Shown here: positions 1-64,000 of the stretch, piece after piece
How positions within the stretch are numbered: position 1 is the first letter of the stretch
How the letters are laid out: every line of letters starts with the position of its first letter
DNA from: Escherichia phage vB_Eco_F27
Direction: 5' to 3' (one strand)
Length of the DNA: 64,000 bases
Sequence record: OP870146.1
The notes under the pieces: model-generated
What the model was told of the DNA's origin: nothing
The model's database searches: none
Seen by the model: the letters and a program-made list of their open reading frames with translations, nothing else
Program-made: the position numbers and the translations under genes

Positions 1-2206
1 CCGCTTCCACGGCCTTCATGAATTTAACGATTTGAGCGACCTGTTCTTTGGAAAGAGTACCACGTCGTCCCATGTAGTCTGACACAATATGATAATTGGT
101 TTCGAATTCAATAACCATTTTATCATCATTATCGTAAGCATTATCTTTAAGCTTATCGAAAATTTTAGCACACAATTCTAACTTCTTATTCAGGTCTCGG
201 TTAGTAGCACCTGAGAATCGATTCCATCCCCAACGATTATTTACTGTTGAAAGTTTTGCAAAGTCTTTACTGATTTCTTTGTTCTTAGAGCTAAAATACT
301 TACTAAGGAAGTTAAGCTCTTCATTACGAGTAATATGATTCAAATAAGGCTGTGCTCTACGACTTGGTGATACATACTCATCATAATCCACTTTATCAAT
401 TAGCGTAATATAGTCATTAATTGATTTTTCGAACAAGCATTCTACTTCACCAAGTTTACGAACTTTCTTAGCAATCTGTGGACGGACTACAGTGAACTCT
501 TTAATACCTGACAAATCAGCAATACGGGTCAAGAAATTGGAGTCATAGTTCAACCAACCTTTATCTGCGTCAAGACATTCAGCATTAGAACGATTACGAA
601 CTATAGCATAACCTTGGATTTCATCAGCTTCACTCGCTGGAATAAAGAGATCTTCTGATACCCAAACATCGTTTTCATTCTTAAAGAACCGATGAGCACT
701 TGGGGATTTAGGACGAGGCCCATTAGAACGAGTCTTGACTTCAATCCATGGCTTAACGATTTGTAAAAGCTCTGAAGTCTTGTACATGTTAATGTTGTCG
801 CCATCAAAGATAACTTTAAGGCGTTCCAGAAGTTTCATTGCATCTTCGTCTGTGGGGTCAACGAATAGTACGCTTTTACCAAAACCGCGTGGAACTTTAC
901 CGGTTAATTTAACCTCGTCTTTAGACATTTCAATTGAATTAAGAGCTCGCATTAATGGAACGCGTCCCTTAACGTCATCAATAACAATTTCAACGTTTTT
1001 AATGTTAATGCCAATCAGACTGTTAATTGAAATAGTTGCCGATGAGCTTCCGCTTTCACGAATACGACGAAGTCGTGGGTCTGAAACGATATCATATACA
1101 ACACCAAGGTTGCACCATTCAGGTCCCATTTTAAAACGTTTGTACAACTCGGAATAAGTTAGTTGTTCTTTAGAGTATTTCAGTGATTCAATATTAGACC
1201 CAGCCTTTTCCATGTATTTACGAGCGGTATAGCCAAGAGAATCAATTTCACGGAACACATGACGTGGGTATTTACAATCAATCCATTTCTTAGAATCTTC
1301 AGCGAACAATTTAGCATCGATTTCTGCAACGCGTTTATGGATATTTGCTACTGTACGTTTATCAAACGACAATGCTTCACGAGACGGGGCCACATCTAGT
1401 TCACCCATAGGGAATTTAATATAAGCTGTAGTGCATCGCGTCATCATCCATGTTTGTTCTTTAATAACACTTCCAATTGGATATACAATACCACCATAAA
1501 CAGCCATGATATTACCACGTTCACCCCATGGAGCTTCCTTGGCCAAATATACATCGTCAAATTCTGGGAAGTATTTAATATCTTTAACACCGCGAACTTC
1601 TGCAATATCACCTAGAGGACGCATAACATATGCAATTTCGGATGCGAACTTTTCAAAATCTTCCGGGTTAACCGGTACAACTACTTCTACACCCGTACGG
1701 TCATCAGGACCCATCTTATCTACGAAGGTTGGCTTAATCTGTGGACCACTGTCATCTTGATAAATTACATAACCACGAACTTCACCATTGTGATAAGACG
1801 TAAGGTTAAACGTATCAGTATATGCTAGCGGAGCTTTAGAACCGAGTCCGAATCCACCAATGAAATCGTTACTCGATGTTTTAGTTGAAGCAAAATATGA
1901 GTTATAAATTCCTGGCTCTTCGTCATTACCTCGAATGGTGAAATCGCTCATACCAGGACCAAAGTCTCGAACTACAAAACGTGGGTCTAAACGACCTGGT
2001 GCCTGAACAATAAACTTATCAGTGCAACCATTAAGAATTTGCCCATCGATACAGTTTGTGATTAATTCACGTACACAAGCCAATTCTTTATTTGTATAAA
2101 GGTCATTAGACAAAATCTTATAAACTTTGCTATTGCCTTGAATAGTGAATGCTGTGCTCTTACCGCCTGAACCAATAATCGTTTCTTTAGCCGTTTCAAT
2201 AATCAT
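1..2206 (-). CDS. rIIA: rIIA protein, partial (C-terminus lies beyond window start)
   Basis: Open reverse-strand frame from ATG at 2204-2206 (MIIETAKETIIGSGGKS...DFGPGM...) to the window edge, >735 codons; not in ORF track because it has no in-window stop; position next to gene 39 as in T4. Confidence 0.8.
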   Translation of the reverse strand, partial: MIIETAKETIIGSGGKSTAFTIQGNSKVYKILSNDLYTNKELACVRELITNCIDGQILNGCTDKFIVQAPGRLDPRFVVRDFGPGMSDFTIRGNDEEPGIYNSYFASTKTSSNDFIGGFGLGSKAPLAYTDTFNLTSYHNGEVRGYVIYQDDSGPQIKPTFVDKMGPDDRTGVEVVVPVNPEDFEKFASEIAYVMRPLGDIAEVRGVKDIKYFPEFDDVYLAKEAPWGERGNIMAVYGGIVYPIGSVIKEQTWMMTRCTTAYIKFPMGELDVAPSREALSFDKRTVANIHKRVAEIDAKLFAEDSKKWIDCKYPRHVFREIDSLGYTARKYMEKAGSNIESLKYSKEQLTYSELYKRFKMGPEWCNLGVVYDIVSDPRLRRIRESGSSSATISINSLIGINIKNVEIVIDDVKGRVPLMRALNSIEMSKDEVKLTGKVPRGFGKSVLFVDPTDEDAMKLLERLKVIFDGDNINMYKTSELLQIVKPWIEVKTRSNGPRPKSPSAHRFFKNENDVWVSEDLFIPASEADEIQGYAIVRNRSNAECLDADKGWLNYDSNFLTRIADLSGIKEFTVVRPQIAKKVRKLGEVECLFEKSINDYITLIDKVDYDEYVSPSRRAQPYLNHITRNEELNFLSKYFSSKNKEISKDFAKLSTVNNRWGWNRFSGATNRDLNKKLELCAKIFDKLKDNAYDNDDKMVIEFETNYHIVSDYMGRRGTLSKEQVAQIVKFMKAVEA

Positions 2207-2218
2207 ATTTTTCTCTCA

Positions 2219-2419
2219 TCACAAATTACGTTTAAAAATTTCTGCTACTTCAAGAAGTTCTTCTTTAGTAGCTGTATCGGTTTGTATTTTATATCGAATT
2301 TCTTTAAAGCGTTCTTTAAAGGACTCTGCTGACTCAATATCAAAAAATCTTTGGATAAGCCGGAATTCCCGGAGCACTGCTTTATCAAAAAGTTCCAAGT
2401 CCACGTTATATGTTCTCAT
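2219..2419 (-). CDS. small hypothetical protein (rIIA.1 position)
   Basis: 66-aa ORF directly upstream of rIIA on same strand. Confidence 0.45.
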   Translation of the reverse strand: MRTYNVDLELFDKAVLREFRLIQRFFDIESAESFKERFKEIRYKIQTDTATKEELLEVAEIFKRNL

Positions 2420-2511
2420 AATATTCTCTTCAGTAGATTCCTAGGGCACTATTACTAAAGACTATATAATCTATCATCTTATGTGTAATAGTGCCTCAGG
2501 CTATTCAGGAT

Positions 2512-3612
2512 TTACGCTGTGAAGATTTTATCCCACATCGCAACAACTGCATCTCGATTATACTTCTTCCATACTGCTTCAGCACGTTTAACTCGAGCTT
2601 CGTATGTGTCAGTAAATTCTAATACAGCTTTTGTGTAAAGCGCAACTACTTCTTTCTTAGGAGTAGAGGAATCAATTTCTACACGCACAGTATCTGGGTC
2701 GTATTCAAATGTCGCATGAGGATAATCCTTAAAAACTAACTGGATTACAGGGACACCTTTAGAGATGGCTTCAATAGAACTATTCTCTACCGTACCTGTG
2801 TCAGGACACGTATTAATAAGTGCTTTAGCTGTTTTAAGACGTTCCATGATTTCACTGTGTGGAGCATCAATAATAACAGGATACTTAGCCGGTGGTGCCC
2901 ATTTGCTTGGACAATAACCAATACCATTTTCGCCTAGTGCTTTAATCGCTTCAAGAGCAACATCAGTACGACGCATTTTAGTGTCATAACGTTGTGCACT
3001 AATAATCAGATCAGTCGCCGGAAGAACTTCAGGTTTCTCATTCAAACAAATAACCGGATAATCTTCGGCTTCAAACAACGGATTTGCTCGCCAATAATCA
3101 TAATCAATTTTGTCAGTCAGACCTGAAGTCATATAACAATATTTGCGTTCAAATTCACGGAAGGCTTTAGTAGGAGCATAACTCTTACCGCCATTCTTAT
3201 GAATTTGAATAGTCTGGTCCCAAATTTGAACAATGCCACGAGATACCGGTTCAAATGGTGTTGCCATAAAATTCTTATGAACTTTAGAGAGACCTGCGTC
3301 TTTAATTGCCTGAACGGTTAGTTTAGTCGGTTCCATAGTAACAACAAAATCGTATTCATGGATGCCGGCTAGTTCAACAATCTTACGAGCCATAGTATAA
3401 CTCATACCTAGACTGAATTTTGTCAGATGACCAACAGGATGATGATTAACCTTCCAATCACCAAACGTGTCATTATCAAAACCGATATAATCAATATCGG
3501 CACCAATAGAAACTAAATATTTCAACACATTTAAATGTACTGCTTCAAGACCACCTTGTACACGGTCAGGATTAAATGGGACTGCACGAGATGGGATAAA
3601 CATAACTTTCAT
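2512..3612 (-). CDS. putative glycosyltransferase, GT-B fold (candidate DNA hmC glycosyl/arabinosyl-transferase)
   Basis: 366 aa; N-terminal MKVMFIPSRAVPFNPDRVQGGLEAVHLN and C-terminal ENSSIEAISKGVPVI resemble GT1/GT-B donor-binding motifs; sits between rIIA and gene 39 where T4 has gene 60 and mobA. Confidence 0.55.
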   Translation of the reverse strand: MKVMFIPSRAVPFNPDRVQGGLEAVHLNVLKYLVSIGADIDYIGFDNDTFGDWKVNHHPVGHLTKFSLGMSYTMARKIVELAGIHEYDFVVTMEPTKLTVQAIKDAGLSKVHKNFMATPFEPVSRGIVQIWDQTIQIHKNGGKSYAPTKAFREFERKYCYMTSGLTDKIDYDYWRANPLFEAEDYPVICLNEKPEVLPATDLIISAQRYDTKMRRTDVALEAIKALGENGIGYCPSKWAPPAKYPVIIDAPHSEIMERLKTAKALINTCPDTGTVENSSIEAISKGVPVIQLVFKDYPHATFEYDPDTVRVEIDSSTPKKEVVALYTKAVLEFTDTYEARVKRAEAVWKKYNRDAVVAMWDKIFTA

Positions 3613-3627
3613 AATTAAGCCTTATTA

Positions 3628-3656
3628 AAATTAAAATGAAGCTCCCGAAGGAGCTT
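3628..3656 (-). terminator. rho-independent terminator (UUCG tetraloop)
   Basis: AAGCUCC-UUCG-GGAGCUU then UCAUUUUAAUUUU on minus transcript; between HNH and glycosyltransferase genes. Confidence 0.55.
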
Positions 3657-4452
3657 AGGACATCCAACACATTTTATAACCTTTGCAGGTTCTGTTAGGA
3701 TTATTTAATGCTTTCAATATATTAGAAGACCCTATATCTAAATACTCCCTTAATTCATAAAGATAGTTAAAATCAATAGTTTCACCTGTTTTTACACTTG
3801 TGATTCTTATAGGCCTTCTTTCATATTTAGATTTATACAACTCTCTAGTCTTAGCTTTAGTTTCTTCCGACCTAGGAGTGTATGGTTTAAATCCTTTTGT
3901 TTTAAATGTTTCCATTCTTGATTTAGTTATTTTATCCTGGTGTTCTTTTGTTTTTACAGGTGCTTTTCGCCCATTCTCCCAAGATAACTTATTGGCCTGT
4001 ATTATTTTATCTATTGCTTCTTGCGTATGAGTTTTACCATAAAATGGATTTAATTCGCCTATACGTTGTGAAGCAATATGTGACATTAATTCTCTTGTTG
4101 CTTTAGTATGTTTTTTACCTTTAAATGGGTTGCCATTTTTAGCAATCCATTCTTTCATAAATCTAGAGTGCTCTTTAGAGAATTCTTGTTTAAGCCAATC
4201 ATAATCTCTAGAATTTCTAGCTCCCATGTAAAAAGCTCTAATAGCCATAAGCATAGAACGGTTCTTATGAATTTTATAAAGCAATAAATGGGCGATAAAA
4301 TGCTCTCTAGGGGTCAATTTAACTAGATTTGATTTAGCATTACTCCCGCCCATAGATTTTGGCAATATATGATGTGTCTCAGTATAATTAGGAATAATGC
4401 TGCGGTTTTTAGCCGCAGCGATAAGTTTATCATAAATTTTACGATAATTCAT
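3655..4452 (-). CDS. HNH homing endonuclease with NUMOD3-type DNA-binding repeats
   Basis: HHILPKSMGGSNAKSNLVKLTPREHFIAH HNH motif; repeated GNPFKGKKHTKATRELMS / NPFYGKTHTQEAIDKI modules; start may be 4467 or 4452. Confidence 0.75.
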   Translation of the reverse strand: MNYRKIYDKLIAAAKNRSIIPNYTETHHILPKSMGGSNAKSNLVKLTPREHFIAHLLLYKIHKNRSMLMAIRAFYMGARNSRDYDWLKQEFSKEHSRFMKEWIAKNGNPFKGKKHTKATRELMSHIASQRIGELNPFYGKTHTQEAIDKIIQANKLSWENGRKAPVKTKEHQDKITKSRMETFKTKGFKPYTPRSEETKAKTRELYKSKYERRPIRITSVKTGETIDFNYLYELREYLDIGSSNILKALNNPNRTCKGYKMCWMS

Positions 4453-6272
4453 TATCCTAGCATCCAATCTTTACGGAGTTCAGGGTCGTTACCCATGAGC
4501 ATTTCAAATAGTTCTTTCCAATTTTCAGGAAGTTTAACTACGTCGTACACAGGGTTTTGAATCATTTCTTTATATTCATCTCGCTGAAGTGAGCCCAATC
4601 CCTTGATGTATCGAATACTATGCTTAGGCAGTGTATCTTTAACTTCTTCATACTCAGCTACAGTATAAAACCATTTTTGAGTTTTGCCAATTTGTGCAAT
4701 AATTACAGGCGTTTTAACAAAGCGAATACGTCCTTGTTCAAACAATTCAGGCCAATTACTAAAGAAAGCAAGCAAAGCCGGATAGATACTTCCAAGACCG
4801 TCATGATCGGCATCGGTCATAATTGCAATATTACGATAGTTCGTATTCTCTGCCTTTTCACCAAGAATAAGACCCGTGATAGCACAGATATCGAAGAGCT
4901 CTTTGTTCTTCATCATATCAGCATATGACATACCCCAGCTATTCATCACCTTACCACGTAATGGGAATCCGCCGTGTAGTTCACGGTCACGAACATCAAT
5001 GAGATAACCAATTGCCGAATCACCTTCTGTTAAGAACAATGTCGTATCTGCATCTTTACCACATTGGTTAGCTTTAATATGCTTATGAACCTTAGCTTTA
5101 GTTGCCTTTTTAGCTGCTTTAGTTTCTGCAGCCTTTTCTGCTGCCAATTTACGAGCTAATGCGGCTTCAACAATAGGCATAATCAAGGCTTCGTTTTTAA
5201 GAAGCGCCTGAGCAATTTTCTTAGCATCTAATTGGATATGATTACGAATATCACCATACGTTGACGTTAAACGTTCTTTAGTCTGAGAATCAAAACGCAT
5301 GTTGCTCATGTCTCTAATAAACATCAACATTGTGAGGCATTCTTTAACACGAGCTTTAGTGACTTCAATACCCTTATATTTCTTTTTAATACCCGGCAAA
5401 AGATGTTCGCAGATATCGTCCATTACACATTCAACATGATGTCCACCATTTTTAGTATGGATGTTATTCACATAAGTTAAATGACGGAAGCCATCTGGTG
5501 ATGTTGTGAATGCTATAGAGACTTTATCATTTTCTTGAATGATGTTATCTTCACCAAATTGTTTAGCAAATCGTTTAAAATTACCATCAACCTTTTTACC
5601 ATTAAATGTGAACTTGATATCAGGATAAACGACTGCCAATGTTTGAAGTCGGTCTAAAGTAATATCTAAATAAATTTGAGATAAATTATGCTCTTCAAAT
5701 GAAGAGAAATCAGGAGTGAAGATTACTTTAGTGCCTTTACCTTTAGATTTCTTAGAAGACCATGATTTGTTTTCCATTCCGTTTGAACAGTTAACAGTGA
5801 TTTCGTTTTCGCCATCTGACGTGATGCCTGTAAACAACGTAGAGAAGATATTAGTTAAACTACTCCCGACGCCGTTCATACCACCAGTCTTGCGTTCAGA
5901 GTCATCACCAAAGTTACCACCAGCCTTTGGAATAGTCCAGGCTGCTACAGGCCCAGGAATTTGTTCACCTGTTTGGTCGGTAACTAAACCTTGAGGAATA
6001 CCACGTCCGTTATCTTCCACCGAAACTTGATTATTTTTAATTTGCACATCAATTTTATTTGCAAACTTAAATGATGTACGAATAGCTTCATCAACCGAGT
6101 TGTCAATAATCTCATCGATTAATTTAACCAGACCAGGAACATATTCAACTTGTTGATATTTACCAAACAAAAAACGCTCATGGGCTTCTTTAGCAGAAGA
6201 ACCAATATACATACCACTACGTTTCTTAATATGTTCTACATCTGACAATACCTTAATTTCATTTTTAATCAT
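4452..6272 (-). CDS. 39: DNA topoisomerase II large subunit (GyrB-like ATPase), unsplit
   Basis: 606 aa, MIKNEIKVLSDVEHIKKRSGMYIGSS..., GHKL ATPase and Toprim motifs; single continuous ORF covering what T4 splits into genes 39 and 60. Confidence 0.9.
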   Translation of the reverse strand: MIKNEIKVLSDVEHIKKRSGMYIGSSAKEAHERFLFGKYQQVEYVPGLVKLIDEIIDNSVDEAIRTSFKFANKIDVQIKNNQVSVEDNGRGIPQGLVTDQTGEQIPGPVAAWTIPKAGGNFGDDSERKTGGMNGVGSSLTNIFSTLFTGITSDGENEITVNCSNGMENKSWSSKKSKGKGTKVIFTPDFSSFEEHNLSQIYLDITLDRLQTLAVVYPDIKFTFNGKKVDGNFKRFAKQFGEDNIIQENDKVSIAFTTSPDGFRHLTYVNNIHTKNGGHHVECVMDDICEHLLPGIKKKYKGIEVTKARVKECLTMLMFIRDMSNMRFDSQTKERLTSTYGDIRNHIQLDAKKIAQALLKNEALIMPIVEAALARKLAAEKAAETKAAKKATKAKVHKHIKANQCGKDADTTLFLTEGDSAIGYLIDVRDRELHGGFPLRGKVMNSWGMSYADMMKNKELFDICAITGLILGEKAENTNYRNIAIMTDADHDGLGSIYPALLAFFSNWPELFEQGRIRFVKTPVIIAQIGKTQKWFYTVAEYEEVKDTLPKHSIRYIKGLGSLQRDEYKEMIQNPVYDVVKLPENWKELFEMLMGNDPELRKDWMLG

Positions 6273-6311
6273 GTTGTCTCCTCGTTATGAAGGTATTCTA
6301 TCATCCGAAAT

Positions 6312-6337
6312 CTAAAGCAAAAAGGGCCGAAGCCCTT
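6312..6337 (-). terminator. rho-independent terminator (UUCG tetraloop)
   Basis: AAGGGC-UUCG-GCCCUU then UUUUGCUUU. Confidence 0.6.
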
Positions 6338-6761
6338 ATTTAAATTTAATTTTCTGAAGTGCATCAATTGCAGCTAAACGCCCTTGTTCACTTTTAACTG
6401 TAATGACCACATCGCCTGATACGATCACCGAACCATCAACAAATTCTATAGAGCCTTTTTTGAAATCGACAGCTGTATCTGGTTCCGGAACTTCTTCAAA
6501 GAATTTAAATTCTGCACCATAAAGCAGAATATCACCTTGCATACTATGAATAGTTCGGCCATAATCGCCTACGGCTTCTACAGCAATAATCGAAACGCCA
6601 TAACCAATCATCTCTTCCACAATAAAATCTTTGGACAATAAAGTAGTATGCAGATTAGTATTAAGACGTTTACCAGTTGTATTAAGAATTCTCAAGAAAT
6701 TATCTTCTTGTCCTTTGATAATACGATATTTCTTACCAACTTCAAAACCTTTAAAAGCCAT
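6336..6761 (-). CDS. hypothetical protein
   Basis: 141-aa ORF, minus-strand operon context. Confidence 0.5.
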   Translation of the reverse strand: MAFKGFEVGKKYRIIKGQEDNFLRILNTTGKRLNTNLHTTLLSKDFIVEEMIGYGVSIIAVEAVGDYGRTIHSMQGDILLYGAEFKFFEEVPEPDTAVDFKKGSIEFVDGSVIVSGDVVITVKSEQGRLAAIDALQKIKFK

Positions 6762-6763
6762 AA

Positions 6764-6943
6764 TTAACCCTTCTTAAGTAAGTCGTAAAAACCACCGTTC
6801 ACATGTTTAGGAGCAGAAACCCGACGAGTAGACAGACGATGACATTCAGGGCAAACATCGTTTTCTCGTTCAGAAATTCTTTTAATTTTTTCATATTCAT
6901 GACCACAATCTTCAGATTGGCATTTATAGTCGTATAACGGCAT
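6764..6943 (-). CDS. small zinc-ribbon protein (FmdB-like CxxC...CxxC)
   Basis: 59-codon ORF missing from track: MPLYDYKCQSEDCGHEYEKIKRISERENDVCPECHRLSTRRV...; fills gap between flanking genes. Confidence 0.5.
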   Translation of the reverse strand: MPLYDYKCQSEDCGHEYEKIKRISERENDVCPECHRLSTRRVSAPKHVNGGFYDLLKKG

Positions 6944-6948
6944 TATTA

Positions 6949-7377
6949 TTATTCCTTAAAATGTGCTTTCAACATTTGATACAAAGACCATGCCTGGTCA
7001 TTATTTTTGATAGTAATCGTCATCACAGGAAATTCAGACAATTCATCAAGTTCACCAGAATCTTGCTCTTCGGACGCTTGATACGGATTTTCAACTTCGT
7101 CAAAGAACTCTGCTTCATTCGTGGAAAGCCAGATAAAGTTTTCATCAAGGATATCACCGCCTGATGCATATCCAACCATGCCAGTAGATGTCACAATTTT
7201 GGTAGGACGTCCAAGATGGTCAACATCTAATACTTTAAATGGTTCCATGCCAAGACGTCGTGCATAAATCCCATTATCAGTGTGGTCTTTAATAAACTCT
7301 TCTTGGGCACGTTTATCTATAAATTGGTACCATGAATTAACGCGGAATTTATTAGCCATTAGTAAGTTTCCTTCCAA
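6949..7377 (-). CDS. hypothetical protein
   Basis: 142-aa ORF; acidic C-terminal half. Confidence 0.5.
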
Positions 7378-7586
7378 TAAGTTGTACCGTTTTCAGTGAT
7401 TTCACGGAAGATACCATAGATAGGCATTTCATCACCGAGTTTTTCGTAAACGTAAACCACTTCTGTGTAGCATAAAAATTCGGTCCAGTTTTTCTGTACA
7501 ACAACTAAATCAGGATTAAACAGAACATCTTCAAACTCATCGATGTTTGAATCAGTAGTTACGTTTTTAATGATTTGACGTTTCAT
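7359..7586 (-). CDS. hypothetical protein
   Basis: ORF with start at MKRQ (7584-7586) preceded by GAGGAG SD and early promoter; upstream 15 codons of listed ORF overlap the promoter. Confidence 0.45.
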
Positions 7587-7610
7587 AATATTCTCCTCTT
7601 GTTTTGATAG

Positions 7611-7644
7611 GTCTATAGTATCATAGACCATAGTTGTTGTACAT
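7611..7644 (-). promoter_or_regulatory. early-type promoter (minus strand)
   Basis: TGTACA-spacer-TACTATAGACC then 5'UTR TATCAAAACAAGAGGAGAA shared with promoter at 55670. Confidence 0.5.
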
Positions 7645-8168
7645 CATTTTAGCAAAATAAAATCAACTTGTTCTGCCAATGAACGTCTAAACATTAATTG
7701 ACAACTTCCGAGGATGAAATCAGGTGCTTCATAGACCGCGATGTAGTATCCTTTAGCTTTCAAGAGTTCAACATCCACCTGGTCATCAAACCATGCATAA
7801 ACCGCGTCAACACTTTCAAATCCAAAATAGAACCCTTGAGCCCAATCTTCGTTCAATTCAAATGTGTGCTCAATTCTATAGTATCTTAAGATATTTTGTT
7901 CAAGGAGTTTGTCTTCATTTACTGTAGGACGATTGGGGACATTATAGTTGTCGCCGTGATGGTAGAAGTTACCTGAGATTATTCCATGTTTATCAAGGAA
8001 CTCCCATGTTTCTTCAGAGTTGTCGGTGCCCGACCAACCGTATGGCGAACGAGGTTCTTTATTCCAAGAGGTTTCCCAAATTCTGACGGCTTTACCGTCT
8101 TCGATAGCAATTCCCGGTAATGATTCACGTTGAGTACAAAAACTACGTTCTACGCGGTAAACTAACAT
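7644..8168 (-). CDS. hypothetical protein
   Basis: 174-aa ORF with own promoter and SD. Confidence 0.5.
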   Translation of the reverse strand: MLVYRVERSFCTQRESLPGIAIEDGKAVRIWETSWNKEPRSPYGWSGTDNSEETWEFLDKHGIISGNFYHHGDNYNVPNRPTVNEDKLLEQNILRYYRIEHTFELNEDWAQGFYFGFESVDAVYAWFDDQVDVELLKAKGYYIAVYEAPDFILGSCQLMFRRSLAEQVDFILLK

Positions 8169-8189
8169 ATTATTCTCCTCTGGTTGATA

Positions 8190-8223
8190 TGGTTATAATA
8201 CAAAAACCAGAGGAGAAGTAAAC
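8190..8223 (-). promoter_or_regulatory. early promoter GTTTAC-N17-TATTAT, spacer complementary to downstream SD
   Basis: Minus strand GTTTAC ttctcctctggtttttg TATTATAACC; spacer CTCCTCTGGTT pairs with 5'UTR AACCAGAGGAG. Confidence 0.6.
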
Positions 8224-8227
8224 AACT

Positions 8228-8647
8228 TTATGCGAAAGCAGCTGGGCTATATTTTTTAATTTGGAATTCAGGAACTACCATGAACTGTCCGGCGAAAACG
8301 ATGTTATAAAGCTTAACACCATCTTCTACCCAACGGTCGCTAATAAATCCGGCGATTTGCTTAGTTTTCCACGGTGTTCCATCAGTTGCCGCAGCAATAG
8401 TGAATTCATGGTCTTTTTCAACAGAAACTGATCTGCATAATCCCCATTTGAACGCTTTTTCTTCTGGTTCAATGAATTGGCTTGAGACATAACCAATGTT
8501 ACCATCAGCGTCACGAACTTTAACTTCGTTACGTCCAAAAACCGGATCACTCACAGAAAGAACTTCAACCAACTTCCCAGCAACTTTAGAGCGAGAAGCA
8601 ACGGATACATATACATAATCACCTGTAGAGAGATTTACAATATTCAT
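8228..8647 (-). CDS. hypothetical protein, tandem paralog family member 1
   Basis: Shares C-terminal motif GFISDRWVEDGVKLYNIVFAGQF with next two ORFs. Confidence 0.55.
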   Translation of the reverse strand: MNIVNLSTGDYVYVSVASRSKVAGKLVEVLSVSDPVFGRNEVKVRDADGNIGYVSSQFIEPEEKAFKWGLCRSVSVEKDHEFTIAAATDGTPWKTKQIAGFISDRWVEDGVKLYNIVFAGQFMVVPEFQIKKYSPAAFA

Positions 8648-8656
8648 AATAATTCC

Positions 8657-9112
8657 TTAAGCTTTACGAGGAGACACGTAGCGAGTGATTTCAGATTCTT
8701 TAACAACTCGGAAGTCACCTAAGAATACGATATTGTATAACTTTTCACCATCTTCAACCCATTGGTCACTAATGAAGCCACACATAGTATCAGTTTTGCT
8801 TGGATAACCGTATTCATCGATGAAGTCAAATTCTTTATCAGTCTGGAATTCAACACCTTTGCAAAGGGCCCATTTGAACTGTGCATTAGGTTCAGTAGAA
8901 GCAAAATGAGCGCTCACATGAGTTTCCAAAAATTTAGGACTTACGTAAGCGTACTGAGTTTCAGTTTTTCCAGAACTAGGAATGATTCTAACTTTAACTT
9001 CTTTAACACGACCAGTACCATTAGTACGAAGTCCTACCACTTCAACTAGACGACCTGCAGCTTTAGAACGAGATGCAGACGATACACGCTTAATTTCACC
9101 AATAGTAATCAT
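8657..9112 (-). CDS. hypothetical protein, tandem paralog family member 2
   Basis: Start taken at MITIGEIKRVSSASRSK (aligns with paralog 1 N-terminus); GFISDQWVEDGEKLYNIVFLGDFRVV motif. Confidence 0.55.
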   Translation of the reverse strand: MITIGEIKRVSSASRSKAAGRLVEVVGLRTNGTGRVKEVKVRIIPSSGKTETQYAYVSPKFLETHVSAHFASTEPNAQFKWALCKGVEFQTDKEFDFIDEYGYPSKTDTMCGFISDQWVEDGEKLYNIVFLGDFRVVKESEITRYVSPRKA

Positions 9113-9140
9113 AATTTCTCTCTCTTTGTTTAAATTGAAT

Positions 9141-9171
9141 TCACTATACTCCATCCATCCTTGGATGTACA
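9141..9171 (-). promoter_or_regulatory. early-type promoter
   Basis: TGTACA-spacer-TATAGT upstream of paralog 2 start. Confidence 0.45.
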
Positions 9172-9174
9172 ACA

Positions 9175-9669
9175 TTAATTAAGGATATTAACCACAGCAC
9201 TACGTGGAACTACACTAAAATCACCTGCATGAACAACGTTCAGAAGTTCAACACCGTCTTCAATCCACTGGTCGGTTACCCATCCACTCACTGGTCCTGC
9301 AAACGGACGTCGAATTGAAACAGCTTTACACAACAAATCAGTAGGCTCAATAGGCTTAATCAGAGTACCGTACATACAAGCGATATCCATATCAATACAG
9401 ATGTCTTTAACGGGTTCTACTTCTTCAATCAACAGTTCAAAGTCGGTGCTTGGAAGGGCGGTAGTAGAAATTGTACCATATGAATTTTTAATTTCTAAGA
9501 ATAACCAAGGGCCTTCAGCTTGTTTGATGAAGTTAACAATAGTGAAACTATTACCTTGAGTGGCACCTAAAATTTCACAAAACTTTTCATAAGCTCGCAC
9601 TGAAGCACCGTACCAGTTGATTTGTTTTTCGTCTTTCAGGATGTAAGTAGCCGTAGTATTGATATTCAT
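9175..9669 (-). CDS. hypothetical protein, tandem paralog family member 3
   Basis: GWVTDQWIEDGVELLNVVHAGDFSVVP motif related to paralogs 1-2. Confidence 0.55.
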   Translation of the reverse strand: MNINTTATYILKDEKQINWYGASVRAYEKFCEILGATQGNSFTIVNFIKQAEGPWLFLEIKNSYGTISTTALPSTDFELLIEEVEPVKDICIDMDIACMYGTLIKPIEPTDLLCKAVSIRRPFAGPVSGWVTDQWIEDGVELLNVVHAGDFSVVPRSAVVNILN

Positions 9670-9700
9670 AATGTTTTTCCTGTTTGGTTAAGATAGAAAG

Positions 9701-9730
9701 ATTATACTCCAACCATCCTTGGTTGTAAAC
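9701..9730 (-). promoter_or_regulatory. early promoter with hairpin in spacer
   Basis: GTTTAC aaccaaggatggttggag TATAAT; about 40-bp cassette nearly identical to 52264-52304. Confidence 0.6.
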
Positions 9731-9735
9731 TGATT

Positions 9736-10413
9736 TTATCGCTGTTTTACACTTAACGGGTCAGGATTCTCAGGGACATCTTCAAGGCCAAGCGCATAAC
9801 GCTGAGCATATTTTAACATCAAAATATCTTTAGCACAATCATGAATACTATCATGGGCAACGAATCCTTTTAGCGTACCCATCGGTAATGGACACATACT
9901 TAATCCTCGTGTCAACGAGTAAGCTTCGATTGCCGTACGAATATCGCGTTGAGCCCAGAATTTAACAGGTTCTAATTTATCAGTATCGATCTCTGGTTCA
10001 AGAACACCTTCATCACGATAGAGGTCACGAATCAAATCGACCAAGATCGGGAAGTCAAAGCTCATACCACGGCACCACATCTGTGATTTCCATTGGTCAA
10101 CTTTATTAGCTCGGCAATAGTCTAAAAAGATTTTAATGCCTTCAAGCGTAGTGACATCGTCTTCAGACGGAGCCAAGTTTTTACGCGCTTCTGCCGACTG
10201 TTCTTTCCACCATTTCATAGTGGATTTAGCGAAAACTCGCTTCCCTTTCTGAGAAGCTAAATTAAATTTAATTCGCTTACCTCGTTGAACAAGTTCTTCA
10301 AATGATTCAACAACTTCAGGGTCGGAATTATATGCAATAACCGCAAGGTCAATAACAGCCGCTTTTGATGTATTGCCGAATGTTTCAAAGTCTATAATAA
10401 CATCAGTGCTCAT
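9736..10413 (-). CDS. dexA: exonuclease A (DnaQ-like 3'-5' exonuclease)
   Basis: MSTDVIIDFETFG...AVIDLAVIAY N-terminus matches recalled T4 DexA; synteny upstream of dda. Confidence 0.8.
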   Translation of the reverse strand: MSTDVIIDFETFGNTSKAAVIDLAVIAYNSDPEVVESFEELVQRGKRIKFNLASQKGKRVFAKSTMKWWKEQSAEARKNLAPSEDDVTTLEGIKIFLDYCRANKVDQWKSQMWCRGMSFDFPILVDLIRDLYRDEGVLEPEIDTDKLEPVKFWAQRDIRTAIEAYSLTRGLSMCPLPMGTLKGFVAHDSIHDCAKDILMLKYAQRYALGLEDVPENPDPLSVKQR

Positions 10414-10422
10414 AATTTTCTC

Positions 10423-11736
10423 TCAAATAAAATGGACGTCAAAACGACCACGAGTCGTGCCGACATACAATAACTGTTTAGCTAATTCTGAATCGGCATA
10501 ATGGATACACGGTGTATAAACAAAGGCCGTGTCAACAGACATACCCTGGGCCTTATGGAAGGTTGATACAGGTAGTGCCTTCACCTTAGTGAACATACGT
10601 TTAGCATCCCAGAACTCGCTCCATGGAGCTTTACCACCTTTATTCCAGAATTTGTATGTTTCTGCGGTCTTAGCCAAAAACAAATTGAATTTATAAAGCT
10701 CTTCTTCAGAAGAAATAACCTTTATATCTTCGCGGATGTATTCTTCATCATCCCCATATGTTTCTACTGTAAGATTCCAGTATCGTATCATATATTCGCC
10801 TGAAACACCGCGTGCTTTAACGAATGTAGACGTTTCTACAGCATCTCGAATACGAACGAATTGCCCGTTATTGAAAAGCATTTCGGTCATATTTTTGCCA
10901 TCTAGTTTATATGTCTTAGTAAATGGCTCTTGTAGAACAATGACTTCGTCTTTAATAAATGGTTTTTCTGTTTCAAGAAGTTTTCGGCGAATAATTGAAT
11001 TTAACTTATCCACCGACTTATTTGTGAATGCCATCATTCGATTTTCGAAAAGGTCTTCAGGAGTTTTAACGACATTAAAATAGTTCATCATATACGATTT
11101 AAGGTCTGTATATCCGTGAACACCGTGTCCATCAACTACTTTATCGTAAATCCATTTGCCATTACGAATATCAGTCGCAACATCAATAATTGGTGCATTG
11201 CTACGTTTAACTTCTGTAAGGTCGCATTGCACGAAGTCTTTGTGAGTGAAGAAAGGACTTAGATACGCAGTTGATTCGCCTGGGTCCACCGGTCGAATCT
11301 GACATCGGTCGCCAATTCCAATTACTGTACACCATTTAGGGATACTAGCTAACATTATTTTAAACAGAGGACGGTCGCACATTGACGCTTCATCAAATAA
11401 CAGTACACGACACAAGGCTAAGTCGGGAACCTTTTTCTGTTCAAACAATACGTTTTCTTCGTATGTAGTTGGGTTGATTTTAAGAATGCTATGAATAGTC
11501 GATGCTTCTTGACCTGCAAGTTTGCTTAGAACCTTTTTAGCAGCATGTGTAGGGGCTGCTAAAATAATACCTGATTCTCCAGAAGAAATAAGGGCTTCAA
11601 CGATGAATCTAGTAAGGGTTGTTTTACCTGTACCAGCAGGTCCATTAATAGTTACGTGATGTTTCTTTTCTTTAATAGCTTTCATAACAACATTGAAGGC
11701 GTTTTTCTGGCCTTCGGTCAAATCATCAAATGTCAT
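10423..11736 (-). CDS. dda: Dda DNA helicase (SF1B)
   Basis: 437 aa, MTFDDLTEGQKNAFNVVMKAIKEKKHHVTINGPAGTGKTT Walker A; near-identical N-terminus to recalled T4 Dda. Confidence 0.92.
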   Translation of the reverse strand: MTFDDLTEGQKNAFNVVMKAIKEKKHHVTINGPAGTGKTTLTRFIVEALISSGESGIILAAPTHAAKKVLSKLAGQEASTIHSILKINPTTYEENVLFEQKKVPDLALCRVLLFDEASMCDRPLFKIMLASIPKWCTVIGIGDRCQIRPVDPGESTAYLSPFFTHKDFVQCDLTEVKRSNAPIIDVATDIRNGKWIYDKVVDGHGVHGYTDLKSYMMNYFNVVKTPEDLFENRMMAFTNKSVDKLNSIIRRKLLETEKPFIKDEVIVLQEPFTKTYKLDGKNMTEMLFNNGQFVRIRDAVETSTFVKARGVSGEYMIRYWNLTVETYGDDEEYIREDIKVISSEEELYKFNLFLAKTAETYKFWNKGGKAPWSEFWDAKRMFTKVKALPVSTFHKAQGMSVDTAFVYTPCIHYADSELAKQLLYVGTTRGRFDVHFI

Positions 11737-12044
11737 CGTAAAGTCCCTGCAATTGGAATACTAACAATACGGCCAGTATCTAGAATTCGTTGATACAATC
11801 TTTGCGTCTCCGCATCTAGTTTAATGTGTTTCATTTCAAGCTTATTAAACCAGAACTTACGCGGAGTTTCGACCATTCTTAGAACTCCCATTTTTAAATC
11901 TGTTTTATACTGTGTTTTCAAAGTATCGAAAACTTTATCTGCAATATCCTTTCTAAAAAATACTGCAGGACGATATTCATCAAGAGGAACAGGGACAGTA
12001 AATCCTTCCATATCTCGATAAACTATTGCATATACATAAACCAT
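11733..12044 (-). CDS. hypothetical protein (dda.1 position)
   Basis: 103-aa ORF overlapping dda start by 4 nt. Confidence 0.5.
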   Translation of the reverse strand: MVYVYAIVYRDMEGFTVPVPLDEYRPAVFFRKDIADKVFDTLKTQYKTDLKMGVLRMVETPRKFWFNKLEMKHIKLDAETQRLYQRILDTGRIVSIPIAGTLR

Positions 12045-12046
12045 AA

Positions 12047-12793
12047 TTAACCTTTAATCAGTTGGAATAATGATGCGCTAAGTGGTAAGCCACGTTTCAA
12101 TTTTAATTTACCAATGAAACCAATCTTTTCAAAACGTTGCAAACCTTGGATAACTTTATCATATGTATCGAAAAGCGATTCAGCGTCAGTTAATTTAGTT
12201 TTAGTTTTCCAGTCAGAGCCTTTAAGAAGAACGTTGAGTTTAGTAAGTTCATGTCCTTCTGCTTGATGTGAGCCATTAATGCGTGCTTTCAAAGCAACAA
12301 TTCTAAGTTTAGATTCGTTAGATAAAGGTTGATTTTTCAACATGTTCGCCATATGCTTAACACGATTTTCACGTTTTGCTCGGATTTTTAAAATAGTATC
12401 ATAAACCTTTTTAATTTGGGCCCATTTCTTCTCGTCGAGATTAAGTTTCTCTACTTTACGGGCAGAAGGATTAGCGATACGTCTTGCAATGGCATCGCGT
12501 TTCTCAATAAGTTCTTCTAATGTTAAATCAGAACGAGCCGTGTTATATTTTTTCTTAACTGGGATAACATTACCTTTAATGTAGCCTATATCATTATTAA
12601 AACGTTCTAAGGATAATTTCTCACCTTCAACAGAGTTATTAAAAGATTCACCTGAGTAAGCGCAGACCTTTTGATCAAGAATGTTTTTAAGGTAATTAAA
12701 GTCTAAGTTAAAATCCTTAGAGCGTCTCTTCGCAGAAGCTCTGGTGTGGTCAAGACGACGATTGATTTTGTTAATTTTATTATTTGATAACAT
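12047..12793 (-). CDS. hypothetical basic protein, Srd-like by position
   Basis: 248 aa, lysine/arginine-rich; located between dda and modA-like genes as srd is in T4; assignment by synteny only. Confidence 0.45.
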   Translation of the reverse strand: MLSNNKINKINRRLDHTRASAKRRSKDFNLDFNYLKNILDQKVCAYSGESFNNSVEGEKLSLERFNNDIGYIKGNVIPVKKKYNTARSDLTLEELIEKRDAIARRIANPSARKVEKLNLDEKKWAQIKKVYDTILKIRAKRENRVKHMANMLKNQPLSNESKLRIVALKARINGSHQAEGHELTKLNVLLKGSDWKTKTKLTDAESLFDTYDKVIQGLQRFEKIGFIGKLKLKRGLPLSASLFQLIKG

Positions 12794-12840
12794 AATATTT
12801 TCCTCTGTCTTACGGACGTTAGGTCATTTAGCTGATAAGC

Positions 12841-12869
12841 TTATAATATCATGCCCTCAGGTAGTGTAC
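12841..12869 (-). promoter_or_regulatory. early-type promoter
   Basis: GTGTAC-N17-TATTATAAGC upstream of Srd-like gene. Confidence 0.5.
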
Positions 12870-12946
12870 ACTCTTTTTTTCGTAAAATGCTTTAATTTTT
12901 TATGTGTTATAATGGTTCTGAGTTCCATCCGGTTATTCCAATTCAG

Positions 12947-13555
12947 TCAGTAACTTACAATAGACAGATTCCAGATTGTATAACGTCCATCCTGAATAAT
13001 AGAATCTACACGCAGTGTAGTCCCTATAGGGAGCATAAATTCACATTCGTCAGATATAAGTCTAGCATTAGACCTTCTTGTCGCTTCAGGGAAAGCTCCA
13101 TTGAACTCACAAGATGGCGCAGCCAGAATCATGTTAAGCATATGTTCACGGAAGTTGAAAGCAAATGGCGCATCTTTGATGCAGAACATATTAAATGTTC
13201 CGTAAAAATTATACGAAGCAAAGTTACGTGCTACACCGAACACTGGGCTGAAGCTCATTACTCTGTCAAATTTAATAATACTACCAATGCCTTTATCATC
13301 GAGTGTGGCCATAGTTTTCTTAGAGATTCCACGATACATTGTCTCAGGAACAGAAGACGTCCAATTTCTACGAACGATTGAACTTAACTCCTGTTGAATA
13401 CAGTCTGGCTTGTTTTCCATACACTGCCAAAGGATGCTTTGTTCATTATCGTTGAATTGACTATCAATTTCGTACTGCAATACATCTTGATATTCGGGGT
13501 TTTGAGCACGACGAACCATTTCTTCAATTTCACACTCGTTATACGGCATAAACAT
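12947..13555 (-). CDS. modA: ADP-ribosyltransferase, ModA-like
   Basis: R-S-E ART signature (MYRG ... SFS ... ECEFMLP); paralog of next gene; synteny. Confidence 0.65.
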   Translation of the reverse strand: MFMPYNECEIEEMVRRAQNPEYQDVLQYEIDSQFNDNEQSILWQCMENKPDCIQQELSSIVRRNWTSSVPETMYRGISKKTMATLDDKGIGSIIKFDRVMSFSPVFGVARNFASYNFYGTFNMFCIKDAPFAFNFREHMLNMILAAPSCEFNGAFPEATRRSNARLISDECEFMLPIGTTLRVDSIIQDGRYTIWNLSIVSY

Positions 13556-13612
13556 TTAGGTTTCTCCTGTGGTTGATAAAGGTATAGTATCATCATCGGA
13601 AGAGTTTGTACA

Positions 13613-14194
13613 CTAAAAATTCAACATTTTCAAATGAATGATTTTGTATAACCGAGATAAAGGGTCATATTCTAAGTCTTCAATTTCTACAATCTCAAAT
13701 CTAGAGATACCTGAGACCATGTACTCTTGTTCAGATTCAATCATATCTAGGACGTCAACACGCTTTTCTTCCATAACATGCTTAGGGTTCTTTCCGGCGA
13801 GTACAATGTTAATCATGTTTTGGTAGTAATCAAAAATGAATGGAGCATTCCTGAGACTAAGAATAGTGTACGTCTGATATTCCCATCTCCCAGAGAATTG
13901 ACGAGCTGTACTGAAATCAGTTGTGAACGATGTTACTCGTCCAGGAGACCAATGGCATCCAACAGAAAGAAGGGAAAGACGTTCTACTTCTTCTGGAGTT
14001 ACACCACGGTAGAGTTCTACTGGTACTGTAGAAGTCATATGCTTACGAACAAGATGGTCTAATTCATAGTGGAAATCTGGGTCTTCCTTAGAATCAGTGC
14101 AAGCCCAGAGAATGTTTTGTTCTTGGCGGGTGAATTTGCTATCAATCAGATTTGTTAGGTATTCACGTTCTTGAAGTTCAGATTGACATGTCAT
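13613..14194 (-). CDS. modB: ADP-ribosyltransferase, ModB-like
   Basis: R-S-E signature (LYRG ... SFT ... ESEQEYMV); paralog of preceding gene. Confidence 0.65.
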   Translation of the reverse strand: MTCQSELQEREYLTNLIDSKFTRQEQNILWACTDSKEDPDFHYELDHLVRKHMTSTVPVELYRGVTPEEVERLSLLSVGCHWSPGRVTSFTTDFSTARQFSGRWEYQTYTILSLRNAPFIFDYYQNMINIVLAGKNPKHVMEEKRVDVLDMIESEQEYMVSGISRFEIVEIEDLEYDPLSRLYKIIHLKMLNF

Positions 14195-14220
14195 GATAGA
14201 CCTCCATTTAAAGATAAGCC

Positions 14221-14250
14221 TATCATAACACGAGAGGAGGGAATGTAAAC
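14221..14250 (-). promoter_or_regulatory. early promoter, spacer complementary to SD
   Basis: GTTTAC attccctcctctcgtgt TATGATAGGC; spacer CCTCCTC vs 5'UTR GGAGG. Confidence 0.55.
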
Positions 14251-14401
14251 TACTTTTTAAGCTTTCCTACTAAAGGTCCATCAGGGACAGGTTGTTCTAA
14301 CATGAATAACGATGCTTTAAAAAGCAATGTCAACCCTTTCACCATTCGATACCATGTCTCAAAGTCTTTTTCCTTGATTTCTAGTAAGAATTTCTCTTTC
14401 A
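14248..14401 (-). CDS. small hypothetical protein
   Basis: 50-codon ORF (MKEKFLLEIKEKDFETWYRM...) not in track; ATGA stop-start overlap with upstream gene. Confidence 0.35.
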
Positions 14402-14587
14402 TTTCCAAGGACTCCATGGTGGAGGGTCATCATAATAAGAGGCGAGGTCTTTCAGGACATCTAATGGTAAACTAAAGCCGTGTCGTTGTATAATACTATC
14501 TAGTTCATCAACAAGTTCACTACGATGCACTTTAGGAGCCTCAACTTCAGGCTCGTCAAACATACTCATAAGGTCCATATTATTCAC
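14399..14587 (-). CDS. hypothetical protein
   Basis: 62-aa acidic ORF. Confidence 0.4.
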   Translation of the reverse strand: MNNMDLMSMFDEPEVEAPKVHRSELVDELDSIIQRHGFSLPLDVLKDLASYYDDPPPWSPWK

Positions 14588-15044
14588 CTAAATAAAAACT
14601 AGGCTGCTCGGAGAATGTTTCTAGCGTTACACCTTTTGTCTTAAAAAATTTCCAAATAGCTCGTTGCAAATGGATTAAATCTGCTAATGATGTAATAAAG
14701 TATTTTTTGGCAAAATACATATGGTCTCGATTTTCAAACAGGTCTAAACGCTTTTCAGGATTCACATAAACAGCATTTTCTGTAGATTCATACCCTAAGT
14801 CCTTTATGCCTTCTTCAAGACTAAACGGAGAATTTTTAGAATGAGTAATAGCTCCAACTCGCTCTACACGAATTTTGTAACCTTTAGGAATCTGCAATTT
14901 GCAGAATTCTTCTACGATATATTGCGGATTATTTAGACTTTTGTTAATGAGAATAGCTATTTCTAGTGGAGTCTTATCTTCTACTGGTATATGTTTAAAT
15001 GACTTGGCTTCAAGCAAATACATTTTAAATAACATAGCATCCAT
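14580..15044 (-). CDS. hypothetical protein
   Basis: 154-aa ORF. Confidence 0.5.
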   Translation of the reverse strand: MDAMLFKMYLLEAKSFKHIPVEDKTPLEIAILINKSLNNPQYIVEEFCKLQIPKGYKIRVERVGAITHSKNSPFSLEEGIKDLGYESTENAVYVNPEKRLDLFENRDHMYFAKKYFITSLADLIHLQRAIWKFFKTKGVTLETFSEQPSFYLGE

Positions 15045-15223
15045 TATAATTTCCTCGATGGTTCACCCATATAAAGTTTTACAATACGTTCGCCTTCATC
15101 TTCGACGAGTTTTTCTTCATGTTTCTGGAATTCTTTAGCCATATTCTCTTCAAGAACATCTAACCAATCTTCTGGTCCGACTCCATCATTCCAGCTTTTA
15201 AACCATTTTACTATTCTGTTCAT
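15044..15223 (-). CDS. small hypothetical protein
   Basis: 59-codon ORF (MNRIVKWFKSWNDGVGPEDWLDVLEENMAKEF...) not in track; TAATG overlap with downstream gene. Confidence 0.4.
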   Translation of the reverse strand: MNRIVKWFKSWNDGVGPEDWLDVLEENMAKEFQKHEEKLVEDEGERIVKLYMGEPSRKL

Positions 15224-15408
15224 TCGCAGCTCCCTGAGTCCGAACTACAATCAGAATAACTTGAACCAGAATCTCCAGACCAGGATGATACGTAAGAATG
15301 ATTATAACTTGAAGAGCTTGAAGCAGACTTAGGACGAATAACTTCTTCCATCATGCCGTCACCAATATATTCCCAACTTTTTTCATGTGTATCAGGAATA
15401 TGCATCAT
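15220..15408 (-). CDS. small protein with Ser/Gly-rich C-terminal tail
   Basis: Start taken at MMHIPDTHEK; C-terminus SASSSSSYNHSYVSSWSGDSGSSYSDCSSDSGSCE. Confidence 0.4.
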   Translation of the reverse strand: MMHIPDTHEKSWEYIGDGMMEEVIRPKSASSSSSYNHSYVSSWSGDSGSSYSDCSSDSGSCE

Positions 15409-15421
15409 ACCTTCGCCTGGT

Positions 15422-15649
15422 TTAACAACAAATAACTTCTTCAGCATCGTAAGCATTAATTGTTCCTCGAACAAAACGAACACCACCATCATCCCAACGG
15501 ATTTCGGCATTAAATTTGACGTCTTCACCATCCATCATGAATGAGTGTACGACTACATCATCGTAATATCCAAGACCGTATTTCAACGAAACTTCTTGAG
15601 CAATCAAAGCACCTAATGTGTTATTAGGTTTAATCCAACGATTTAACAT
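15422..15649 (-). CDS. hypothetical protein
   Basis: 75-aa ORF. Confidence 0.4.
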   Translation of the reverse strand: MLNRWIKPNNTLGALIAQEVSLKYGLGYYDDVVVHSFMMDGEDVKFNAEIRWDDGGVRFVRGTINAYDAEEVICC

Positions 15650-15710
15650 AATGTTCTCCTCTTGAGTAAGTAAGAATATCTTAACATAGTTTTTAGTGGA
15701 TGTAAACTCT

Positions 15711-15740
15711 AGAAACGAAAAAAGGAATCCTTCGGGATTC
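15711..15740 (-). terminator. rho-independent terminator after soc
   Basis: AGGAAUCC-CGAA-GGAUUCCU then UUUUUCGUUU. Confidence 0.65.
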
Positions 15741-15750
15741 CTTAAATTAT

Positions 15751-15987
15751 TTAACCACCTACTTCCGTGGGTGTGAACATTGCTTTGTTCTTAGTACGCC
15801 AATCTGCTGCGTCAGTCACCACAGTAGTGTAAGCAGCTTTTTCGGACGGGAAAGTCTGATAATGAGAATCTGCAATCCGATGTTCGTTTGAATAAATCTC
15901 AAACGGAACAGAAACTTCCATACCTTTAACTTCTTTGCCTTCACCAGCAGGATGCGTAAAGGTTTTGATGTTTACATAACCACCCAT
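15751..15987 (-). CDS. soc: small outer capsid protein Soc
   Basis: GYVNIKTF...HYQTFPSEKAAY matches recalled T4 Soc; followed by terminator. Confidence 0.85.
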   Translation of the reverse strand: MGGYVNIKTFTHPAGEGKEVKGMEVSVPFEIYSNEHRIADSHYQTFPSEKAAYTTVVTDAADWRTKNKAMFTPTEVGG

Positions 15988-16032
15988 AATTAACTCCTTT
16001 GTTGTTTAATTACAGGTGTATTTATAACTTAA

Positions 16033-16554
16033 TTAGTAACCATTATCCTGACGTTCAAAGTTGTGTTGGTTTTTCAAGTAGTAAAGTTTGAAGATTTCTT
16101 CAGCAGAAAGACCCAGACCTTGGAACATGTTCAGAACGAAGTGCAGAATATCAATCATTTCGAATTTAATTTCGAGCTGGTCTTCAGGAGACAGTTCATC
16201 AATACGACGATTACGATATTCAGCATGTTGTGCTTTCCATGGCTTCCATACACTGCTGGCAGCTTTTTCACCGTTGGACATACCACCAAGTGAAGTCAGC
16301 AGTTCACGGAATTCATCATCAATATAATCTTTCTGATTACGCAGCCAATCAACAACATCGCCAGCAGTAGCCAATTCATCAGGATGTTTGTTATGTTCAG
16401 GCTTGTCATTTGCCAGACGAACCTGTAAAGATTTCTGCATATCAAGCATTACCTGCAGTGGGTCTTTATCTTCGTGAATCAGAGCATTAAAATAAGCTTC
16501 TTCTGCTTTATCAACACCAGAAATAAGTTGTGAACATTCGTTAAAGTGCGCCAT
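16033..16554 (-). CDS. 56: dCTP pyrophosphatase (dCTPase/dUTPase, MazG-like)
   Basis: MAHFNECSQLISGVDKA...DPLQVMLDMQ...IDDEFRELLTSLG...EIFKLYYLKN matches recalled T4 gp56. Confidence 0.9.
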   Translation of the reverse strand: MAHFNECSQLISGVDKAEEAYFNALIHEDKDPLQVMLDMQKSLQVRLANDKPEHNKHPDELATAGDVVDWLRNQKDYIDDEFRELLTSLGGMSNGEKAASSVWKPWKAQHAEYRNRRIDELSPEDQLEIKFEMIDILHFVLNMFQGLGLSAEEIFKLYYLKNQHNFERQDNGY

Positions 16555-16642
16555 TATTTTTCCTTTCAATTCAGTATAAGAGAGTTAATTCTAACATTAA
16601 TTTTATAAAGCATAATAAATAATAGGTAACTAAGGAGATATT

Positions 16643-16840
16643 ATGTTTAAACTTCCATTGTTAATCAACGCTATTAAAGGCAATAAAAAGAAAACTGCTA
16701 TCGCCGCAATAGTTGTAGGTGGCATTATTTCATGGAACTTTGGGATTGCACCATTGTTAGTTGCCCATGGTATTATAGTTCCTTCTGTTCCATTGGATAC
16801 TGTAGTTGATTTGGCCTTTGCTATTATAGGGCTTGTTTAA
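16643..16840 (+). CDS. small hydrophobic (membrane) protein, plus strand
   Basis: 65-aa ORF with strong SD (TAAGGAGATATTATG); predicted TM segments; convergent with primase gene. Confidence 0.45.
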   Translation: MFKLPLLINAIKGNKKKTAIAAIVVGGIISWNFGIAPLLVAHGIIVPSVPLDTVVDLAFAIIGLV

Positions 16841-17859
16841 ATCTTCGAATAACGAGATAATCTCATTTTAGCATGCAACCCACTTGAAATATTCTGTTTC
16901 ATATATTCTAAAATTTCTTGTGGTGTTGCATTTTCTTTTATTACCATATCATTCACGTCCTTTGATCTCCATGGAGCTCGATCCCAGAACATGACACGTT
17001 CGCCTGCATCAACTAATCGCTTCATGCGAGCTATAGTATCTGGATGCCTAGGTTCATTATCCATTACCCATACCCGACGTTCTTTAAATGGTACCACATC
17101 TAAATCTATCGAGCCGCCTGTAATAGCGATTGCATTGGGTATGAATAAACTATCAATAGGGCCTTCCATTACCCAGACGTCCCCTTCCTTAACACGTTCA
17201 ACACCATAAATTTTTGTTGCAGACTCAAACGCTTTAATAGTGATATATTTCTGAGGAGCATCTTTACGAAGTGCACGTCCTTGGAATGACTCAGCCTTCC
17301 CATCTTTATTAAAAATAGGAATCACTAAACGTGGTTCGGGGATCTCTTTCTTATACGTACCAGGTTGAATCTTGTTGACCAATTTAGGCCATTCTAACGT
17401 GAACCATAATCTGTTCCATGATTCTTTAGGAATACACCGAGACTTAACATATTTCACAATAGGATGCTCTTCAGGCAACTTGTCCAGACGAGAACAAGAC
17501 GGCAAAGAATTTATAGTCTTTTTCTCTGGCTCCGGCTTAGCTTCAGGAACCTTTTCAATCTTTGGTTCCATTCTAGCTTTTTCTTTACGAACTTCCATTA
17601 GATATTCGCGATAAAGCTCTTCATCATACTCTTTTAAGTATCCGGAAATTGTATTGTGGTATTGACAATTATAGCAATGTACATTACCAGGAGTACCGCC
17701 ATAATACCATCCGCGAGCTTTCATTGCATCTGTCTGAGAGTCGCCACAAACTGGACAACGAAACGTTAATTTAAATGTGCTTGAATTATTGATTTGTCTA
17801 AAACGAGGGAGGTGAGAAAACGCACGATAAGCAAATTCATTATCTATCCATTCAGCCAT
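16837..17859 (-). CDS. 61: DNA primase
   Basis: 340 aa; N-terminal zinc ribbon CPVCGDS...CYNC and Toprim region; size and synteny as T4 gp61. Confidence 0.9.
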   Translation of the reverse strand: MAEWIDNEFAYRAFSHLPRFRQINNSSTFKLTFRCPVCGDSQTDAMKARGWYYGGTPGNVHCYNCQYHNTISGYLKEYDEELYREYLMEVRKEKARMEPKIEKVPEAKPEPEKKTINSLPSCSRLDKLPEEHPIVKYVKSRCIPKESWNRLWFTLEWPKLVNKIQPGTYKKEIPEPRLVIPIFNKDGKAESFQGRALRKDAPQKYITIKAFESATKIYGVERVKEGDVWVMEGPIDSLFIPNAIAITGGSIDLDVVPFKERRVWVMDNEPRHPDTIARMKRLVDAGERVMFWDRAPWRSKDVNDMVIKENATPQEILEYMKQNISSGLHAKMRLSRYSKI

Positions 17860-18378
17860 AGTATTCTCCAGAGGCCTTAAATTAATAAGGCCATCATATC
17901 ACAACTTATTAATATTTACTTTAATTCGCTTTCTTTTCTTGGAAGGAATTTGTTCTGGACCTTTATTTACGACTGCACCTGTAGTTGTTCCTGATGCAAT
18001 AGCTTGAGGACTACCGCCTGAATCACCGGCAACCAGTACCGCCATAATACCATCCGCGAGCTTTCATTGCATCTGTCTGAGAGTCGCCACAAACTGGACA
18101 ACGAAACGTTAATTTAAATGTGCTTGAATTATTGATTTGTCTAAAACGAGGGAGGTGAGAAAACGCACGATAAGCAAATTCATTATCTATCCATTCAGCC
18201 ATAGTATTCTCCAGAGGCCTTAAATTAATAAGGCCATCATATCACAACTTATTAATATTTACTTTAATTCGCTTTCTTTTCTTGGAAGGAATTTGTTCTG
18301 GACCTTTATTTACGACTGCACCTGTAGTTGTTCCTGATGCAATAGCTTGAGGACTACCGCCTGAATCACCGGCAACCA
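17693..18378. repeat. perfect tandem direct duplication, 2 x 343 bp (17693-18035 = 18036-18378)
   Basis: Direct sequence comparison: unit spans the 5' end of gene 61, the intergenic region and the 3' end of the upstream gene. Confidence 0.9.
18023..18202 (-). pseudogene. duplicated 5' fragment of primase gene 61 (59-codon chimeric ORF)
   Basis: Second copy of primase start MAEWIDNEFAYRAF...CPVCGDS...WYYGG runs into duplication junction and stops after TGCR. Confidence 0.6.
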
Positions 18379-18709
18379 TATCCTCAAATAAAGGGAGTTC
18401 TTTAAATATTTCTTTCTGTTGTTCTTCCGTAATGTTATAGCGTGAAGCTACAGCACTCCAGGCAGACATCATTGAGGCCATTCCATTAAGACCTGGAACA
18501 GTGCTCATCATTCGCTTCATTGAACGAACTGAAGCATGAAAAGGTGTATAAGCCGCTTTCTCTTCAGGAGTAGAAGGACGTTTAAGAACACTTCCACGTT
18601 CATCGATGATTTTGGCTTCGTACGCTTTCCATTCTGTAAAAGGTTTTTGCATTAGTCGAATAAACTTATATGCATAAACTGAATCTATTGCAGTGTTAAT
18701 AATACCCAT
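18242..18709 (-). CDS. hypothetical protein
   Basis: Start taken at MGIINTAIDS (AGGAGG SD); C-terminal basic tail KKRKRIKV; 3' end lies in duplicated unit. Confidence 0.5.
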   Translation of the reverse strand: MGIINTAIDSVYAYKFIRLMQKPFTEWKAYEAKIIDERGSVLKRPSTPEEKAAYTPFHASVRSMKRMMSTVPGLNGMASMMSAWSAVASRYNITEEQQKEIFKELPLFEDMVAGDSGGSPQAIASGTTTGAVVNKGPEQIPSKKRKRIKVNINKL

Positions 18710-18728
18710 AGGTACCTCCTGAGTATAT

Positions 18729-18926
18729 TTAATCAATTACAAAGATTGCTTTGTCACCATTTATATCTGTGACTTCATATGTAGTGCCTTCATACTGTGG
18801 AATATTCCAAATTACACCGTCATTAGCTTTTACGCTAATATAGCATTGGTGTTTTGAAACAACTTCATAATCTTCAAAACTTGTAAAAACACTAATTTTA
18901 GAACCAGTGCAAATTGCAGTAGTCAT
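18729..18926 (-). CDS. hypothetical protein
   Basis: 65-aa ORF. Confidence 0.4.
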   Translation of the reverse strand: MTTAICTGSKISVFTSFEDYEVVSKHQCYISVKANDGVIWNIPQYEGTTYEVTDINGDKAIFVID

Positions 18927-18927
18927 T

Positions 18928-19587
18928 TTAACCTCGATTCATAAATGCATTAAATATTTGGTCATCAACAGAAATTTCTAATTTGACTTCAATTGCTTCA
19001 GCCTTTTCTTCAGGTGGTAATTCGTATCCACACACTACAATTTTTTCATCGATATCAAAATATACAGAAGCAATACGATTAATGTTACTTTCAGTTAAGT
19101 CTAAATCAACATCAACATCTTTTTGACCTACACTTAAAGGATAACTAATACGGGTTATTTTATTATCTTTAACAAAGAGTCCACCAACATACTCTGTACT
19201 GCGTTTGAAGTTTACACGTTTCCGAATTGAAAGATATGATACATCTTTACCGTGAGCTCGGCTCATAGGACATAATGAATAGCTAGAATAAGAGATGTCA
19301 AATCCTACACCTTCAATATGAGCCAACGTGTCATGATTAAACCAATTATAATCATATGCCAAATCCATTATATTGTAATATGTGAAAGGCACAGGATTAA
19401 CATCATATGTTGTACCTTTAAAATCTGCCCAGGCAACGATTTCGTTATCTTTAACAATTACAAAAATTACACCAATATGGTATCCGTTATTATTTTCGTT
19501 CGGCGTTATATTATAACATTGTGCATTAGGAAATTTACCATATTTAAATGGTGCGTTTTTGTGCATATAATAAATCATATTATTCAC
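18928..19587 (-). CDS. hypothetical protein
   Basis: 219-aa ORF. Confidence 0.5.
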   Translation of the reverse strand: MNNMIYYMHKNAPFKYGKFPNAQCYNITPNENNNGYHIGVIFVIVKDNEIVAWADFKGTTYDVNPVPFTYYNIMDLAYDYNWFNHDTLAHIEGVGFDISYSSYSLCPMSRAHGKDVSYLSIRKRVNFKRSTEYVGGLFVKDNKITRISYPLSVGQKDVDVDLDLTESNINRIASVYFDIDEKIVVCGYELPPEEKAEAIEVKLEISVDDQIFNAFMNRG

Positions 19588-19873
19588 CTGTGATTTCGGT
19601 TACGATATCTTTGTTATCGAAATTAGGGTCACAATACAAAACATAGTTGTACTGCATGATACCGCCGGACTTAAGTTGTTCAACAACTTTATTAACCATA
19701 TTAGGACGGTCTCGTTTAGTGATGTTCATGATATCAGAGAAGATTTGTTGTTCAACATCTTCTTGATTTGCAGTCATTGACCACTCACAGAGGTCTTTAT
19801 CATAACCTGCCGTAACTGGAGCCGGTGCACATGATACTGCAAGTAAGATTGCTGCCAATGATAACTTTTTCAT
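19580..19873 (-). CDS. sp: spackle periplasmic protein (lysozyme inhibitor / superinfection exclusion)
   Basis: Signal peptide plus AGYDKDLCEWSMTANQ...SGGIMQYNYVLYCD matches recalled T4 Sp. Confidence 0.85.
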   Translation of the reverse strand: MKKLSLAAILLAVSCAPAPVTAGYDKDLCEWSMTANQEDVEQQIFSDIMNITKRDRPNMVNKVVEQLKSGGIMQYNYVLYCDPNFDNKDIVTEITGE

Positions 19874-19902
19874 TTTAACTCCTTAGTTGATTTGATAGGA
19901 CT

Positions 19903-19932
19903 ACTATACTATAGTCCATCTATAATGTAAAC
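19903..19932 (-). promoter_or_regulatory. early promoter (spackle)
   Basis: GTTTAC-spacer-TATAGTAGTCC; -10 flanked by inverted repeat GGACTA/TAGTCC. Confidence 0.55.
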
Positions 19933-19936
19933 AAGT

Positions 19937-20185
19937 TTATTCTTTTTCGCGAATAATAATTACTTGTTGAGGCTGCTGAGCAGATTTCTTTTCGGCAACG
20001 ATAGACCAAATTAAAGTTCCAATCCAACCAATCATCGTCCAGTTAAAGAGTAAAGATACAAAGAAGATTGCTGTTGTGCTTTTTGTGCCACGAATAAGTG
20101 CGATTACCCAAGGCAACATGTAAATGATGATTGAACCGATACCTGCGATTAAAACTGCTACTGAACTAGCTACGAATAATTCCAT
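19937..20185 (-). CDS. small integral membrane protein
   Basis: 82 aa, two hydrophobic helices. Confidence 0.55.
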   Translation of the reverse strand: MELFVASSVAVLIAGIGSIIIYMLPWVIALIRGTKSTTAIFFVSLLFNWTMIGWIGTLIWSIVAEKKSAQQPQQVIIIREKE

Positions 20186-20212
20186 GTTAATTTCCTCTTG
20201 ATTTGTTATGTT

Positions 20213-20243
20213 TATAGTATCTTATTTTAACTTTGGTGTAAAC
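20213..20243 (-). promoter_or_regulatory. early promoter
   Basis: GTTTAC accaaagttaaaataaga TACTATAAAC upstream of membrane protein gene. Confidence 0.5.
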
Positions 20244-20246
20244 CAA

Positions 20247-20615
20247 TTAATTAAATTTGTTTAAACGTTCAATACACTGGACATAGTTATTCGCGATTTG
20301 TTTCTGGGTAGGCTCTTTACCAGTTGTTTCAACATAGCGAATGAATGCGATTTCAGTAGCCTGTAAGCAATGTTCTTTAACGCGTTGTTCTTTTGACAAC
20401 GCTACGGTATCAGAATCACGATAACGTTGAGCATGGGCATCAGCTTGAATCATTCGATTACCTACAGTAACCGGGTCTTCCACTTCAACTTTAGGTTGGT
20501 CGTACTGTTTAACATTCGGATTGTAAATCAATTGGCCGACGTTATTAGGGATAAAGCCATGGGCACCACATCCGGTTAATCCAAATACCATTGCTAAAGC
20601 GATTAATTTTTTCAT
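20247..20615 (-). CDS. putative lipoprotein
   Basis: Lipobox LTGC after signal peptide. Confidence 0.55.
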   Translation of the reverse strand: MKKLIALAMVFGLTGCGAHGFIPNNVGQLIYNPNVKQYDQPKVEVEDPVTVGNRMIQADAHAQRYRDSDTVALSKEQRVKEHCLQATEIAFIRYVETTGKEPTQKQIANNYVQCIERLNKFN

Positions 20616-20675
20616 TTCAATTTCCTCTGTAGTTGATAGAAAGATAGTAACACAGTATGTGGTGCTTGTAAACAG

Positions 20676-20888
20676 CTATTTTAAACTTTTTCGAAATTTG
20701 CGTTTTTCTTGACGAATCTGTCGTTTAGTCGGACGTACAGCAAATTTAACGAAGTCCACTTTGCCGTGTGGAAACTTTTCAGATGCTTCACAGTCCATCA
20801 TTAGTTCCCATCCTTCCAGAATAAGAGCTTTCCATTGTGTAGTTGATGCAAATTCATATGTTGATGGTTTAAACACAGTTGAATACAT
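20676..20888 (-). CDS. small basic hypothetical protein
   Basis: Start at MYSTVFKP; C-terminal VRPTKRQIRQEKRKFRK. Confidence 0.45.
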   Translation of the reverse strand: MYSTVFKPSTYEFASTTQWKALILEGWELMMDCEASEKFPHGKVDFVKFAVRPTKRQIRQEKRKFRKSLK

Positions 20889-20889
20889 A

Positions 20890-21081
20890 TTATCCTCTGA
20901 AATCAGCTTCAAAAACTTTCTCGTCATTAATAAATGCTTTAACTAATGTTTTGTTCACTTCAGCAAGTTGTACCGTAACCCACTCGATTTCTTCGCGATC
21001 ACCTGATAACATCATATCTTTAGTGAACATCTCACCGCTTTTAAACCAACCGATAAAAGTAACTTTAGTTAATTTGCTCAT
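20890..21081 (-). CDS. dmd: Dmd antitoxin (discriminator of mRNA degradation)
   Basis: MSKLTKVTFIGWFKSGEMFTK...AEVNKTLVKAFINDEKVFEADFRG matches recalled T4 Dmd. Confidence 0.85.
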   Translation of the reverse strand: MSKLTKVTFIGWFKSGEMFTKDMMLSGDREEIEWVTVQLAEVNKTLVKAFINDEKVFEADFRG

Positions 21082-21395
21082 ATTTCCTCGCAAAAGGCCC
21101 ATTCAGCGTGATAAACTGTAGCACCTTTAGTATTATTCATTTGAACTACGTCTACCGGAGAAATTACTCGATAGAGACGTGGTTCACCTCCATAAGAGCG
21201 TGCTGCTCGTCCTGCATAAATCTTTGCTAAACCGATATCTTCAGTAAAGAATACACGATCCAAGTTTTTCTTACGTCCAGTTTCAGACAGAACTCCTGTT
21301 TCTTCAGGAGGACAAAGCATGTTTTCGATGTTAGCTGAACTACTTGAACCGTGATAAAAAATCTTAAATTCTGCTTTACAATCGATGGTTTTCAT
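21078..21395 (-). CDS. hypothetical protein with Arr/Tpt1-like ADP-ribosyltransferase motifs
   Basis: FYHGSSS ... RVFFTEDIGLAKIYAGRAA ... GEPRLYRVISP resembles rifampin-ADP-ribosyltransferase (Arr) H-G-S/T, Y-F-T and Y-x-V/I-x-P blocks. Confidence 0.4.
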   Translation of the reverse strand: MKTIDCKAEFKIFYHGSSSSANIENMLCPPEETGVLSETGRKKNLDRVFFTEDIGLAKIYAGRAARSYGGEPRLYRVISPVDVVQMNNTKGATVYHAEWAFCEEI

Positions 21396-21420
21396 TTTGT
21401 TCTCCAGTAGTTGATAGGTC

Positions 21421-21450
21421 TATAATAACACAACTACTGGAGAAGTAAAC
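21421..21450 (-). promoter_or_regulatory. early promoter, spacer complementary to SD
   Basis: GTTTAC ttctccagtagttgtgt TATTATAGACC; spacer CTCCAGTAGTTG is exact complement of 5'UTR CAACTACTGGAG. Confidence 0.65.
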
Positions 21451-21825
21451 TTAAAAACGTAATTTAGATATATCCGCGTTGATTTCGTTTTGGTTTGCGT
21501 CATATGCAATTAAACGAACCGCTTTAGATGGGTCATTCAATGCATAGAAATGATGGAACATTGCTCGAACGATATCACCATTTACGAGTTCTACCTGGAT
21601 AGGAGAACCTTTTTCGAGTTGGAAATGTTCATAAGCTTTGATGGTTCGTAGATAATCAAGTTTTTGATTTCCGGCTCCAACAATTTGTACGATACGTTTG
21701 CCCGTGTTTTCCATACGAGATACAATAGTTTTAGGAGCAAGAATAACGTAGGTTGCCAGCGGAGAAACTACTTCAACAGTTGTGTTTTCGGTGATTGCAG
21801 TAAAAATTGCTTGAGACATATTCAT
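21451..21825 (-). CDS. hypothetical protein
   Basis: 124-aa ORF with own promoter. Confidence 0.5.
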   Translation of the reverse strand: MNMSQAIFTAITENTTVEVVSPLATYVILAPKTIVSRMENTGKRIVQIVGAGNQKLDYLRTIKAYEHFQLEKGSPIQVELVNGDIVRAMFHHFYALNDPSKAVRLIAYDANQNEINADISKLRF

Positions 21826-21854
21826 AATGTTTTCCTCTTGGTTTGTGTAAGTAC

Positions 21855-21884
21855 ATCATATCATGCCTAGAGGAAGATGTAAAC
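21855..21884 (-). promoter_or_regulatory. early promoter, spacer complementary to SD
   Basis: GTTTAC atcttcctctaggcatga TATGAT; spacer TTCCTCT vs 5'UTR AGAGGAA. Confidence 0.55.
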
Positions 21885-21885
21885 C

Positions 21886-21912
21886 ACGAAAGGAGACCGA
21901 AGTCTCCTTTTT
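21886..21912 (-). terminator. terminator-like hairpin after gene 41 (possibly bidirectional)
   Basis: GGAGAC-UUCG-GUCUCC; short U-run on minus transcript, longer T-run on plus side. Confidence 0.45.
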
Positions 21913-21913
21913 A

Positions 21914-23356
21914 TTAAAATTTTAACTCATTGGCTAAGCTATCTAGGTCAGCACGTGTTGCTTTGGCTTTACCTACGCGTTCCGTACGATTCACCTCTGC
22001 CTGACGCATCTGAGCACCTGCGTTTTCATTTACTGTGTTAGGTGTGTTCATGCCTTCTTGCTCAATCTCAACCCATTTCTGATTGCCTTTACGTACACCC
22101 ATCAGGAATTTATTCCACTTATTCTTATCGCCGTATCGTGATTTGATTTGTTTGATAAGTTGTTGTTCAGCTTGTGCAAGTTCTTCGGTTTCAATTACAG
22201 CCAACATGAAATCTGCCGTTGCTGGTAAACCTGCTGATTCTGCGATATCACTCATGTTCATGTCTGAAGCATCCCATGCTGCACGTCCTACTTGAGCTGC
22301 AGTCCATAGAACTGTTTCAGATTCTACTGCTAATGCACGAAGTTCTTCTGCGATAGCTTTAACTAATGTGTAGCTATTTTCAGTGTAAACTCTGATACGA
22401 CAAGACCCACAAATACCTAAGTAATCAACCATGATTACAGATGGCACAAAGTTCTTCTTAAGTTTTAACTCATTAAGCAATGCACGAAATGTATTAGCAT
22501 TAGCTCCACCAGTAGGATACTGTTTAACTACTAAACGTCCTAATGTGGATTTTGAACGCCATTTTTCCATCTTGGCTTTATATTCAGCATAAGATACGTT
22601 ACCATCATCAATATCATCAAGTGATACGTCAAGCATGTTTGCATCTATACGCTTAGCGCAAACTTCTTCAGCCATTTCCATAGAAATATAAAGAACGTTA
22701 TGACCTGTTTGAAGATAATCTGCGGCAAGTGAACAAAGGCCTAAAGATTTACCAACGTTAACACCAGCCATTAAAACATTCAGTGTACCGGTTTCAGCAC
22801 CACCTTTAGTGATTTTATTCAGAATGTTTAATTTGAACGGGACCTTACGTGCTTTGTTCAGATAAGAAAGCCAGCGTGCTTCATAGTCTTCCATCCAGTC
22901 ATGCCCAACATAACTATCAAACGAAATTGAAAGTGCTTGACGCATAATATCAGGAATAGCTCCTACGTCAGGCATTTTCTTGTTACGTTGTTCTGGAGGT
23001 AGTTCAGCATTAGACTGAATCTCAATGATTTTGGATGTAGCATTATACATCGCTTTTTGCTGGACATATTTCTCAGTTTCTTTAACCAACCATTCATGGT
23101 CTTCAGGAGTATCAGCCAATTTTTCAATTAGGTCTGAAGTTCCTTTATATTCGGCTTCAGTTAAAGAACTGTTATCTAAAGCCACCTTTAATGCATTGAT
23201 AGATGGCATTGCATTATATTCGTTAACGTGGCTCTTTATAATTTTAAAGACGTTTTTTGCCGGTCCACGCTCAAAATACTCAGAATCCATATAAGGCCAG
23301 ACCTTAGAAAAATAAGCCTGGTCATATACGAGATGAGACAAAATAATTTCTACCAC
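21914..23356 (-). CDS. 41: replicative DNA helicase (DnaB-like)
   Basis: 480 aa; Walker A GVNVGKSLGL, Walker B VIMVDYLG; synteny. Confidence 0.9.
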   Translation of the reverse strand: MVEIILSHLVYDQAYFSKVWPYMDSEYFERGPAKNVFKIIKSHVNEYNAMPSINALKVALDNSSLTEAEYKGTSDLIEKLADTPEDHEWLVKETEKYVQQKAMYNATSKIIEIQSNAELPPEQRNKKMPDVGAIPDIMRQALSISFDSYVGHDWMEDYEARWLSYLNKARKVPFKLNILNKITKGGAETGTLNVLMAGVNVGKSLGLCSLAADYLQTGHNVLYISMEMAEEVCAKRIDANMLDVSLDDIDDGNVSYAEYKAKMEKWRSKSTLGRLVVKQYPTGGANANTFRALLNELKLKKNFVPSVIMVDYLGICGSCRIRVYTENSYTLVKAIAEELRALAVESETVLWTAAQVGRAAWDASDMNMSDIAESAGLPATADFMLAVIETEELAQAEQQLIKQIKSRYGDKNKWNKFLMGVRKGNQKWVEIEQEGMNTPNTVNENAGAQMRQAEVNRTERVGKAKATRADLDSLANELKF

Positions 23357-23365
23357 GATAACTCC

Positions 23366-23707
23366 TTAAAAGAATTTAAATTTTTTCTTGGTTCGTTCAT
23401 TAAAAGCTTGTTGTACTTGCATTGTAACACATTTTTCAACATGTGGTGCAAGTTCTGCTTTTCTGTCCTGGTCAAGAACTGCAAAGTCCATTACGATTTT
23501 ACCATCAACCCAGTCTAGTTTTGTAATATAGACTATATGATGGGAACCGTCTTCAAGTGTAATCAGAATCTCTTGAATGACATTTTCCATTGCTGAACGG
23601 ATAATTTTAAGAGATTCATTAAACACTCGTTCTTTGCGAATGTCTTCCCCTTCCGAAGAAGGGGATTCATCAACGATTTCTAGATTTAAATCATCGAGAT
23701 TATTCAT
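23366..23707 (-). CDS. hypothetical protein at gene 40 position
   Basis: Located between 41 and uvsX as T4 gene 40; start taken at MNNLDDLNLEIV (alternative start 23728). Confidence 0.5.
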   Translation of the reverse strand: MNNLDDLNLEIVDESPSSEGEDIRKERVFNESLKIIRSAMENVIQEILITLEDGSHHIVYITKLDWVDGKIVMDFAVLDQDRKAELAPHVEKCVTMQVQQAFNERTKKKFKFF

Positions 23708-24872
23708 CGAAATCTTCCATTTCGTCAAGGTCGTTTTCTATATCTGCTGCAGACGGAGCATCAGAAGTTTTAACCGGAACTTTAGTTGTTGCTTTGCAAT
23801 TAATAAGGTCGTTAACAGCGTCATCAACTTCTTTAATAGAAGAGATAGCACCTAGTTTATATTTAGTTTCAATTGCATCTCGGAAAGGTTTGTGTTTAAA
23901 CAAAGGTCCCCAGAATTCTACACAATCAGTAGCTTTAGCACGCCATGATTTTTCTTCACGAATCATTTCACCTGTTTCTTCGTCAAGGAATTCACGAGCA
24001 TACCAACCAGCTTTAGGCTTAACAACAAATCCAATTTCAGTTGCCATTTCTAACAAGCCACTGAATGGATCAATACCGCCATCAAAATTAACCGTGATCG
24101 GGAAAGTAGATTTCTCTTTAACTGTACGAGATTTTTCTGCTTTCAACGTGAAGTCATAACCGGTCAATTCTGTACCTTCTTTAACCTGACGTTTAGAGAT
24201 AAAGAATACAGTGTTAGCAGAGTAAAGAATACCTGTACCACCACCCATAATCTCTTTAGGATATAGTCCGCCGATTTCCATTGCGGTATGGTTAATTGCA
24301 ACACACGGAATATCTTTAATAGTCAGATACGGGGTCACAATACGGAAAAGAGATTTAAGTGCCTTAGCACGAGACATATCACCTACAACTTTCTCGTTCA
24401 ACGCATCTTCGGTTTCTTTCTTAGATGCAGTATTACCGATTGAATCGATAAAGATAATAACTTTATCACCGCGTTCAATCGCGTCAAGCTGATTAGTCAT
24501 ATCAACTTTAAGTTGTTCGACAGATTGAATCGGAGTATGAACTACACGGTCTAAATCAACACCCATTGAACGAAAATAAGATTCCGAAGCACCGAATTCT
24601 GAGTCATAAAACAAACAGATTGCATCTTTATATTTCTTCATATATGCTGCAACCATGGTCAGTCCAAACAACGTTTTAAAGTGTTTAGAAGGAGCAGCAA
24701 AAATAGTCAAGCCTGATTGCAATCCTGCATTCAGAGCACCACCTAGTGCAATATTCAACATCGGAATACGAGTAGGGACTTCATCACGATTATTAAACAG
24801 CTTAGACTTAGTCAAGTCTGCAGTCATTTTAGAAGTAGAAGCTTTAATCAGACGAGATTTTAAATCAGACAT
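23700..24872 (-). CDS. uvsX: UvsX recombinase (RecA-like)
   Basis: 390 aa, MSDLKSRLIKASTSK..., RecA Walker A/B; close to recalled T4 UvsX. Confidence 0.95.
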   Translation of the reverse strand: MSDLKSRLIKASTSKMTADLTKSKLFNNRDEVPTRIPMLNIALGGALNAGLQSGLTIFAAPSKHFKTLFGLTMVAAYMKKYKDAICLFYDSEFGASESYFRSMGVDLDRVVHTPIQSVEQLKVDMTNQLDAIERGDKVIIFIDSIGNTASKKETEDALNEKVVGDMSRAKALKSLFRIVTPYLTIKDIPCVAINHTAMEIGGLYPKEIMGGGTGILYSANTVFFISKRQVKEGTELTGYDFTLKAEKSRTVKEKSTFPITVNFDGGIDPFSGLLEMATEIGFVVKPKAGWYAREFLDEETGEMIREEKSWRAKATDCVEFWGPLFKHKPFRDAIETKYKLGAISSIKEVDDAVNDLINCKATTKVPVKTSDAPSAADIENDLDEMEDFDE

Positions 24873-24925
24873 TGTATTTTTCCATAGGCATCATTATATT
24901 TTACTCATGTTTAAAAGATAAGATG

Positions 24926-24953
24926 ATTATATACTAAGGGTTATACAGCATTT
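24926..24953 (-). promoter_or_regulatory. possible MotA-dependent middle promoter upstream of uvsX
   Basis: Minus strand AAATGCTGTAtaacccttagtaTATAAT: MotA-box-like TGCTGTA 12 nt before -10. Confidence 0.35.
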
Positions 24954-24970
24954 AAAACTTTAAATGGCTC

Positions 24971-25519
24971 TTAACGAGCCCATTTGATAATTTCTGTAAT
25001 CAAATAATTACGTTCGCTTGCATTAAATCCTATAACTTTGTTAGCACCATCATGATTAAGTAATTGATACGTTTGGATTTTGTTATGAATTGCAAACTCT
25101 TCAAAATGTGAAATGACTGTATTAAAACCGAATGAAGACAAAGTAATAAGGTCGTCTTCAAAACTTTCAGTCATTTCGTTACGTGTTAAAATAATTGTGA
25201 ACACATCATGGTTTTGGCAAAGACGAACATAATCCTGCTCATAAACATCAAGAACAGAGTCCGCATCTTGTCGAATACGTCCATAAACCCAGTTACTAAT
25301 ATATCCACGGTCTAACAGATAAATCTTAGTAGGGTCTAAATAATTCAACATCGTTTCGAAACAACCAACTTCGTTTCGAGACTTAACATCGAAACGTCCA
25401 TCAACCGTTCGTTTAGGGAAATCAATCTTTACATATCTTTCACTAATTTCCATTATGTCATTAATGAAAGTTGTTTTACCAGCATTATCCGGGCCATCTA
25501 CTAAAATAATTTTAGCCAT
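24971..25519 (-). CDS. P-loop nucleotide kinase, thymidylate-kinase-like
   Basis: Walker A ILVDGPDNAGKTT; LLDRGYISNWVYG resembles Tmk DRY/S motif; occupies the slot where T4 has beta-gt. Confidence 0.55.
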   Translation of the reverse strand: MAKIILVDGPDNAGKTTFINDIMEISERYVKIDFPKRTVDGRFDVKSRNEVGCFETMLNYLDPTKIYLLDRGYISNWVYGRIRQDADSVLDVYEQDYVRLCQNHDVFTIILTRNEMTESFEDDLITLSSFGFNTVISHFEEFAIHNKIQTYQLLNHDGANKVIGFNASERNYLITEIIKWAR

Positions 25520-25520
25520 T

Positions 25521-26420
25521 TTATTCCTCGATTACAACATCTTCGTATTTAGGTATATTATACGGTGAAGAAATTAAAGCATTAAAGTAGATGAACTCAC
25601 CAAGACCTGGATGGAATACTTCTTCAGGATTTTCGAAATATTGAATCTTCGGACGTCCTTTAAGAATTTGATAGTACTCAGTTTTAGTTGGTTTAAAAAT
25701 TCGAATCAACGCTTCTTCAGGATACTTATTTCTGTCGAAGCTATTATTTGGATCGGTTATATAAAGCGGTTGACCTAATTGAATTGCGCATTCAACCACT
25801 TGTTCAAAACGATAGCATGGGTCACTAATTCGAAATGGATGAAAAATACCATCTAGATGAATAGGAGCCAAATCACCTACAAGACGCTGCATGATGGAAG
25901 GACGTATAACTTTCTGCGTTACGATAATCTTATTACCATCTGCACCAGCGTTAACCAGCACTTCTTTTTGACGTTCATTCAACACAGTAGTTTGAAGTGA
26001 ACGATTAACCGACAACATATCGGTTTTTAAGAATTCGTCAATATAAAAACGTGGTTTATTAGGGTCTGCAGTGATATTGAAATTGAATTCCACATCAAAA
26101 GCGCCGTCATATCCAGTGATATCTGTGATTAGAAAATCACAATCATAATAAGCAATTAATGAATCAACCACAAATTCATTTTCAGACCAGAAATATTTAC
26201 GAGTGTTATACGCGTTATCTTTATACCATAATGGAACAAACTTAAATTCTGGGAAAAGACGTTCACATTCTTTAATATCAGATGCATTACGTGGATATGT
26301 AATCACATCACCCGGATTAGCACGGTGCAAATGAAGTTGGAAGTTGCCATCCTTAAGGATAGCATACTGTCCAGTTTCATAAGACCGCATACTCAAAATA
26401 GGTACGCGGAAAATAGCCAT
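25521..26420 (-). CDS. hypothetical protein (candidate modification enzyme)
   Basis: 299 aa, no recognisable motif; in operon with gene 42 and Tmk-like kinase. Confidence 0.45.
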   Translation of the reverse strand: MAIFRVPILSMRSYETGQYAILKDGNFQLHLHRANPGDVITYPRNASDIKECERLFPEFKFVPLWYKDNAYNTRKYFWSENEFVVDSLIAYYDCDFLITDITGYDGAFDVEFNFNITADPNKPRFYIDEFLKTDMLSVNRSLQTTVLNERQKEVLVNAGADGNKIIVTQKVIRPSIMQRLVGDLAPIHLDGIFHPFRISDPCYRFEQVVECAIQLGQPLYITDPNNSFDRNKYPEEALIRIFKPTKTEYYQILKGRPKIQYFENPEEVFHPGLGEFIYFNALISSPYNIPKYEDVVIEE

Positions 26421-27136
26421 TAGTCAAGGAATCCTTTAACATAATCAAAATCACGTTCAAACACATGGGCACTTACCATGGTATGAGTATAATCACCAAC
26501 TTCTACACCGCATTCGTTAGCGATATAATGAAGTAATTTTCCTTGGAGATAAAAATCCAACTGCATAACAACAGCACAGTTCTGAGAACGCATATGACAA
26601 TGGGTATAAAGCTTACCATCACGAATATAATAAGTCACTGAGTCAGTACATGGATATTCAAGCGTTTCGTCTGAATCAAGCAAAGCCTGATCAGAACTTT
26701 CTAGAATTTGGAACACAACTCTTCGGGAGTTAGGCTTCTCTTTAAGTTCTTTTAGAAGAGCTGGTAATTGGGCCGCAATGCGAGGACCATAGAAAGTGTT
26801 GAAGTTCGCCGGCAAAACATCTGATTTTGGTTTAGAAATAAATTTAGCGACATTAGGATATGCCTTAAACGCTTCTTCTGCGTTGGTACCACCAGAAATC
26901 ATAAACTTCCAGAAGTCTTCGGCATATTCATAAGAGATGCGGTTAATACGTGGGTCGGTCATTTTGAATGATGATGGAGTGTCAACAACTACTGTCATAG
27001 ACCCAATTTCATTACAACGTCCAATACGAGAATCAGTTACGAATTCCGGGTTTTCTAAAATTTCACGATTGACTGCTTTAAATGCGGTTTGAAAATCTGC
27101 GGCTTTGATATATTTCATTGTGTTATGTTTTCCCAT
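26420..27136 (-). CDS. 42: dCMP hydroxymethylase (thymidylate-synthase superfamily)
   Basis: PCTDSVTYYIRDGKLYTHCHMRSQNCAVVM...HTMVSAHVFE matches the TS-fold active-site block (catalytic Cys, MRS, D); 238 aa close to T4 gp42 size. Confidence 0.8.
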   Translation of the reverse strand: MGKHNTMKYIKAADFQTAFKAVNREILENPEFVTDSRIGRCNEIGSMTVVVDTPSSFKMTDPRINRISYEYAEDFWKFMISGGTNAEEAFKAYPNVAKFISKPKSDVLPANFNTFYGPRIAAQLPALLKELKEKPNSRRVVFQILESSDQALLDSDETLEYPCTDSVTYYIRDGKLYTHCHMRSQNCAVVMQLDFYLQGKLLHYIANECGVEVGDYTHTMVSAHVFERDFDYVKGFLD

Positions 27137-27178
27137 GTTTACCTCAATACAATTTATTATATACTCAATTCGTAAAGC

Positions 27179-27418
27179 TTATTTGAATTTCTTGACAATG
27201 TTGATATAACGTAAAGCTTCAGCATCGATACTTCCAAGAACACTATGAAGAAATGCATCAGCGTAGTATTCCAATTGAACAGGTTCTTTAATCACTTTAG
27301 CCGCTTTAGTTTCAAACAGGCCCATCAGGGCCTTTTTAAGAATTTGTTCATTAGTGTTCAGTTTAATAGTCAAAATCTCTTCATTAAGTTGGTGGTTAAA
27401 AGTTTTTCTAGAAATCAT
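27179..27418 (-). CDS. hypothetical protein
   Basis: 79-aa ORF between Cys-rich enzyme and gene 42. Confidence 0.45.
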   Translation of the reverse strand: MISRKTFNHQLNEEILTIKLNTNEQILKKALMGLFETKAAKVIKEPVQLEYYADAFLHSVLGSIDAEALRYINIVKKFK

Positions 27419-28575
27419 TCCGGGTACCTCAAAGCGTCATCAGAGTTAGTTATATCAATAATAGATATAGAGTTTTCTGCTAACCCGTTTTTAGATAATT
27501 GACGTTTATAATATCTTTCACAATATGTACACGTCGTCCCGCAGATTTCATTAGCACAATCGAAATCTGGATGTCTGAACCACCTTTTTTCTAAAAAGCC
27601 ATCTAACAAAGAGGTTTCAATATTTACTGTATGTGAAAACTCGGTCTCATTTTCAAGAGTGAAAATAGTCTCTAAAGGCTTCCACAGTTCTAACAAATTA
27701 CCTTCAAACTTTTCAGAAGCGTATGCTTCAAGAACTTTCAAAATGTAGTCTGTGCTACCTGTACGTCCTGAAACTTTGAATTGAGTGATACCAATATCAT
27801 TATAAAGTTTCAAATCTTGAGGACGAACAAAACGAGTTCTCAACCAGTTAAATGGGTCTGTATCACGAGCTTTAATGCAGTGTTGCATTGGGTATCCGTT
27901 TAAGGATTTAGCATCATCAGCTGTAACATCAGTACTATGGAAAATATAGCAAGAGTCACGATAGCTACAATGTGTTGTATACCCTTTACCAGCATTAGAA
28001 CAGAACTCATTTACAAGAACTTCAAATATTATATTGTTCTTATTGCAAAACTCTGCTGCACGCTTCAGGAAAGAAACTGAACGGTTCTTATGAATTCCAC
28101 AGCAGACCTTTTTGATATTATATTGGTCATGCAAGTATTTGATTTGAGTTACAGCATCGACATGTAGAATTGTTGAAACTTCAATCTCAATGTCTTTATT
28201 GACTTCACGAACAATTTCCATAACAACAGGGTTAGCGATAGTAATACGCCATACGCCTATTGACCAAAGATACTGAACATAATCCTGAATAGCTTTCTTC
28301 TTCCACTCAACTAGTTCTCTTTTTGAACCAGGATTTATCGTGTTGAGTGTATAGTTAAAGCAAATACCTAATTCGTTACAACGTTTAACGTAATCTTCTA
28401 ACATCTTTTTGTCAACGTCAGGAAGCCTAAAATCAGGTCTGGCTGCTACAAAAGCCATTTCTCTTGTAGAGCCGTATACTTCGTTTATCAAGCTATTAGG
28501 ATAAGTTTTATTGAGCTCTACGATTTTATCAAGAAGAGCTAAATCAAAATTCGTTCCGATTTTAAAAGTATTCAT
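27415..28575 (-). CDS. Cys-rich hypothetical enzyme (possible Fe-S/metal cluster protein)
   Basis: 386 aa; FCSNAGKGYTTHCSYRDSC and C-terminal CANEICGTTCTYC (Cx4Cx3Cx2C); faint resemblance to peptidase-U32/TIM-barrel family. Confidence 0.45.
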   Translation of the reverse strand: MNTFKIGTNFDLALLDKIVELNKTYPNSLINEVYGSTREMAFVAARPDFRLPDVDKKMLEDYVKRCNELGICFNYTLNTINPGSKRELVEWKKKAIQDYVQYLWSIGVWRITIANPVVMEIVREVNKDIEIEVSTILHVDAVTQIKYLHDQYNIKKVCCGIHKNRSVSFLKRAAEFCNKNNIIFEVLVNEFCSNAGKGYTTHCSYRDSCYIFHSTDVTADDAKSLNGYPMQHCIKARDTDPFNWLRTRFVRPQDLKLYNDIGITQFKVSGRTGSTDYILKVLEAYASEKFEGNLLELWKPLETIFTLENETEFSHTVNIETSLLDGFLEKRWFRHPDFDCANEICGTTCTYCERYYKRQLSKNGLAENSISIIDITNSDDALRYPE

Positions 28576-28634
28576 TTTTTTTTTGCATCTCGCGTTAATT
28601 GGTGCGATGGTTTTTGCAGGTCTTACTTAAATTA

Positions 28635-29036
28635 TTATAGATTCGGTTTATATGATTTAAATGTTTCGAATTCGCCTTTATTCATAAGAGCTTTGAATTC
28701 GTCAGGACGCATAGCTTTGTCGTCGATAATCCAATCATATACTGGTTTATGTGTTAGCAAATTATGGTACTTCAAGCCAATGTTTGCCAAGTTCTGAATC
28801 AGACTTGGGAGAATGTCAATTGCTATACGACCAGGACCTACTGACTTCATACCGCGAGCAGTGTAAAGCGTTATGGTATGCCCTGCATCATACAGAGCAT
28901 TAATGGCAGACACCATTTCGACGTCTGGTTTGAAGTTCACGTAATCACGATTGTTATTCCACTCTGTTATACAATCATCGACATCAAAACAAAGATTAAG
29001 CATGTTTTCTACACGGTGCATTAGATTCGTTCCCAT
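28635..29036 (-). CDS. small HAD-family phosphatase, KdsC-like
   Basis: Motif I FDVDDCIT (same spacing as KdsC FDVDGVLT), motif II TLYTAR, Lys and terminal DD motifs. Confidence 0.6.
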   Translation of the reverse strand: MGTNLMHRVENMLNLCFDVDDCITEWNNNRDYVNFKPDVEMVSAINALYDAGHTITLYTARGMKSVGPGRIAIDILPSLIQNLANIGLKYHNLLTHKPVYDWIIDDKAMRPDEFKALMNKGEFETFKSYKPNL

Positions 29037-30706
29037 TGATGAGTGATATCGCCACCGATTGGACGATAGGAAACACCAGTTTCTTTATCAGTTAGTACCC
29101 ATTTACCAGGATTTTTTGTAATCAGAGTAGCCGTTACAGGTTCTGCTACGTCATAACTAATAGAGCCGTCTTGAAGTACACGGCCCATATTACGTAATTG
29201 CTTAGTCAGAAGTTCCATACCTTTATAATATGCGGCTACCGCTTTAAGTGGATTATTCTTGAAATAACCACCTAATGCAATCCAGATAATTGCCACTGCC
29301 AAATGATGATACTCGTTAAACGAACTCATCTTTCCATATTTGTAAACTAATGGATTGATGTTAATAGTCACATTACAAGTTGTTTCATCAATAGTAAACT
29401 GTCCCCAGGTCGGATTAGCGTTGAATTCATCATAACCTGAAACAGCATAAAGCACTTTAGCTTCATCATACAATTTTGGCCCGTAAATCTTTGTTTCGCC
29501 AAAATATCCACGAGGGTCGATAAATTTGACTTCGCCGTTATCAGTAATCATAGTATTACTGAAGTTCGGGTCACCATGAATAACAGAGTACTGTCCCTGA
29601 GAACGGTTATGATAACGAATAAGGTGTTCTAAAGCTTGTTTCAGCATTGGCTTCAGACGTCCAATCTTAGTGTAGTTCACATGTGTGATTTTACCAAATG
29701 AATCAATCAATGGTTGAATGCTTTCACAACGATCAATAACTTTCGTATAGAATTCTTTAGTGAAATCACGACGAACAGTTTCAGGACTTACAAAATAAGT
29801 GTCTGTGCTGAATTTCAGTGCATCTAAAATTGCATCAACAATTTGTGGACGAGCAAGACTTGATTTGGATTTAATATATTCAAATGCCGGCTTACCTTTA
29901 ATGCGTTCCATTTCAAAGTTATTTTCATTAACAGAAACTAACTGAGGGACTGAATCTGATTTCACTTTCAAATACCACGAAATCTCATCTTTCTGAAGAG
30001 CTCGGCCCTGTTCGGTTAATGCGAATTTAGTTACAGTTTCTTCACCAATTTCAACTGCATTAAAACTACGATTAAGTTCACGAACTTCATGAGCTTTTTC
30101 AAGTTTAGGCATATCACCTAAATCAATTAGATTCATAAGCTCTGATTTATTGAATGCGCTGGCGTAAAGGAATTCTACGAAATCACGTCCTTTGCAGTAT
30201 TCATGAATTTCCTCATCGGTAGAACCCATATAGAATTCCCAGTCTTTGAACTGATAAATTCCTACAACATTACCACCTGTTGAACCTACGTTAGTGATAT
30301 TTTCACCGTCGAAATTATATCGACATTCGTCACCCTTAACATAGATTGCGTTAACATTCCAAGACCATGAACCAAAATCAGGAATAATATCACACCAGTT
30401 AACAATTACGTTATGGCCGTCTAAATCTTTGTGTAATTTAGCAAGAGCATAAGCAGAACCATACGCTTCATCAACTGTACGAATAGTCACATTGAACCCT
30501 TCTTGCTCACAATAAGCTCGAACAGTTTCAGCAAATTTTGAATGAACTACTACAATAATTTCATCTGCGCCAAGGTCAGAATAAATTGTATACAAATTGC
30601 TCAGAATAGTGTCTTGTTTATAGTTAACAAGCACCTTAGGAATATGATGCGTTATTGGATATAAACGAGTTGCCAATCCAGCACCAAGAATAACAGCTTT
30701 TTTCAT
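29021..30706 (-). CDS. bifunctional sugar-1-phosphate nucleotidyltransferase / APH-type sugar kinase
   Basis: N-terminus ILGAGLATRLYPIT..PKVLV (RmlA/GlmU-type G-x-G-T-R-L); C-terminus HGDPNFSNTMITDNGEVKFIDPRGYFG (APH/choline-kinase Brenner and DFG-like motifs). Confidence 0.7.
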   Translation of the reverse strand: MKKAVILGAGLATRLYPITHHIPKVLVNYKQDTILSNLYTIYSDLGADEIIVVVHSKFAETVRAYCEQEGFNVTIRTVDEAYGSAYALAKLHKDLDGHNVIVNWCDIIPDFGSWSWNVNAIYVKGDECRYNFDGENITNVGSTGGNVVGIYQFKDWEFYMGSTDEEIHEYCKGRDFVEFLYASAFNKSELMNLIDLGDMPKLEKAHEVRELNRSFNAVEIGEETVTKFALTEQGRALQKDEISWYLKVKSDSVPQLVSVNENNFEMERIKGKPAFEYIKSKSSLARPQIVDAILDALKFSTDTYFVSPETVRRDFTKEFYTKVIDRCESIQPLIDSFGKITHVNYTKIGRLKPMLKQALEHLIRYHNRSQGQYSVIHGDPNFSNTMITDNGEVKFIDPRGYFGETKIYGPKLYDEAKVLYAVSGYDEFNANPTWGQFTIDETTCNVTININPLVYKYGKMSSFNEYHHLAVAIIWIALGGYFKNNPLKAVAAYYKGMELLTKQLRNMGRVLQDGSISYDVAEPVTATLITKNPGKWVLTDKETGVSYRPIGGDITHQWERI

Positions 30707-30747
30707 GTTGAAGTCCTCATTGGTAAGTAGGAGTATTGTACACTATT

Positions 30748-30891
30748 CTAGTTAAAGCATTCATACTTTGCTTGTAGTCCAATCATAATCCATCCAATTA
30801 CAAGTGTTGGAATCATTACTGGAGCCGTTAAGCTCCAGTAGATAGTCATGACAAGCATCAATAGTAAAAGTCCTATTGTTATTGCTTTCAT
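30748..30891 (-). CDS. small membrane protein
   Basis: 47-codon ORF not in track (MKAITIGLLLLMLVMTIYWSLTAPVMIPTLVIGWIMIGLQ...); ATGA overlap with SIS gene stop. Confidence 0.4.
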   Translation of the reverse strand: MKAITIGLLLLMLVMTIYWSLTAPVMIPTLVIGWIMIGLQAKYECFN

Positions 30892-31523
30892 TGCTCGCCT
30901 CGTAACATGGCACCTAGTGCACCACCTGGATGGAACTTAAGGAAATCATTAGAGGTAAATCCACGTTCAGACGAAAGGTTGATAGCAAACGTATCGATAA
31001 GCGCTAACAACAATGTAGTGGACATAGTCGGAGCCAGAGAATTCTCATCAACCTCTACTGCGATGCCTGCACAGAAAGAATAATCAAAAAGGGCTTCATT
31101 TTCTTGTGGAATGTCCGGGTTACAATGCAACAGAATCTGTTTGACGTTCGGTCGAATCATTTTAAGATGCTTAGCCACGCCTATCATTTCTTCAGTTTTA
31201 CCAGAACGACTAATATGAATCAACACGTCATTAGGCGCAATAAATCCTGCATCACCGTGAGAATAATGCCCAGTGTTCAAGTACATACTCGGGATACCGA
31301 GTGAAGCAAATGTCTCAGAAGCTTTAGTTGCAATATTAGCATTCTTACCAACACCTGTAATAATTACACGACTTTCATAATTACTCAGTCCCGGGCGTCG
31401 AAGAGTTTCTAGAATAGCATTATAACGAGCAGGGTTTTGACTAATTACTTTGGCCATAGCGGCCAAAGAAGAAGCTTGTTTTATGATTGCGTCAATAGCG
31501 ATAGTAATAGGAGTAGTTTTCAT
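30888..31523 (-). CDS. SIS-domain sugar-phosphate isomerase, arabinose-5-phosphate isomerase (KdsD/GutQ)-like
   Basis: VIITGVGKNANIA ... HGDAGFIAPNDVLIHISRSGKTEE ... APTMSTTLLLALIDTFA ... FHPGGALG match SIS motifs. Confidence 0.75.
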   Translation of the reverse strand: MKTTPITIAIDAIIKQASSLAAMAKVISQNPARYNAILETLRRPGLSNYESRVIITGVGKNANIATKASETFASLGIPSMYLNTGHYSHGDAGFIAPNDVLIHISRSGKTEEMIGVAKHLKMIRPNVKQILLHCNPDIPQENEALFDYSFCAGIAVEVDENSLAPTMSTTLLLALIDTFAINLSSERGFTSNDFLKFHPGGALGAMLRGEQ

Positions 31524-31563
31524 ATTTCTCTCATTTAATTAGTTTACCGTCCATGACATTATA

Positions 31564-34275
31564 TCAAAAATCGAACATATCGAACAGAGATGCTTTCTTC
31601 TCGTAATCGAGTTTCGCTGCTGATGTGAATCCTTCAAGTGGTTTAATAAATGTCTTCTCAAGGAGAACAGTGTAGTCCATCCAATGAAGTACATCGTCTT
31701 TAATTAAATCTGTGATTTCAGTACCAGAAGGCCATGCGATACATTTATCACCGAATGGGTTTCCTTCACGTAAAGGCAGAACATATACTTTTTCACCTTC
31801 TACAACTTGCGGTGCATCGATATTACCTTTGATAGCCCGGTTATACGTCAGAATTCCACGAATATGGAACGGGCATTTGGGACCAGGGAATCCACCTACG
31901 TCATATTTAGCAATGTTATTCGCAGAAGATACCGACGCGATGCTAATATAATTCAATTGACGGAATTCTTTTTCAAACTCTTTAAAATATTCTTGTAATG
32001 ATTCTTCACCTTCTTGAAGCATACGACGAATACATTCTTTAAGAGCTTTCTGTACTGCTTTAGGGGTCGAAGATTTCTGAGTTTCTAGACCCATGATTTT
32101 GAGTTTAGGCTCGGCGTAACGAGTACCTTCCATATCCCACACGTTTAATGCATAACGTTTCTTACCAGTCCAGAATCCACCAATACCTTTAGAACCGAGC
32201 GGAGGACCAGCGATAGCTTCTCGGTCCATGAACATTAAGTGTTGTTTATTGTTCATGTATTCACACATTTCACGGAAACCTCTATCAATAGCAGGTTCCA
32301 TACGTTCACGTGCAAACTTATCTAAGAAGTCTACCCAATGGTTAGTATCGCGGAATTTAGATTCACCGACCTTATCGATAATTTTATCGGCGGATACGTA
32401 AATAGAGTCTGTATCACCATAAAGAACGAAAGCTTCACCTTCTGTACCACAAACTTCATTCAGATATTCATTAACTTTACGTTCAATCCACTGTAAAGCC
32501 ATTTGACCAAATGTTGTGATTGCAGTTGCATTACGCAAATCGTAATAACGGAACCAAACGTTTCCAAGTGCACCATAAAGCGAGTTGATAAGCAATTTAC
32601 GGTTAATTTGTGCAGTCATACCTGCAACTTCAGTACGTTGAGCTCTAAACAACATTTCATTAAGAGATTTAGCAGACAACTTTTTAATCTTTTCTTTAAT
32701 CTCATCACTGAAGTCGAAACGATAATCAACATCTAATGGTTCGTCAACAGAAAGATTAGGATTATGCAATGCCTCTTTAATTATTTCGCCATTACGTTGA
32801 GCTGCAAGCATGTAACCTTTATGTTCTTTACGTTGATTAAAGACCTTAGTGATTTCAGTTGGAACTACACCATCACGGTCTTTATAATACATCATGCCGT
32901 TAGGAGAGCAACTGTACACATCTGAAGGACGTTCAGCGATTGCGTTAATATAATCATGCAGTGGAGCTACTTTAAACGTTCCTGCTATTGTTTCAGGGCT
33001 AATATTCACTTGGCGAATAATACTTGGATACAGAGATGTAAGGTCGAAACTCATTACATATTTGTATCGATTTGGAATAGGTTCCTTAACAAAAGCGCCA
33101 GGATAAGGTTGAACCGGGTGAGAACGACCTTGTGGAATCACCTTGTTCTGCTCTTTAAGGCTATTAAAAATAATAGCATCCCATGTTTTAATTGGACTGA
33201 ACACAGATTGAATCTGAATTTTAGCATAATAACCCATGTCCAAACTCAAGTTGATGAACTGACGCTTAGCATCAATTTGCAATACACGATATACGTCGAT
33301 AATGTTATAAGAAATATATCGTTGGTGATTGCTTTCACGAAGTTTAGAAATAGGACCGTCGTATTTCAGTTTACCAACGTTCAATTCAAATTCTGAAATG
33401 TAATCCAGAGAATACGACGGTTGGTTCGTGAAAGAGAACTTTTTGTAAAGGTCAATGTAATCAAGAACAGAGATACCGAACAATGTAATGATTTCACGAG
33501 AACCATACATGTTTTCGATAACTTTAACACGAGTTTTACGATGTGGTGATAAACGTTTAGCGGTAGATTCGCCAAAAATATTCTTGATTCGGTTATACAC
33601 ATATGGAATATCAAATGACTCAACGTTCCATCCAGTCAAAATGACAGGAGTTTTCTGTTGCCAGAAATTGAGATATTCCATCAATAATTCTTTTTCATTA
33701 TCAAACGGCATATAAACAATTTTGTCGATAATTTCGGATGGAACTTCATCACCACCTTGTTCTTGAAGCTTAGCCGCAATTTCGATAGACCATTCTTCTA
33801 CATTACCATATGGAGAATTCAATAGATCAAATACGTAGAACCTGTCGTCAATTGAGTCATAATGGGTGATAGCATCAATCGGATGTTTTGCTTGTGACGG
33901 CTCAGGGAACCCGTCCGGAGATGTTACTTCGATGTCGAAGTTAGCCACACGAATTTTTGTATGGTCGTATTTGATTTCATAGTTATAAGTGTCAGACAAA
34001 TACGCCAATTTGAAATCGTCCATGCCAAGTGCTTCAAGTCCGATATCTTCCATGCGTTTAATCCATTGTGAGGCATCACGCATATTAGCGAACAACTTAC
34101 GAGTACACGGCTTACCATAGATATCGAAATATTTCGTAGCCTGACTTTCTGGACAATGAGCAAACAGTGATGGTTTATATTCTACTTCACGAGTACGTTC
34201 ACGGCCATTAGAATCGATGTAACGTTCAAAAATTGAATCACCGATCTGTTCAACCGTTAAGTAAAATTCTTTCAT
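31564..34275 (-). CDS. 43: DNA polymerase, family B
   Basis: 903 aa; exo motifs FDIEV, YNIIDV; pol motifs DLTSLYPSII, KILINSLYGALG, YGDTDS; N-terminus as recalled for RB69 gp43. Confidence 0.97.
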   Translation of the reverse strand: MKEFYLTVEQIGDSIFERYIDSNGRERTREVEYKPSLFAHCPESQATKYFDIYGKPCTRKLFANMRDASQWIKRMEDIGLEALGMDDFKLAYLSDTYNYEIKYDHTKIRVANFDIEVTSPDGFPEPSQAKHPIDAITHYDSIDDRFYVFDLLNSPYGNVEEWSIEIAAKLQEQGGDEVPSEIIDKIVYMPFDNEKELLMEYLNFWQQKTPVILTGWNVESFDIPYVYNRIKNIFGESTAKRLSPHRKTRVKVIENMYGSREIITLFGISVLDYIDLYKKFSFTNQPSYSLDYISEFELNVGKLKYDGPISKLRESNHQRYISYNIIDVYRVLQIDAKRQFINLSLDMGYYAKIQIQSVFSPIKTWDAIIFNSLKEQNKVIPQGRSHPVQPYPGAFVKEPIPNRYKYVMSFDLTSLYPSIIRQVNISPETIAGTFKVAPLHDYINAIAERPSDVYSCSPNGMMYYKDRDGVVPTEITKVFNQRKEHKGYMLAAQRNGEIIKEALHNPNLSVDEPLDVDYRFDFSDEIKEKIKKLSAKSLNEMLFRAQRTEVAGMTAQINRKLLINSLYGALGNVWFRYYDLRNATAITTFGQMALQWIERKVNEYLNEVCGTEGEAFVLYGDTDSIYVSADKIIDKVGESKFRDTNHWVDFLDKFARERMEPAIDRGFREMCEYMNNKQHLMFMDREAIAGPPLGSKGIGGFWTGKKRYALNVWDMEGTRYAEPKLKIMGLETQKSSTPKAVQKALKECIRRMLQEGEESLQEYFKEFEKEFRQLNYISIASVSSANNIAKYDVGGFPGPKCPFHIRGILTYNRAIKGNIDAPQVVEGEKVYVLPLREGNPFGDKCIAWPSGTEITDLIKDDVLHWMDYTVLLEKTFIKPLEGFTSAAKLDYEKKASLFDMFDF

Positions 34276-34287
34276 TTAATTTCCTTT

Positions 34288-34303
34288 AGACGAGTTATTG
34301 TCT
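34288..34303 (-). promoter_or_regulatory. hairpin directly 5' of gene 43 SD (possible autogenous translational operator)
   Basis: mRNA AGAC-AAUAACUC-GUCU (4-bp stem, 8-nt loop) followed by AAAGGAAAUUAA-AUG, like the known T4/RB69 gp43 operator arrangement. Confidence 0.4.
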
Positions 34304-34336
34304 TTTGTTTGTTGATGAACTTATTATACTCCAAAT

Positions 34337-34350
34337 GGGACCGAAGTCCC
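34337..34350 (-). terminator. GC-rich UUCG-tetraloop hairpin after regA
   Basis: GGGAC-UUCG-GUCCC; weak U-tract. Confidence 0.4.
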
Positions 34351-34356
34351 ATTGCT

Positions 34357-34725
34357 TTAATTACCAATTGTATATTTTGCTTTCAAAGTCCAGTCATCTT
34401 TCTGTTTAAAAGAGATAACTCGGAAGTTATTAGTCAGGCCAAACAGATCTTCACGAGCAGAGTCTTCAATAACAATCAATCCCCAGTCTTCAAGCAACTG
34501 AGCAATCGAATCACGTCGTTGGTAGTCTTCACCATCGATATCAACTTGACGTCCGTCCATACGCAGCATTTCTTTAAAGTGGACGATATAGTATTTACCT
34601 TGCTTTTGGAGGATATGACAAGACTGGTAAAGGACTTTATCCTTGTTATTAGCGATGCCCATACGGGTCAAAGTCTCTTTGACTTTCAGAAAATCTTCAG
34701 GGTTCTTCAATTTAATTTCAATCAT
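34357..34725 (-). CDS. regA: RegA translational repressor
   Basis: MIEIKLKNPEDFLKVKETLTRMGIANNKDKVLYQSCHILQK...NNFRVISFKQK matches recalled T4 RegA. Confidence 0.92.
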   Translation of the reverse strand: MIEIKLKNPEDFLKVKETLTRMGIANNKDKVLYQSCHILQKQGKYYIVHFKEMLRMDGRQVDIDGEDYQRRDSIAQLLEDWGLIVIEDSAREDLFGLTNNFRVISFKQKDDWTLKAKYTIGN

Positions 34726-34727
34726 TT

Positions 34728-35291
34728 TTACCATTCCAATGCTAATTTTTTAAATTGTTTTTGTTCTTTCACATTTTTTGTAACTTCTTTGAGAAACTCA
34801 TCAGTGACCATGGCCTTCAGTTCTTTAAGGACTATTGGCAACTTGTTATTTTTTTCAAGGAGCCGCTTATACACAGTAGCATCATTCATGTTGATTGTGT
34901 AATGTTTCATCAACAGTTTGATAACTAGTAACTCTGAAGTGTCTTCGACTAGTTTAGCCCATTTAGAGAATCGTCGGCCACGTGGAATTGCCGCCATCAT
35001 ATAGTTGAAGTGCGCTTCATCACTTAATTCAGAACCGACCAAGTTCATCATGTAAACTGCGGGCATACATTCTGGAAACTGGGACAATGAGTTTTCAACC
35101 ATAAATTTTGAGTAGTCAACCTGAGCAATTGACATCGATTTCTTTTCATTAATTGCGTTAATGATTTTAAAGAATTCGTTCTCAGGTTTTTCTTTAAACA
35201 TGTCAGCACATTTTTGAATCGCATCAGCGTCGTTAGACTTCCATGCGATTTGGTGCTCGTTAAGTTGGACGTCATCATCAAATAAGTTCAT
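34728..35291 (-). CDS. 62: clamp loader small subunit
   Basis: 187 aa; [17 protein letters not shown]...; synteny with 44/45. Confidence 0.9.
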
Positions 35292-35292
35292 A

Positions 35293-36255
35293 TTATTTCC
35301 AAGTCAATTCACAAGTCAATTGAAGAAGCATATACATAACATGTAATTCAATATTACTAGCTAGTCCATGAAACTTATTATTTTCACCTGCAATTTCATA
35401 AAGCGAAATAATACTTTTACCTGGTGCGACTTTGTCATAACACTCAGAAACTAATTTATCGATGAACCATGAATAATCAGCGGCATATTTTGGAGCTAAT
35501 GCACGAAGCTGTTTGATATCTTTATTTTTCATTGCTTCTATGACATCATCTACCGTGCCACGATCATTGGTTACAATCGACAAAATACCTGCATCAAGAA
35601 CACCTTTAGACGAGTACTGGTCTAATTGACCAATTGTACGACGAAAGTCCGGGAAGTTCTTTTTAACCAGAGCTGCAACAACTTTCATGTCAGCGATTTC
35701 GATATTTTCGTTCTTACAGATTTCAACCATACGATGAATCATTTTCTTCATCATCGAGATTTTATCTTCTTCGGTTGGACGACCGAATTCGATAACTCGA
35801 CAACGACTACGTAACGGTTCGATAATTCCATCGATGTTGTTGGCAGTAATAATAATAGAACAGTTACTAGAGAATTCTTCCATGAATGTACGAAGGTGTC
35901 GTTGTGATTCAGCAAGGCCACTACGGTCAAATTCATCGATAACGATAACTTTAGGCTTGCCTTCCATTGAGACTGAACGAGCAAATGCAGTTAACGGACC
36001 GCGTACAAAATCAATTTTACAATCAGAACCGTTGACGAACATCATTTCAGCGTTGATATCGTTACATAATGCTTTTGCCACGGTTGTTTTACCGGTACCA
36101 GGAGAAGGAGAGTGTAAAATAATATGAGGAAGTTTTCCTTTAGATACTAAAGACTTGAATGTTTCATGGTCATACGCAGGCAGAATACATTCGTCAATGG
36201 AAGAAGGACGATATTTCTGTTCTAGAATGTGTTCTTTGGAATTGATAGTAATCAT
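35293..36255 (-). CDS. 44: clamp loader large subunit (AAA+)
   Basis: Walker [11 protein letters not shown], Walker [12 protein letters not shown] motif. Confidence 0.95.
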
Positions 36256-36330
36256 GTAATTTTCCTCATTATCATTAAACTGGAGGATTTCTCCTCCATA
36301 ATCGTACTACATTAAACGTAAAGCTTTGAC

Positions 36331-37017
36331 TTAGAAGTCGTGAGTAGAATCGGCTTCCATCGCAATAACATAACTTACTTGAGAGCTTTCAAACTTGGCT
36401 GCAACTTTATCACCAGCTCCCCACAACATTACTTTATAGTTACCTGGCTGGATTTTCATATTAGCCATATTGATTACGAAGTTAAAGTTGTTAGAACCAT
36501 CATAATCGGTAAGAGTCAAAGAATACTTAGGACGAGTTAGTCCGGAATCTTCAACTTTATTATAGCCATTGATAACAATTTTACCATCTTTATTTGTAAT
36601 AGCAATTGTATCAATCTGAAGTCCACGTGAAACTCGAAGCAATTGTTGAAGGTCTTCAGCTTTAATTTCAGTAATCACAGAAGCCACTGGGAATTGAATT
36701 GGCTTATTAGGAAAAACAATGGTGCTCTTGTCGGCAGCAGGCCAATAAACTGTGGAACGTGTATCTGCAATTTTAATATTGCCATCAGTATGCATTGAAA
36801 TTTCGGCATCATCAGACACTAGACTCAAAATGCTTAAGAAGCTATTCAAATCATAAAGTGCTACGTCAAAATCAATTTCATCAGAGATATTTGCTTCCGC
36901 ATAAGTGGTGCCATTAACTGCGCGAGTCATAATAAATTTACCTTGACTCAGCAGAATGCCAGAGTTAATAGAGGCAAAGTTTTTCAGAATAGCGATAGTA
37001 TCTTTAGACAGTTTCAT
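36331..37017 (-). CDS. 45: sliding clamp
   Basis: Start at MKLSKDTIAILKNFASIN; 228 aa; synteny. Confidence 0.9.
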   Translation of the reverse strand: MKLSKDTIAILKNFASINSGILLSQGKFIMTRAVNGTTYAEANISDEIDFDVALYDLNSFLSILSLVSDDAEISMHTDGNIKIADTRSTVYWPAADKSTIVFPNKPIQFPVASVITEIKAEDLQQLLRVSRGLQIDTIAITNKDGKIVINGYNKVEDSGLTRPKYSLTLTDYDGSNNFNFVINMANMKIQPGNYKVMLWGAGDKVAAKFESSQVSYVIAMEADSTHDF

Positions 37018-37059
37018 TTTATTTCCTTTCAAGACAATTCAAAGTTTATAACAAATTTA

Positions 37060-37476
37060 TTACGCAGCAACCATCTGCTTTTTAATAGCTTCAGGCAGTG
37101 ATTCAATATATTCTGGAATTTTAGAAGCAACAATTTCGCCAGCTGCAATTAGTTGTTCGTCGGCATCAACACAGTAAAAATCTTCAAGGCGTTCAGAACC
37201 GTCTTTATCAAGAACGATTTTAGCACCTGCTTCGATAGAATCTTTATAGTGCTTACGCATCAAATGAATCCACATATCAGACACATCGTTATCAATAAAA
37301 CCATAAATCATAAAACGAGTTTCTTGTGGCAAAGATTGGAGTTTTTTAGCACTTGCGTCATCACAATGCAGGACCCATGCTTTACGAACACGATTATGGT
37401 TATGTGGGTTAGCGTCAGTACGGATAGAAGTAACTTTCAGATCAGCAGCAGTGAAACCTTTAGCAGTAGTAAACAT
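37060..37476 (-). CDS. hypothetical protein at rpbA position
   Basis: 138-aa ORF between 45 and 46; synteny only. Confidence 0.45.
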   Translation of the reverse strand: MFTTAKGFTAADLKVTSIRTDANPHNHNRVRKAWVLHCDDASAKKLQSLPQETRFMIYGFIDNDVSDMWIHLMRKHYKDSIEAGAKIVLDKDGSERLEDFYCVDADEQLIAAGEIVASKIPEYIESLPEAIKKQMVAA

Positions 37477-37488
37477 ATTATTTCTCTC

Positions 37489-37689
37489 TTATTCGTAGAA
37501 GTCGGTAACTGTCCATGCGGAATTGCGATTAGACATTATTTTATTATACTCATCTTTAAAAGCAGATTTGAGCATTTGTTCAGTAACAATATGTTCTTCA
37601 CCTGAAAACGTATTGGTCAAAACATATTTTTTAATTTCAGGGACAACGAGAAGATGTTGTCCAGTTGAATACTCCATGTTGTTCTCCAT
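37489..37689 (-). CDS. hypothetical protein
   Basis: 66-aa ORF. Confidence 0.4.
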   Translation of the reverse strand: MENNMEYSTGQHLLVVPEIKKYVLTNTFSGEEHIVTEQMLKSAFKDEYNKIMSNRNSAWTVTDFYE

Positions 37690-37731
37690 TTAATTTGATG
37701 TGGTCATTATAACCACATCGTGTTAAAGCGT

Positions 37732-39420
37732 TTATGAAACAGTCATTACAGTAAATCGTCCAACTTTGCTCATTTGCAAATGTTGTCCATAACGTTGAGG
37801 GTCATGGTCCCTATGAGAAATAATGAACACGTTAGTATTTTGTAAACTTCCAAGAATGGTATCTATAGCCTTAACAGCTTCAGAATCAACTGCCCCATCA
37901 AAAACCTCATCAAGAATCAGAGTGTTGATTTTAACACCAGAGACCTTTTCAGCAATATCTCGCCATGTAAACAACAACGCGATATCAATGCGTGCTTTTT
38001 CACCTTGACTAAATGAAGCATAACTAAAATCTTCACGACCACGTGATTTTATAGATTCATTGAATTCTTCATCAATAGAAAACACGTAATCAGCTTCCAT
38101 AATTTTAAGATAATGGTTAATCTGCTTGTTGAACAGAGGCACATATTTTTTAATGATAGCACCTTTAATACCAGAATCTTTTAACATATCTGTGATAATA
38201 CCACGATGGTATTTTTCAAGAACGGTATCCGATTTTGTTTTAATGATTTTATCAAGTTCTTTTTGAAGCAAAGCTATCTCATCGGCATGGTCGATAAATT
38301 CTGCTGAGGCTTGCTCTATTGCAGCTTTAACTTTCTTAGCTTTATCAATAGTGGCAATCATTGCTTGTTTCTTGGTACGAATATCAGATGCAAGGTCCTG
38401 CTTAGTCTTAACATTAGCTCTATATTCATCAACTAGGACACTCAGATTATCTCTGTGACAGGTAAGTTGCTCGAATGAGTGATTACATTCATGAAGCTTA
38501 TCGGTAATCTTAGAGACAATAGGGTCACCCTGGTGCAATTGTGATGCACAAGTAGGACATGTGCCACCGTCATGATACATCTTAATAACTTTGTTATATG
38601 AGTCAATTTTAGATTTAATCAAGAATGCTTCTTGTCCTATCTTATTGAATGCCTCAGTAGGGTCTTCATCAAGAACGATATTAAGTAGTCGCTCATTAGC
38701 TTCTTCGATTTCTGCTTTTAATGAACGAGCTTCTTTGGCTAGGTCGTCATACATATTCTGTAGACGCGCTACATTATCACCAGATAATTTCTTTTGACGT
38801 TCGATATTCTCATTATAAATCTTAATTTGTTGGATAACACCATCTTTCTTGGCATCGAGAACTTGCCCCTGGGAATTAAGTTCGCGAACTTGAGACTTAT
38901 TGATTTTATCCATTTCAGCGAGTGTGCCGACTTCTAAAAGGTCTTCGACAAGTTTTCTACGAGCAGGGGTGCTAAGAGCCATGAAAGGGGTATACCCTGC
39001 CGTCCCAAGCACAACGATCTGTTTAAAAGACGCGTATGACATTCCGATGCTACGTTCAAATTCTTCTTGGAAGTCACGACTGCTGGCAGATTCATCGAGA
39101 CGAACACCGTCAACGGAGATTTCGAAAATATTGGGCTTTTGGCCGCGTCTAATGAAGTATTTTTTATCATCGAATTCCATCCAAAGCTCAACTAAGAGCT
39201 CTTTCTTGTTCGTGCTATTAATGATTTGTCCTTTCTTAACATCACGAAATGGTTTACCGAAAAGTCCGAAAGTAATGGCTTCTAACATCGTAGATTTACC
39301 ACCGCCATTTTTACCAGTGATTAATGTCTTTTGGACTTTATCTAATTGGATATCAATAGGATTCCCACCTACCGACATGATGTTTTGATAACGAACACGA
39401 TTTAATTTAAATGATTTCAT
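37732..39420 (-). CDS. 46: recombination endonuclease subunit (SbcC/Rad50-like ATPase)
   Basis: 562 aa; Walker A GKNGGGKST, coiled-coil, CPTC zinc hook, signature/Walker B LILDEVFDG. Confidence 0.9.
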   Translation of the reverse strand: MKSFKLNRVRYQNIMSVGGNPIDIQLDKVQKTLITGKNGGGKSTMLEAITFGLFGKPFRDVKKGQIINSTNKKELLVELWMEFDDKKYFIRRGQKPNIFEISVDGVRLDESASSRDFQEEFERSIGMSYASFKQIVVLGTAGYTPFMALSTPARRKLVEDLLEVGTLAEMDKINKSQVRELNSQGQVLDAKKDGVIQQIKIYNENIERQKKLSGDNVARLQNMYDDLAKEARSLKAEIEEANERLLNIVLDEDPTEAFNKIGQEAFLIKSKIDSYNKVIKMYHDGGTCPTCASQLHQGDPIVSKITDKLHECNHSFEQLTCHRDNLSVLVDEYRANVKTKQDLASDIRTKKQAMIATIDKAKKVKAAIEQASAEFIDHADEIALLQKELDKIIKTKSDTVLEKYHRGIITDMLKDSGIKGAIIKKYVPLFNKQINHYLKIMEADYVFSIDEEFNESIKSRGREDFSYASFSQGEKARIDIALLFTWRDIAEKVSGVKINTLILDEVFDGAVDSEAVKAIDTILGSLQNTNVFIISHRDHDPQRYGQHLQMSKVGRFTVMTVS

Positions 39421-39671
39421 ATGTATTCTCTTCGAATGAAGTCCTCTACATATTTTAACATGTCATCTCTATCAGCAAAATATTCATCTAGTTCTGCATA
39501 CATAACAACACCTGGTGCGTACTCACAGGTAACATACATTGTTCCAAAGAAACGAGGAGTTGATTCCTCGTAATTCTCAGTCCATTCAACGATACCAATA
39601 TAGCCGTCACCAATACTAAATTCATGACGATGGATTTCATAATCAGTCTTCGTCATTATACGCATCCTCAA
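39417..39671 (-). CDS. hypothetical protein
   Basis: 84-aa ORF. Confidence 0.4.
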   Translation of the reverse strand: MRMRIMTKTDYEIHRHEFSIGDGYIGIVEWTENYEESTPRFFGTMYVTCEYAPGVVMYAELDEYFADRDDMLKYVEDFIRREYI

Positions 39672-39900
39672 TACACGCTTCAGCCATTTTAATAATAGAG
39701 CCGGGAGTATCGTTGTCCATTATATTAAAGCTAAATTCAATAGCCCAGTCGGTGCAGACATGAACTGCTTTAACTTCATTGCCTTCAACGCGTAATGGCT
39801 CAATCCAATACTTGATGGTGTTCTCGAATCCATCATCATCTTTAACGTCTATTTCAACTTCAAGCCCGAGCCCAGCATTGTTAAATTCATCTAAAGTCAT
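39643..39900 (-). CDS. hypothetical protein
   Basis: 85-aa acidic ORF. Confidence 0.4.
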   Translation of the reverse strand: MTLDEFNNAGLGLEVEIDVKDDDGFENTIKYWIEPLRVEGNEVKAVHVCTDWAIEFSFNIMDNDTPGSIIKMAEACIEDAYNDED

Positions 39901-40916
39901 TGTGTTGCCTCAATATAAAGTTCGTTGGAATATTTGACCAGCGCTTCTCTGTCTTCGTCTGAGATATCTGGAATCGCGTCAATATATTCTTTAATGATAT
40001 CTTGAAGTGATTTAATCTCGATTTCCTGGTCGTCATCAGATTCAACACTGTTATCAACTTTAGAAACCATACGAAGAGAGTGAACTACTTTTTCAAGTTC
40101 AGATTCAAACTTAGTCAACTCTGAATCAATTTCTGATACTATAACACGTACGGCTAGATTAGTATAATCAGAATAATTAATTTTGCCTTTAAACGGATAA
40201 GTGATTCGTCGATGCCATGTTGTTTCATTAGGAATAAATTCCATACGTTCAACATCAGTGTCAAATACCCAGAATCCGCGTGGGTCGTTCTCATCGCCTG
40301 CAGTAAGGGTCCATGGTGTCCCAATATATTTGACGTTAGCAGCTTCAGAGATTGTGTGGAAGTGGCCGGACCAGACTTGTTTATAGGTCTTTAAGAAATC
40401 AGGTTCAAGCCCATGAGACTTCATTCCTTTATAGAAATAAAAGCCATTCAGTTCCCAGTGACCAACACAATACGCAGCAGAAGAAGTCTTGATGTGCTCT
40501 AATATTTCACCTGTATTTTCTTCACACATCCATGGAACGATATCAATCAGACATCCGTCAAAATCTACAGTAGTCGGATGCTCGTAAATAGTAAAGTTTT
40601 CAAATTGAGTTAACAATTCAGAAACAGTGTTAGGTGTTATTGTATTCTTAAACGCCATGTCATGGTTTCCTATCGTGACATGAACGTGAATGCCTGCTTT
40701 AGAAATCATATCAACGATTTCACGATTGAATTCCATTGTACGATGTGTTATTGCTTTACGGACGTCAAACCAATCACCGTACTGAATCCAAGTTTTAATC
40801 CCGTGTTTCTTAGAGTATTCAATTGCTTGATGAATACCATCACGTTGAATATCTTGAACCCATGGGTCGTCTTGTTTGACTCCGATATGGAAGTCGCCTA
40901 AGTGCAAAATTTTCAT
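39897..40916 (-). CDS. 47: recombination endonuclease subunit (SbcD/Mre11-like phosphoesterase)
   Basis: MKILHLGDFHIG ... GNHDM calcineurin-like motifs; 339 aa. Confidence 0.9.
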   Translation of the reverse strand: MKILHLGDFHIGVKQDDPWVQDIQRDGIHQAIEYSKKHGIKTWIQYGDWFDVRKAITHRTMEFNREIVDMISKAGIHVHVTIGNHDMAFKNTITPNTVSELLTQFENFTIYEHPTTVDFDGCLIDIVPWMCEENTGEILEHIKTSSAAYCVGHWELNGFYFYKGMKSHGLEPDFLKTYKQVWSGHFHTISEAANVKYIGTPWTLTAGDENDPRGFWVFDTDVERMEFIPNETTWHRRITYPFKGKINYSDYTNLAVRVIVSEIDSELTKFESELEKVVHSLRMVSKVDNSVESDDDQEIEIKSLQDIIKEYIDAIPDISDEDREALVKYSNELYIEATQ

Positions 40917-40959
40917 ATTATTTCCTCATTAGTTAATTCATTCTATCATCCGTTTATAA

Positions 40960-40988
40960 AGCAAAAAAAGGAACTCCGAAGAGTTCCT
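40960..40988 (-). terminator. rho-independent terminator
   Basis: AGGAACUC-UUCG-GAGUUCCU then UUUUUUUGC. Confidence 0.65.
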
Positions 40989-41159
40989 ATCCACATAGTA
41001 CACCATACAGAGGCTCATTTGAACTTTTAAATCGAATGGGCTTGTACGTAATAGTTCCTTCGGCTTTAGCTTTATCATAAGACTCTTTAAAACGTCTCAT
41101 TCTTTCTGCTTTGCCTTTACGGATTTTATCGAAATTTTCAGAAGTCGGGATGTTCGTCA
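40986..41159 (-). CDS. small hypothetical protein
   Basis: 57-codon ORF not in track (MTNIPTSENFDKIRKGKAERMRRFKESYDKAKAEG...). Confidence 0.35.
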
Positions 41160-41199
41160 TGCATAAGCACCTCTCAGAAAATACCTAAACCGATTTCTC

Positions 41200-41403
41200 T
41201 CATTGTTTCCACCATTTCTTAACTTGAAATGAATCAACCCACACGAGTTGTTTTGGGTCTGCCTTTACAATAGGCGGACAAATTTCTGTAATAGAACCGT
41301 CATGATATTCCTTTTCAGAAATTTTAACACAAAGAGGACCTCCCAATTTAAGGGTGAACCCTGCGTTCAGCTTCAGACGTTTAAACTTTGTTTGAACTAG
41401 CGC
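41200..41403 (-). CDS. hypothetical protein
   Basis: ORF, start uncertain. Confidence 0.35.
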   Translation of the reverse strand, partial: ALVQTKFKRLKLNAGFTLKLGGPLCVKISEKEYHDGSITEICPPIVKADPKQLVWVDSFQVKKWWKQ

Positions 41404-41704
41404 CATTAATGATGTCCTCAATAGCCTGACGAGTAGTAACCCACTGGATTTTAATTAACTTGTCATTATATGGTTGTCGTAGAATATCCCGAGATTTCTT
41501 AATAGCATATTCGTAAGCTTCGAAGTTGTTTTGAATTGCTGCTTCTTGAGCATGTGCATAAAGACGGTTTAGTTCAAAACGATTCTTTTTAAGAATCTTT
41601 TCGGATTTTTTACGTGCTTCAGCTTCATTTTTCTTTTGGATTTCTTGTAGCATTTTAGCTACTGCATCTTCTGCTTCTTTATTTTCAATAATCTCGGTAG
41701 TCAT
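41381..41704 (-). CDS. hypothetical protein
   Basis: 107-aa ORF, lysine/glutamate-rich. Confidence 0.4.
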   Translation of the reverse strand: MTTEIIENKEAEDAVAKMLQEIQKKNEAEARKKSEKILKKNRFELNRLYAHAQEAAIQNNFEAYEYAIKKSRDILRQPYNDKLIKIQWVTTRQAIEDIINGASSNKV

Positions 41705-41705
41705 A

Positions 41706-41921
41706 TTATCTCATTAAATTAAAATAAAAACGTCCGTCCTCTTCAATACAGAACTCGTACTCAACTGGAGTTCCATTTATCGAAAATGACACGTCATGTG
41801 GGTTCAAAGGGTCGATGTCAAAATTAATTTTAAATTCTCGACCCAACAGTTTTACCAAATAAGGGATTGCTTCGTCAAAAGGTTCTTCTAAGTAGTTAGA
41901 GATGTCAATTGTCATCCTCAT
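41706..41921 (-). CDS. hypothetical protein
   Basis: Start taken at MRMTIDIS downstream of gene 55 stop. Confidence 0.4.
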
Positions 41922-42480
41922 ATAAAAAATCCAAACTAGGCGAATCGCTAACAACTTCCTTCTTTTCAGCCCCAGGAGCTTTATAAGCGGATTCTTCATA
42001 ATGCGTCATTTTATCGTAGATGTCTTGAATAAACGTTTCATCTACCAACGCTACCATATCATCGTCATGACTGTCGTAGACATTATGAACGAAGTAACTA
42101 TATTTCTTTGCAACTTCCTTACGTTCTTTTTTGATACGTTGGACAAAAGCATTAAAACAAGCTCGAGTTATGTATGCATGTGGGTTATTGTACTTAGTTT
42201 CGTCGAAATTATGAAGTCCCTTAATAGAGGCTTCAATCCCATCTGCAATCATCTCCTGCTTCCAAGACTGGGTATATCCTGAAAAGTTGAAACGTTTGGA
42301 CAGGCCTTCGGCGATAAGCATAATTGCTAAACCGATGGTATCATTCTGACGAATAATTTTGTTTGGGTCTTTATTATTTAAGAGCTCCTTTTTCCATTCG
42401 ATTATAGCGGCGAGAAGCTCTTTATTATTCACATAGTTATTTTTAGGTTTTTGTTCAGTCATAAGTACCTCTTGGCTCAA
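41905..42480 (-). CDS. 55: late-transcription sigma factor
   Basis: [83 protein letters not shown] nearly identical to recalled T4 gp55. Confidence 0.95.
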
Positions 42481-42617
42481 TTCATAGGTCTATTATATCA
42501 TAATATTTAGAGACCTATCTTAAAGCACGAGATACTATCAAAGATACGTAACTTTTATAAAGTTGTCGACTTAAAATTCACCAAACTTTTCTTCGGTTAT
42601 AGTGATTCGAGATAGTT

Positions 42618-42845
42618 TCATTCTATTTCCTTTGCTGCAAATAAGGCAGCATCCAACGAATCAAATTGGTCAACGAAATCAATATTCAACGCATCGTCAA
42701 CCGTAGCATATAACCACCATTGTTTGAATTCGTATTCTAGAATAAATCCAGGACCTTCAATCTGAGGAAGACCTAGGCTATTTGTACCAACTTCGTAACC
42801 AGCTAGACGCAAGTCATTAATCAAAGTTTCTGTTAATACGCTCAT
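42618..42845 (-). CDS. hypothetical protein
   Basis: 75-aa ORF. Confidence 0.4.
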   Translation of the reverse strand: MSVLTETLINDLRLAGYEVGTNSLGLPQIEGPGFILEYEFKQWWLYATVDDALNIDFVDQFDSLDAALFAAKEIE

Positions 42846-43174
42846 TTTACCGCCTTAACAATTTTCAAGTCAGCGAATTTTTTCTTACGTTGATTTTTCA
42901 TACGACGGATAGTCTTTTCAGAGATTTCATGTTTCTGATAAGCTTTAGATTCAACACCAAATGCAGCAACGTCAAATTCAGAAAGAATATATTGTACTAG
43001 AATTTCGCGAATAGAATTACGTCCAATTTTCTGGTCGTGTTTTTGCATGATTTCATAAAGACGGAATTCCCACGCATCAAGAACTTGAGGAGTAACAATA
43101 TTGCCGGATTCCAGAAGAGCAACAACTTTATCGAAAGCGAAAGAATTAACTACGTTTTTGATTTTAGTAGACAT
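42842..43174 (-). CDS. hypothetical protein
   Basis: Start taken at MSTKIKNVV. Confidence 0.4.
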   Translation of the reverse strand: MSTKIKNVVNSFAFDKVVALLESGNIVTPQVLDAWEFRLYEIMQKHDQKIGRNSIREILVQYILSEFDVAAFGVESKAYQKHEISEKTIRRMKNQRKKKFADLKIVKAVK

Positions 43175-43243
43175 ATTATTTTCCTCGGTTATTTTATTAT
43201 CCAATGAGAGCATTATACTCTGCTCTCAAGAGTTTGTAAATCG

Positions 43244-43444
43244 TTATCCGAACTTTTTAGCGCCTTTCCAGCCTTCGTACATAACTGCGCAAGTCAATAG
43301 CACAGCGTGTTGGCATTCTTTGTATTTGTAAATCCAGAACCAGCGTAAGAAGTCTTCATCCTCAACGCCGTTGAGTTTCATATTGGCAAAGAATTCAGCT
43401 CGTTCTTCGCGAAGTTTTTGAGATAACATAGATTCAGGATTCAT
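43244..43444 (-). CDS. hypothetical protein
   Basis: 66-aa ORF. Confidence 0.4.
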   Translation of the reverse strand: MNPESMLSQKLREERAEFFANMKLNGVEDEDFLRWFWIYKYKECQHAVLLTCAVMYEGWKGAKKFG

Positions 43445-43575
43445 TTTATATTCCAGGCCCCATTTTCATCGATGAACTTAATCCAGTCATTTACAGACCA
43501 TTTAGTTGTATCACCCTTTGGATTAACATTTAAAGTATATAATCCCTGCTTAAAAAGCATTCGTTTGATATTCAT
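43441..43575 (-). CDS. small hypothetical protein
   Basis: Start taken at MNIKRMLFKQ to avoid overlap with upstream gene. Confidence 0.3.
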   Translation of the reverse strand: MNIKRMLFKQGLYTLNVNPKGDTTKWSVNDWIKFIDENGAWNIK

Positions 43576-43582
43576 AATTTCC

Positions 43583-43876
43583 TCAACTGTAACGATAACA
43601 TTCGTTAGCTTTACGTTTGGCTTCAGTATGAGAAGTATTATAATCATACTCTTCTTTACTGTAAACATCTTTTTTCAACTTACGAACTTCTTTGCGGAGT
43701 TGTCGATTCATTTCATTCTTGACTTCAGAATCAACGCCTTTCATACGTTTCCATTTATCTGAGCGGAAAATGTTTTCAACCATGTCTTTGTGGCTAACAC
43801 CGTCAGGAGCTTTACGCTTACCAAAATAGTCGTAATCACGAACTTTCAAATCTTTACGACGATATGTTTTACCCAT
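43583..43876 (-). CDS. hypothetical basic protein
   Basis: Start taken at MGKTYRRKD. Confidence 0.4.
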   Translation of the reverse strand: MGKTYRRKDLKVRDYDYFGKRKAPDGVSHKDMVENIFRSDKWKRMKGVDSEVKNEMNRQLRKEVRKLKKDVYSKEEYDYNTSHTEAKRKANECYRYS

Positions 43877-43883
43877 AAGTACC

Positions 43884-44132
43884 TCAAAGGTTGATTGATA
43901 CAATGCGTTTGATAAAATTCACTTCACTTACTGAAAGGTCTTTAAGACCGATTGATTCTAAACGCTGAGTAAGCGTCAACATCGGGATATAATCCCAATG
44001 AGTTTTATTTGCTTGATAAGTACGAACGCCATTAGCAATTTCAACATACAAATCGGAAATGGTAACGAATACCGGTCGCTCGTCATTAACTTTAAGGGTT
44101 AGAACAACTTTCTTTGAATCTAAACTAATCAT
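43884..44132 (-). CDS. hypothetical protein
   Basis: 82-aa ORF. Confidence 0.4.
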   Translation of the reverse strand: MISLDSKKVVLTLKVNDERPVFVTISDLYVEIANGVRTYQANKTHWDYIPMLTLTQRLESIGLKDLSVSEVNFIKRIVSINL

Positions 44133-44431
44133 GGCTTAATTTCCTTCGCAATTGAACAGAAGATACCACGGTCACAAAGCATTTCACCAATTTCTGGATA
44201 TTTGATTGAACGGTACCAAACATCCAGGCTTGAAACTCTGGTTATCTGTACGGCATTACCATTGACAGAATAGTACTGGTCAACCTTAATTTCTTTATCT
44301 TCAATTGTCATTTTATTTTCCTCTATAGTAGATGGTTTAATCTTAACACATCTATTGAGGATGTAAACTGTTTTATGAAAATATTTTTGATTTGAGAGGG
44401 GCACAAGGAGATAGTGAAGTGAAGATTCCAA
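44129..44431 (-). CDS. hypothetical protein
   Basis: ORF, start uncertain (MESS or MTIEDKEIKV). Confidence 0.4.
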   Translation of the reverse strand: MESSLHYLLVPLSNQKYFHKTVYILNRCVKIKPSTIEENKMTIEDKEIKVDQYYSVNGNAVQITRVSSLDVWYRSIKYPEIGEMLCDRGIFCSIAKEIKP

Positions 44432-44476
44432 TGGATTATATTAGAAATGAGATAAAGAAGACCAGGCGGCACCTGG

Positions 44477-44800
44477 TCAATCTTCTATGATATCAGAGTC
44501 ATATCCTAATGAAATCAAGGACTTTTTAAACTCTGCAATATTCTTTTGTTTCTTATCATTTAAAAATATGACAGGATAACGAATGTTAAGAGATGTGAAT
44601 CCTGCACGTTTAGCAAGAGATACGATTAAAGGACGGTCATATTCAATCTTACCATTATTAGTGAGGACTTTATAAAATGTATAAGGAGCATTGAGCTCCT
44701 TTAAAAGTTTTGTAACAGTATAACATCCTGGACAACGTCCTACTTCTTCAGGGATGCCATAGATTTCAATCTTGTTCTTTAAGTTCGAGTTTTGTTCCAC
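44477..44800 (-). CDS. glutaredoxin/NrdH-like redoxin (start codon uncertain, possibly GTG)
   Basis: KIEIYGIPEEVGRCPGCYTVTKLL ... YPVIFLNDKK thioredoxin-fold CxxC; no in-frame ATG downstream of overlapping upstream ORF; GTG at 44798-44800 preceded by AAGGA. Confidence 0.5.
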   Translation of the reverse strand: MEQNSNLKNKIEIYGIPEEVGRCPGCYTVTKLLKELNAPYTFYKVLTNNGKIEYDRPLIVSLAKRAGFTSLNIRYPVIFLNDKKQKNIAEFKKSLISLGYDSDIIED

Positions 44801-45083
44801 AAGAAATAATTCCTTGGTAAGCCCAATAAGGAGGATTAACAGGATCCTCGCCAGAGTTTTCTTCAGGAAAATAAACCTGGATAACGAAGCCGGATTCATC
44901 AAAGGTAAAATAAACCGTAGGCAGTTCACCTAACAAATCGGCACGAGCGTTGATTTCTTCGAGGTCTTGTTCACGTCCAGCCCAGAAGCTTGGGTTCAGA
45001 CTACATTCATAGAAATAATAGTCATTACCGAACATATCAAAACCATTCCAACTCTCTACTACATACCGCTCAAAACTAATCAT
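44766..45083 (-). CDS. hypothetical protein
   Basis: 105-aa ORF. Confidence 0.45.
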   Translation of the reverse strand: MISFERYVVESWNGFDMFGNDYYFYECSLNPSFWAGREQDLEEINARADLLGELPTVYFTFDESGFVIQVYFPEENSGEDPVNPPYWAYQGIISCGTKLELKEQD

Positions 45084-45085
45084 AA

Positions 45086-45301
45086 TTAAGCCTTTTTATC
45101 AAGAACAGAATTCAGTTTATTAGTAATTTTGTCCAAACGTTCATTGAATTCGCTGGAGGATAAACCCTTTTCTGGAGAAATTAAACTAATCACGAAAAAT
45201 ACGCCAGTAAAAGGAATAAGAAAAATAGCTCCAACTGCCATAAACAAAAAGAACGTTACAGTTGTAAGAAAATCAGCTAAACCTTTACGAAATTTGTACA
45301 T
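45086..45301 (-). CDS. small membrane protein
   Basis: 71 aa with hydrophobic core. Confidence 0.5.
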   Translation of the reverse strand: MYKFRKGLADFLTTVTFFLFMAVGAIFLIPFTGVFFVISLISPEKGLSSSEFNERLDKITNKLNSVLDKKA

Positions 45302-45411
45302 ATTTACCCTTAATTAACTAAGCATTGATAATCATTAAACTATATTGCGAATAAAATTCTGGACCAAAACGAAAAATCATATCATTTATAGTATCCATAA
45401 TGTAATTCAAT

Positions 45412-45882
45412 TTAATCATGTTTCCACACCCCATCGGTATTTGACCAAAGTCGCTGATTATCTGATCCTCGCCACAGCTTTTTAGTCGGAAGATTTTTCT
45501 CATACTTCCCATCAATAATAACATCAACATATTTAAGCATTTCTAGTTGTTTAATATCTTCAAACTTATATCCTGTCCACAACCAAATGCTTTTATTGGG
45601 ATAAAGATTTTTTACTGTTTGAACAATGCAATGAATAACATCTCGGTTATCAGGATAGAGAGGGTCACCTCCGGTTATAGTTAATCCTTCTATATAATCA
45701 TTATTCAAACATTCAATTAATTGTTCTAGTGTTTCACCAGTGAATGGAACACCATTTCTAGCATTCCATGTTGATTTATTATAACACCCTTCGCATTTAT
45801 GCAAACAACCCGTAACGAAAAGAACGACCCTGCATCCAGGGCCATTCACAAAATCGCAAGGATAAAATCTATCATAATTCAT
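45412..45882 (-). CDS. nrdG: anaerobic ribonucleotide reductase activating protein (radical SAM)
   Basis: CLHKCEGC CxxxCxxC motif near N-terminus; 156 aa. Confidence 0.93.
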   Translation of the reverse strand: MNYDRFYPCDFVNGPGCRVVLFVTGCLHKCEGCYNKSTWNARNGVPFTGETLEQLIECLNNDYIEGLTITGGDPLYPDNRDVIHCIVQTVKNLYPNKSIWLWTGYKFEDIKQLEMLKYVDVIIDGKYEKNLPTKKLWRGSDNQRLWSNTDGVWKHD

Positions 45883-47158
45883 TGGTGTTTAACCCTATGC
45901 ATGATTTCTTTATTTTTACCGAGATTAAATCCGCGTTCGTTCGGATTTCCCAAATAACCACATGTTCTTCTTATTGTGTTCATCTTTTTAGGATCAGTTT
46001 CTCCACAAATAGAACAAACAAATCCGTTTTCAGTAGGAGTCATTTCATGGGTACTTCCACATGTAAAACATTTATCTACTGGCATATTAACACCAAAATA
46101 ATCTAAATGTTGTGCAGCATAATCCCATACGGCCTCAAGGCCTTTCAAGTTATTTTTCATATCAGGAAGTTCAACATAAGAAATGTGACCACCTGTCGCA
46201 ATGAAATGATATGGCGCTTCACGAGAAATCTTTTCAAACGGAGTAATATTTTCTTCTACTGAAACATGGAAACTGTTAGTGTACCAACCTTTATCGGTAA
46301 CATCTTTTACGCTTCCATATTTTTCTGTATCAAGTTTACAGAAGCGGTAACAAAGGTTTTCAGCAGGAGTAGAATACAAACTAAAAGCAAATCCAGTTCT
46401 TTCGGACCACTGTTTAAGATGAGCATTCATTTTAGTTAAAATTTCTTGCCCAATATCACGACCGACAAGAATATTCAATTCGTGAATACCAATGTATCCT
46501 AAAGACACTGAACTTCTACCGTTTTTAAATAACTCAATTATGTCGTCATCAGGTTTAAGACGAACCCCGAATGCACCTTCTTGGTAAAGAATAGGAGCAA
46601 CAGTCGCTTTAACACCCTTTAAAGAACTAATTCTACACATCAAGGCTTCAAAACACAGATCCATTCGTTCATTAAACAATTCGATAAATTTCTGTTCATT
46701 GAACTGTGTTCCAATATAAGAATCTAATGCGATACGAGGAAGATTCAGTGTTACAACACCAAGATTATTACGTCCATCAAGAATTTCATTACCGGTTGAA
46801 TCTTTCCACACACTCAAAAAACTGCGGCAACCCATTGGAGAAACAGGAATAGATGAGCCGGTGATAGCTTTATTGTTCTTAGCTGAAATAATATCAGGAT
46901 ACATTCTTTTGCTTGCACATTCTAACGCAAGTTGTTTAATATCATAGTTCGGATCATCTTTATAAAGATTAACACCTTCTTCAACAAACATAACAAGTTT
47001 AGGAAAAATAGGAGTTATTCCATCACGACCAAGGCCTTTAATGCGGTTTTTAAGAATTGCCTTCTGAATCATTCGTTCAGTCCAGTCAGTTCCCGTACCA
47101 AATGTAATTGTTACAAAAGGCGTTTGACCGTTTGAACTGAAAAGTGTATTTACTTCAT
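45879..47158 (-). CDS. nrdD: anaerobic ribonucleoside-triphosphate reductase, exon 2
   Basis: C-terminal glycyl-radical motif RRTCGYLG and Zn site CFTCGS...CSICG; joins exon 1 to give 605 aa. Confidence 0.88.
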
Positions 47159-48202
47159 CATTATATTCAGCATGAGTCGCAAATTCATGCCCGTTTATAT
47201 GAAACAACAAAATTTGGATAGTCCATAGATATGCAACGTTCTTTTATAGTGCTAGGATGAAAATTTAGCGCTTTAGCTGCTTCTATATAAGACGTATACT
47301 TAATACCGTCAACAACCACATATTCAGGAACTTTATGAATAGTAGTCTTAATACTCAAAACAAGAGGATGAGTTTCGACTTCACTTTCAGTGCAATTTAA
47401 ATATTCCGCTGCTTTTTTAAAACTTCTAAAAGTTTTATTTTTAAGCTTTATCGATACTTGTTTTTTACTTTTTCGACTATTGATATTATTTTGCACATGT
47501 TCCTTAGATCTTCCGTTTTTAGCATAATATTCAGCTACAGAAGATTTTATATTGTTTTTATGAGATTCGGATAACACTTTACCCTTATGAGCATCTCTTA
47601 ATTTTTGAATATGTTCTTCAGTATCCGGATGCTTATAAAACTTTTTACCGCCTATGGATTTATTTAAACATTTTTTGCTATAAAAATATTTACGTATGAC
47701 CTCTTCTTCATGTTTTAATGCATCTTTATAACTATCAAATGTTTTTAAAATTATCCATTTAGTAGGTGTATCAGTTTTTAAGCGTTCATTTATATACTTA
47801 GATGACGTTGTGTAAGTTTTCCAGTTTGTGGGCTTGTTTTTAATTGTTCTAAATTTTTTATAACCGATATAAATGTCGCCATTAGAAAACTTAACTAAGT
47901 ATGTAAATGCGTCTTTATCTTTTATTTTAGTACAACGTCTTTTATCCATTTCATTGTTTCACCTCGTATTCATAAGATAATCTTATTTATACAAGATGAC
48001 TGCTGCATGTCGCCATGCAGATTAGACTATATCTTCATCTTTCGATGCCGGTCGTTTCGAATAGCATTAGCTTCTATTCTACACCGCTACATTCATCACG
48101 GTTAGTCGTTAGGCATTTAGTTCAAAAGAACATTTAGCACGGGATTGTCTACTAGAGAGGTTCCCCGTTTAGACCGGTTTTACATGAGCCTGAATTAAAT
48201 TA
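47159..48202 (-). mobile_element. group I self-splicing intron in nrdD carrying a homing-endonuclease ORF
   Basis: nrdD frame interrupted for 1044 nt; exon 1 ends in U, intron ends in G; joining restores ...AFQAYE-YEVNTLFSS...; untranslated structured segment 47950-48202 then HEG ORF. Confidence 0.8.
47185..47949 (-). CDS. GIY-YIG homing endonuclease (I-TevII-like), intron-encoded
   Basis: N-terminal TYLVKFSNGDIYIGY GIY-YIG module; basic C-terminal DNA-binding repeats; lies inside nrdD intron. Confidence 0.75.
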   Translation of the reverse strand: MDKRRCTKIKDKDAFTYLVKFSNGDIYIGYKKFRTIKNKPTNWKTYTTSSKYINERLKTDTPTKWIILKTFDSYKDALKHEEEVIRKYFYSKKCLNKSIGGKKFYKHPDTEEHIQKLRDAHKGKVLSESHKNNIKSSVAEYYAKNGRSKEHVQNNINSRKSKKQVSIKLKNKTFRSFKKAAEYLNCTESEVETHPLVLSIKTTIHKVPEYVVVDGIKYTSYIEAAKALNFHPSTIKERCISMDYPNFVVSYKRA

Positions 48203-48740
48203 ACTCATACGCCTGGAACGCGTCATAGACATCTTTTTCTGTTTTAGATTGAGCATAATTCAACGCATCAGCGATTTGCCATTTTTCTGCATCTTCAACA
48301 TGTTTAGCGTATGTGCGTTTAACATAAGGAGAAAGTACTTTATCGACATTCGCAAATGTAGTTCCGCCATACTGGTGTGAAGCAACTTGTGCAGTAATTT
48401 GTGCCATAATTGCAGTAGCAACGCCAATAGATTTAGGCGTTTCAATTTGAGCATTGCCTAATTTAAATCCATTCTCAAGCATCCCCTTTAAATCGACCAA
48501 ACAGCAATTAGTAAACGGAAGAGCAGGAGAATAATCAATATCATGCATGTGAATGATTCCGCTTTCATGCGCATTCATAATAAAAGACGGGACCATATTT
48601 TTGGCAATGTGCTTAGACACAATACCAGCCATAAGGTCCCGTTGAGTTGGAAAAACACGAGAATCTTTATTAGCATTCTCGTTCAAAAGATCTTTATTAG
48701 TTTTATGAATTAATCCTTCAATTTCTTTTTCAATTTTCAT
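48203..48740 (-). CDS. nrdD: anaerobic ribonucleoside-triphosphate reductase, exon 1
   Basis: MKIEKEIEGLIHKTNKDLLNENANKDSRVFPTQRDL...; in-frame stop 2 codons after splice point. Confidence 0.88.
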
Positions 48741-49210
48741 TTTAAACTCTTTCTAAGCTGCTTTTTGAATGAAGCTATTAATTGTGTTTTAGTATCAGAT
48801 TCATTATATTCAAATCCTCTTTGAAGCATCTCGGCCATCATTTCCTCTTTACCTAGTCTTGAGAACTCTTTAGTTTTGTCTGGAACAAAATTAGGATGGA
48901 TATTATTAGCAGAATAATCTTGTTTCAAATAAGCAAGAAGAGCTTCAAGCCATTCGAGGTAGTCGACATCACGACCTTTAAGACCAGAACGGTTGAACTT
49001 ATGCTTCATTTGTCCTTCTGCTGCGTTGCACAGAGAACAGAGTAATCCACGAACTCTACCGGCTTTTGGCCCGTTTAATTCATGGTCGTGGTCAAGATGG
49101 TTACCTTGAACATCAGGGTCTAATTCACGGTGGCAAATAGGACACTTACCGTTCTGTGCATCATAAAATTTTTGTTTTTCTTCTTTATATTTTGCGCCTG
49201 ATAATAACAT
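48737..49210 (-). CDS. 49: endonuclease VII (Holliday junction resolvase)
   Basis: 157 aa; CPICHREL...HLDHDHELNGPKAGRVRGLLCSLCN near-identical to recalled T4 gp49. Confidence 0.95.
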   Translation of the reverse strand: MLLSGAKYKEEKQKFYDAQNGKCPICHRELDPDVQGNHLDHDHELNGPKAGRVRGLLCSLCNAAEGQMKHKFNRSGLKGRDVDYLEWLEALLAYLKQDYSANNIHPNFVPDKTKEFSRLGKEEMMAEMLQRGFEYNESDTKTQLIASFKKQLRKSLK

Positions 49211-49245
49211 GATAAACCCTTACCTTAAATAGATAAGGGTATTTA

Positions 49246-49671
49246 TTAACTTAAACGTCTTTCTAAATATTCAATGTATTCTGCGGCTGCTTGCATCAGG
49301 TTACCTTCATAGCCGTCGTTATTTTCTTGTCCGGCTAATTTAGCTAATGCATAAGAAATTCGTTCACCTTCGAATTCACCAAGTTTACTACCTAGCACAT
49401 CCGCAATATCAGCCGAATCAATTTCTTCGAGTTCATCTATTGAATGTGATTCCCAGAAGCACCAAAGAGAAGTATCACGGTCATAGATGCAAAGTTTCTC
49501 ACCAGTGTTCAACATCACTTCAATAATGCCATGGTCGCCATAACCATCTTCGGTAGTAGTACCAATTACCTTGATGATTGTATCTTTCTTTAATTCAGGA
49601 AACTTGACTTGTAGTTCTTCATCTTCTTTAACAATCTTGAACCATTTACCGCGAGTTTCAGAAATATTCAT
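49246..49671 (-). CDS. hypothetical protein
   Basis: 141-aa ORF. Confidence 0.45.
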   Translation of the reverse strand: MNISETRGKWFKIVKEDEELQVKFPELKKDTIIKVIGTTTEDGYGDHGIIEVMLNTGEKLCIYDRDTSLWCFWESHSIDELEEIDSADIADVLGSKLGEFEGERISYALAKLAGQENNDGYEGNLMQAAAEYIEYLERRLS

Positions 49672-49672
49672 A

Positions 49673-49870
49673 TCAATATTCTCTATAAAAGTTATGATGA
49701 GAACGTTTAGCTTTGCGAAGCTGACGTTTAGTAGGACGAACTGTAAATGGTTGTCCGGAGAAAAAATTTGGTTCAGTTTTAATCAACACATACCAATCGT
49801 GTTCGCCACTTTTTAATAAACGGTATAACAATTTAACTTGCATAATAATCTCTTCCCATTTCCAAATCAA
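49673..49870 (-). CDS. small basic hypothetical protein
   Basis: C-terminal FTVRPTKRQLRKAKR, paralogous tail to ORF 20676-20888. Confidence 0.4.
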   Translation of the reverse strand: MIWKWEEIIMQVKLLYRLLKSGEHDWYVLIKTEPNFFSGQPFTVRPTKRQLRKAKRSHHNFYREY

Positions 49871-49971
49871 TTATATCGTTTACTGTAGGTTCATTATAAC
49901 ACGTTTCTTCGTCGTTGTAAACTGTTTCGACGTCTGGCTCGACAGTTTCCCATCGAGCCGAATACCATGGT

Positions 49972-50328
49972 TTAGCCCCGGAGTTTATTGAGCTCTTCAT
50001 AATCAATCCAGGATTCTAGCCCTGACGGCAGGTCACATTCAATGTTCCACAGAAGCTCTTCAATGGCTTGCAGGCGATTATATTCTTCAACGGTAATGGT
50101 AACCATTGGTGCAACCGGTTCTGCCTTTTTAACCATCATATCGTTCATCAGGACGTAAAGGTCATCACGAACGTCAGTGTCGTTCCAACCCCATGATTTG
50201 GCTTCGTAAGCTAATGATGAAGTGAGCACATTTAAAACTTCAATAATAGTTGGAGCATCAGGACCAAGTTCATTGGCACAAACTTCGTATACATCTTGGA
50301 AATCTTTAAGATTTAATGAATATGTCAT
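49972..50328 (-). CDS. hypothetical protein
   Basis: 118-aa ORF. Confidence 0.45.
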   Translation of the reverse strand: MTYSLNLKDFQDVYEVCANELGPDAPTIIEVLNVLTSSLAYEAKSWGWNDTDVRDDLYVLMNDMMVKKAEPVAPMVTITVEEYNRLQAIEELLWNIECDLPSGLESWIDYEELNKLRG

Positions 50329-50588
50329 TTAAAATATTCTCGTAGTTGGTCAAAGCCACCGATCGAAGTTCCATCAGGAGCAAACACCTGAGGCATCGTC
50401 AATCCAACATGTGTTTCACGTCCAAGCTTAGCCAGAAGCTCAGCAATTTTTTCTTCATCGAATACACCTTTTTCTGGCATAACATTAATGAATTCGAACG
50501 GCTGTTTCTTAACAGTCAGCAATCGTTTCGCATTATCACAATAAATGCATTTATGAATAGTAGAGTCATACCCGTACACTTTAAACAT
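50325..50588 (-). CDS. nrdC: glutaredoxin (thioredoxin) NrdC
   Basis: MFKVYGYDSTIHKCIYCDNAKRLL...GLTMPQVFAPDG matches recalled T4 NrdC. Confidence 0.9.
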   Translation of the reverse strand: MFKVYGYDSTIHKCIYCDNAKRLLTVKKQPFEFINVMPEKGVFDEEKIAELLAKLGRETHVGLTMPQVFAPDGTSIGGFDQLREYFK

Positions 50589-50994
50589 TATTTTTCCTTT
50601 CATCGATTAAATATGCAATGCCAAATACAATACATGTAATAAAACCTGTGATACAGATAGAGACCAACAACACTGTACCAAAGAACCAAATCAAGTTATC
50701 TTTAGTAGTTTGTTTGATATCCATCTCACGAATTTCTATAGCTATCGTATCACCTTTATTCAGAAGCGTATAAAATGATGGAGATACACGCCTGTCAAAA
50801 ACTCGTCCTTGCTCATCTTTATAGACTGCAATAAATTCTAATTTAGAATATTTTCCTGTAGATTGGCCTGAGATTAATTCCACTACCTCCACAGGAATTA
50901 CTTTAGTTTCCATGTAAGTATTCTGACTGTTCCAAATGAATGGAATAATGGCAAAAACTAAAGCTGCGATAAAACAACGAAGACTATATCTCAT
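50581..50994 (-). CDS. membrane protein
   Basis: N- and C-terminal hydrophobic helices. Confidence 0.5.
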   Translation of the reverse strand: MRYSLRCFIAALVFAIIPFIWNSQNTYMETKVIPVEVVELISGQSTGKYSKLEFIAVYKDEQGRVFDRRVSPSFYTLLNKGDTIAIEIREMDIKQTTKDNLIWFFGTVLLVSICITGFITCIVFGIAYLIDERKNNV

Positions 50995-51299
50995 TATAAT
51001 GTTCTCTCAAATTTGTGGAAGCATTTACGGCATTTCAATTTCAAGTTATCAGTGGTCCAGTTAACCAGTTGGACTTGGATAGTTCCACATTCTGGGCATG
51101 GATGTTTTGCTGCCGATTTGGCAGCATTTTCACGTCGTTCAACCATTTTCATTATTTCGTTCCATGCCGGAGGAACGAACTCTTCTTCACCGTGGATTTT
51201 ATCTCGCTGAACAAATTCAATCTTTGAACTATCGCCAATAAACTTAACCAAGCGGTGATTAGTGTTCATATCAATATCCTCTAAAAGACGTAGTTTCAT
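50994..51299 (-). CDS. zinc-ribbon protein
   Basis: CPEC ... CRKC pair. Confidence 0.5.
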   Translation of the reverse strand: MKLRLLEDIDMNTNHRLVKFIGDSSKIEFVQRDKIHGEEEFVPPAWNEIMKMVERRENAAKSAAKHPCPECGTIQVQLVNWTTDNLKLKCRKCFHKFERTL

Positions 51300-52249
51300 T
51301 ATAATACCTCAATGGCATTTCGTAAACCATCCGCTTTTGCATTCAGAGCTTTTAATGATTTAGTTTGTTCTGCAATTTGGGCTTCGACTTCTTTCAGACG
51401 AGATTTGAGATATTCGCGTTCTTCAGCCATGATATCGACCTTTTCTGCTTTAGGTTCTTTAATAAGCTTAGGTTTATACGTATTAGGGTTCTTCAGCTTA
51501 ATTCGGGTACGAGAACTGAATAACATTGAACCGTTATCTTCGGTTTCGTCGAACATTTCAACAACATCCATAGTCTCTAACAATGTAATAAGTTTATAAG
51601 ACAACGAACGAATAGTTTTGTTGTGCTTATTAATTTCTTCGGCTTTCATGGTACCGAGATTACGTGAGTAATAATAAGGAACCTGGATATCAATTGATAA
51701 TGATGCGTTACCATTACCGGTTGGTTTGAATACTGCAGTAACCCAATCTTTAACATGAACTTTATTTGTACGACCATCACCGCCTGTGAATAATTTACGA
51801 GAATGTTTAAAAAGCATATTCACTTGTTTATTGAATTCACAAGCAAATTTATCAGCAAATTTAGTTTCAGGAATGGTAGTTAACCAATCAGCCAAATGAG
51901 TCTTTTTAACATCGTTAATAATAGTGAATTCAACCAAATCGGTTTTAGACGTCACAGATTTAATAAAACTCGGCTTCATAAAGTTTTTAATGTTATCGCG
52001 AGCTACAGTAGAAGATAATAAACGAGAACGTTTGAACCATTGAAGCAACGTCCCTAACGAATGAGAATACGCATTTTGAGTATCTTTACAGATATGATTT
52101 TCTTGGCCTATGTATGTACCAAAATCGCGAAGAATACCACTTACCACATCTCGGTGTGGAACATCAAATCCTAGTGCACCAGAAGCGCGCTGAGCATGAA
52201 CGTTAGCGATAAGACCTGCAAAATAATCAATGTAATGTGAACGTGTCAT
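51299..52249 (-). CDS. hypothetical protein with C-terminal coiled coil
   Basis: 316-aa ORF with own promoter. Confidence 0.5.
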   Translation of the reverse strand: MTRSHYIDYFAGLIANVHAQRASGALGFDVPHRDVVSGILRDFGTYIGQENHICKDTQNAYSHSLGTLLQWFKRSRLLSSTVARDNIKNFMKPSFIKSVTSKTDLVEFTIINDVKKTHLADWLTTIPETKFADKFACEFNKQVNMLFKHSRKLFTGGDGRTNKVHVKDWVTAVFKPTGNGNASLSIDIQVPYYYSRNLGTMKAEEINKHNKTIRSLSYKLITLLETMDVVEMFDETEDNGSMLFSSRTRIKLKNPNTYKPKLIKEPKAEKVDIMAEEREYLKSRLKEVEAQIAEQTKSLKALNAKADGLRNAIEVL

Positions 52250-52277
52250 AATATTTTCCTCTCGTTAAGATAGAAAG

Positions 52278-52306
52278 ATTATACTCCAACCATCCTTGGT
52301 TGTACA
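52278..52306 (-). promoter_or_regulatory. early promoter with hairpin in spacer (copy of 9701-9730 cassette)
   Basis: TGTACA aaccaaggatggttggag TATAAT; overlaps stop codon of upstream gene. Confidence 0.55.
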
Positions 52307-53302
52307 TCATTCCTTAAGAAGTTTTACTACTTGAATAAGATTAGCTCGTTCTGTTTTATTTTTACCGTTTAAGCCTGCTAATCGTGAGATTTCATCGTCA
52401 GTCTGTTGAATAGTTACATTAAGTTCGTTAATCAAAGCTTCAAAGTATTTGATTTGCTCAGCATGTTTTGATTCAAATTTCTGAACCGGAATAACGTCTT
52501 GATTCAGTTCATCAATAAGGTCTTTAAGAGCATCTTCTTGGTTGATATCATATTCAACTTCTTTTATTTCTTCAACGAGCTCGTCTTTATATCTAACGTC
52601 TTTTAGTCCTGGAGCTGGTCCTAAAATCTCTTCTTTAAGAGTACAAACATATCCAATACGATATCCAGTGCCGTCTCGCTTGATATCAACTTCGTCGATA
52701 AATCCACAATGTTTAAGACCAGAGCCGATTAGGTTAAAATATCCTTGACGTCGTCCTTCAAACGTTACGCGAACTACTAAGACAGTTTTACCTGCAACCT
52801 TTTGAAGCTCACATTTATAAAAGTCAGTTGAACCTGAATAACGTGGATGAGTTTTAAAGTTCATCTGACGATCTAGGCCCATTTGTAAACGTGCTGATAC
52901 GGCCAGAAAACGTGTTTGGTTCTCGTTAAGATGAGCAACAATCTGTTTCAAAGGCATTTTACCATGTTCACGACCGAACAAATCAGTACGTCCTAAATTA
53001 CGCAGGATATTGTTAGAGTTAATCATCGACAGAACGTTAAGTTTATTCAGCGCGCTGAAGATTCCATCAGCCATTGATTTTCCATAACCTTTACACGCTT
53101 TAATAAGTGCTCGCGGCAGATTAGTATAGATTTCAGACGGCATATGAAAATCAAATTTACTAACCAGTAATTGATGAACTTGGATAGAAATTTGTTCATA
53201 ATTAAGTGCTCTGCGATCATTATGGTCTTTAAACCACACTTTAATCTGTGAAGCACATAAACCATTAATTTCATGTTTTACCGCATCAGATGTAATGCTC
53301 AT
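52307..53302 (-). CDS. hypothetical protein with C-terminal coiled coil
   Basis: 331-aa ORF. Confidence 0.5.
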   Translation of the reverse strand: MSITSDAVKHEINGLCASQIKVWFKDHNDRRALNYEQISIQVHQLLVSKFDFHMPSEIYTNLPRALIKACKGYGKSMADGIFSALNKLNVLSMINSNNILRNLGRTDLFGREHGKMPLKQIVAHLNENQTRFLAVSARLQMGLDRQMNFKTHPRYSGSTDFYKCELQKVAGKTVLVVRVTFEGRRQGYFNLIGSGLKHCGFIDEVDIKRDGTGYRIGYVCTLKEEILGPAPGLKDVRYKDELVEEIKEVEYDINQEDALKDLIDELNQDVIPVQKFESKHAEQIKYFEALINELNVTIQQTDDEISRLAGLNGKNKTERANLIQVVKLLKE

Positions 53303-53364
53303 AACTATTTCCTCAGATTGAATTGGAACTCAAAACCATTATAACCCGTCCTTGGGTAAAGCGT

Positions 53365-53889
53365 TTATGCGTGAACCGTCTTTAAACGTTCTTCAAATTT
53401 CCGAAGAAGTGCTTGGCGTTCTGCTCGTTGTTCCATATAAGTTTTAATACGACCTGAAGTGAGGGCGTATTGTTCGTTTACCGATTCCTTCATAAAATCA
53501 GGAATCTCACGACAAGTTTTGATTTCGTCGAACTTGTCAATAACTGCTTGTTGTTCTGCAATCAGATTATTGTAGTATTCGATATCTGATTTAATGTTTT
53601 GGATATCAGACTCAGTAGGCATGTTACGTGCTTTACGTTTTGCCTGATATTCTGCGTTTGTAGCACGACTCCAGTGAAGAGTACGTTTTTTGTTAGTGTT
53701 TTTGTAGACTTCCACAATTCCAACTGAATCGATGATAACAATCCAATTCCAGCGAGATTTGAAAATCTGACCTCCGTCCACGGTAATCTCGTTACCATAA
53801 GCAACATCATTAAAGAACTTGCTTTGTGCTTCAGATTTAAATTTACCGTCGTTATAATTTACCAGGTTGAAAATATCTTTAGCGTTCAT
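53365..53889 (-). CDS. hypothetical protein
   Basis: 174-aa ORF with own promoter. Confidence 0.5.
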   Translation of the reverse strand: MNAKDIFNLVNYNDGKFKSEAQSKFFNDVAYGNEITVDGGQIFKSRWNWIVIIDSVGIVEVYKNTNKKRTLHWSRATNAEYQAKRKARNMPTESDIQNIKSDIEYYNNLIAEQQAVIDKFDEIKTCREIPDFMKESVNEQYALTSGRIKTYMEQRAERQALLRKFEERLKTVHA

Positions 53890-53915
53890 GTTTTACCTCC
53901 AGTAGTTGATAGGTC

Positions 53916-53945
53916 TATAATAACATAACCGTAGACCTTGTAAAC
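53916..53945 (-). promoter_or_regulatory. early promoter
   Basis: GTTTAC aaggtctacggttatgt TATTATAGACC; 5'UTR CAACTACTGGAGG shared with promoter at 21421. Confidence 0.55.
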
Positions 53946-53947
53946 AA

Positions 53948-54235
53948 CTAAAAGAAACTTTTTTCGGTATTTTTTCCACTGAACCAAACAGACTTCGGTA
54001 TTTTCTGTAATTTTTCAGATTTAAGTTTCTCTTCCCGTTCTTTCTTATATACACCCTTGTCGTACTGGAGCATCTCTATGGCATTCTTTTGCAAACGATC
54101 TAAGGTAATTAAGGCTTTAGTTTTTCCTTTCAAGGAAGAGTCCTGGCGAACCTCCTCGCTATATTGCATTGTAGAACTAACCATATGATGAGCATAGAGT
54201 TCGACTGCGGCTTTAATTTTTTGCATAAAATCCAT
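53948..54235 (-). CDS. hypothetical protein
   Basis: 95-aa ORF. Confidence 0.4.
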   Translation of the reverse strand: MDFMQKIKAAVELYAHHMVSSTMQYSEEVRQDSSLKGKTKALITLDRLQKNAIEMLQYDKGVYKKEREEKLKSEKLQKIPKSVWFSGKNTEKSFF

Positions 54236-54373
54236 AACATATCCTCTTTGATTTGTACATCATTATTTTTAAATATTTCTATGCCCTAAGTAGGTTCCTG
54301 GTGTCCTTCTTTGAGGTAAGCCATATGATTATTCATCTTTATGGCTTTTGTTACCTCAGAACTTCCTATAAGC

Positions 54374-55375
54374 TTATTTCAGTAAAGTTACTTCAGAGAT
54401 TTCCTCCCAACCATCTTTATCAGTTGAAATAAAATCTGCTACATAAAGAGCCGTACGTAATGATACATTGCGAAGACGAGATACGTTAGCCTTCATCCAG
54501 GACAATGCTTTATACGTTTCTGCATCCGTCAGACCACGTTTCTGCATCATGTCAGTAGATAATATTACATCTTCAACTCGAACCATAATCTCTTCATTAG
54601 AGTGTACTCCAAGGTCGAGATACACTGAACGAGATACTAAAGCTTGAAGGTGCGGAGCAAGTTTCGAACCGCGTTCTAACTCTTTATCGATATCAACGTT
54701 TGTAATGAAAACGATAGTACCTTCAAACTCAAATTCTTTATCAATACCCTTATCATCGAGATAAGATGACGCAGTGCTCCAACAAACTTTGCGTTTATCT
54801 CCGGTATCTAATGCTGCTTTAAGAAGGTTCAAGATGTCCATATCTGAGAATACATCAACGTCGTCGATTAAGAGAACGCTGTCTGCATCACGGTTGAGCC
54901 AAAGTTGTTCGTAAAGGCCAATACCAGAGATTTTACCATTAATGCTTTTGTATTTGATGAAACCATTATCATTAGCATTATTAAGTGCTTTATCCAGAGA
55001 ATACGTCTTACCAATACCGGCTGCACCTGAAATAATGAGTGAACGAATTTTGCCATCGATAATGCCATTCGTCATCATGTTCATTACTTTAAAGCGTTTG
55101 TTGATACGAGTTTTCATATCTTCAGTGCTTTCAACAACTGCAACTGGTGGTGTCTCAACTCCTTCCATTACGATGTCTGATTTGAAGACCCATACTCCAC
55201 GTTCAGAACCATCAATCATAACGAAAATTTTACCATCACCTAAGTGGGAACATTCAGGATTAAGCTTTGCCGGGAACCATGTCTTTGTGGCAACATAAGA
55301 ACCAGAGATTTCGTTATTACGATAGATACCTTTTTTGATTTGAACGTTGAACATTTTATTCTCCAATTTACTCAT
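54374..55375 (-). CDS. P-loop NTPase (AAA-type)
   Basis: Walker A ISGAAGIGKTYS, Walker B VLLIDDVD. Confidence 0.6.
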   Translation of the reverse strand: MSKLENKMFNVQIKKGIYRNNEISGSYVATKTWFPAKLNPECSHLGDGKIFVMIDGSERGVWVFKSDIVMEGVETPPVAVVESTEDMKTRINKRFKVMNMMTNGIIDGKIRSLIISGAAGIGKTYSLDKALNNANDNGFIKYKSINGKISGIGLYEQLWLNRDADSVLLIDDVDVFSDMDILNLLKAALDTGDKRKVCWSTASSYLDDKGIDKEFEFEGTIVFITNVDIDKELERGSKLAPHLQALVSRSVYLDLGVHSNEEIMVRVEDVILSTDMMQKRGLTDAETYKALSWMKANVSRLRNVSLRTALYVADFISTDKDGWEEISEVTLLK

Positions 55376-55392
55376 TTCGTTTCGATAGGTCT

Positions 55393-55421
55393 ATAATAAC
55401 ATGTTTAAAGCAAAAGTAAAC
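55393..55421 (-). promoter_or_regulatory. early promoter
   Basis: GTTTAC ttttgctttaaacatgt TATTATAGACC. Confidence 0.55.
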
Positions 55422-55423
55422 AA

Positions 55424-55642
55424 TTATTTGCGACGAGATTTTTTGGTAAGAGGTTGAAAGAACACTGCTTTACCTGCTGGGGATAAGGTGACTCGTAATG
55501 CATTACCGATTCCTAAGGATGCTTTAACTAAACCTTTAGCTTTCAGTTCACCAAATGCTTGACGTTGGTCTGCATCACGAGTGTTAACCATAAGACCTTT
55601 ATCACCTGCTTCACGAATCATTTCTAACATTTTGGTTTTCAT
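55424..55642 (-). CDS. hypothetical protein
   Basis: Start at MKTKMLEMIREAGDKG with GAGGAG SD. Confidence 0.45.
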   Translation of the reverse strand: MKTKMLEMIREAGDKGLMVNTRDADQRQAFGELKAKGLVKASLGIGNALRVTLSPAGKAVFFQPLTKKSRRK

Positions 55643-55669
55643 TTTGTTCTCCTCTTGTTTTGATAGGTC

Positions 55670-55699
55670 TATAATAACATATCCTAAAAGCATGTACAC
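55670..55699 (-). promoter_or_regulatory. early-type promoter
   Basis: GTGTAC-N17-TATTATAGACC; 5'UTR identical to that at 7590-7610. Confidence 0.5.
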
Positions 55700-55711
55700 T
55701 ACTTTTTAAAA

Positions 55712-55745
55712 ATATTTTAACCCCCTAAAGGGACCCGAAGGTCCC
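55712..55745 (-). terminator. terminator-like hairpin
   Basis: GGGACC-UUCG-GGUCCC then UUUAGGGGGUUAAAAUAUUUUU. Confidence 0.5.
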
Positions 55746-55750
55746 CACAT

Positions 55751-56032
55751 TTACTTATCGCACTTAGCAACATAATTAGGCATATCACAGAATACGGAGC
55801 GAGTAACTACTCGGCCCTTTGACCATGCTTCAGTTGCTTGTCCGGCCGTGCTATTAATATAGCTTGATTTGATATTCTCAATACCCTGAGAATGTGATGC
55901 ATTTACCGAACCATTAGAAGGCCCAGAAGACTGGTTACCACCAGCTCCTGCACTACCGCTAGCTGCACCTGTGGTAGCGCCAACAGAGAATGCCATCATT
56001 ACTGCGAATAAACCAATTACTAATTTTTTCAT
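55751..56032 (-). CDS. secreted Ser/Gly-rich protein
   Basis: Signal peptide MKKLVIGLFAVMMAFSVGA; followed by terminator. Confidence 0.5.
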   Translation of the reverse strand: MKKLVIGLFAVMMAFSVGATTGAASGSAGAGGNQSSGPSNGSVNASHSQGIENIKSSYINSTAGQATEAWSKGRVVTRSVFCDMPNYVAKCDK

Positions 56033-56063
56033 ATTTACCTCAAGTTAAGGGTTATTTATCTAC

Positions 56064-57053
56064 TTATTTATAGTAAGAATTATGATTTTCGAGATAGACT
56101 TGTTCAAGGAAGTCATCCCAGAAACTCATATCTACTTTTTGTTGCATACCGTTCTTAGTGGCTTGTTCCGATGCTTGTTCAACTTGGTCAACGATATCTT
56201 CTAGGAATTCTTGTACAGTTTTAAACGTATGTTTACCAAGCTTAACATCGAGAATAAATGGAGCATCCTGAAGTGGGTAAACCAGGTCGCCGGTTTTGTA
56301 AATTTCCAATAGTTGAAGTCCACCACGACATGCATGACTCAATGCTTTCCAGTCAATACCTTCGTTGGCTTCTGCCTTACGAGCACGTTCACCATAGTTC
56401 TCTTCCAGTTTAACCAGGATGGCATTGAACTCTTTATTGGTTAACGTGTCTTGGAATTTACGGTCTAACAGATTATAGAATGTTTGCTTACCTGTTTTCT
56501 CGTTTTCGGTTTCAACCCACGAAGCAAATTCACCTACAGGCAGAACATTCTTCATATGTGATAAACGAATTACTGCACCATTATCAAAGTATTGTCCCCA
56601 TTCATTAGAACGTTTAAGGGCTTGACGAAGAACAGCCAGTCGAGAACCCTTGACACCGTATTTAGAAGCTTGCTTACGGACATACCCTAAATAAGATTTC
56701 ATGTTAGTAGTATAGAAACGAGACCTGTTGTCTTGAATATACTTCCACACGTCAGGCAAATCAGATTTAACTACTAGACTTGGTGGAGTGTGAAGCATAT
56801 CTAATGCGACGGTTTCACCATCCGCAGCTAGTTTAAAGAAATATTTGAGACTATACAACTCATGGTCCACGTCGTCTTTTGTGTTCTTAGAAGATGTGTT
56901 ATTCGTGTTCTTGCTCATGTGTTCTTTAACGTTACCGGTCAAGATATCACGAGCATGAGGGACATAAATTTCTTTAAAATCGACGTCAGATTCAGGAGTA
57001 GACGTTCCATAAAGGTGGCTACCAAAGTAGCCTTTCATAATTGTTTTCATCAT
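56064..57053 (-). CDS. putative nucleotidyltransferase (Pol-beta superfamily fold)
   Basis: GSHLYGTSTPESDVDF = [GS]-x9-D-x-D nucleotidyltransferase signature. Confidence 0.5.
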   Translation of the reverse strand: MMKTIMKGYFGSHLYGTSTPESDVDFKEIYVPHARDILTGNVKEHMSKNTNNTSSKNTKDDVDHELYSLKYFFKLAADGETVALDMLHTPPSLVVKSDLPDVWKYIQDNRSRFYTTNMKSYLGYVRKQASKYGVKGSRLAVLRQALKRSNEWGQYFDNGAVIRLSHMKNVLPVGEFASWVETENEKTGKQTFYNLLDRKFQDTLTNKEFNAILVKLEENYGERARKAEANEGIDWKALSHACRGGLQLLEIYKTGDLVYPLQDAPFILDVKLGKHTFKTVQEFLEDIVDQVEQASEQATKNGMQQKVDMSFWDDFLEQVYLENHNSYYK

Positions 57054-57523
57054 TTAGCCTTATATTCAAGAGTAGGACAGACTTTTTCTTTACGAGCTTT
57101 AAGGTATTCGCCTATTAATGATTTCTTACGTTCAATAGGCTCAAGTCCATTTTTAATTCGTTCTTGGTTTTGTGCAATGAGCTCAATTTCTTTATAATAT
57201 TTTCTGTCGTTATATTTGTCTAACAACCAAGACGGACCAATTACCAACCCGGTAGCAATAAAAGCCATGACTGCTACAATTAAAACGCCTACACCAATTG
57301 AGGCTGGAACTAATGTCCATAGACTGCTAAAAACAAAGAATTTAGTTAAAATTTCCTGGCCAATGATTGTGACTGCTGCTAAAATCGCAAATCCAATAAT
57401 TGAAACAGCTAATACCGGGATTAGCGTTTTCCAAAAATAAGCACACAACGTTTTCGGACGATTCCATGTACTATTGAACGCGGCATAAATTTTAAAGTGC
57501 CAAGAGTTTTCATTGATAATCAT
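57050..57523 (-). CDS. integral membrane protein
   Basis: Several hydrophobic helices. Confidence 0.5.
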   Translation of the reverse strand: MIINENSWHFKIYAAFNSTWNRPKTLCAYFWKTLIPVLAVSIIGFAILAAVTIIGQEILTKFFVFSSLWTLVPASIGVGVLIVAVMAFIATGLVIGPSWLLDKYNDRKYYKEIELIAQNQERIKNGLEPIERKKSLIGEYLKARKEKVCPTLEYKAK

Positions 57524-57532
57524 AATAATTCC

Positions 57533-58063
57533 TTATTTCAAAGTTGGGATAATAGAATCGAGATAAGCTTTAAGAGCAACTGCTTCATCTTTGTCTAATG
57601 TAATGATATGTTGACGAAGGTCATCAATTTGGCGAATAACTACGACATCACCGTCTTCATAAGAAGGATTAACGCCTAGGACTGTTGTATAGTCAGGGCG
57701 GTCCTGATTTGTAATAAAAGCATTACGGCATTTAGCCCATTGAAGTTTGGCCTTTTTGGCTGTTTCAGATTCCATTAATTCTTTCACCTTAGTGACGAAT
57801 GTTTTCCAATTATTGATAGAAAGGCATTCATCTTCTGTTTCGATATTAACCCCACTATAAAGACCGTGATAAAAACGAACTTGAAGGTCTTCATCAATGT
57901 TAATTACAGATGCATGGCCGGGCGGATTGAGTTTCAAAATCTTGTCCAGTTCCATAGGAAGAATAGTAACAGCATCATCTTCTTGTGTCAGAACGTAAGC
58001 ATAACCACGTTTTTCGATACATAAATCACCAAACAACTCAGTCGTTTCAATTACAGTTTTCAT
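57533..58063 (-). CDS. hypothetical protein
   Basis: Start taken at MKTVIETTE. Confidence 0.45.
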   Translation of the reverse strand: MKTVIETTELFGDLCIEKRGYAYVLTQEDDAVTILPMELDKILKLNPPGHASVINIDEDLQVRFYHGLYSGVNIETEDECLSINNWKTFVTKVKELMESETAKKAKLQWAKCRNAFITNQDRPDYTTVLGVNPSYEDGDVVVIRQIDDLRQHIITLDKDEAVALKAYLDSIIPTLK

Positions 58064-58312
58064 ATTATTCACCAATTAAAGTTTCAACAAAATTCACTAA
58101 AGCATTCTGGCAAGCATCAACCTGATTTCTATAAAAATTAAATAAGATCCATCAATTTATTAGCTTGTTCACGAGTCATTTTACCATGCTCGCTTCAATA
58201 AGATTCATTACACCATTTACCATGTTATAGGTAAACATCGGATAATTGTATTGTACTACAACATAAGCGATAAGCAAAAGTTTCATTTTGTTCTCCATTT
58301 GTTTTGGTAGGA

Positions 58313-58344
58313 CTACTATAACATAGTCCTACCAAGTTGTAAAC
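58313..58344 (-). promoter_or_regulatory. early promoter, -10 flanked by 9-bp inverted repeat
   Basis: GTTTAC aacttGGTAGGACTatgt TATAGT AGTCCTACC; perfect IR GGTAGGACT/AGTCCTACC. Confidence 0.55.
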
Positions 58345-58577
58345 TACCGATTGTGTTTTAAATGTTGATAAAGCTCTTCAACTTGTTTAGGGTCCAAAAC
58401 AATTAAGTCATTTTCTTGACGAAGATAAATCCATCCCTTATCCCCAGGACCATTTTTACAAAACATCACCACCATATCATCATCTTCAGCGCTTTCAGGT
58501 AAAAGTTCAAGTACACCGTCTTCAGATTTTCCAGTATAATCGTAAAGCATAATATCCTCACATAATCTCGTTAACAT
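58344..58577 (-). CDS. hypothetical protein
   Basis: 77-aa ORF. Confidence 0.4.
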   Translation of the reverse strand: MLTRLCEDIMLYDYTGKSEDGVLELLPESAEDDDMVVMFCKNGPGDKGWIYLRQENDLIVLDPKQVEELYQHLKHNR

Positions 58578-58737
58578 ACATTTGCAATTCGGTGTGGGCG
58601 TCAGCCATCTTTTTCATAGCTCTGTTAATGTCGATGTCTCCATCTTCGCAACCATGAGCATTTTCCCAATCAGATACCGCATTAGCGTACTCTTCAATCA
58701 AAAACATTAACTTAGAAATTTTTTCTTTACGTGACAT
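58558..58737 (-). CDS. hypothetical protein
   Basis: Start at MSRKEKISK after promoter and SD. Confidence 0.4.
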   Translation of the reverse strand: MSRKEKISKLMFLIEEYANAVSDWENAHGCEDGDIDINRAMKKMADAHTELQMYVNEIM

Positions 58738-58764
58738 AACGTTCTCCTCTAGTAAGTAAGGTTT

Positions 58765-58793
58765 ACTATAACACAACCTGAGGAGAAGTAAAC
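58765..58793 (-). promoter_or_regulatory. early promoter, spacer complementary to SD
   Basis: GTTTAC ttctcctcaggttgtgt TATAGT; spacer CTCCTC vs 5'UTR GAGGAG. Confidence 0.55.
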
Positions 58794-58802
58794 TGATAGA
58801 TG

Positions 58803-58832
58803 CCAAAAAGCCCCAACCTTTCGGAAGGGGCT
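58803..58832 (-). terminator. rho-independent terminator after rI
   Basis: AGCCCC...GGGGCU stem then UUUUUGG. Confidence 0.55.
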
Positions 58833-58838
58833 AGTAAA

Positions 58839-59141
58839 TTAGATAGATGTAGGCTCTAATTTTATTTTCATGAACTCGGCAAATTGTCTGGCAGTTTTTA
58901 TGCCTTGTTCATGACATTCAAATGCATCATCACAGGGGCTATTTTTGTAATGCTTTGCCATATACTTATAGAATTTTTCAGAATTCTCGACATTTTGAAT
59001 TTCAAACAAAGTATATACGTTTTTAATCCCTGATTCCATAAAGTTATCAAAATATGGGTCGATATATGCAGTACCAACGATAGGAGTTGTTGCTGCAAAA
59101 AACCCCAGCATCGCCATGACAGCTATCGCTCTTAAGGCCAT
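58839..59141 (-). CDS. rI: lysis inhibition regulator rI
   Basis: DPYFDNFMESGIKNVYTLFE...YKNSPCDDAFEC matches recalled T4 RI; synteny next to tk. Confidence 0.85.
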   Translation of the reverse strand: MALRAIAVMAMLGFFAATTPIVGTAYIDPYFDNFMESGIKNVYTLFEIQNVENSEKFYKYMAKHYKNSPCDDAFECHEQGIKTARQFAEFMKIKLEPTSI

Positions 59142-59153
59142 ATAGGCCTCCTG

Positions 59154-59366
59154 TTAATTTTGGCCAGTATTTATTTTTCGCCTTTGGACGGCCTTAACAT
59201 CTGTGAGGTATTTTTCCAGCTTGCGCTTGCGTGTATAATCAGCTTTAGAACCAGTTTGACGGATATCCTCGTTTAAATGAGAAATAGAATGTCCTAATTC
59301 TCTTCGGATTTCATCCAATTTGGTTACAGTAAGATTACGAAGTTGTCTTTCGTTTAATTGCTGCAT
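59154..59366 (-). CDS. hypothetical protein (rI.1 position)
   Basis: 70-aa basic ORF. Confidence 0.45.
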
Positions 59367-59393
59367 ATATACCTCTTGGTTAGATATTAGTAT

Positions 59394-59975
59394 TTATAAC
59401 AACCCTGTCAAATCGTTCCAATGCTTCCGGCATAATGACACATATCTATCGGTATCACCAATTTCAATTTGACTGCCATCTGTAATTGGAAGTCCGTCTT
59501 CCGTGACTCTAGCTACCATTGTGGCCTTTTTACCGCAATGACAGACACCTTTAAGTTCAACAAGCTTATCGGCAATAGCCATTAATGCTTGAGAACCTTC
59601 AAATAGATTACCTTTAAAATCTGTTCGTAGTCCATATGCCATTACCGGCACATTGTATACGTCAACAATACGACTAAGTTGATACACCTTTTCAGTAGTT
59701 AAGAACTGAGCTTCGTCAACAAATACGCAGTGAATATCCTTTTGTGCTGCAGCCCATTTATAGAATTCAAAGATATCCATGTCTTTTGTAATTATATTGG
59801 CGTCCTGGCGAATACCAATACGAGAGACTATTTCACCTTTTGAATCGCGAGTATCAATAGCCGGTTTAAGAACTAATACACCCATGCCACGTTCTTTATA
59901 GTTATGTGCGGCAGTAAGTAATGAAGCAGACTTACCAGCGTTCATAGCGGCATAGGTAAAAATTAAACTAGCCAT
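59394..59975 (-). CDS. tk: thymidine kinase
   Basis: Walker A AAMNAGKS; Zn ribbon CHCGKKA...CRKH; 193 aa. Confidence 0.93.
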   Translation of the reverse strand: MASLIFTYAAMNAGKSASLLTAAHNYKERGMGVLVLKPAIDTRDSKGEIVSRIGIRQDANIITKDMDIFEFYKWAAAQKDIHCVFVDEAQFLTTEKVYQLSRIVDVYNVPVMAYGLRTDFKGNLFEGSQALMAIADKLVELKGVCHCGKKATMVARVTEDGLPITDGSQIEIGDTDRYVSLCRKHWNDLTGLL

Positions 59976-59984
59976 AAGAGTCCC

Positions 59985-60167
59985 TTATAGTGAATTCACG
60001 TAGTCAATGAGTTCTTGTTCTTTCCTGTCAAATGATTCCAACAATGCTTGATATTCTTCGTCCGTCAAAGGAGCATATTCATCATACGCATTGGTGGCTG
60101 CTTGCTCATCCAATAGGTCATGGATAAGTTCAAACAGTTTAGTTTTCTCTTCTTTAGTCAATTTCAT
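59985..60167 (-). CDS. hypothetical protein
   Basis: 60-aa acidic ORF. Confidence 0.4.
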   Translation of the reverse strand: MKLTKEEKTKLFELIHDLLDEQAATNAYDEYAPLTDEEYQALLESFDRKEQELIDYVNSL

Positions 60168-60391
60168 TTAGGTTCACCTTCTTTAACGAAATCTGGGTAA
60201 GGGTAAAATCCTGAGTAAAACCCTTCACCTTTATGATTGCTACAACCTTTGTTCGAACAGTAACACCAATAATCAAAATCACAAGCCATTTCGTCATTGC
60301 ATAAAGCAAAAACTACAGGCCATTCGCATTTTTCGCATTTAGCACCTGTAAGAATTTTTGTTTGACTCATAGCCATGTCACCTTTAAGCAA
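60164..60391 (-). CDS. Cys-rich small protein
   Basis: CEKCEW ... CYCSNKGCSNH. Confidence 0.4.
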   Translation of the reverse strand: MLKGDMAMSQTKILTGAKCEKCEWPVVFALCNDEMACDFDYWCYCSNKGCSNHKGEGFYSGFYPYPDFVKEGEPK

Positions 60392-60594
60392 TATTCTTCT
60401 ACATGTTGTTTACGGCCTTTCTTATCAATAAAGGTATATTCAACGAATGTTCCGATGTAGTCTTTATCTACATCATGTGGACTATTAATTGGACATTTAG
60501 TACGACAAATGCGTTCCCATTGACGAATAATTACTGCCTTATTCTTTGGATCATATGGATGTGGATAATGTATATTCATAATAACGGTTCCCAA
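60367..60594 (-). CDS. hypothetical protein
   Basis: 75-aa ORF. Confidence 0.4.
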   Translation of the reverse strand: MGTVIMNIHYPHPYDPKNKAVIIRQWERICRTKCPINSPHDVDKDYIGTFVEYTFIDKKGRKQHVEEYCLKVTWL

Positions 60595-61073
60595 TCAACA
60601 ATCACAATTTCTAGTTTAGTGGAATACGTATCTAAAATCTCTTCGATGACATCCCAGTTTCCACCACCAATACCTGCACCAATTCTTGGCATATAAATTA
60701 CAGGCTTTGTTATCTTATTCTTTCCGAATTCATTTAATTCTATTATACAATTCATTAAAGCAGAGTACTCAAAATTAGGTCCCGGCTCAAACTGTGTATA
60801 AAGATTAAAGCAATAAGCTTTATGGGTCTTAAAATATTTTTCATAAACCGAATAAGTCCAGAGTTTAGACTTGTCTCCGAATTCGGTTTGAAGTTTATCG
60901 GCTTCCAGAATTTTTGGATAAGCCTTTGCTAATTGCCCTGCCACACCAGCGCCCATTGTATGAAAACAATTACACCCATGAGCAATATTATTACCTTTAG
61001 AAAACAGGGCGACAATATCGCCCTTGATATAGTTTTTAATCACTTGCTGCAAGTCCTCTATTATAAGAGTCAA
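60576..61073 (-). CDS. macro-domain protein (ADP-ribose binding / ADP-ribosyl hydrolase)
   Basis: HGCNCFHTMGAGVAGQLAKAYP and MPRIGAGIGGGNWDVIEEIL match macro-domain glycine-rich loops. Confidence 0.7.
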   Translation of the reverse strand: MTLIIEDLQQVIKNYIKGDIVALFSKGNNIAHGCNCFHTMGAGVAGQLAKAYPKILEADKLQTEFGDKSKLWTYSVYEKYFKTHKAYCFNLYTQFEPGPNFEYSALMNCIIELNEFGKNKITKPVIYMPRIGAGIGGGNWDVIEEILDTYSTKLEIVIVDWEPLL

Positions 61074-61383
61074 CTAAACGGTCCACCATAGAATTGCATG
61101 CTGCCTTATCTTTAGGTTCCGCCACCGAGCATTCTAATATTTGCCATTTTTTATAGTATCTTTTAATTAAGGTAGACGCCTTGAACCTACTAGACGCCCC
61201 ATCTTTTTCTCCGTCTTTATAAGCGTATAACAATTTTTGTGAAAAATCTACTTTACACTCTTGACTTTTACCACAATAATCAGACGCCGTTCTGTTTGTA
61301 TACTCCGTTACATCAGTATATGTAGTATTAGCAAGAGCGTTAAATGAAACCAAGCCAACTATTAAAGCCAACATTTTGGTCAT
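61036..61383 (-). CDS. secreted hypothetical protein
   Basis: Signal peptide MTKMLALIVGLVSFNALA. Confidence 0.45.
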   Translation of the reverse strand: MTKMLALIVGLVSFNALANTTYTDVTEYTNRTASDYCGKSQECKVDFSQKLLYAYKDGEKDGASSRFKASTLIKRYYKKWQILECSVAEPKDKAACNSMVDRLVDSYNRGLAASD

Positions 61384-61922
61384 TCTTTTATTTCCAGTAG
61401 TTTATTTGATTTAAGGTAATTAGCCTTTTCTAGGACTTCAGAAGCATATTTACTTCCAGCACTTGTCTTCCATCCCGCATTATATGAGGATATAGCTTTT
61501 CTTATATCCCCGTTATGTATATTTAACCAATAAGAAAATTCGATATAAGCCCATCTGGTTGAATTAGACCGCTTAGATAGCATTTTCTTAATTTGGGCAT
61601 CAGTCATATTATAACCAAGCTGGTTAATTCTTGCCCTCATTGTTGGTAGATAATTTTGGAACATTCCATACGCATGGTGACCTTTCTTATCTTTAAGATT
61701 AATACCGGCAGATGATTCCTGCCATAGTATTGCGGCCATTATGTATCCAAGTCCTTTCTTATGCATATTTTCATGCGTTTTAAATTTTCCATCCTTAGAA
61801 AACTGTTCCCCAAACTGATAAGCATAATTCAAGTTATCGAGTTGGACATTACTAAAAGTATGCTCGGAGCTATGTGCTGATAACGAAAGAGCAAATAGAC
61901 CAGCGAGTAGTGCTTTTCTCAT
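61380..61922 (-). CDS. secreted lytic-transglycosylase-like protein
   Basis: Signal peptide; AILWQESSAG ... HAYGMFQ resembles SLT-domain catalytic Glu and GLMQ motifs. Confidence 0.5.
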   Translation of the reverse strand: MRKALLAGLFALSLSAHSSEHTFSNVQLDNLNYAYQFGEQFSKDGKFKTHENMHKKGLGYIMAAILWQESSAGINLKDKKGHHAYGMFQNYLPTMRARINQLGYNMTDAQIKKMLSKRSNSTRWAYIEFSYWLNIHNGDIRKAISSYNAGWKTSAGSKYASEVLEKANYLKSNKLLEIKE

Positions 61923-61930
61923 GTTTACCT

Positions 61931-62389
61931 CTAGATTTTAATCACTGCTTTAGAAGCTTTTCCTGGTAGTCGTTTACTGTTAATAATAGCCATTCTGCAT
62001 TGAAGAGTCTTCATTTTGAATGCTGGATTTTCGCGACAAACTGTAAGTCCTAACCAAAGATTTCCGTCAGTTATTTCTAAACGGCCTGGACGATACTCGA
62101 CACCTTCGACAAAATCTTCATCAACATCTGGACGGGCCGGCATTGATAAAAATTCTGCAACTTCTTTAACATGATTTTTTACTTTATGAAATAATTCAAA
62201 AACGTAATTCTCATCTATTTCTCTCTGGATGGCACGATCTAAGAGATGTTGAGAATACTTGATATGAAAGCCTGGTAGTCCAAGAGACTTTGCAGCATCT
62301 TTTATACTGGCATTTATTTTGCGGAACTCCGTTTCAAAGATTCGACGGAGTTTATTACGGCGGATAAAAACGTCTGAATTGATAGTCAT
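61931..62389 (-). CDS. regB: RegB sequence-specific endoribonuclease
   Basis: MTINSDVFIRRNKLRR...YSQHLLDRAIQREIDENYVFELFHK...CRMAIINSKRLPGKASKAVIK matches recalled T4 RegB. Confidence 0.93.
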   Translation of the reverse strand: MTINSDVFIRRNKLRRIFETEFRKINASIKDAAKSLGLPGFHIKYSQHLLDRAIQREIDENYVFELFHKVKNHVKEVAEFLSMPARPDVDEDFVEGVEYRPGRLEITDGNLWLGLTVCRENPAFKMKTLQCRMAIINSKRLPGKASKAVIKI

Positions 62390-62415
62390 TTTGATTTCTC
62401 CTCTAGTTGACAGGT

Positions 62416-62446
62416 CTATAGTAACACAACTAGAGGAGAAGTAAAC
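62416..62446 (-). promoter_or_regulatory. early promoter of regB, spacer complementary to SD
   Basis: GTTTAC ttctcctctagttgtgt TACTATAGACC; spacer CTCCTCTAGTTG is exact complement of 5'UTR CAACTAGAGGAG. Confidence 0.65.
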
Positions 62447-62449
62447 TGC

Positions 62450-62701
62450 TTATTCTTGGAATGGTGTGAGTTTTCCAGCTATCGAACAAATTTCTACCAT
62501 TGCAGGATAAAACTCTTTCACTTGTTCAAGGCGCTGGACAGCGTACCGCATTTCGCCTTCTTCAAGACAAGCCACCTGGTCATCGAGCAAATATTTGTGG
62601 TAACCAGTACAGGCTTCACTAATGATACGTTGGAATTCTTGCAAACTTTCAATTTTCACTAGTATTTTTCCTCGGGTCGAAATACTGCACGACATGCCCA
62701 C
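62450..62701 (-). CDS. hypothetical protein
   Basis: 83-aa ORF. Confidence 0.4.
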   Translation of the reverse strand: MGMSCSISTRGKILVKIESLQEFQRIISEACTGYHKYLLDDQVACLEEGEMRYAVQRLEQVKEFYPAMVEICSIAGKLTPFQE

Positions 62702-62925
62702 ATGCTGGCTTCTTTTAGATGTTGCTTAGCATACTTAAGAGCCTGTACTGCATCCATATCTTCTTTGGTTTGTTGCTCTGTTTCATTTTCTTTCAAGATA
62801 TATGCTTCTTCAATCAGAGCATCAAACAACAATCCAAGACGGACTTCTGCATCTTTAATAGCGTTCACTTTACCGATTTTATCGTCGGTATGTGGCTTGT
62901 AGCCTTTAATATCTTCAATCGACAT
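62659..62925 (-). CDS. hypothetical protein
   Basis: Start taken at MSIEDIKGYK to avoid overlap with upstream ORF. Confidence 0.4.
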   Translation of the reverse strand: MSIEDIKGYKPHTDDKIGKVNAIKDAEVRLGLLFDALIEEAYILKENETEQQTKEDMDAVQALKYAKQHLKEASMWACRAVFRPEEKY

Positions 62926-63139
62926 AAGGAATTTCCTCATCGGTGGCAAGGTCATATTCGACCAATTGGATAGGCTCATTAATACCATATCCACGTACAG
63001 TGATATCAGTTGCCGGATAGTTTCCAGTAATATCACCCATTCTAAATGCTTCAGTGAATGATTGCTCGCCTGAGCAACTAAACCAGGCGGCAAAACATTT
63101 TAAAACATCTTCAGACCCTTCTATAATCAATTTAGCCAT
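62915..63139 (-). CDS. hypothetical protein
   Basis: 74-aa acidic ORF. Confidence 0.4.
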   Translation of the reverse strand: MAKLIIEGSEDVLKCFAAWFSCSGEQSFTEAFRMGDITGNYPATDITVRGYGINEPIQLVEYDLATDEEIPYVD

Positions 63140-63501
63140 TATAGACTCTCAGTAAAGGTACGAGCGATAACGTCGCGCTGCTGTTCCGGAGTCAGAGAGT
63201 TAAAGCGAACTGCATAACCGGATACACGGATGGTCAGCTGCGGATATTTTTCCGGATGCTTAACTGCATCTTCCAGAGTTTCGCGACGCAGAACGTTAAC
63301 GTTCAGGTGTTGACCACCTTCAATTTTAACTTTAGGTTGATGTTCAATTTCAATTTCACGGGCATGCAAACCGTAGAAAATTTCCGGGTCTACAATAGAG
63401 TCTTCTTTAAAAGTCTTAGAGACGATAATCCGGGCTTGAGTACCGTCTTCAAAATAAATAGTGCCTTTATGTGTACCTTCAAGAATTTGATATGCTTTCA
63501 T
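63139..63501 (-). CDS. autonomous glycyl-radical cofactor (GrcA/YfiD-like)
   Basis: C-terminal [15 protein letters not shown] glycyl-radical signature; 120 aa; a T4 YfiD homolog has been described. Confidence 0.8.
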
Positions 63502-63507
63502 ATAACC

Positions 63508-63816
63508 TCAATTAGAAAATAAATTTATCCAAGATTTTTCTTTAATCAAAAATGGGTCGGAATTAAACGCCATTAAACTTTGAGTGATTAATCCCTTAAA
63601 TGGCCCATCAATAAATTCCATTTTGAAATGTGGAATACTAGTCATCAACCGTGCATTAGGAGCAGTACAAAGAACATGCTGCCCTGCGAACGGACCTTTA
63701 GTTAAACGATATCGTTTAGGTTTAAAATGGTAAATCTCGTAATTTTCTACAAGAGCCCTTTTATTGCATACTGGGCTGTTATAACAATACTCAAAAACTT
63801 CAATAGTGGTCATCAT
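63508..63816 (-). CDS. hypothetical protein
   Basis: 102-aa ORF. Confidence 0.4.
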   Translation of the reverse strand: MMTTIEVFEYCYNSPVCNKRALVENYEIYHFKPKRYRLTKGPFAGQHVLCTAPNARLMTSIPHFKMEFIDGPFKGLITQSLMAFNSDPFLIKEKSWINLFSN

Positions 63817-64000
63817 TGCATTCCAATCACAAAAAATTGAGGACGAGCATTACCGCCGATGCAATATTTGCTTTTGCAGCAGTGCTGTACTGTTTTAATG
63901 TGGACATTGTAAATCTTATCCATATCAGGAGCTTTAATAGGCTCGTCAATTATATACAGAATACGAGAAAGCGTTAATCCACGGAATTTAGAACCTTCAT
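63813..64000 (-). CDS. hypothetical protein, partial (start beyond window end)
   Basis: Open reverse frame from window edge ending ...CCKSKYCIGGNARPQFFVIGMQ; ATGA overlap with next gene. Confidence 0.35.
   Translation of the reverse strand, partial: EGSKFRGLTLSRILYIIDEPIKAPDMDKIYNVHIKTVQHCCKSKYCIGGNARPQFFVIGMQ

Follow-up and report, generated by a model that had tools for sequence, protein, structure and literature searches.

The window analysed here, a 64,000-nucleotide stretch of the genome of Escherichia phage vB_Eco_F27 (OP870146.1), belongs to a Mosigvirus (RB69-like), at 97.7% to phiC120. Between rIIA.1 and gene 39 it carries a pair of genes, one for a glycosyltransferase (GT) and one for an HNH endonuclease, found where the first-pass annotation of the sequence had placed them (2512..3612(-) and 3655..4452(-)), with a hairpin between. 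The features of this locus, and of a distant gene cluster that bears on it, are listed below.

2219..2419: rIIA.1, downstream of the GT gene and followed by rIIA (PF24210, E 2e-30)
2512..3612, minus strand: 366-aa GT-B glycosyltransferase, orthologue of RB69 ORF003c/gp3 (proposed beta-arabinosyltransferase 2)
3564..3612, minus strand: first 49 nt of the GT ORF, carried into Tequatrovirus genomes with the HNH gene (from alignment)
3639..3656, minus strand: UUCG-tetraloop hairpin AAGCUCC-UUCG-GGAGCUU, followed by an interrupted U-tract
3655..4452, minus strand: predicted 265-aa free-standing Mob-type HNH homing endonuclease (NUMOD3, phrog_655)
3661..4460, minus strand: 800-bp insertion relative to HNH-less Mosigvirus alleles (from alignment)
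4399..4419, minus strand: G+C-rich terminator-like hairpin in the 5' end of the HNH ORF (7-bp stem, 6 G-C pairs)
4449..4454, minus strand: UAAUGA, in which the gene 39 stop overlaps the HNH start codon (from the sequence)
4452..6272, minus strand: fused gene 39, topoisomerase II large subunit of 606 aa with GyrB/Toprim domains and no 39/60 split
4455..4860, minus strand: co-conversion tract, 3' part of gene 39, HNH-linked haplotype ending ..KDWMLG*
24971..31523, minus strand: 5-hydroxy-dCMP/UDP-arabinofuranose cluster, 21-29 kb from the GT gene
25521..26420, minus strand: 299-aa candidate first arabinosyltransferase, orthologue of RB69 gp46:47 and DLP3 gp79

The program-made ORF list gives a 366-aa ORF with an ATG start at 2512..3612(-) and a 270-aa ORF starting with TTG at 3655..4467(-). 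For the latter, the ATG at 4452, which yields 265 residues, is the more likely start, because database records annotate it so and T4-type MobA aligns from that Met. Both ORFs are judged to be far beyond chance, since the GT is conserved at 95-100% amino acid identity in 155 phage records and the HNH protein matches both phrog_655 and NUMOD3. The HNH gene has inserted into fused gene 39, which lies upstream on the minus strand.

The 366-aa protein is 99.5% identical to RB69 ORF003c/gp3 (NP_861693.1) and 100% identical to its counterpart in phage JM10. It is also ~98% identical, over all 366 residues, to the glycosyltransferase of phage HY126, with the same substitutions as that protein. The HY126 structure is available with and without UDP (PDB 9iqz/9ir0; Foldseek description 'phage HY126 glycosyltransferase with UDP'), and the deposition title of the ~98%-identical chain 9ir0 is the basis for stating that the vB_Eco_F27 enzyme binds a nucleotide-sugar donor, UDP. 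Its own AlphaFold model is weak (pLDDT 59.6), and its assignment to the GT-B fold, with two Rossmann-like domains (GT4-like), therefore leans on the solved, near-identical structure. In Foldseek searches the predicted model matched 9ir0_A and 9iqz_A (99% identity, TM 0.71, probability 1.0), followed at E<=0.001 by 288 chains, with PimA, BshA, MshA and WaaG at the top. The GT-B-like glycosyltransferase of the first-pass annotation, a claim which the lack of a GT fold on modelling was to refute, is thus borne out. Membership is by fold and not by sequence model: Pfam and NCBIfam models gave no match to the protein even at E<=1. Pfam Glycos_transf_1 and Glyco_transf_4 are thus not matched, the latter occurring only in P0015, a distant relative that matches the family profile at E 1.7e-4. 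The residues invariant in the family, Q207-R208, R214, E276 and E281 (..TGTVENSSIEA..), lie in the regions where the C-terminal acidic motif and the basic, diphosphate-binding residues would be expected and may correspond to them, but with a spacing of E-x4-E as against E-x7-E in GT4.

The 265-aa protein consists of an N-terminal HNH domain, NUMOD3 repeats and a C-terminal DNA-binding region. Pfam NUMOD3 is recognized in two stretches (36.3 bits vs a cutoff of 20.4), and the Pfam HNH models score 16-18 bits, under their cutoffs. The protein matches phrog_655 (homing endonuclease) at E 2e-57, its N-terminal 71 residues are 63% identical to T4-type MobA, and its HH..N..H motif aligns with McrA. 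Residues 109-253 gave a sub-threshold match to TIGR01453, the DNA-binding region of group I intron endonucleases (I-TevI-type). These similarities identify it as a predicted Mob-type HNH homing endonuclease; the initial call of an HNH/NUMOD endonuclease was right, with a length of 265 residues more likely than 270.

The boundaries of the insertion are read directly from the alignment with HNH-less alleles, and its ends are marked by 6-bp direct repeats, TGGATG, at 4466..4461 and 3666..3661. The HNH ORF terminates in the original gene 39 codons ..W-M-S-stop, such that the old gene 39 stop is re-used. At its other end, the UAAUGA overlap suggests translational coupling of the HNH gene to gene 39, by analogy with T4 nrdA/mobE, for which the same arrangement was described (PMC2988022). 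Coupled in this way to the gene 39 stop, the HNH protein would probably be translated at a low level. The hairpin inside the HNH ORF (4399..4419) resembles the internal terminator reported in mobE (PMC2988022) and may function likewise.

With its 7-bp stem, the hairpin at 3656..3639 reaches a centroid energy of -10.5 kcal/mol, no better than shuffles in a 58-nt context. It is found unchanged in HNH-less Bas46, directly 3' of the gene 39 stop, and it is annotated as 'terminator' in fPS-90. Its position identifies it as the native 3' element of gene 39, now located behind the HNH stop codon. Of the 'strong terminator hairpin' initially described between the two ORFs, the hairpin is thus real and terminator-like; with its interrupted U-tract and its score relative to shuffles, 'strong' is an overstatement. 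No promoter of its own was found for the GT gene in the 42-nt spacer upstream of it, and it must therefore be reached by read-through. The gene 39 transcript would probably continue through the hairpin and have the GT gene at its end.

The two genes differ in their distribution. The GT gene is present in ~155 Mosigvirus records, and only ~15 of those phages harbour the HNH gene, which was found at >=98.5% identity in 27 records. Bas46, HY126 and the majority of the 155 records with a GT lack it, and RB69, with ORF003c at the same genome coordinates, is not among the 27. The HNH gene is thus present in some close relatives and absent from others at a single locus, and its insertion has exact boundaries. 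Beyond the genus, the Tequatroviruses fPS-90 and F1 have a 99% identical HNH gene directly after gene 39, without the GT gene. In total, six Tequatroviruses carry this HNH gene, at 99% identity, after gene 39 and have nothing of the GT beyond a 49-nt stub (8 records with the stub junction, representing 6 phages), and the right-hand join in these genomes lies at a 6-nt microhomology (CTGACC).

The transferred tract can be delimited. Identity between the genera rises to 97-100% in a segment of ~1.3 kb (window 4860..3564), from a background of 60-80%. Within it, the gene 39 part (4455..4860) is 97-100% identical to fPS-90 and F1, vs 60-80% over the rest of the gene, and its differences from HNH-less alleles are clustered. 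Reciprocally, the last ~400 bp of gene 39 of fPS-90 and F1 are Mosigvirus-like, and the first ~1400 bp are 97% identical to Tequatrovirus HY01. Given the gene distribution and the co-converted flanks, we infer that the endonuclease nicks or cuts HNH-less gene 39 alleles near their 3' end; the HNH gene and adjoining gene 39 sequence would then be copied in during repair. The 3' end of the Bas46-type gene 39, where two clusters of differences separate the HNH+ and HNH- haplotypes, is the candidate target site. We lean slightly towards the view that the HNH gene crossed a supposed recombination barrier, from RB69-like phages to T4-like Tequatroviruses, taking along ~400 bp of gene 39 and the 49-nt GT stub.

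The DNA of the two genera differs, with di-arabinosyl-5-hydroxycytosine in RB69-like phages and glucosyl-hmC expected in Tequatroviruses. If the endonuclease itself drove the transfer, it must be able to find its site and cleave it in hypermodified DNA of two distinct chemistries. Homing endonucleases would in that case let genes pass between phage lineages with no other exchange of DNA.

An HNH gene that has decayed to an inactive relic, or become domesticated and immobile, is an unlikely alternative. The Mosigviruses OLB35, TH12 and LF82-4 do have an empty HNH site that retains a short footprint, which loss of the gene would be expected to leave, but the HNH ORF of vB_Eco_F27 is intact and has kept its HH..N..H motif. 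Furthermore, HNH copies of the two genera are 98.5-99.6% identical, whereas the surrounding gene 39 is only 60-80% identical, indicating recent transfer.

As to the glycosyltransferase, the 'distant NDP-sugar operon' proposed to feed it proved to be the UDP-arabinofuranose cluster. It comprises a kinase-like ORF, GT1, a ThyA-like 5hodCMP synthase, a U32-like ORF, a small ORF, an NTP-transferase/kinase and a SIS isomerase, with Pfam matches to Thymidylat_synt, Peptidase_U32, NTP_transferase and SIS; gene functions are as assigned in PMC13326640. The genes for 5hodCMP synthase, a first arabinosyltransferase and the making of UDP-Araf are all present in vB_Eco_F27. GT1, the 299-aa ORF of this cluster, is 99.3% identical to RB69 ORF046c/047c and 46% identical to DLP3 gp79. 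It directly adjoins the ThyA-like gene, and its family (348 records) includes LC53 and Thanatos, which were reported to be mono-arabinosylated (PMC13326640). Its gene is co-annotated with thymidylate synthase in many database rows.

RB69 and related phages have 5-hydroxycytosine as their modified base, with an alpha-Araf onto which RB69 gp3 was proposed to add a second, beta-1,3-linked Araf (PMC13326640; PMC13390438). The hmC acceptor assumed in the first-pass annotation is thus not the base of these phages. The 366-aa GT is 43% and 41% identical, over its full length, to gp77 and gp76 of Acinetobacter phage DLP3, respectively, which together add a third Araf from UDP-Araf onto RB69 DNA in vitro (PMC13326640). 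In our phage collection, the family is confined to Mosigvirus, with one copy, and to Acinetobacter phages such as DLP3, most of which have two. Its copy number tracks the length of the arabinose chain: none in mono-arabinosylated phages, one in the di-arabinosylated RB69, Bas46 and NP, and two in the tri-arabinosylated DLP3.

Owing to this copy number pattern and to the homology with DLP3 gp76/gp77, the best reading of the 366-aa protein is that of a putative second, chain-extending DNA arabinosyltransferase. We infer the donor sugar, the acceptor and the linkage as follows. The enzyme would act on phage DNA after replication and extend its sugar chain, using D-arabinofuranose from UDP-Araf, the product of the cluster at 24971..31523. 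Its acceptor would be the first arabinose, placed on 5-hydroxycytosine by the 299-aa transferase, and the product would be di-arabinosylated cytosine, as is typical of RB69-like phages. That the lone family member acts by itself in Mosigvirus is an assumption, because Lee et al. detected no activity with single DLP3 transferases, as opposed to gp76 and gp77 jointly. We also observe that the nearest relatives by structure (GT4) are retaining enzymes, yet the proposed product is beta-linked onto an alpha-linked first sugar.

In 2018 Thomas et al. picked RB69 ORF003c as an arabinosyltransferase, using HMM/HHpred (PMC6024577). The status of second DNA glycosyltransferase claimed for the vB_Eco_F27 protein hence holds in the sense that it is one of two, the first being encoded at 25521..26420, and not in the sense of a new candidate. 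The original proposal, like the annotation of the Bas46 orthologue as 'putative hmC-arabinosyltransferase', would make it the primary transferase, adding the first sugar to the modified cytosine. We consider this quite improbable: the mono-arabinose phages LC53 and Thanatos have the 299-aa transferase and no member of the 366-aa family, in every arabinosylating lineage the loci examined show the gene of the 299-aa protein in synteny with that of the 5hodCMP synthase, and the DLP3 homologues work on already arabinosylated DNA (PMC13326640). Glycosylation of a non-DNA target (a protein, say, or part of the host envelope) is a very improbable option. The nearest solved folds of non-phage origin, PimA, BshA and MshA, do act on lipids and small molecules; however, among 1.84 billion proteins only 12 represent this family, within the phage collection it is restricted to phages having the 5hoC-arabinose pathway, and the DLP3 paralogues modify DNA in vitro (PMC13326640).

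The single mobile cassette suggested initially, in which the endonuclease spreads the transferase among T4-like genomes, has the adjacency of the two genes and the shared transfer of the 49-nt GT piece in its favour, but it is scarcely credible, as the GT is fixed in the genus irrespective of the HNH gene, the latter occurs in a minority of its phages and, without the GT, in the six Tequatroviruses, and both GT paralogues of Acinetobacter phages lie inside the arabinose cluster, away from gene 39. The separate distributions already contradict it, and the comparison of this junction across T4-like genomes, proposed as a check, shows that the HNH gene varies and moves without the GT. We consider it probable that the two genes are independent neighbours, namely a chain-extending UDP-Araf DNA transferase and a selfish HNH homing endonuclease that spreads separately.

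Arabinosylated cytosine protects RB69-like phages against restriction enzymes, against the Brig1 glycosylase and against some CRISPR systems (PMC13216743), and this hypermodification also matters for their therapeutic use and their engineering. The transferase and the arabinosylation pathway are already known, crystal structure included, and this locus adds no new enzyme biology; what is new, the HNH transfer across genera, is a detail of minor weight. Annotations should nevertheless change, with arabinosyl-5-hydroxycytosine rather than hmC as the acceptor and the enzyme described as the second transferase, not the sole one. The HNH gene should be viewed as an independent selfish element whose footprints record natural DNA exchange between Mosigvirus and Tequatrovirus.

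RB69 gp3 and the HY126 GT are practically the same protein as that of vB_Eco_F27, with the same length and the same place between rIIA.1 and gene 39. In vB_Eco_F27, however, the HNH gene separates the GT gene from gene 39, unlike in RB69, HY126 and Bas46. DLP3 gp76 and gp77 belong to the same family (41-43% identity) and are likewise tied to the 5hoC-arabinose pathway, but they are encoded by two tandem copies inside the arabinose cluster and the DNA is tri-arabinosylated, whereas the single copy of vB_Eco_F27 lies ~21 kb away from the cluster and the chain in RB69-like DNA ends with the second sugar. [quoted passage not shown] No direct sequence similarity to them was found, with no Pfam match and 9iqz as the only PDB sequence match; they differ in using glucose, in their acceptor, the hydroxymethyl group of hmC, and in genome position. 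T4 MobA is likewise a free-standing Mob-type HNH protein tied to the topoisomerase large-subunit gene, and neither gene has an evident promoter of its own. As the first-pass annotation stated, T4 has gene 60 and mobA at this place: T4-type HY01 shows the order 39/mobA/60, MobA splitting gene 39 into 39 and 60 with a 50-nt bypass. In contrast, the HNH gene of vB_Eco_F27 lies at the extreme 3' end of gene 39 and leaves it whole, and the DNA-binding part of its product is unrelated to that of MobA. Finally, MobE of T4/RB3 (nrdA/nrdB) shares the UAAUGA overlap and the early-ORF terminator-like hairpin (PMC2988022), as well as ~44% identity over the N-terminal half, with another insertion locus and another target gene.

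On the minus strand of the Escherichia phage vB_Eco_F27 window, the gene order is gene 39, the HNH homing endonuclease gene (HNH), a hairpin, the 366-aa glycosyltransferase gene (GT), rIIA.1 and rIIA. The two ORFs described in the first-pass annotation are thus found where it had placed them, and its statement that mobA and gene 60 occupy the equivalent place in T4-type genomes is borne out by the Tequatrovirus HY01. Its observation is confirmed, and its interpretation is partly supported. The window belongs to a Mosigvirus; phage phiC120 is 97.7% identical across its first 8 kb, at least 80% of which is covered by 139 records.

Features between gene 39 and rIIA (window positions)
4452..6272, minus strand: gene 39, 606 aa, fused GyrB/Toprim-type topoisomerase subunit
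3655..4452, minus strand: HNH ORF, 265 aa from its ATG (270 aa when extended maximally, to a TTG at 4467)
3656..3639, minus strand: hairpin of the HNH/GT spacer
2512..3612, minus strand: GT ORF, 366 aa
2219..2419, minus strand: rIIA.1 (PF24210, E 2e-30), with rIIA next

The rIIA.1/gene 39 junction is variable among T4-like genera. In the Dhakavirus JS98 (comparison locus L008, 2437..3024), it harbours unannotated short ORFs and no transferase; a GT remnant was sought at this junction without success, the short sequence present there being unrelated. In Thanatos-1 (L013, 969..3826), an HNH gene whose product is 31% identical lies between both parts of a topoisomerase gene. We rejected it as an instance of the same arrangement, since it represents a T4-like split rather than a placement at the 3' end.

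The transferase has been described before, and its structure has been solved. Pfam and NCBIfam searches with the 366-aa protein yielded no match, and the sole match in PHROGs was family 8302, of 'unknown function'. The protein is 99.5% identical to RB69ORF003c, which was put forward in 2018 by Thomas et al. as the RB69 arabinosyltransferase using HHpred and Phyre2 (PMC6024577). End to end, it is also ~98% identical to the chains of PDB entries 9iqz and 9ir0, released on 2025-07-16. These chains share their substitutions with the protein of phage HY126, and the fold library labels them 'phage HY126 glycosyltransferase' and 'with UDP'. A PDB sequence search, including one with an 11-sequence profile, found nothing besides these two entries. 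The family is very small, with 5 clusters only in a word-indexed protein search and 12 representatives among 1.84 billion proteins in an exhaustive HMMER search. With so few members no deep alignment was possible, and the AlphaFold model, for which there were six sequences only, was consequently poor (pLDDT 59.6). Its closest structural matches were 9iqz/9ir0 (TM 0.71), then GT-B enzymes including PimA, BshA, MshA and WaaG. The glycosyltransferase fold proposed in the first-pass annotation is therefore present, and it is GT-B. Similarity to the window's first transferase (GT1, 299 aa) was undetectable by BLASTP.

RB69 DNA carries beta-D-Araf-(1-3)-alpha-D-Araf ether-linked to 5-hydroxycytosine rather than arabinosyl-hmC, a chemistry that was revised after 2018; 5-hydroxy-dCMP is made by a thymidylate-synthase homolog, and two putative transferases have been named in Mosigvirus, one of them within the sugar cluster (PMC13326640; PMC13390438). 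The window harbours a complete cluster of this type between uvsX and the DNA polymerase gene.

Composition of the 5-hydroxy-dCMP/UDP-arabinofuranose cluster (24971..31523, minus strand)
kinase-like ORF
299-aa ORF (GT1), 99.3% identical to RB69 gp46:47
ThyA-like ORF
U32-like ORF and a small ORF
561-aa NTP-transferase/kinase
SIS isomerase

The GT1 (299 aa) and NTP-transferase/kinase (561 aa) ORFs are intact in the window; in the RB69 reference both are split by sequencing errors.

Its identity to DLP3 proteins, the location of its paralogs and its phyletic pattern argue for a chain-extension role of the 366-aa protein. Over its full length, it shares 43% identity with gp77 and 41% with gp76 of Acinetobacter phage DLP3, two proteins that jointly add a third arabinose to RB69 DNA in vitro with UDP-Araf as the donor (PMC13326640), and in Acinetobacter phages both paralogs are found within the arabinose cluster. 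The 299-aa transferase is present in 348 phage records from many genera, including LC53 and Thanatos, for which one arabinose was reported (PMC13326640). Among phage records, the 366-aa family is confined to Mosigvirus, with one copy and two arabinoses, and to Acinetobacter phages, most of which have two copies, DLP3 with its three arabinoses being among them. We infer the donor, acceptor and linkage of the 366-aa protein; its GT4-like scaffold is normally retaining, yet the second sugar is beta-linked. A likely role for it as the second arabinosyltransferase has been published already.

The HNH gene constitutes a mobile element of its own and encodes a putative homing endonuclease of the ordinary Mob type. 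The protein matches NUMOD3 above threshold as well as phrog_655, and its N-terminal nuclease domain is 63% identical to that of T4-type MobA, the remainder being unrelated. The gene is absent from Bas46, HY126 and most of the 155 GT-bearing records, and only 27 records, RB69 not among them, harbour it at an identity of at least 98.5%. In alignments, the gene stands out as an insertion of exactly 800 bp flanked by TGGATG repeats. Gene 39 ends with ..KEWMS-stop in HNH-less alleles versus ..KDWMLG-stop in the window, and the HNH ORF ends with ..CWMS-stop, re-using the former stop codon as well as the hairpin. The differences between HNH-linked and HNH-less gene 39 (window 4452..4640 compared with loci L001 and L003) form two tight clusters, one ~150 nt before the stop codon (LQRDEYKE in HNH-linked and LEKSEYRE in HNH-less alleles) and the other in the last 50 nt. 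These clusters are candidate positions for the recognition site of the endonuclease and for immunity substitutions.

A third allele, the HNH-linked gene 39 haplotype devoid of HNH, was found in seven Mosigvirus records. In the three of these that we read, OLB35, TH12 and LF82-4 (L010, L011 and L012), gene 39 ends with ..KDWMLG-stop, and 16 nt (TTGATAGATGTCCTAA; locus positions ~580-610, corresponding to window 4466..3655) separate this new stop codon from the hairpin. These 16 nt look like a footprint, or scar, of HNH loss, or possibly the state of the site before HNH invasion.

The same HNH (99.2% aa identity) is found directly after gene 39, without GT, in the Tequatroviruses fPS-90 and F1. 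Across most of gene 39, these phages are 60-80% identical to the window, with identity rising to 97-100% from ~4860 to 3564. Gene 39 of fPS-90 is chimeric, with nt 1 to ~1400 97% identical to Tequatrovirus HY01 and nt ~1430 to 1818 97-100% identical to the window. In both phages, the sequence after the HNH gene is still that of Mosigvirus: first the hairpin, then the ribosome-binding site of GT and 49 nt from the start of its ORF. At CTGACC, this stub meets what remains of the native Tequatrovirus gene, its final 26 nt (..LRKEWMSQ-stop); in HY01 that gene is intact. The direction of transfer was therefore from Mosigvirus to Tequatrovirus. Eight records, representing six phages, share this junction, suggesting that it arose once.

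The Mosigvirus-derived tract of ~1.3 kb (window 4860..3564; ~2600..3850 in fPS-90, L004; also in F1, L005) is found in six Tequatroviruses: fPS-90, F1, FN, BYEP01, FL12 and CJY920. It consists of 400 bp from the 3' end of gene 39, followed by HNH, the hairpin and the 49-nt start of the arabinosyltransferase ORF. Where the tract joins the leftover native gene 39 end, at the CTGACC microhomology, a 24-codon chimeric ORF (MKVMFIPSRAVPFNPDLRKEWMSQ) is created. The mobile cassette of GT plus HNH proposed initially is refuted, because these phages acquired the HNH with only the 49-nt stub of GT. The tract documents a natural exchange between lineages reported not to recombine (PMC6024577). The HNH insertion point, the cross-genus transfer with the GT stub and the footprint allele are small additions.

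In the 42-nt spacer from the HNH stop to the GT start, the hairpin and a ribosome-binding site are the only elements, and the same 42 nt directly follow the gene 39 stop in HNH-less phages. A search for a GT promoter in this spacer and inside the HNH ORF yielded nothing convincing; the only convincing candidate, a T4 middle-promoter-like motif, precedes gene 39 at ~6319 and coincides with a middle promoter annotated in fPS-90. The hairpin, initially described as a strong terminator, is present but modest, with a 7-bp stem (-10.5 kcal/mol) and an interrupted U-tract. We infer co-transcription of GT and gene 39, with the hairpin terminating transcription partially at most.

Upstream of gene 39 (6285..6337, minus strand), a UUCG hairpin (6337..6322) is immediately followed by the middle-promoter-like motif (TTTGCTTTA, 12 nt, TAGAAT); a terminator and a middle promoter are annotated at the equivalent place in fPS-90. 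A long stem-loop lies in the interval from the GT stop to the rIIA.1 start (2443..2497, minus strand); its 11-bp stem (GGCACUAUUAC/GUAAUAGUGCC) is perfectly paired. The 96 nt around it (2420..2515) fold at -26 kcal/mol, with a z-score of -3.6 relative to shuffles. It is kept in Bas46, phiC120 and HY126; in HY126, one A-to-G change retains the pair as G-U. An Rfam search of 2000..6600 found no known RNA, and the stem-loop itself had no Rfam match.

The HNH resembles mobE in two respects. Its start codon and the gene 39 stop codon overlap in UAAUGA, an arrangement described for mobE (PMC2988022). In addition, HNH codons 12-18 (4399..4419, minus strand) harbour a G+C-rich, terminator-like hairpin (GCUGCGG..CCGCAGC), which, if functional, would also lower GT transcription in HNH-containing phages, and which we liken to the internal terminator reported for mobE.

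Follow-up and report, generated by a model that had tools for sequence, protein, structure and literature searches.

Early transcripts of T4-type phages are polycistronic, and their genes lie on the same strand and are commonly joined by ATGA or TAATG junctions, with overlapping or abutting stop and start codons and with the SD of a gene located in the gene upstream. A review on post-transcriptional control in T4 does not discuss translational coupling. Expression of several small T4 genes has been analyzed in a multi-omics study, in which mass spectrometry revealed the proteins a-gt.2 and ModA.4, while 39.2 was found as an early transcript and its protein was undetected in the same proteome study (PMC9697503 Table S2). 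T4 gene 39.2 has been studied by genetic and biochemical means, and it has been described that its product, Gp39.2 (58 aa, NwgI), shifts GroEL to an open, GroES-binding conformation, that it suppresses groEL/groES alleles, and that deletion of the gene blocks growth on specific groEL mutants (PMC5153855; PMC4396842; both citing Ang and Georgopoulos, 2012, Genetics 190:989, PMID 22234860).

The window analyzed here, a stretch of 64,000 nucleotides from Escherichia phage vB_Eco_F27 (OP870146.1), corresponds to the early region proximal to rIIA in the genome of an RB69-like Mosigvirus of the T4 family. It is collinear with RB69 (AY303349) from rIIA onward, with 92-98% DNA identity, and a stretch of about 2 kb around gene 39.2 is 98-99% identical at the DNA level to many Escherichia and Shigella Mosigvirus phages (Straboviridae, Tevenvirinae). 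The minus strand carries nearly all genes of the window, and the content is that of a T4-type early/middle region, which leads from rIIA to topoisomerase, the mod/mrh cluster, the replication genes, and nrd. Mapping of the RB69 proteins onto the window resulted in 108 minus-strand genes with 107 junctions. An Rfam scan of the whole window at the gathering threshold gave no match. Five short ORFs of this region had been listed in a preliminary description as small genes that are invisible in an ORF track. All of them are located on the minus strand, which had not been given there:

6764-6943, minus strand: gene 39.2, 59 aa from ATG to stop, 100% amino acid identity to RB69 39.2
14250-14402, minus strand: RB69ORF020c homologue, 50 aa from the ATG of the ATGA junction, 91.5% amino acid identity to RB69
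15044-15223, minus strand: RB69ORF024c homologue, 59 aa from ATG to stop, 89.8% amino acid identity to RB69
30748-30891, minus strand: RB69ORF054c homologue, 47 aa from ATG to stop, 100% amino acid identity to RB69
40987-41160, minus strand: a-gt.2, 57 aa, 94.7% amino acid identity to RB69

The first, third, and fourth of these coordinate sets had been given exactly; 14248-14401 was out of register with the second ORF (14250-14402, or 14250-14417 with 55 aa for the longest ORF), and 40986-41159 was off by one. Very probably, the five ORFs are genuine conserved small genes of an RB69-type phage, with 39.2, the gene at the head of the preliminary description, being the orthologue of NwgI, and their junctions represent normal T4-type architecture. 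All five are already known, as each matches a CDS that was annotated in RB69 (AY303349) in 2003. In other Mosigvirus records 39.2 is annotated as a CDS, and the homologues of ORF020c and ORF024c as well as a-gt.2 are annotated in most records, while the ORF054c homologue is without annotation in about one third of the records listed, mainly of Tequatrovirus and Dhakavirus. The five genes are invisible only in the sense that they are missed under a 60-codon cut-off; they are hidden from nothing else, and they are annotated in RB69 and most relatives. The window contains at least six further genes of less than 60 codons, and a 60-codon ORF filter hides about one tenth of the genes in this T4-type early region (11 of the 108 modelled genes). 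The discovery value of these genes is small, and their practical value lies in annotation quality. Several database product names have been attached to them without any test behind them, e.g., "FmdB-like transcriptional regulator", "molybdenum ABC transporter", and "head maturation protease". Mildly new are the gaps in the T4 reference annotation and the conserved overlap, with its putative coupling, of the 47-aa membrane peptide, which has an intact T4 homologue with an ATGA junction to imm.

Conservation in related genomes had been named as a check, and it is present. A lack of conservation or translation evidence, which had been named as the refuting case, therefore does not apply. A tblastn search in 50,697 phage records retrieved 39.2 in 955, a-gt.2 in 815, and the ORF054c homologue in 575 records, each in several genera, and the homologues of ORF020c and ORF024c in 153 records each, all of them Mosigvirus. 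All five ORFs match PHROG families, four of which are of unknown function. Codon alignments with relatives revealed clear purifying selection in four genes, in which variability at the third codon position is dominant, and a weaker signal in the ORF020c homologue. The literature on T4 adds the mass spectrometric detection of a-gt.2 and ModA.4 and the phenotype of 39.2; a literature search for ribosome profiling of T4 yielded nothing specific. The claim that the small ORFs are real genes is thus borne out by their conservation in 153 to 955 records each, by the RB69 annotation, and by purifying selection on four of the five.

Several of the small genes had also been described as joined to their neighbors by stop-start overlaps, and translational coupling had been deduced from that. 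The overlaps are present at three of the five genes. The start codons of the homologues of ORF020c, ORF024c, and ORF054c form 4-nt ATGA overlaps with the stop codons of modA.2, ORF025c, and the SIS-isomerase gene, respectively, and the stop codon of the ORF024c homologue overlaps by 1 nt, as TAATG, with the start of the downstream mrh-like gene. The overlaps of the ORF024c homologue are kept as ATGA, TAGTG, or TAATG in all five loci. The claim does not extend to 39.2, which is separated by 5 nt from the TAA of goF and by 2 nt, between its own TAA and the next ATG, from the gene downstream, nor to a-gt.2, which begins 39 nt after a-gt.3 and ends 70 nt before gene 47. In comparison with T4-type coupling at ATGA and TAATG, two of the five genes are therefore without overlap. 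The features next to 39.2 and the gene upstream of the ORF054c homologue are as follows:

6949-7359, minus strand: goF, 136 aa, upstream neighbor of 39.2; mapped from RB69 goF (94.9%) and named goF in phage Mizar
6949-6957, minus strand: goF stop codon TAA (6949-6951) and SD AAGGA for 39.2 (6953-6957), the SD lying within the last goF codons
6336-6761, minus strand: RB69ORF005c homologue, 141 aa, downstream neighbor of 39.2
6322-6337, minus strand: terminator-like hairpin AAGGGCTTCGGCCCTT with a T run behind it, at the end of the cef-goF-39.2-ORF005c cluster
30888-31523, minus strand: SIS-isomerase gene (RB69 ORF055c), its stop overlapping the start of the ORF054c homologue

The proximity that characterizes a coupled pair, namely a stop codon that overlaps the start codon or is only a few nt away from it on the same strand, is found at 39.2 and at the homologues of ORF020c, ORF024c, and ORF054c, and a-gt.2 lacks it. 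From this anatomy we infer that translational coupling of small genes with their upstream neighbors is plausible. The five genes sit in a densely packed ("hyperplastic") early/middle region of an RB69-like Mosigvirus and are very probably transcribed leftward, in polycistronic units. The SD of a small gene is part of the last stretch of the gene before it, so that ribosomes terminating upstream could re-initiate at the next start or unmask it.

Alternatively, the overlaps might result from genome compaction only, with each small gene being initiated independently at its own SD. This explanation has to be taken seriously, although we regard it as somewhat doubtful. A good SD core (GGAG, GAGG, or AGGA at -18 to -4) precedes the start codons of all five small ORFs, as well as 66 of the 108 modelled genes, compared to 4.0% of the other 1,597 minus-strand ATGs. 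Independent initiation would thus suffice. Overlaps are also generic in the window, where 35 of the 107 junctions overlap (15 by ATGA, 7 by one base, and 13 by longer stretches), so that overlapping is the rule in this region rather than a feature that sets the small genes apart. The absence of overlaps at 39.2 and a-gt.2 and the drift of the overlap form among ATGA, TAATG, and TAGTG are likewise in agreement with compaction. However, the behavior of the ORF054c family is not easily reconciled with it. The gene before this family is the superinfection-immunity gene imm in Tequatro-, Dhaka-, and Gaprivervirus, and the SIS-isomerase gene of the arabinosyl-hmC cluster in Mosigvirus and Kanagawavirus. 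Despite this exchange, the start codon overlaps the upstream stop codon in ten of ten loci from five genera, nine times as ATGA and once as TAATG (imm is upstream in T4, T2, VR5, IME540, and VR26, the SIS isomerase in three Mosigvirus and two Kanagawavirus-type loci). The junction of goF and 39.2, where the SD is part of goF, is also nearly invariant, and ATGA junctions are well known in bacteria and phages as sites of termination-reinitiation. Among the indirect indications of functional coupling, the overlap at the ORF054c homologue, which is kept whichever of the two genes is located upstream, is the strongest.

The product of the ORF054c homologue is predicted to be a small membrane protein with two hydrophobic segments, in agreement with two hydropathy maxima (at about residues 5-17 and 26-36) and a GRAVY of 1.36. 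It matches PHROG 3610 over residues 1-47 of 47 (E 6.8e-27); Pfam PF26865 is precomputed on relatives with 94-96% identity, and the local Pfam copy gave no match. The dN/dS is 0.21-0.32 across five genera, and the alignment of relatives contains the conserved motif MIPTL..GW....LQ.KY.CFN, including the C-terminal LQxKYxCFN. The RB69 sequence is 100% identical over 47 aa and is annotated as a protein of 36 aa that starts at an internal Met. The peptide had been placed inside a sugar operon, and indeed it is encoded between the SIS-domain gene and the following gene:

29021-30706, minus strand: nucleotidyltransferase/kinase gene (ORF053_52c), 561 aa, with the ORF054c homologue upstream of it

The SIS gene and ORF053_52c have been proposed to be UDP-arabinose genes for arabinosyl-hmC DNA in a publication in which ORF054c is unmentioned (PMC6024577). 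However, T4 contains an intact homologue of 49 aa (MKSKIIAALLLILMIIISIYYSVTVPLMIPTIILGWSLLLLQVKYECIN) in the "imm-42 intercistronic region", between imm and gene 42 and with its ATGA on the imm stop codon, and the peptide is therefore not specific to the arabinosyl-hmC pathway. The T4 homologue is without annotation in NC_000866 and AF158101, so that a conserved membrane ORF of 49 aa between imm and gene 42 is missing from the T4 reference records. In the record of phage VR26 the phage's own copy is named "similar to T4 gp42.1", and a literature search on "gp42.1" found nothing relevant. A locus search in IMG/VR retrieved only two loci, a word search of 5.8 billion proteins three relatives, and an exhaustive HMMER search three credible short relatives together with spurious matches to long membrane proteins. 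As the HMMER search gave no credible relatives outside these phages, the family appears to be confined to T-even phages. Comparisons with Imm and with T4 47.1 revealed no significant similarity. One could speculate, though we consider it rather unlikely, that the peptide is an unrecognised membrane partner, e.g., of Imm or of a membrane-associated machinery for nucleotide or DNA modification, which is made in a fixed ratio with its upstream neighbor.

The weakest signal of purifying selection among the five genes is that of the ORF020c homologue, with RB69ORF020c as its direct orthologue. BLASTP with T4 ModA.4 gave an E of 1e-7 and 37% identity over 49/50 residues, which is a weak relationship. 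Both proteins have in common their length, the mod/mrh neighborhood, and the C-terminal PDGPLVGK, and the gene order differs, being srh, modA.4, modA.3, modA.2, modB in T4 and modA.2, the ORF020c homologue, modB in the window. The protein thus resembles ModA.4, which by its sequence would be only a distant relative. It matches PHROG 5790 (E 4e-21), and the ATGA overlap of its start codon with the modA.2 stop is found in the window, in RB69, and in LF82-1. The dN/dS is 0.09 versus RB69 and 0.57 versus LF82-1, the latter value being derived from few changes. This high value could indicate that the ORF is decaying or dispensable, and it would fit that the third codon position is not enriched in variable columns (8, 4, and 7 for the three positions), that the gene is confined to one genus, and that the ORF is frameshifted in phage ECCR664. 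The ECCR664 record, however, is an incomplete genome of 134 kb, and the shift is located in an A-run. Decay is improbable in view of the intact ORF in 153 Mosigvirus records with 76-98% identity, the low dN/dS versus RB69, and the PDGPLVGK motif that is common with T4 ModA.4, a detected protein.

The ORF024c homologue encodes a Mosigvirus-specific, acidic protein of 59 aa with a pI of 4.9, which matches PHROG 10443 (E 7e-44). Its dN/dS values range from 0.11 to 0.64, based on few changes. In comparison with ESCO47, the most divergent genome, 26 of 31 synonymous and 22 of 146 non-synonymous sites are changed, with a pN of 0.15 and saturated synonymous change. The basic 57-aa protein a-gt.2 belongs to Pfam DUF5486 (PF17588; 97.3 bits at a cut-off of 27) and has a dN/dS of 0.19-0.36. 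It is 76% identical to T4 a-gt.2, with which it shares the C-terminal motif EGTITYKPI.FKSSNEPLYGVLCG, and is encoded between a-gt.3 and gene 47 as in T4. Differences are the annotated length of 63 aa in T4 and the absence from the window of a-gt, mobB, and 47.1, which are located between a-gt.2 and gene 47 in T4. A putative terminator begins at the a-gt.2 stop codon:

40969-40988, minus strand: terminator-like hairpin AGGAACTCTTCGGAGTTCCT followed by TTTTTTG

For these two genes and the homologues of ORF020c and ORF054c, we infer at most a family or a type of protein as a clue to function.

The zinc-ribbon peptide that had been quoted for 6764-6943, CQSEDCGHEYEKI...CPEC, was correct. The protein of 59 aa has an FmdB-family zinc ribbon with Cys at positions 8, 13, 31, and 34, and it scores above the cut-offs of Pfam PF09723 Zn_ribbon_8 (49.3 bits, cut-off 34.4) and NCBIfam TIGR02605 (CxxC_CxxC_SSSS; 48.0, cut-off 31.3). 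The four Cys are arranged in two knuckles around a spacer of about 17 residues, and C13, C31, and C34 are invariant in the alignment of relatives. The N-terminal MPxYxYxC motif, the four Cys in two knuckles, and the G-G-F-Y after the ribbon are common to the FmdB family and 39.2; in contrast to the family, the first knuckle of 39.2 is C-x4-C (CQSEDC) instead of CxxC, and a Ser-rich tail is absent. An AlphaFold2 model, based on an alignment of nine sequences, had low confidence (mean pLDDT 52.5), and therefore the predicted zinc-ribbon fold is deduced from sequence-family membership only. A PDB sequence search gave only insignificant matches to L31 zinc ribbons (E > 0.3). The invariant tail NGGFYDLLK was considered as a mimic of the GroES mobile loop, and this idea was rejected because it found no support; a family feature is likelier, as some unrelated viral proteins of the FmdB type also have a G-x-G-F-Y motif behind the ribbon. 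Selection on 39.2 is strong, with a dN/dS of 0.04-0.08, saturated synonymous sites, and 12, 9, and 41 variable columns at the three codon positions.

As in T4-type relatives, 39.2 directly follows goF and precedes topoisomerase gene 39. Within its cluster, cef and goF overlap by 1 nt, goF and 39.2 are 5 nt apart, and 39.2 and the ORF005c homologue are 2 nt apart. The goF/39.2 junction ...TTTAAGGAATAA(n)ATG hardly varies among 17 distinct T-even loci, in which the spacer measures -1 to 7 nt. RB69 Gp39.2 is identical to the protein of the window (100%), and RB69 and T4 have the same synteny (goF, 39.2, gene 39) and the same goF junction; in RB69 the goF stop and the ATG are separated by 2 nt, versus 5 nt in the window, and there is otherwise no difference of substance. 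In the T4 reference, two frames match the 39.2 protein of the window, with 73% identity for residues 1-44 and 85% for residues 45-57, and in the T4 reference records 39.2 is annotated with only 45 aa, owing to a frameshift in the sequence as deposited. Judged by its sequence, the 39.2 gene of the window is the orthologue of RB69/T4 gp39.2 (NwgI), a GroEL modulator. Ang and Georgopoulos are said to have first selected the gene as RB69 39.2. Its product would act on host GroEL, favoring the open form that binds GroES or the phage co-chaperonin, and in this way the phage would grow better on hosts whose GroEL is suboptimal.

The product name "FmdB-like transcriptional regulator", which RefSeq and PHROG use and which is found on many records, would instead make 39.2 a DNA-binding transcriptional regulator. 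Membership in the FmdB family and the vicinity of modifiers of transcription and RNA metabolism (cef, goF, motB) could be cited in its favor. Nevertheless, such a role is highly improbable: the name is inherited and represents a family label, not a tested function, the zinc ribbon of 59 aa is without a recognisable DNA-binding domain in Pfam, and the sole experimental data on 39.2 are GroEL/GroES phenotypes (PMC5153855; PMC4396842).

The idea that the five small ORFs arose by chance in non-coding DNA between real genes deserves practically no credence, in spite of their size of only 47-59 codons in AT-rich DNA, of a 44-codon ORF on the plus strand of the 39.2 gap, and of several other "small ORFs" of the 2003 RB69 annotation that turned out to be pieces of longer genes split by sequencing errors (PMC6024577), because an ATG ORF of at least the observed length was rare in 20,000 shuffles per gap (P = 0.0004 for 39.2, 0.010, <0.00005, and 0.008 for the homologues of ORF020c, ORF024c, and ORF054c, and 0.014 for a-gt.2), the SD core is present at five of five starts versus a background of 4%, curated family models match, the reading frames stay open in several genera and their dN/dS is far lower than 1, and the T4 proteins a-gt.2 and ModA.4 have been detected by mass spectrometry.

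Eleven of the 108 minus-strand genes that were modelled by mapping RB69 proteins onto the window encode fewer than 60 amino acids. The preliminary description had listed five small ORFs from the sequence alone, and the RB69 annotation (AY303349) adds the following genes with fewer than 60 codons:

14399-14563, minus strand, modA.2, 54 aa
43441-43575, minus strand, 55.4, 44 aa
49673-49843, minus strand, ORF087c/089c, 56 aa
49833-50000, minus strand, 49.1, 55 aa
58558-58737, minus strand, mobD.2a, 59 aa
approximately 58065-58244, minus strand, tk.1, 59 aa

The small ORF of 47 aa at 30748-30891 has an intact homologue in T4, a hydrophobic ORF of 49 aa between imm and gene 42 (NC_000866, 26227-26376, minus strand). 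It is annotated neither in NC_000866 nor in the second T4 reference record, AF158101, and its ATGA start overlaps the stop of imm. The T4 version of gene 39.2 (6764-6943 in the window) is located at 5663-5839 (minus strand) in NC_000866, where it is annotated with 45 aa. Beyond the residues ...VSA, the +1 frame reads on as PKHGNNGFYDLLKG and completes the published protein of 58 aa, and therefore the deposited sequence contains a frameshift. Full-length 39.2 is encoded in other T4-type records. In phage VR26 (1201-1641) the frame of 39.2 extends to 146 aa in an apparent fusion with the downstream gene, which may be real or may be due to a sequencing error. A frameshift is also found in the homologue of ORF020c (14250-14402) in the incomplete, 134-kb genome of phage ECCR664 (approximately 1990-2153). 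It lies inside an A-run, so that the ORF is a pseudogene there unless the homopolymer was misread in sequencing.

In T4, JS10, and ESh27, the small predicted membrane gene 47.1 is located directly upstream of gene 47, within the interval that follows a-gt.2. The window lacks 47.1, and all that is left of this interval is a spacer of 70 nt (40917-40986) with a terminator-like hairpin. In public records, a-gt.2 (40987-41160) carries names like "head maturation protease" and "prohead core protein protease", and the modA.2/ORF020c region (14250-14563) carries names of the type [quoted passage not shown]. These product names have spread without support.

Six adjacent pairs of CDSs in the 2003 annotation of RB69 each correspond to one longer ORF in the window:

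9175-9669, minus strand, single ORF for ORF012c and motB.1
14580-15044, minus strand, single ORF for ORF022c and mrh
18242-18709, minus strand, single ORF for 61.1 and ORF032c
25521-26420, minus strand, single ORF for ORF046c and 047c
29021-30706, minus strand, single ORF for ORF052c and 053c
49972-50328, minus strand, single ORF for ORF091c and 092c

The split between 052c and 053c is a published sequencing error of RB69 (PMC6024577), and the other five splits are probably sequencing errors as well.

A segment of 343 bp that reaches from the 3' end of 61.1 into the 5' end of the primase gene 61 is present as an exact tandem duplication (17692-18034 and 18035-18377). RB69 has only one copy of this segment. 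The duplication creates an extra ORF of 59 aa (18023-18202, minus strand), residues 1-56 of which are the N-terminal zinc ribbon of the primase. It is either a very recent event or an assembly artefact. Two insertions are also present in the window and absent from RB69:

3655-4467, minus strand, ORF of about 265-270 aa resembling HNH homing endonucleases in sequence (ETHHILPKSMGGSNAKSNLVKLTPREHFIAH), about 790 bp inserted
47185-48234, minus strand, intron plus endonuclease insertion in nrdD, from an Rfam RF00028 match and an ORF

The HNH-like ORF is flanked by the arabinosyltransferase gene (ORF003c) and the topoisomerase gene 60plus39. The gene nrdD (45879-48740, minus strand) is split by a group I intron, which matches RF00028 at 48003-48234 (73.1 bits, E-value 3e-18). 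A scan of the whole window (1-64000) at the gathering threshold yielded no Rfam matches. The speed filters dropped the intron in this larger search; with only 1.6 kb searched, its score of 73 bits exceeded the gathering score of 50. Downstream of the intron lies a GIY-YIG homing endonuclease ORF of 254 aa (47185-47949, minus strand), which is labelled "intron-associated endonuclease 2" in relatives. With 47000-48400 of the window as a query (1.4 kb), at least 80% was covered at one place in 43 phage records.

Follow-up and report, generated by a model that had tools for sequence, protein, structure and literature searches.

The window, by which we mean the whole stretch of 64,000 nucleotides analysed here, belongs to an RB69-group (Mosigvirus) T4-type coliphage. 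Between positions 20000 and 26000 it shares 98.6% identity with Escherichia phage APCEc01 and many relatives, and phage moha (genus Mosigvirus, RB69 group) is a close relative (98.3% over the same interval). The minus strand carries, in order, rIIA ... motB region ... modA/B ... soc ... 61 ... 41 ... uvsX ... 43 ... 55 ... nrdC region ... regB. We scanned for GTTTAC (with at most one mismatch), N16-18 and TAnnnT, followed by a Shine-Dalgarno sequence (SD), an ATG, and an ORF. This returned 22 minus-strand early promoters of the type GTTTAC-N17/18-TAnnnT with SD and ATG. The bare GTTTAC-N17-TATNNT motif shows no enrichment in the window (15 copies versus 9.2 ± 3.0 expected); the promoter status of its copies is assigned because they lie ahead of an SD and an ATG, and from their strand bias. 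Matches to MotA-box promoters are enriched in the window (20 versus 3.8 expected), with one at 15325, upstream of modB. Searches against Rfam gave zero family matches in the window.

About a quarter of the early promoters carry a hairpin that joins the -35/-10 spacer or the -10 box to the translation initiation region, and the remainder lack it. All features of these promoters lie on the minus strand. The original prediction had named six promoters with a TAT(A/T)AT -10 box and an N17 spacer complementary to the downstream SD segment. All six exist, on the minus strand and at the right coordinates, with the quoted sequences being reverse complements of the plus strand; however, their -10 boxes are more varied (TATTAT, TACTAT, TATAGT, and TATGAT at the sites studied), and the spacer at 21884 is N18. 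The complementarity is exact at 8223, 21450, and 62446 and weak at 58793 and 21884, whereas at 14250 it is the -10 box that pairs with the AUG. One further site, 44368 (z -2.7), was missing from the list. The features of the three strong sites are as follows.

8218-8223, minus strand: -35 box GTTTAC of the motB.2-like promoter; the upstream ORF stops at 8228
8205-8217, minus strand: 5' arm TTCTCCTCTGGTT, in the -35/-10 spacer and missing from promoter-started RNA
8195-8200, minus strand: -10 box TATTAT, within the hairpin loop
8173-8185, minus strand: 3' arm AACCAGAGGAGAA with the SD (GGAG and an A-rich tail, resembling a RegB site)
7644-8168, minus strand: putatively gated gene, a 174-aa motB.2-like ORF (ATG 8168-8166)
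21445-21450, minus strand: -35 box GTTTAC of site 21450, abutting the upstream-ORF stop codon at 21451-21453
21431-21444, minus strand: 5' arm TTCTCCAGTAGTTG, in the spacer
21422-21427, minus strand: -10 box TATTAT of site 21450, in the loop
21400-21413, minus strand: 3' arm CAACTACTGGAGAA with the SD
21078-21395, minus strand: putatively gated gene, a widely conserved 105-aa ORF (MKTIDCK...) just upstream of dmd
62441-62446, minus strand: -35 box GTTTAC of the regB promoter; the upstream ORF stops at 62450
62427-62440, minus strand: 5' arm TTCTCCTCTAGTTG, in the spacer
62418-62423, minus strand: -10 box TACTAT of the regB promoter, in the loop
62396-62409, minus strand: 3' arm CAACTAGAGGAGAA with the regB SD; orthologous stems occur in T4 and four other lineages
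61931-62389, minus strand: putatively gated gene regB, 152 aa, 77% identical to T4 RegB

A perfect spacer/SD match of 13-14 bp is thus present at three of the 22 promoters: 13 bp at 8223, and 14 bp at both 21450 and 62446. The hairpins are predicted at -21.1, -21.7, and -21.6 kcal/mol (z -5.5, -5.5, and -4.9, respectively), and 0 of 200 shuffles folded as well at any of these sites. Their loops of 18-22 nt hold the -10 box and the transcription start, and the SD contributes the third to sixth pairs from the stem base. Upstream ORFs end 0-4 nt ahead of the -35 hexamer. A terminator scan of the stretch covering 8223 and 21450 found no terminator-like site at either, and direct reading of the sequence found no T-run after the 3' arms of 8223, 21450, or 62446. 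With ORF stops adjoining the -35 box and no terminator-like site at 8223 or 21450, read-through RNA from early and later middle promoters should cross these elements. Other identities were rejected for the stem-loops: they have neither the U-tract nor the short loop of an intrinsic terminator, and a stem of 13-14 bp is short for an RNase III site. The motB.2-like gene is annotated as a ‘transcriptional regulator’ in phage moha.

Sites 14250 and 13613 lie upstream of modB/modA-like ADP-ribosylases. At 14250, the spacer/SD match amounts merely to CCTCC / GGAGG. In the hairpin (-22.5 kcal/mol, z -4.8), CGUGUUAUGAUAGGCU, which spans the last part of the spacer, the -10 box, and the discriminator, pairs with GGUCUAUCAUGACAUG, which holds the AUG and the SD's 3' part. 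This variant and the three remaining sites have the following features.

14217-14232, minus strand: variant 5' arm CGTGTTATGATAGGCT at the modB-like promoter (-10 box TATGAT 14222-14227; -35 box 14245-14250)
14187-14202, minus strand: variant 3' arm GGTCTATCATGACATG, which runs from the 3' part of the SD through the start codon (14192-14194) into the first codons of the modB-like gene
58742-58787, minus strand: weak member 58793, ahead of a mobD.2a-like gene (-35 box 58788-58793; ATG 58735-58737)
21832-21875, minus strand: weak member 21884, ahead of a 124-aa ORF, with an N18 spacer (-35 box 21879-21884; ATG 21823-21825)
44319-44361, minus strand: site 44368, ahead of a gene 55.6 homologue (-35 box 44363-44368; ATG 44309-44311)

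Neither weak member has a significant hairpin. At 58793, the arms TTCTCCTC (58780-58787) and GAGGAGAA (58742-58749) pair over 8 bp at -14.2 kcal/mol (z -1.5), and 16 of 200 shuffles were as good; an intrinsic terminator lies directly upstream (~58805-58831). At 21884, TTCCTCTAGG and CCAAGAGGAA pair over 7 bp perfectly, or over 10 bp with one mismatch, at -10.1 kcal/mol (z -1.4), and a terminator-like hairpin is again found upstream (~21890-21909). The arms of the added site 44368, TCCTC..TAGATG / CATCTA..GAGGA, enclose an internal loop, and its hairpin of -12 kcal/mol has the z-score given above.

Spacer/SD complementarity exceeds chance. Comparison with shuffled controls had been set beforehand as one of two refuting tests. 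Runs of at least 7 bp occur at five of the 22 promoters, versus a mean of 0.28 and a maximum of four in 2000 shuffled-spacer trials. A duplex test paired the part that is missing from promoter-started RNA with the translation initiation region. A strength of -15 kcal/mol or better is attained by four of 22 promoters, where shuffles lead one to expect 0.05 and non-cognate promoter/UTR pairs 0.48. At the three strong sites, cognate spacer/UTR runs measure 13, 14, and 14 bp, versus 6-9 bp in non-cognate pairs. This confirms that the copies differ by compensatory changes, as had been proposed.

Predicted folding separates the two kinds of transcript. Read-through RNA was folded with 40 nt of upstream sequence, and promoter-started RNA was taken to begin 7 nt past the -10 box. 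At 8223, 21450, 62446, and 58793, the SD is predicted to be unpaired with a probability of 0.00-0.02 on read-through RNA versus 0.5-0.7 on promoter-started RNA, in agreement with the earlier proposal that a read-through hairpin would hide the SD. Promoter-started RNA, from any start site, lacks the 5' arm because this arm lies upstream of the -10 box (between -35 and -10, as had been pointed out) or within it. Thus, the best reading is that translation would depend on the promoter of origin.

T4 shares this design. In the T4 sequence compared (AF158101, positions 1-78000), hairpins running from the promoter to the initiation region are found at regB, motB.2, modB, denV, and nrdC.8; at nrdC.8, the hairpin is present in T4 and absent from the window. 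The T4 regB arms, TTTTCCTCTTGACTG and CAGTTAAGAGGAGAA, pair over 15 bp, including two G.U pairs, and the regB promoter of T4 has been recognised by experiment as an early promoter (PMC3014915). At T4 motB.2, a stem of ~17 bp has the -10 box as its loop; at modB, the -10 box TATGAT is paired to ATCATG; and at denV, the arms are TCTCCTGTAG and CTACAGGAGA. Of 27 T4 promoters, four attain -17 kcal/mol or better in the duplex test, where 0.03-0.04 would be expected.

Pairing is retained between lineages while the paired sequences change. We find that regB orthologues from five lineages, taken from IMG/VR, keep the spacer/SD pairing and differ in their distal arm sequences (CTAGTTG/CAACTAG, CTTGACTG/CAGTTAAG, CTTTATG/CATAAAG, and TGTAAGT/ACTTACA, with a nested form in L136). 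The most distant regB orthologue, L139, lacks the stem and is preceded by a true terminator. Orthologues of denV differ in both arms (GTAGGTA/CAACTAC in T4 versus GTAGATG/CATCTAC in L019). Single-protein orthologue searches with the motB.2-like and modB-like genes gave three loci each. Initiation-region hairpins at modB are found in three lineages, with -10/AUG pairing in the window and T4; at the modB-like genes of L193/L194, the promoter core likewise pairs with the region of the SD and start codon, but in a different register, with the -10 box in an internal loop. The hairpin of the gene that begins at 21395 is confined, among the orthologues compared, to the Mosigvirus lineage, and its non-Mosigvirus orthologues are preceded by a true terminator and form no long stem. 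The hairpin feature is therefore one that is gained and lost between lineages.

Plain MAFFT alignment of the regB leaders misregistered the 3' arms, and excised arms anchored on CTCC/GGAG were used instead. For the covariation test, the arms of 38 unique promoters were anchored on the invariant CTCC/GGAG only, and the distal eight positions were scored. The score is 0.191, versus 0.102 ± 0.012 for shuffled arms (0 of 500 reach it) and 0.04-0.10 with the partner slid. At least four pairs beyond CTCC/GGAG are formed by 34% of cognate pairs versus 4.7% of non-cognate pairs, and every such cognate case has at least five. Counts of G.U versus A.C mismatches in the anchored alignment gave no signal, with too few cases.

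Owing to their G.U pairs, four T4 hairpins gain 7-10 kcal/mol in stability when folded as sense instead of antisense RNA. This sense-specific stability points to a role in mRNA rather than in DNA. The comparison helped for T4 only: sense and antisense folding energies do not differ significantly overall (Wilcoxon p = 0.10), the window's perfect stems fold equally well on both strands, and at 21884 and 44368 the antisense RNA folds better than the sense. The perfect Watson-Crick stems of the window alone cannot tell an RNA role from a DNA role.

As a positive control, we predicted for 142 T4 genes, each in a 110-nt context, how far positions -13 to +3 are occluded. The top three places go to 49, segB, and e, with modB in fifth place and regB in seventh. 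The hairpins of 49 and e are documented, and reviews only implicate one at segB. T4 genes with and without an early promoter do not differ significantly in occlusion (p = 0.075), which suggests that the feature belongs to a subset and not to the whole early-promoter class.

We consider it probable that the early-promoter hairpins form a translational gate set by the promoter of origin, in which the core of the early promoter also encodes the 5' arm of an mRNA hairpin. This arm would come from the spacer, or at modB from the -10 box, and the 3' arm from the downstream SD and/or AUG. Promoter-started RNA would begin past the -10 box with a short open leader and be translated, whereas read-through RNA would contain both arms and fold them into a hairpin (about -21 kcal/mol) in which the SD is buried, leaving the cistron untranslated. 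Synthesis of the gene product would then be limited to the time when the gene's own early promoter is active. This dependence of translation on promoter origin, the core of the original prediction, is supported by the geometry, the predicted folding, the arrangement in T4, the stems of the regB lineages, the covariation, and a stability that matches or exceeds that of the T4 e hairpin; the block to translation itself we infer from these.

The endoribonuclease RegB may act on the same elements. RegB recognises a single-stranded GGAG with an A-rich tail, consensus GGAGAAUAAAA, and secondary structure inhibits it (PMC1702504). It cuts the regB SD in T4, RB69, and relatives (PMC3014915, PMC1702504), and regB is known to be autoregulated at this SD. 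The 3' arms GGAGAAUAAUAUG, GGAGAACAAAAUG, and GGAGAAAUCAAAAUG fit the consensus, and one of them is regB's own SD. RegB sites are defined as single-stranded, whereas those here have a complementary arm embedded in the promoter; we found no description of such an arm, although the older literature may differ. RegB would cut the exposed SD of promoter-started RNA, and the hairpin would both silence and shield read-through RNA. Together, hairpin and RegB could give a sharp immediate-early pulse of regB, motB.2, modB, and others.

We give roughly even credence to the wider proposal that T-even phages, including T4, hard-wire promoter-of-origin translation into an immediate-early subset (regB, motB.2, modB, denV, nrdC.8, and others), and that this, with RegB cleavage, is a general and unrecognised part of early shut-off. 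The fall of T4 early-protein synthesis is only partly explained: early-promoter shutdown is incompletely understood, and RegB helps (PMC3014915). Silencing of read-through immediate-early cistrons by hairpins would add a missing piece. If so, the arrangement would mirror the late-gene e/soc/49 switch, and promoter spacers in these phages would be under selection for an RNA function, as the arm of an mRNA helix. A gene relocated without its promoter, or placed behind another, would be silenced or de-silenced, which would matter for annotation and engineering.

Other explanations of the hairpins have to be weighed against the promoter-of-origin gate. They might attenuate or terminate upstream transcripts, directly or via Rho polarity of an untranslated cistron, but this seems unlikely. 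There is precedent among promoter-early stem-loop (PeSL) elements, of which one RB49 stem-loop cut lacZ as much as a strong terminator (PMC2839356), and the terminators that stand in for long stems at L139 regB and at the non-Mosigvirus orthologues of the 21395 gene look as if the two were alternatives. However, across 49 promoters, and with an imperfect terminator detector, long stems are not associated with the lack of an upstream terminator (Fisher p = 1.0), which makes this observation anecdotal. The 3' arms are followed by no U-tract, the loops are 18-22 nt long, and what anchors the arms is specifically the SD, through CTCC/GGAG. Rho polarity, moreover, would follow from a block of the SD and would not replace it. 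Untranslated cistrons might indeed undergo Rho polarity, and this would reconcile the proposed gate with the attenuator view of PeSLs. Still less probable is translational coupling, in which the SD would stay closed on polycistronic RNA until a ribosome reaching the end of the upstream ORF opens the stem at its base; downstream translation would then be tied to upstream translation and not blocked. Upstream stops do lie 6-10 nt ahead of the first paired base, and the CTCC/GGAG pairs are near the stem base, but the terminating ribosome must open at least six pairs from that distance, and T4 precedents of the same geometry repress and show no coupling (PMC3014915). A ribosome terminating 6-10 nt ahead of the stem could nevertheless open the hairpin in part, a consideration that counts against a gate.

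Two further explanations appear very unlikely to us, each to a similar degree. The main role of the hairpin could be to shield intergenic GGAG motifs from RegB, or to stabilise or process RNA, for the benefit of distal cistrons. The SDs here fit the single-stranded, A-rich-tailed sites that structure protects (PMC1702504), and the hairpin is found at regB itself in five lineages; against this, the modB-type hairpins cover the AUG and not the GGAG. Shielding is also compatible with the gate, to which it would probably be additive and not exclusive. Alternatively, the inverted repeat may have no RNA function, being a by-product of cassette recombination or a DNA cruciform or palindromic operator over the promoter. 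Cassettes do recombine (an identical spacer recurs in L004/L005, and an ORF cassette sits between promoter halves), the UTR of 58793 finds a better match in the 62446 spacer (12 bp) than in its own spacer, and perfect stems are equally stable on both strands. Yet the repeat always includes the SD or AUG of the downstream gene, and the G.U pairs make the T4 stems sense-specific, which speaks against a DNA role. Complementarity is kept through sequence change in both paralogues and orthologues; this conservation of pairing and not of sequence argues against a sequence-specific operator, and a palindromic operator was rejected on this ground.

The proposed gate resembles a known class of T4 late-gene hairpins. 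In T4, translation of e, soc, 49, and I-TevI occurs exclusively on RNA from a promoter that the hairpin encloses (PMC3014915; PMC2988022), and the e hairpin is reported to cut lysozyme synthesis about 100-fold (PMC3014915). As in this class (e, soc, 49, I-TevI/II/III, and segB; mobE of Aeh1), the SD or AUG lies in a helix on the long transcript, here by prediction only (-21 to -22.5 kcal/mol), and RNA from the gene's own promoter lacks the 5' arm, which lies between -35 and -10 or over the -10 box. Stabilities are comparable: the same folding gives -15.1 kcal/mol for a 93-nt segment of T4 e, nearly all of it from the e hairpin, plus a two-pair outer helix, versus about -21 kcal/mol here. The genes so regulated ‘are all late genes’ (Edgell et al. 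2010; PMC2988022). They have a late promoter (TATAAATA), whereas the hairpins described here combine a sigma-70-type early promoter with regB, motB.2-like, and modB-like genes. The timing would accordingly be inverted, with translation only early and silence thereafter. With an early instead of a late promoter, the element would work like the T4 class and falls outside its present definition. The logic of the late-gene hairpin is already known and the early-promoter form is what is new, although it may have been described earlier in older literature.

The likeness to PeSLs noted in the original prediction is fair at the level of the cassette. As in RB49/phi1, PST/T4, and nt-1/KVP40, stop codon, early promoter, stem-loop, SD, and ATG form repeated cassettes around small ORFs, and 22 minus-strand cassettes in the window have the layout described by Arbiol 2010 and Comeau 2014. 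The likeness does not extend to the stem-loops, which in the published elements occur in five places: ahead of the -35 box, on it, between it and the -10 box, on the -10 box, or immediately before the start site (PMC2839356; PMC4122927). The focal stems bridge the spacer and the SD, outside these five positions. Earlier authors took PeSL stem-loops for terminators or attenuators and for recombination sites (PMC2839356; PMC4122927), not for SD traps, and the word ‘translation’ is absent from Arbiol 2010. If the gate holds, the PeSL concept would be refined, in that some stem-loops would be translational gates and not terminators. Other promoters in the window have stem-loops at the described PeSL positions (58344, 19932, 43241, and 9730), and terminators lie upstream of 58793, 21884, and 15707. 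A related arrangement is known from the T-even internal-protein loci, where, as far as the account of Repoila et al. 1994 in PMC2839356 goes, early promoters and AT-rich stem-loops lie by variable small genes. The hairpins with the -10 box in the loop at window sites 58344 and 19932, and at T4 ipII and ipIII, appear similar to these elements. Unlike the focal hairpins, stems of this type seem to close right around the -10 box, short of the SD.

The exchange of ORFs that characterises PeSL cassettes is also seen here. Relative to L146, L152, and L157, a 124-aa ORF with a second promoter (~430 bp, 21451-21884) is inserted between the two halves of a promoter in the window. Chimeric promoters occur in L004/L005, where the spacer (TTCTCCTGTAGGCATGA), the -10 box, and the leader up to ATCAACT are identical ahead of two different genes in one phage.

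Intrinsic-terminator hairpins adjoin the -35 hexamer on its upstream side at three early promoters in the window. The arrangement at these promoters, which like the others are named here by their -35 position, is the same as in promoter-early stem-loop (PeSL) cassettes of the PST/T4 type, and pairing with the Shine-Dalgarno (SD) sequence is weak or absent at all three.

about 58805-58831 (-), intrinsic-terminator hairpin, promoter 58793
about 21890-21909 (-), terminator-like hairpin, promoter 21884
15722-15743 (-), intrinsic-terminator hairpin, promoter 15707

A second kind of hairpin is found at other early promoters of the window. Here, the stem fits closely around or across the -10 box, or sits inside the spacer, and stops short of the SD.

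58304-58335 (-), hairpin around the -10 box of promoter 58344 (TTGGTAGGACTAT/ATAGTCCTACCAA, 13-bp stem, fold -20.6 kcal/mol)
19885-19920 (-), hairpin of the second kind
43205-43228 (-), hairpin of the second kind
43629-43662 (-), hairpin of the second kind
53911-53938 (-), hairpin of the second kind
9706-9719 (-), hairpin inside the spacer of promoter 9730

These hairpins match the published PeSLs and the stem-loops of the internal-protein locus. Their T4 counterparts, which likewise leave the SD unreached, are at ipI, ipII, ipIII, mobD.2, and dmd. At T4 nrdC.8 (AF158101, 53885-53943), promoter and SD form a stem of ~13 bp with two G.U pairs and a duplex energy of -21.9 kcal/mol, whereas the window orthologue (53889-53945) has an AGGTCTA/TAGACCT hairpin around the -10 box, leaving the SD free. 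The two phages thus differ in hairpin type at this one gene.

Two loci of one IMG/VR genome (641509422; L004, 5661-5689, and L005, 9783-9811) share the spacer TTCTCCTGTAGGCATGA, the -10 box, and the leader as far as ATCAACT, yet two different genes lie downstream. The spacer is complementary to the leader over 10 bp with denV, but over only 6 bp with the MKTIDCK gene, a conserved 105-aa ORF. Thus, the pairing can be broken by recombination. Within the window, the leader of the gene at 58737 (58742-58753) shares a 12-bp match with the spacer of the regB promoter (62427-62440), compared with 8 bp for its own spacer, which hints at exchange between cassettes. Compared with L146, L152, and L157, which represent three further T-even lineages, the window carries an inserted segment of about 430 bp (21451-21884, minus strand) comprising a 124-aa ORF and its own promoter; the insertion splits the 5' half from the 3' half of a promoter that is single in those lineages. 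This insertion between promoter halves is compatible with promoter-mediated cassette shuffling.

For the stretch that separates gene 43 from the gene 42 region (about 27400-31500, minus strand), the annotation of phage moha (L121) identifies genes for GlmU-like, arabinose-5-phosphate isomerase, and capsule-biosynthesis proteins, none of which is annotated in the corresponding T4 interval. These may be part of an RB69-group sugar pathway for DNA modification.

The MotA-box middle-promoter pattern (TGCTTnA-N11-13-TAnnnT) is strongly enriched across the whole window, with 20 matches against 3.8 +/- 1.7 expected; 12 of the 20 are on the minus strand (e.g., 15301-15325, 25557-25581, and 60737-60762).
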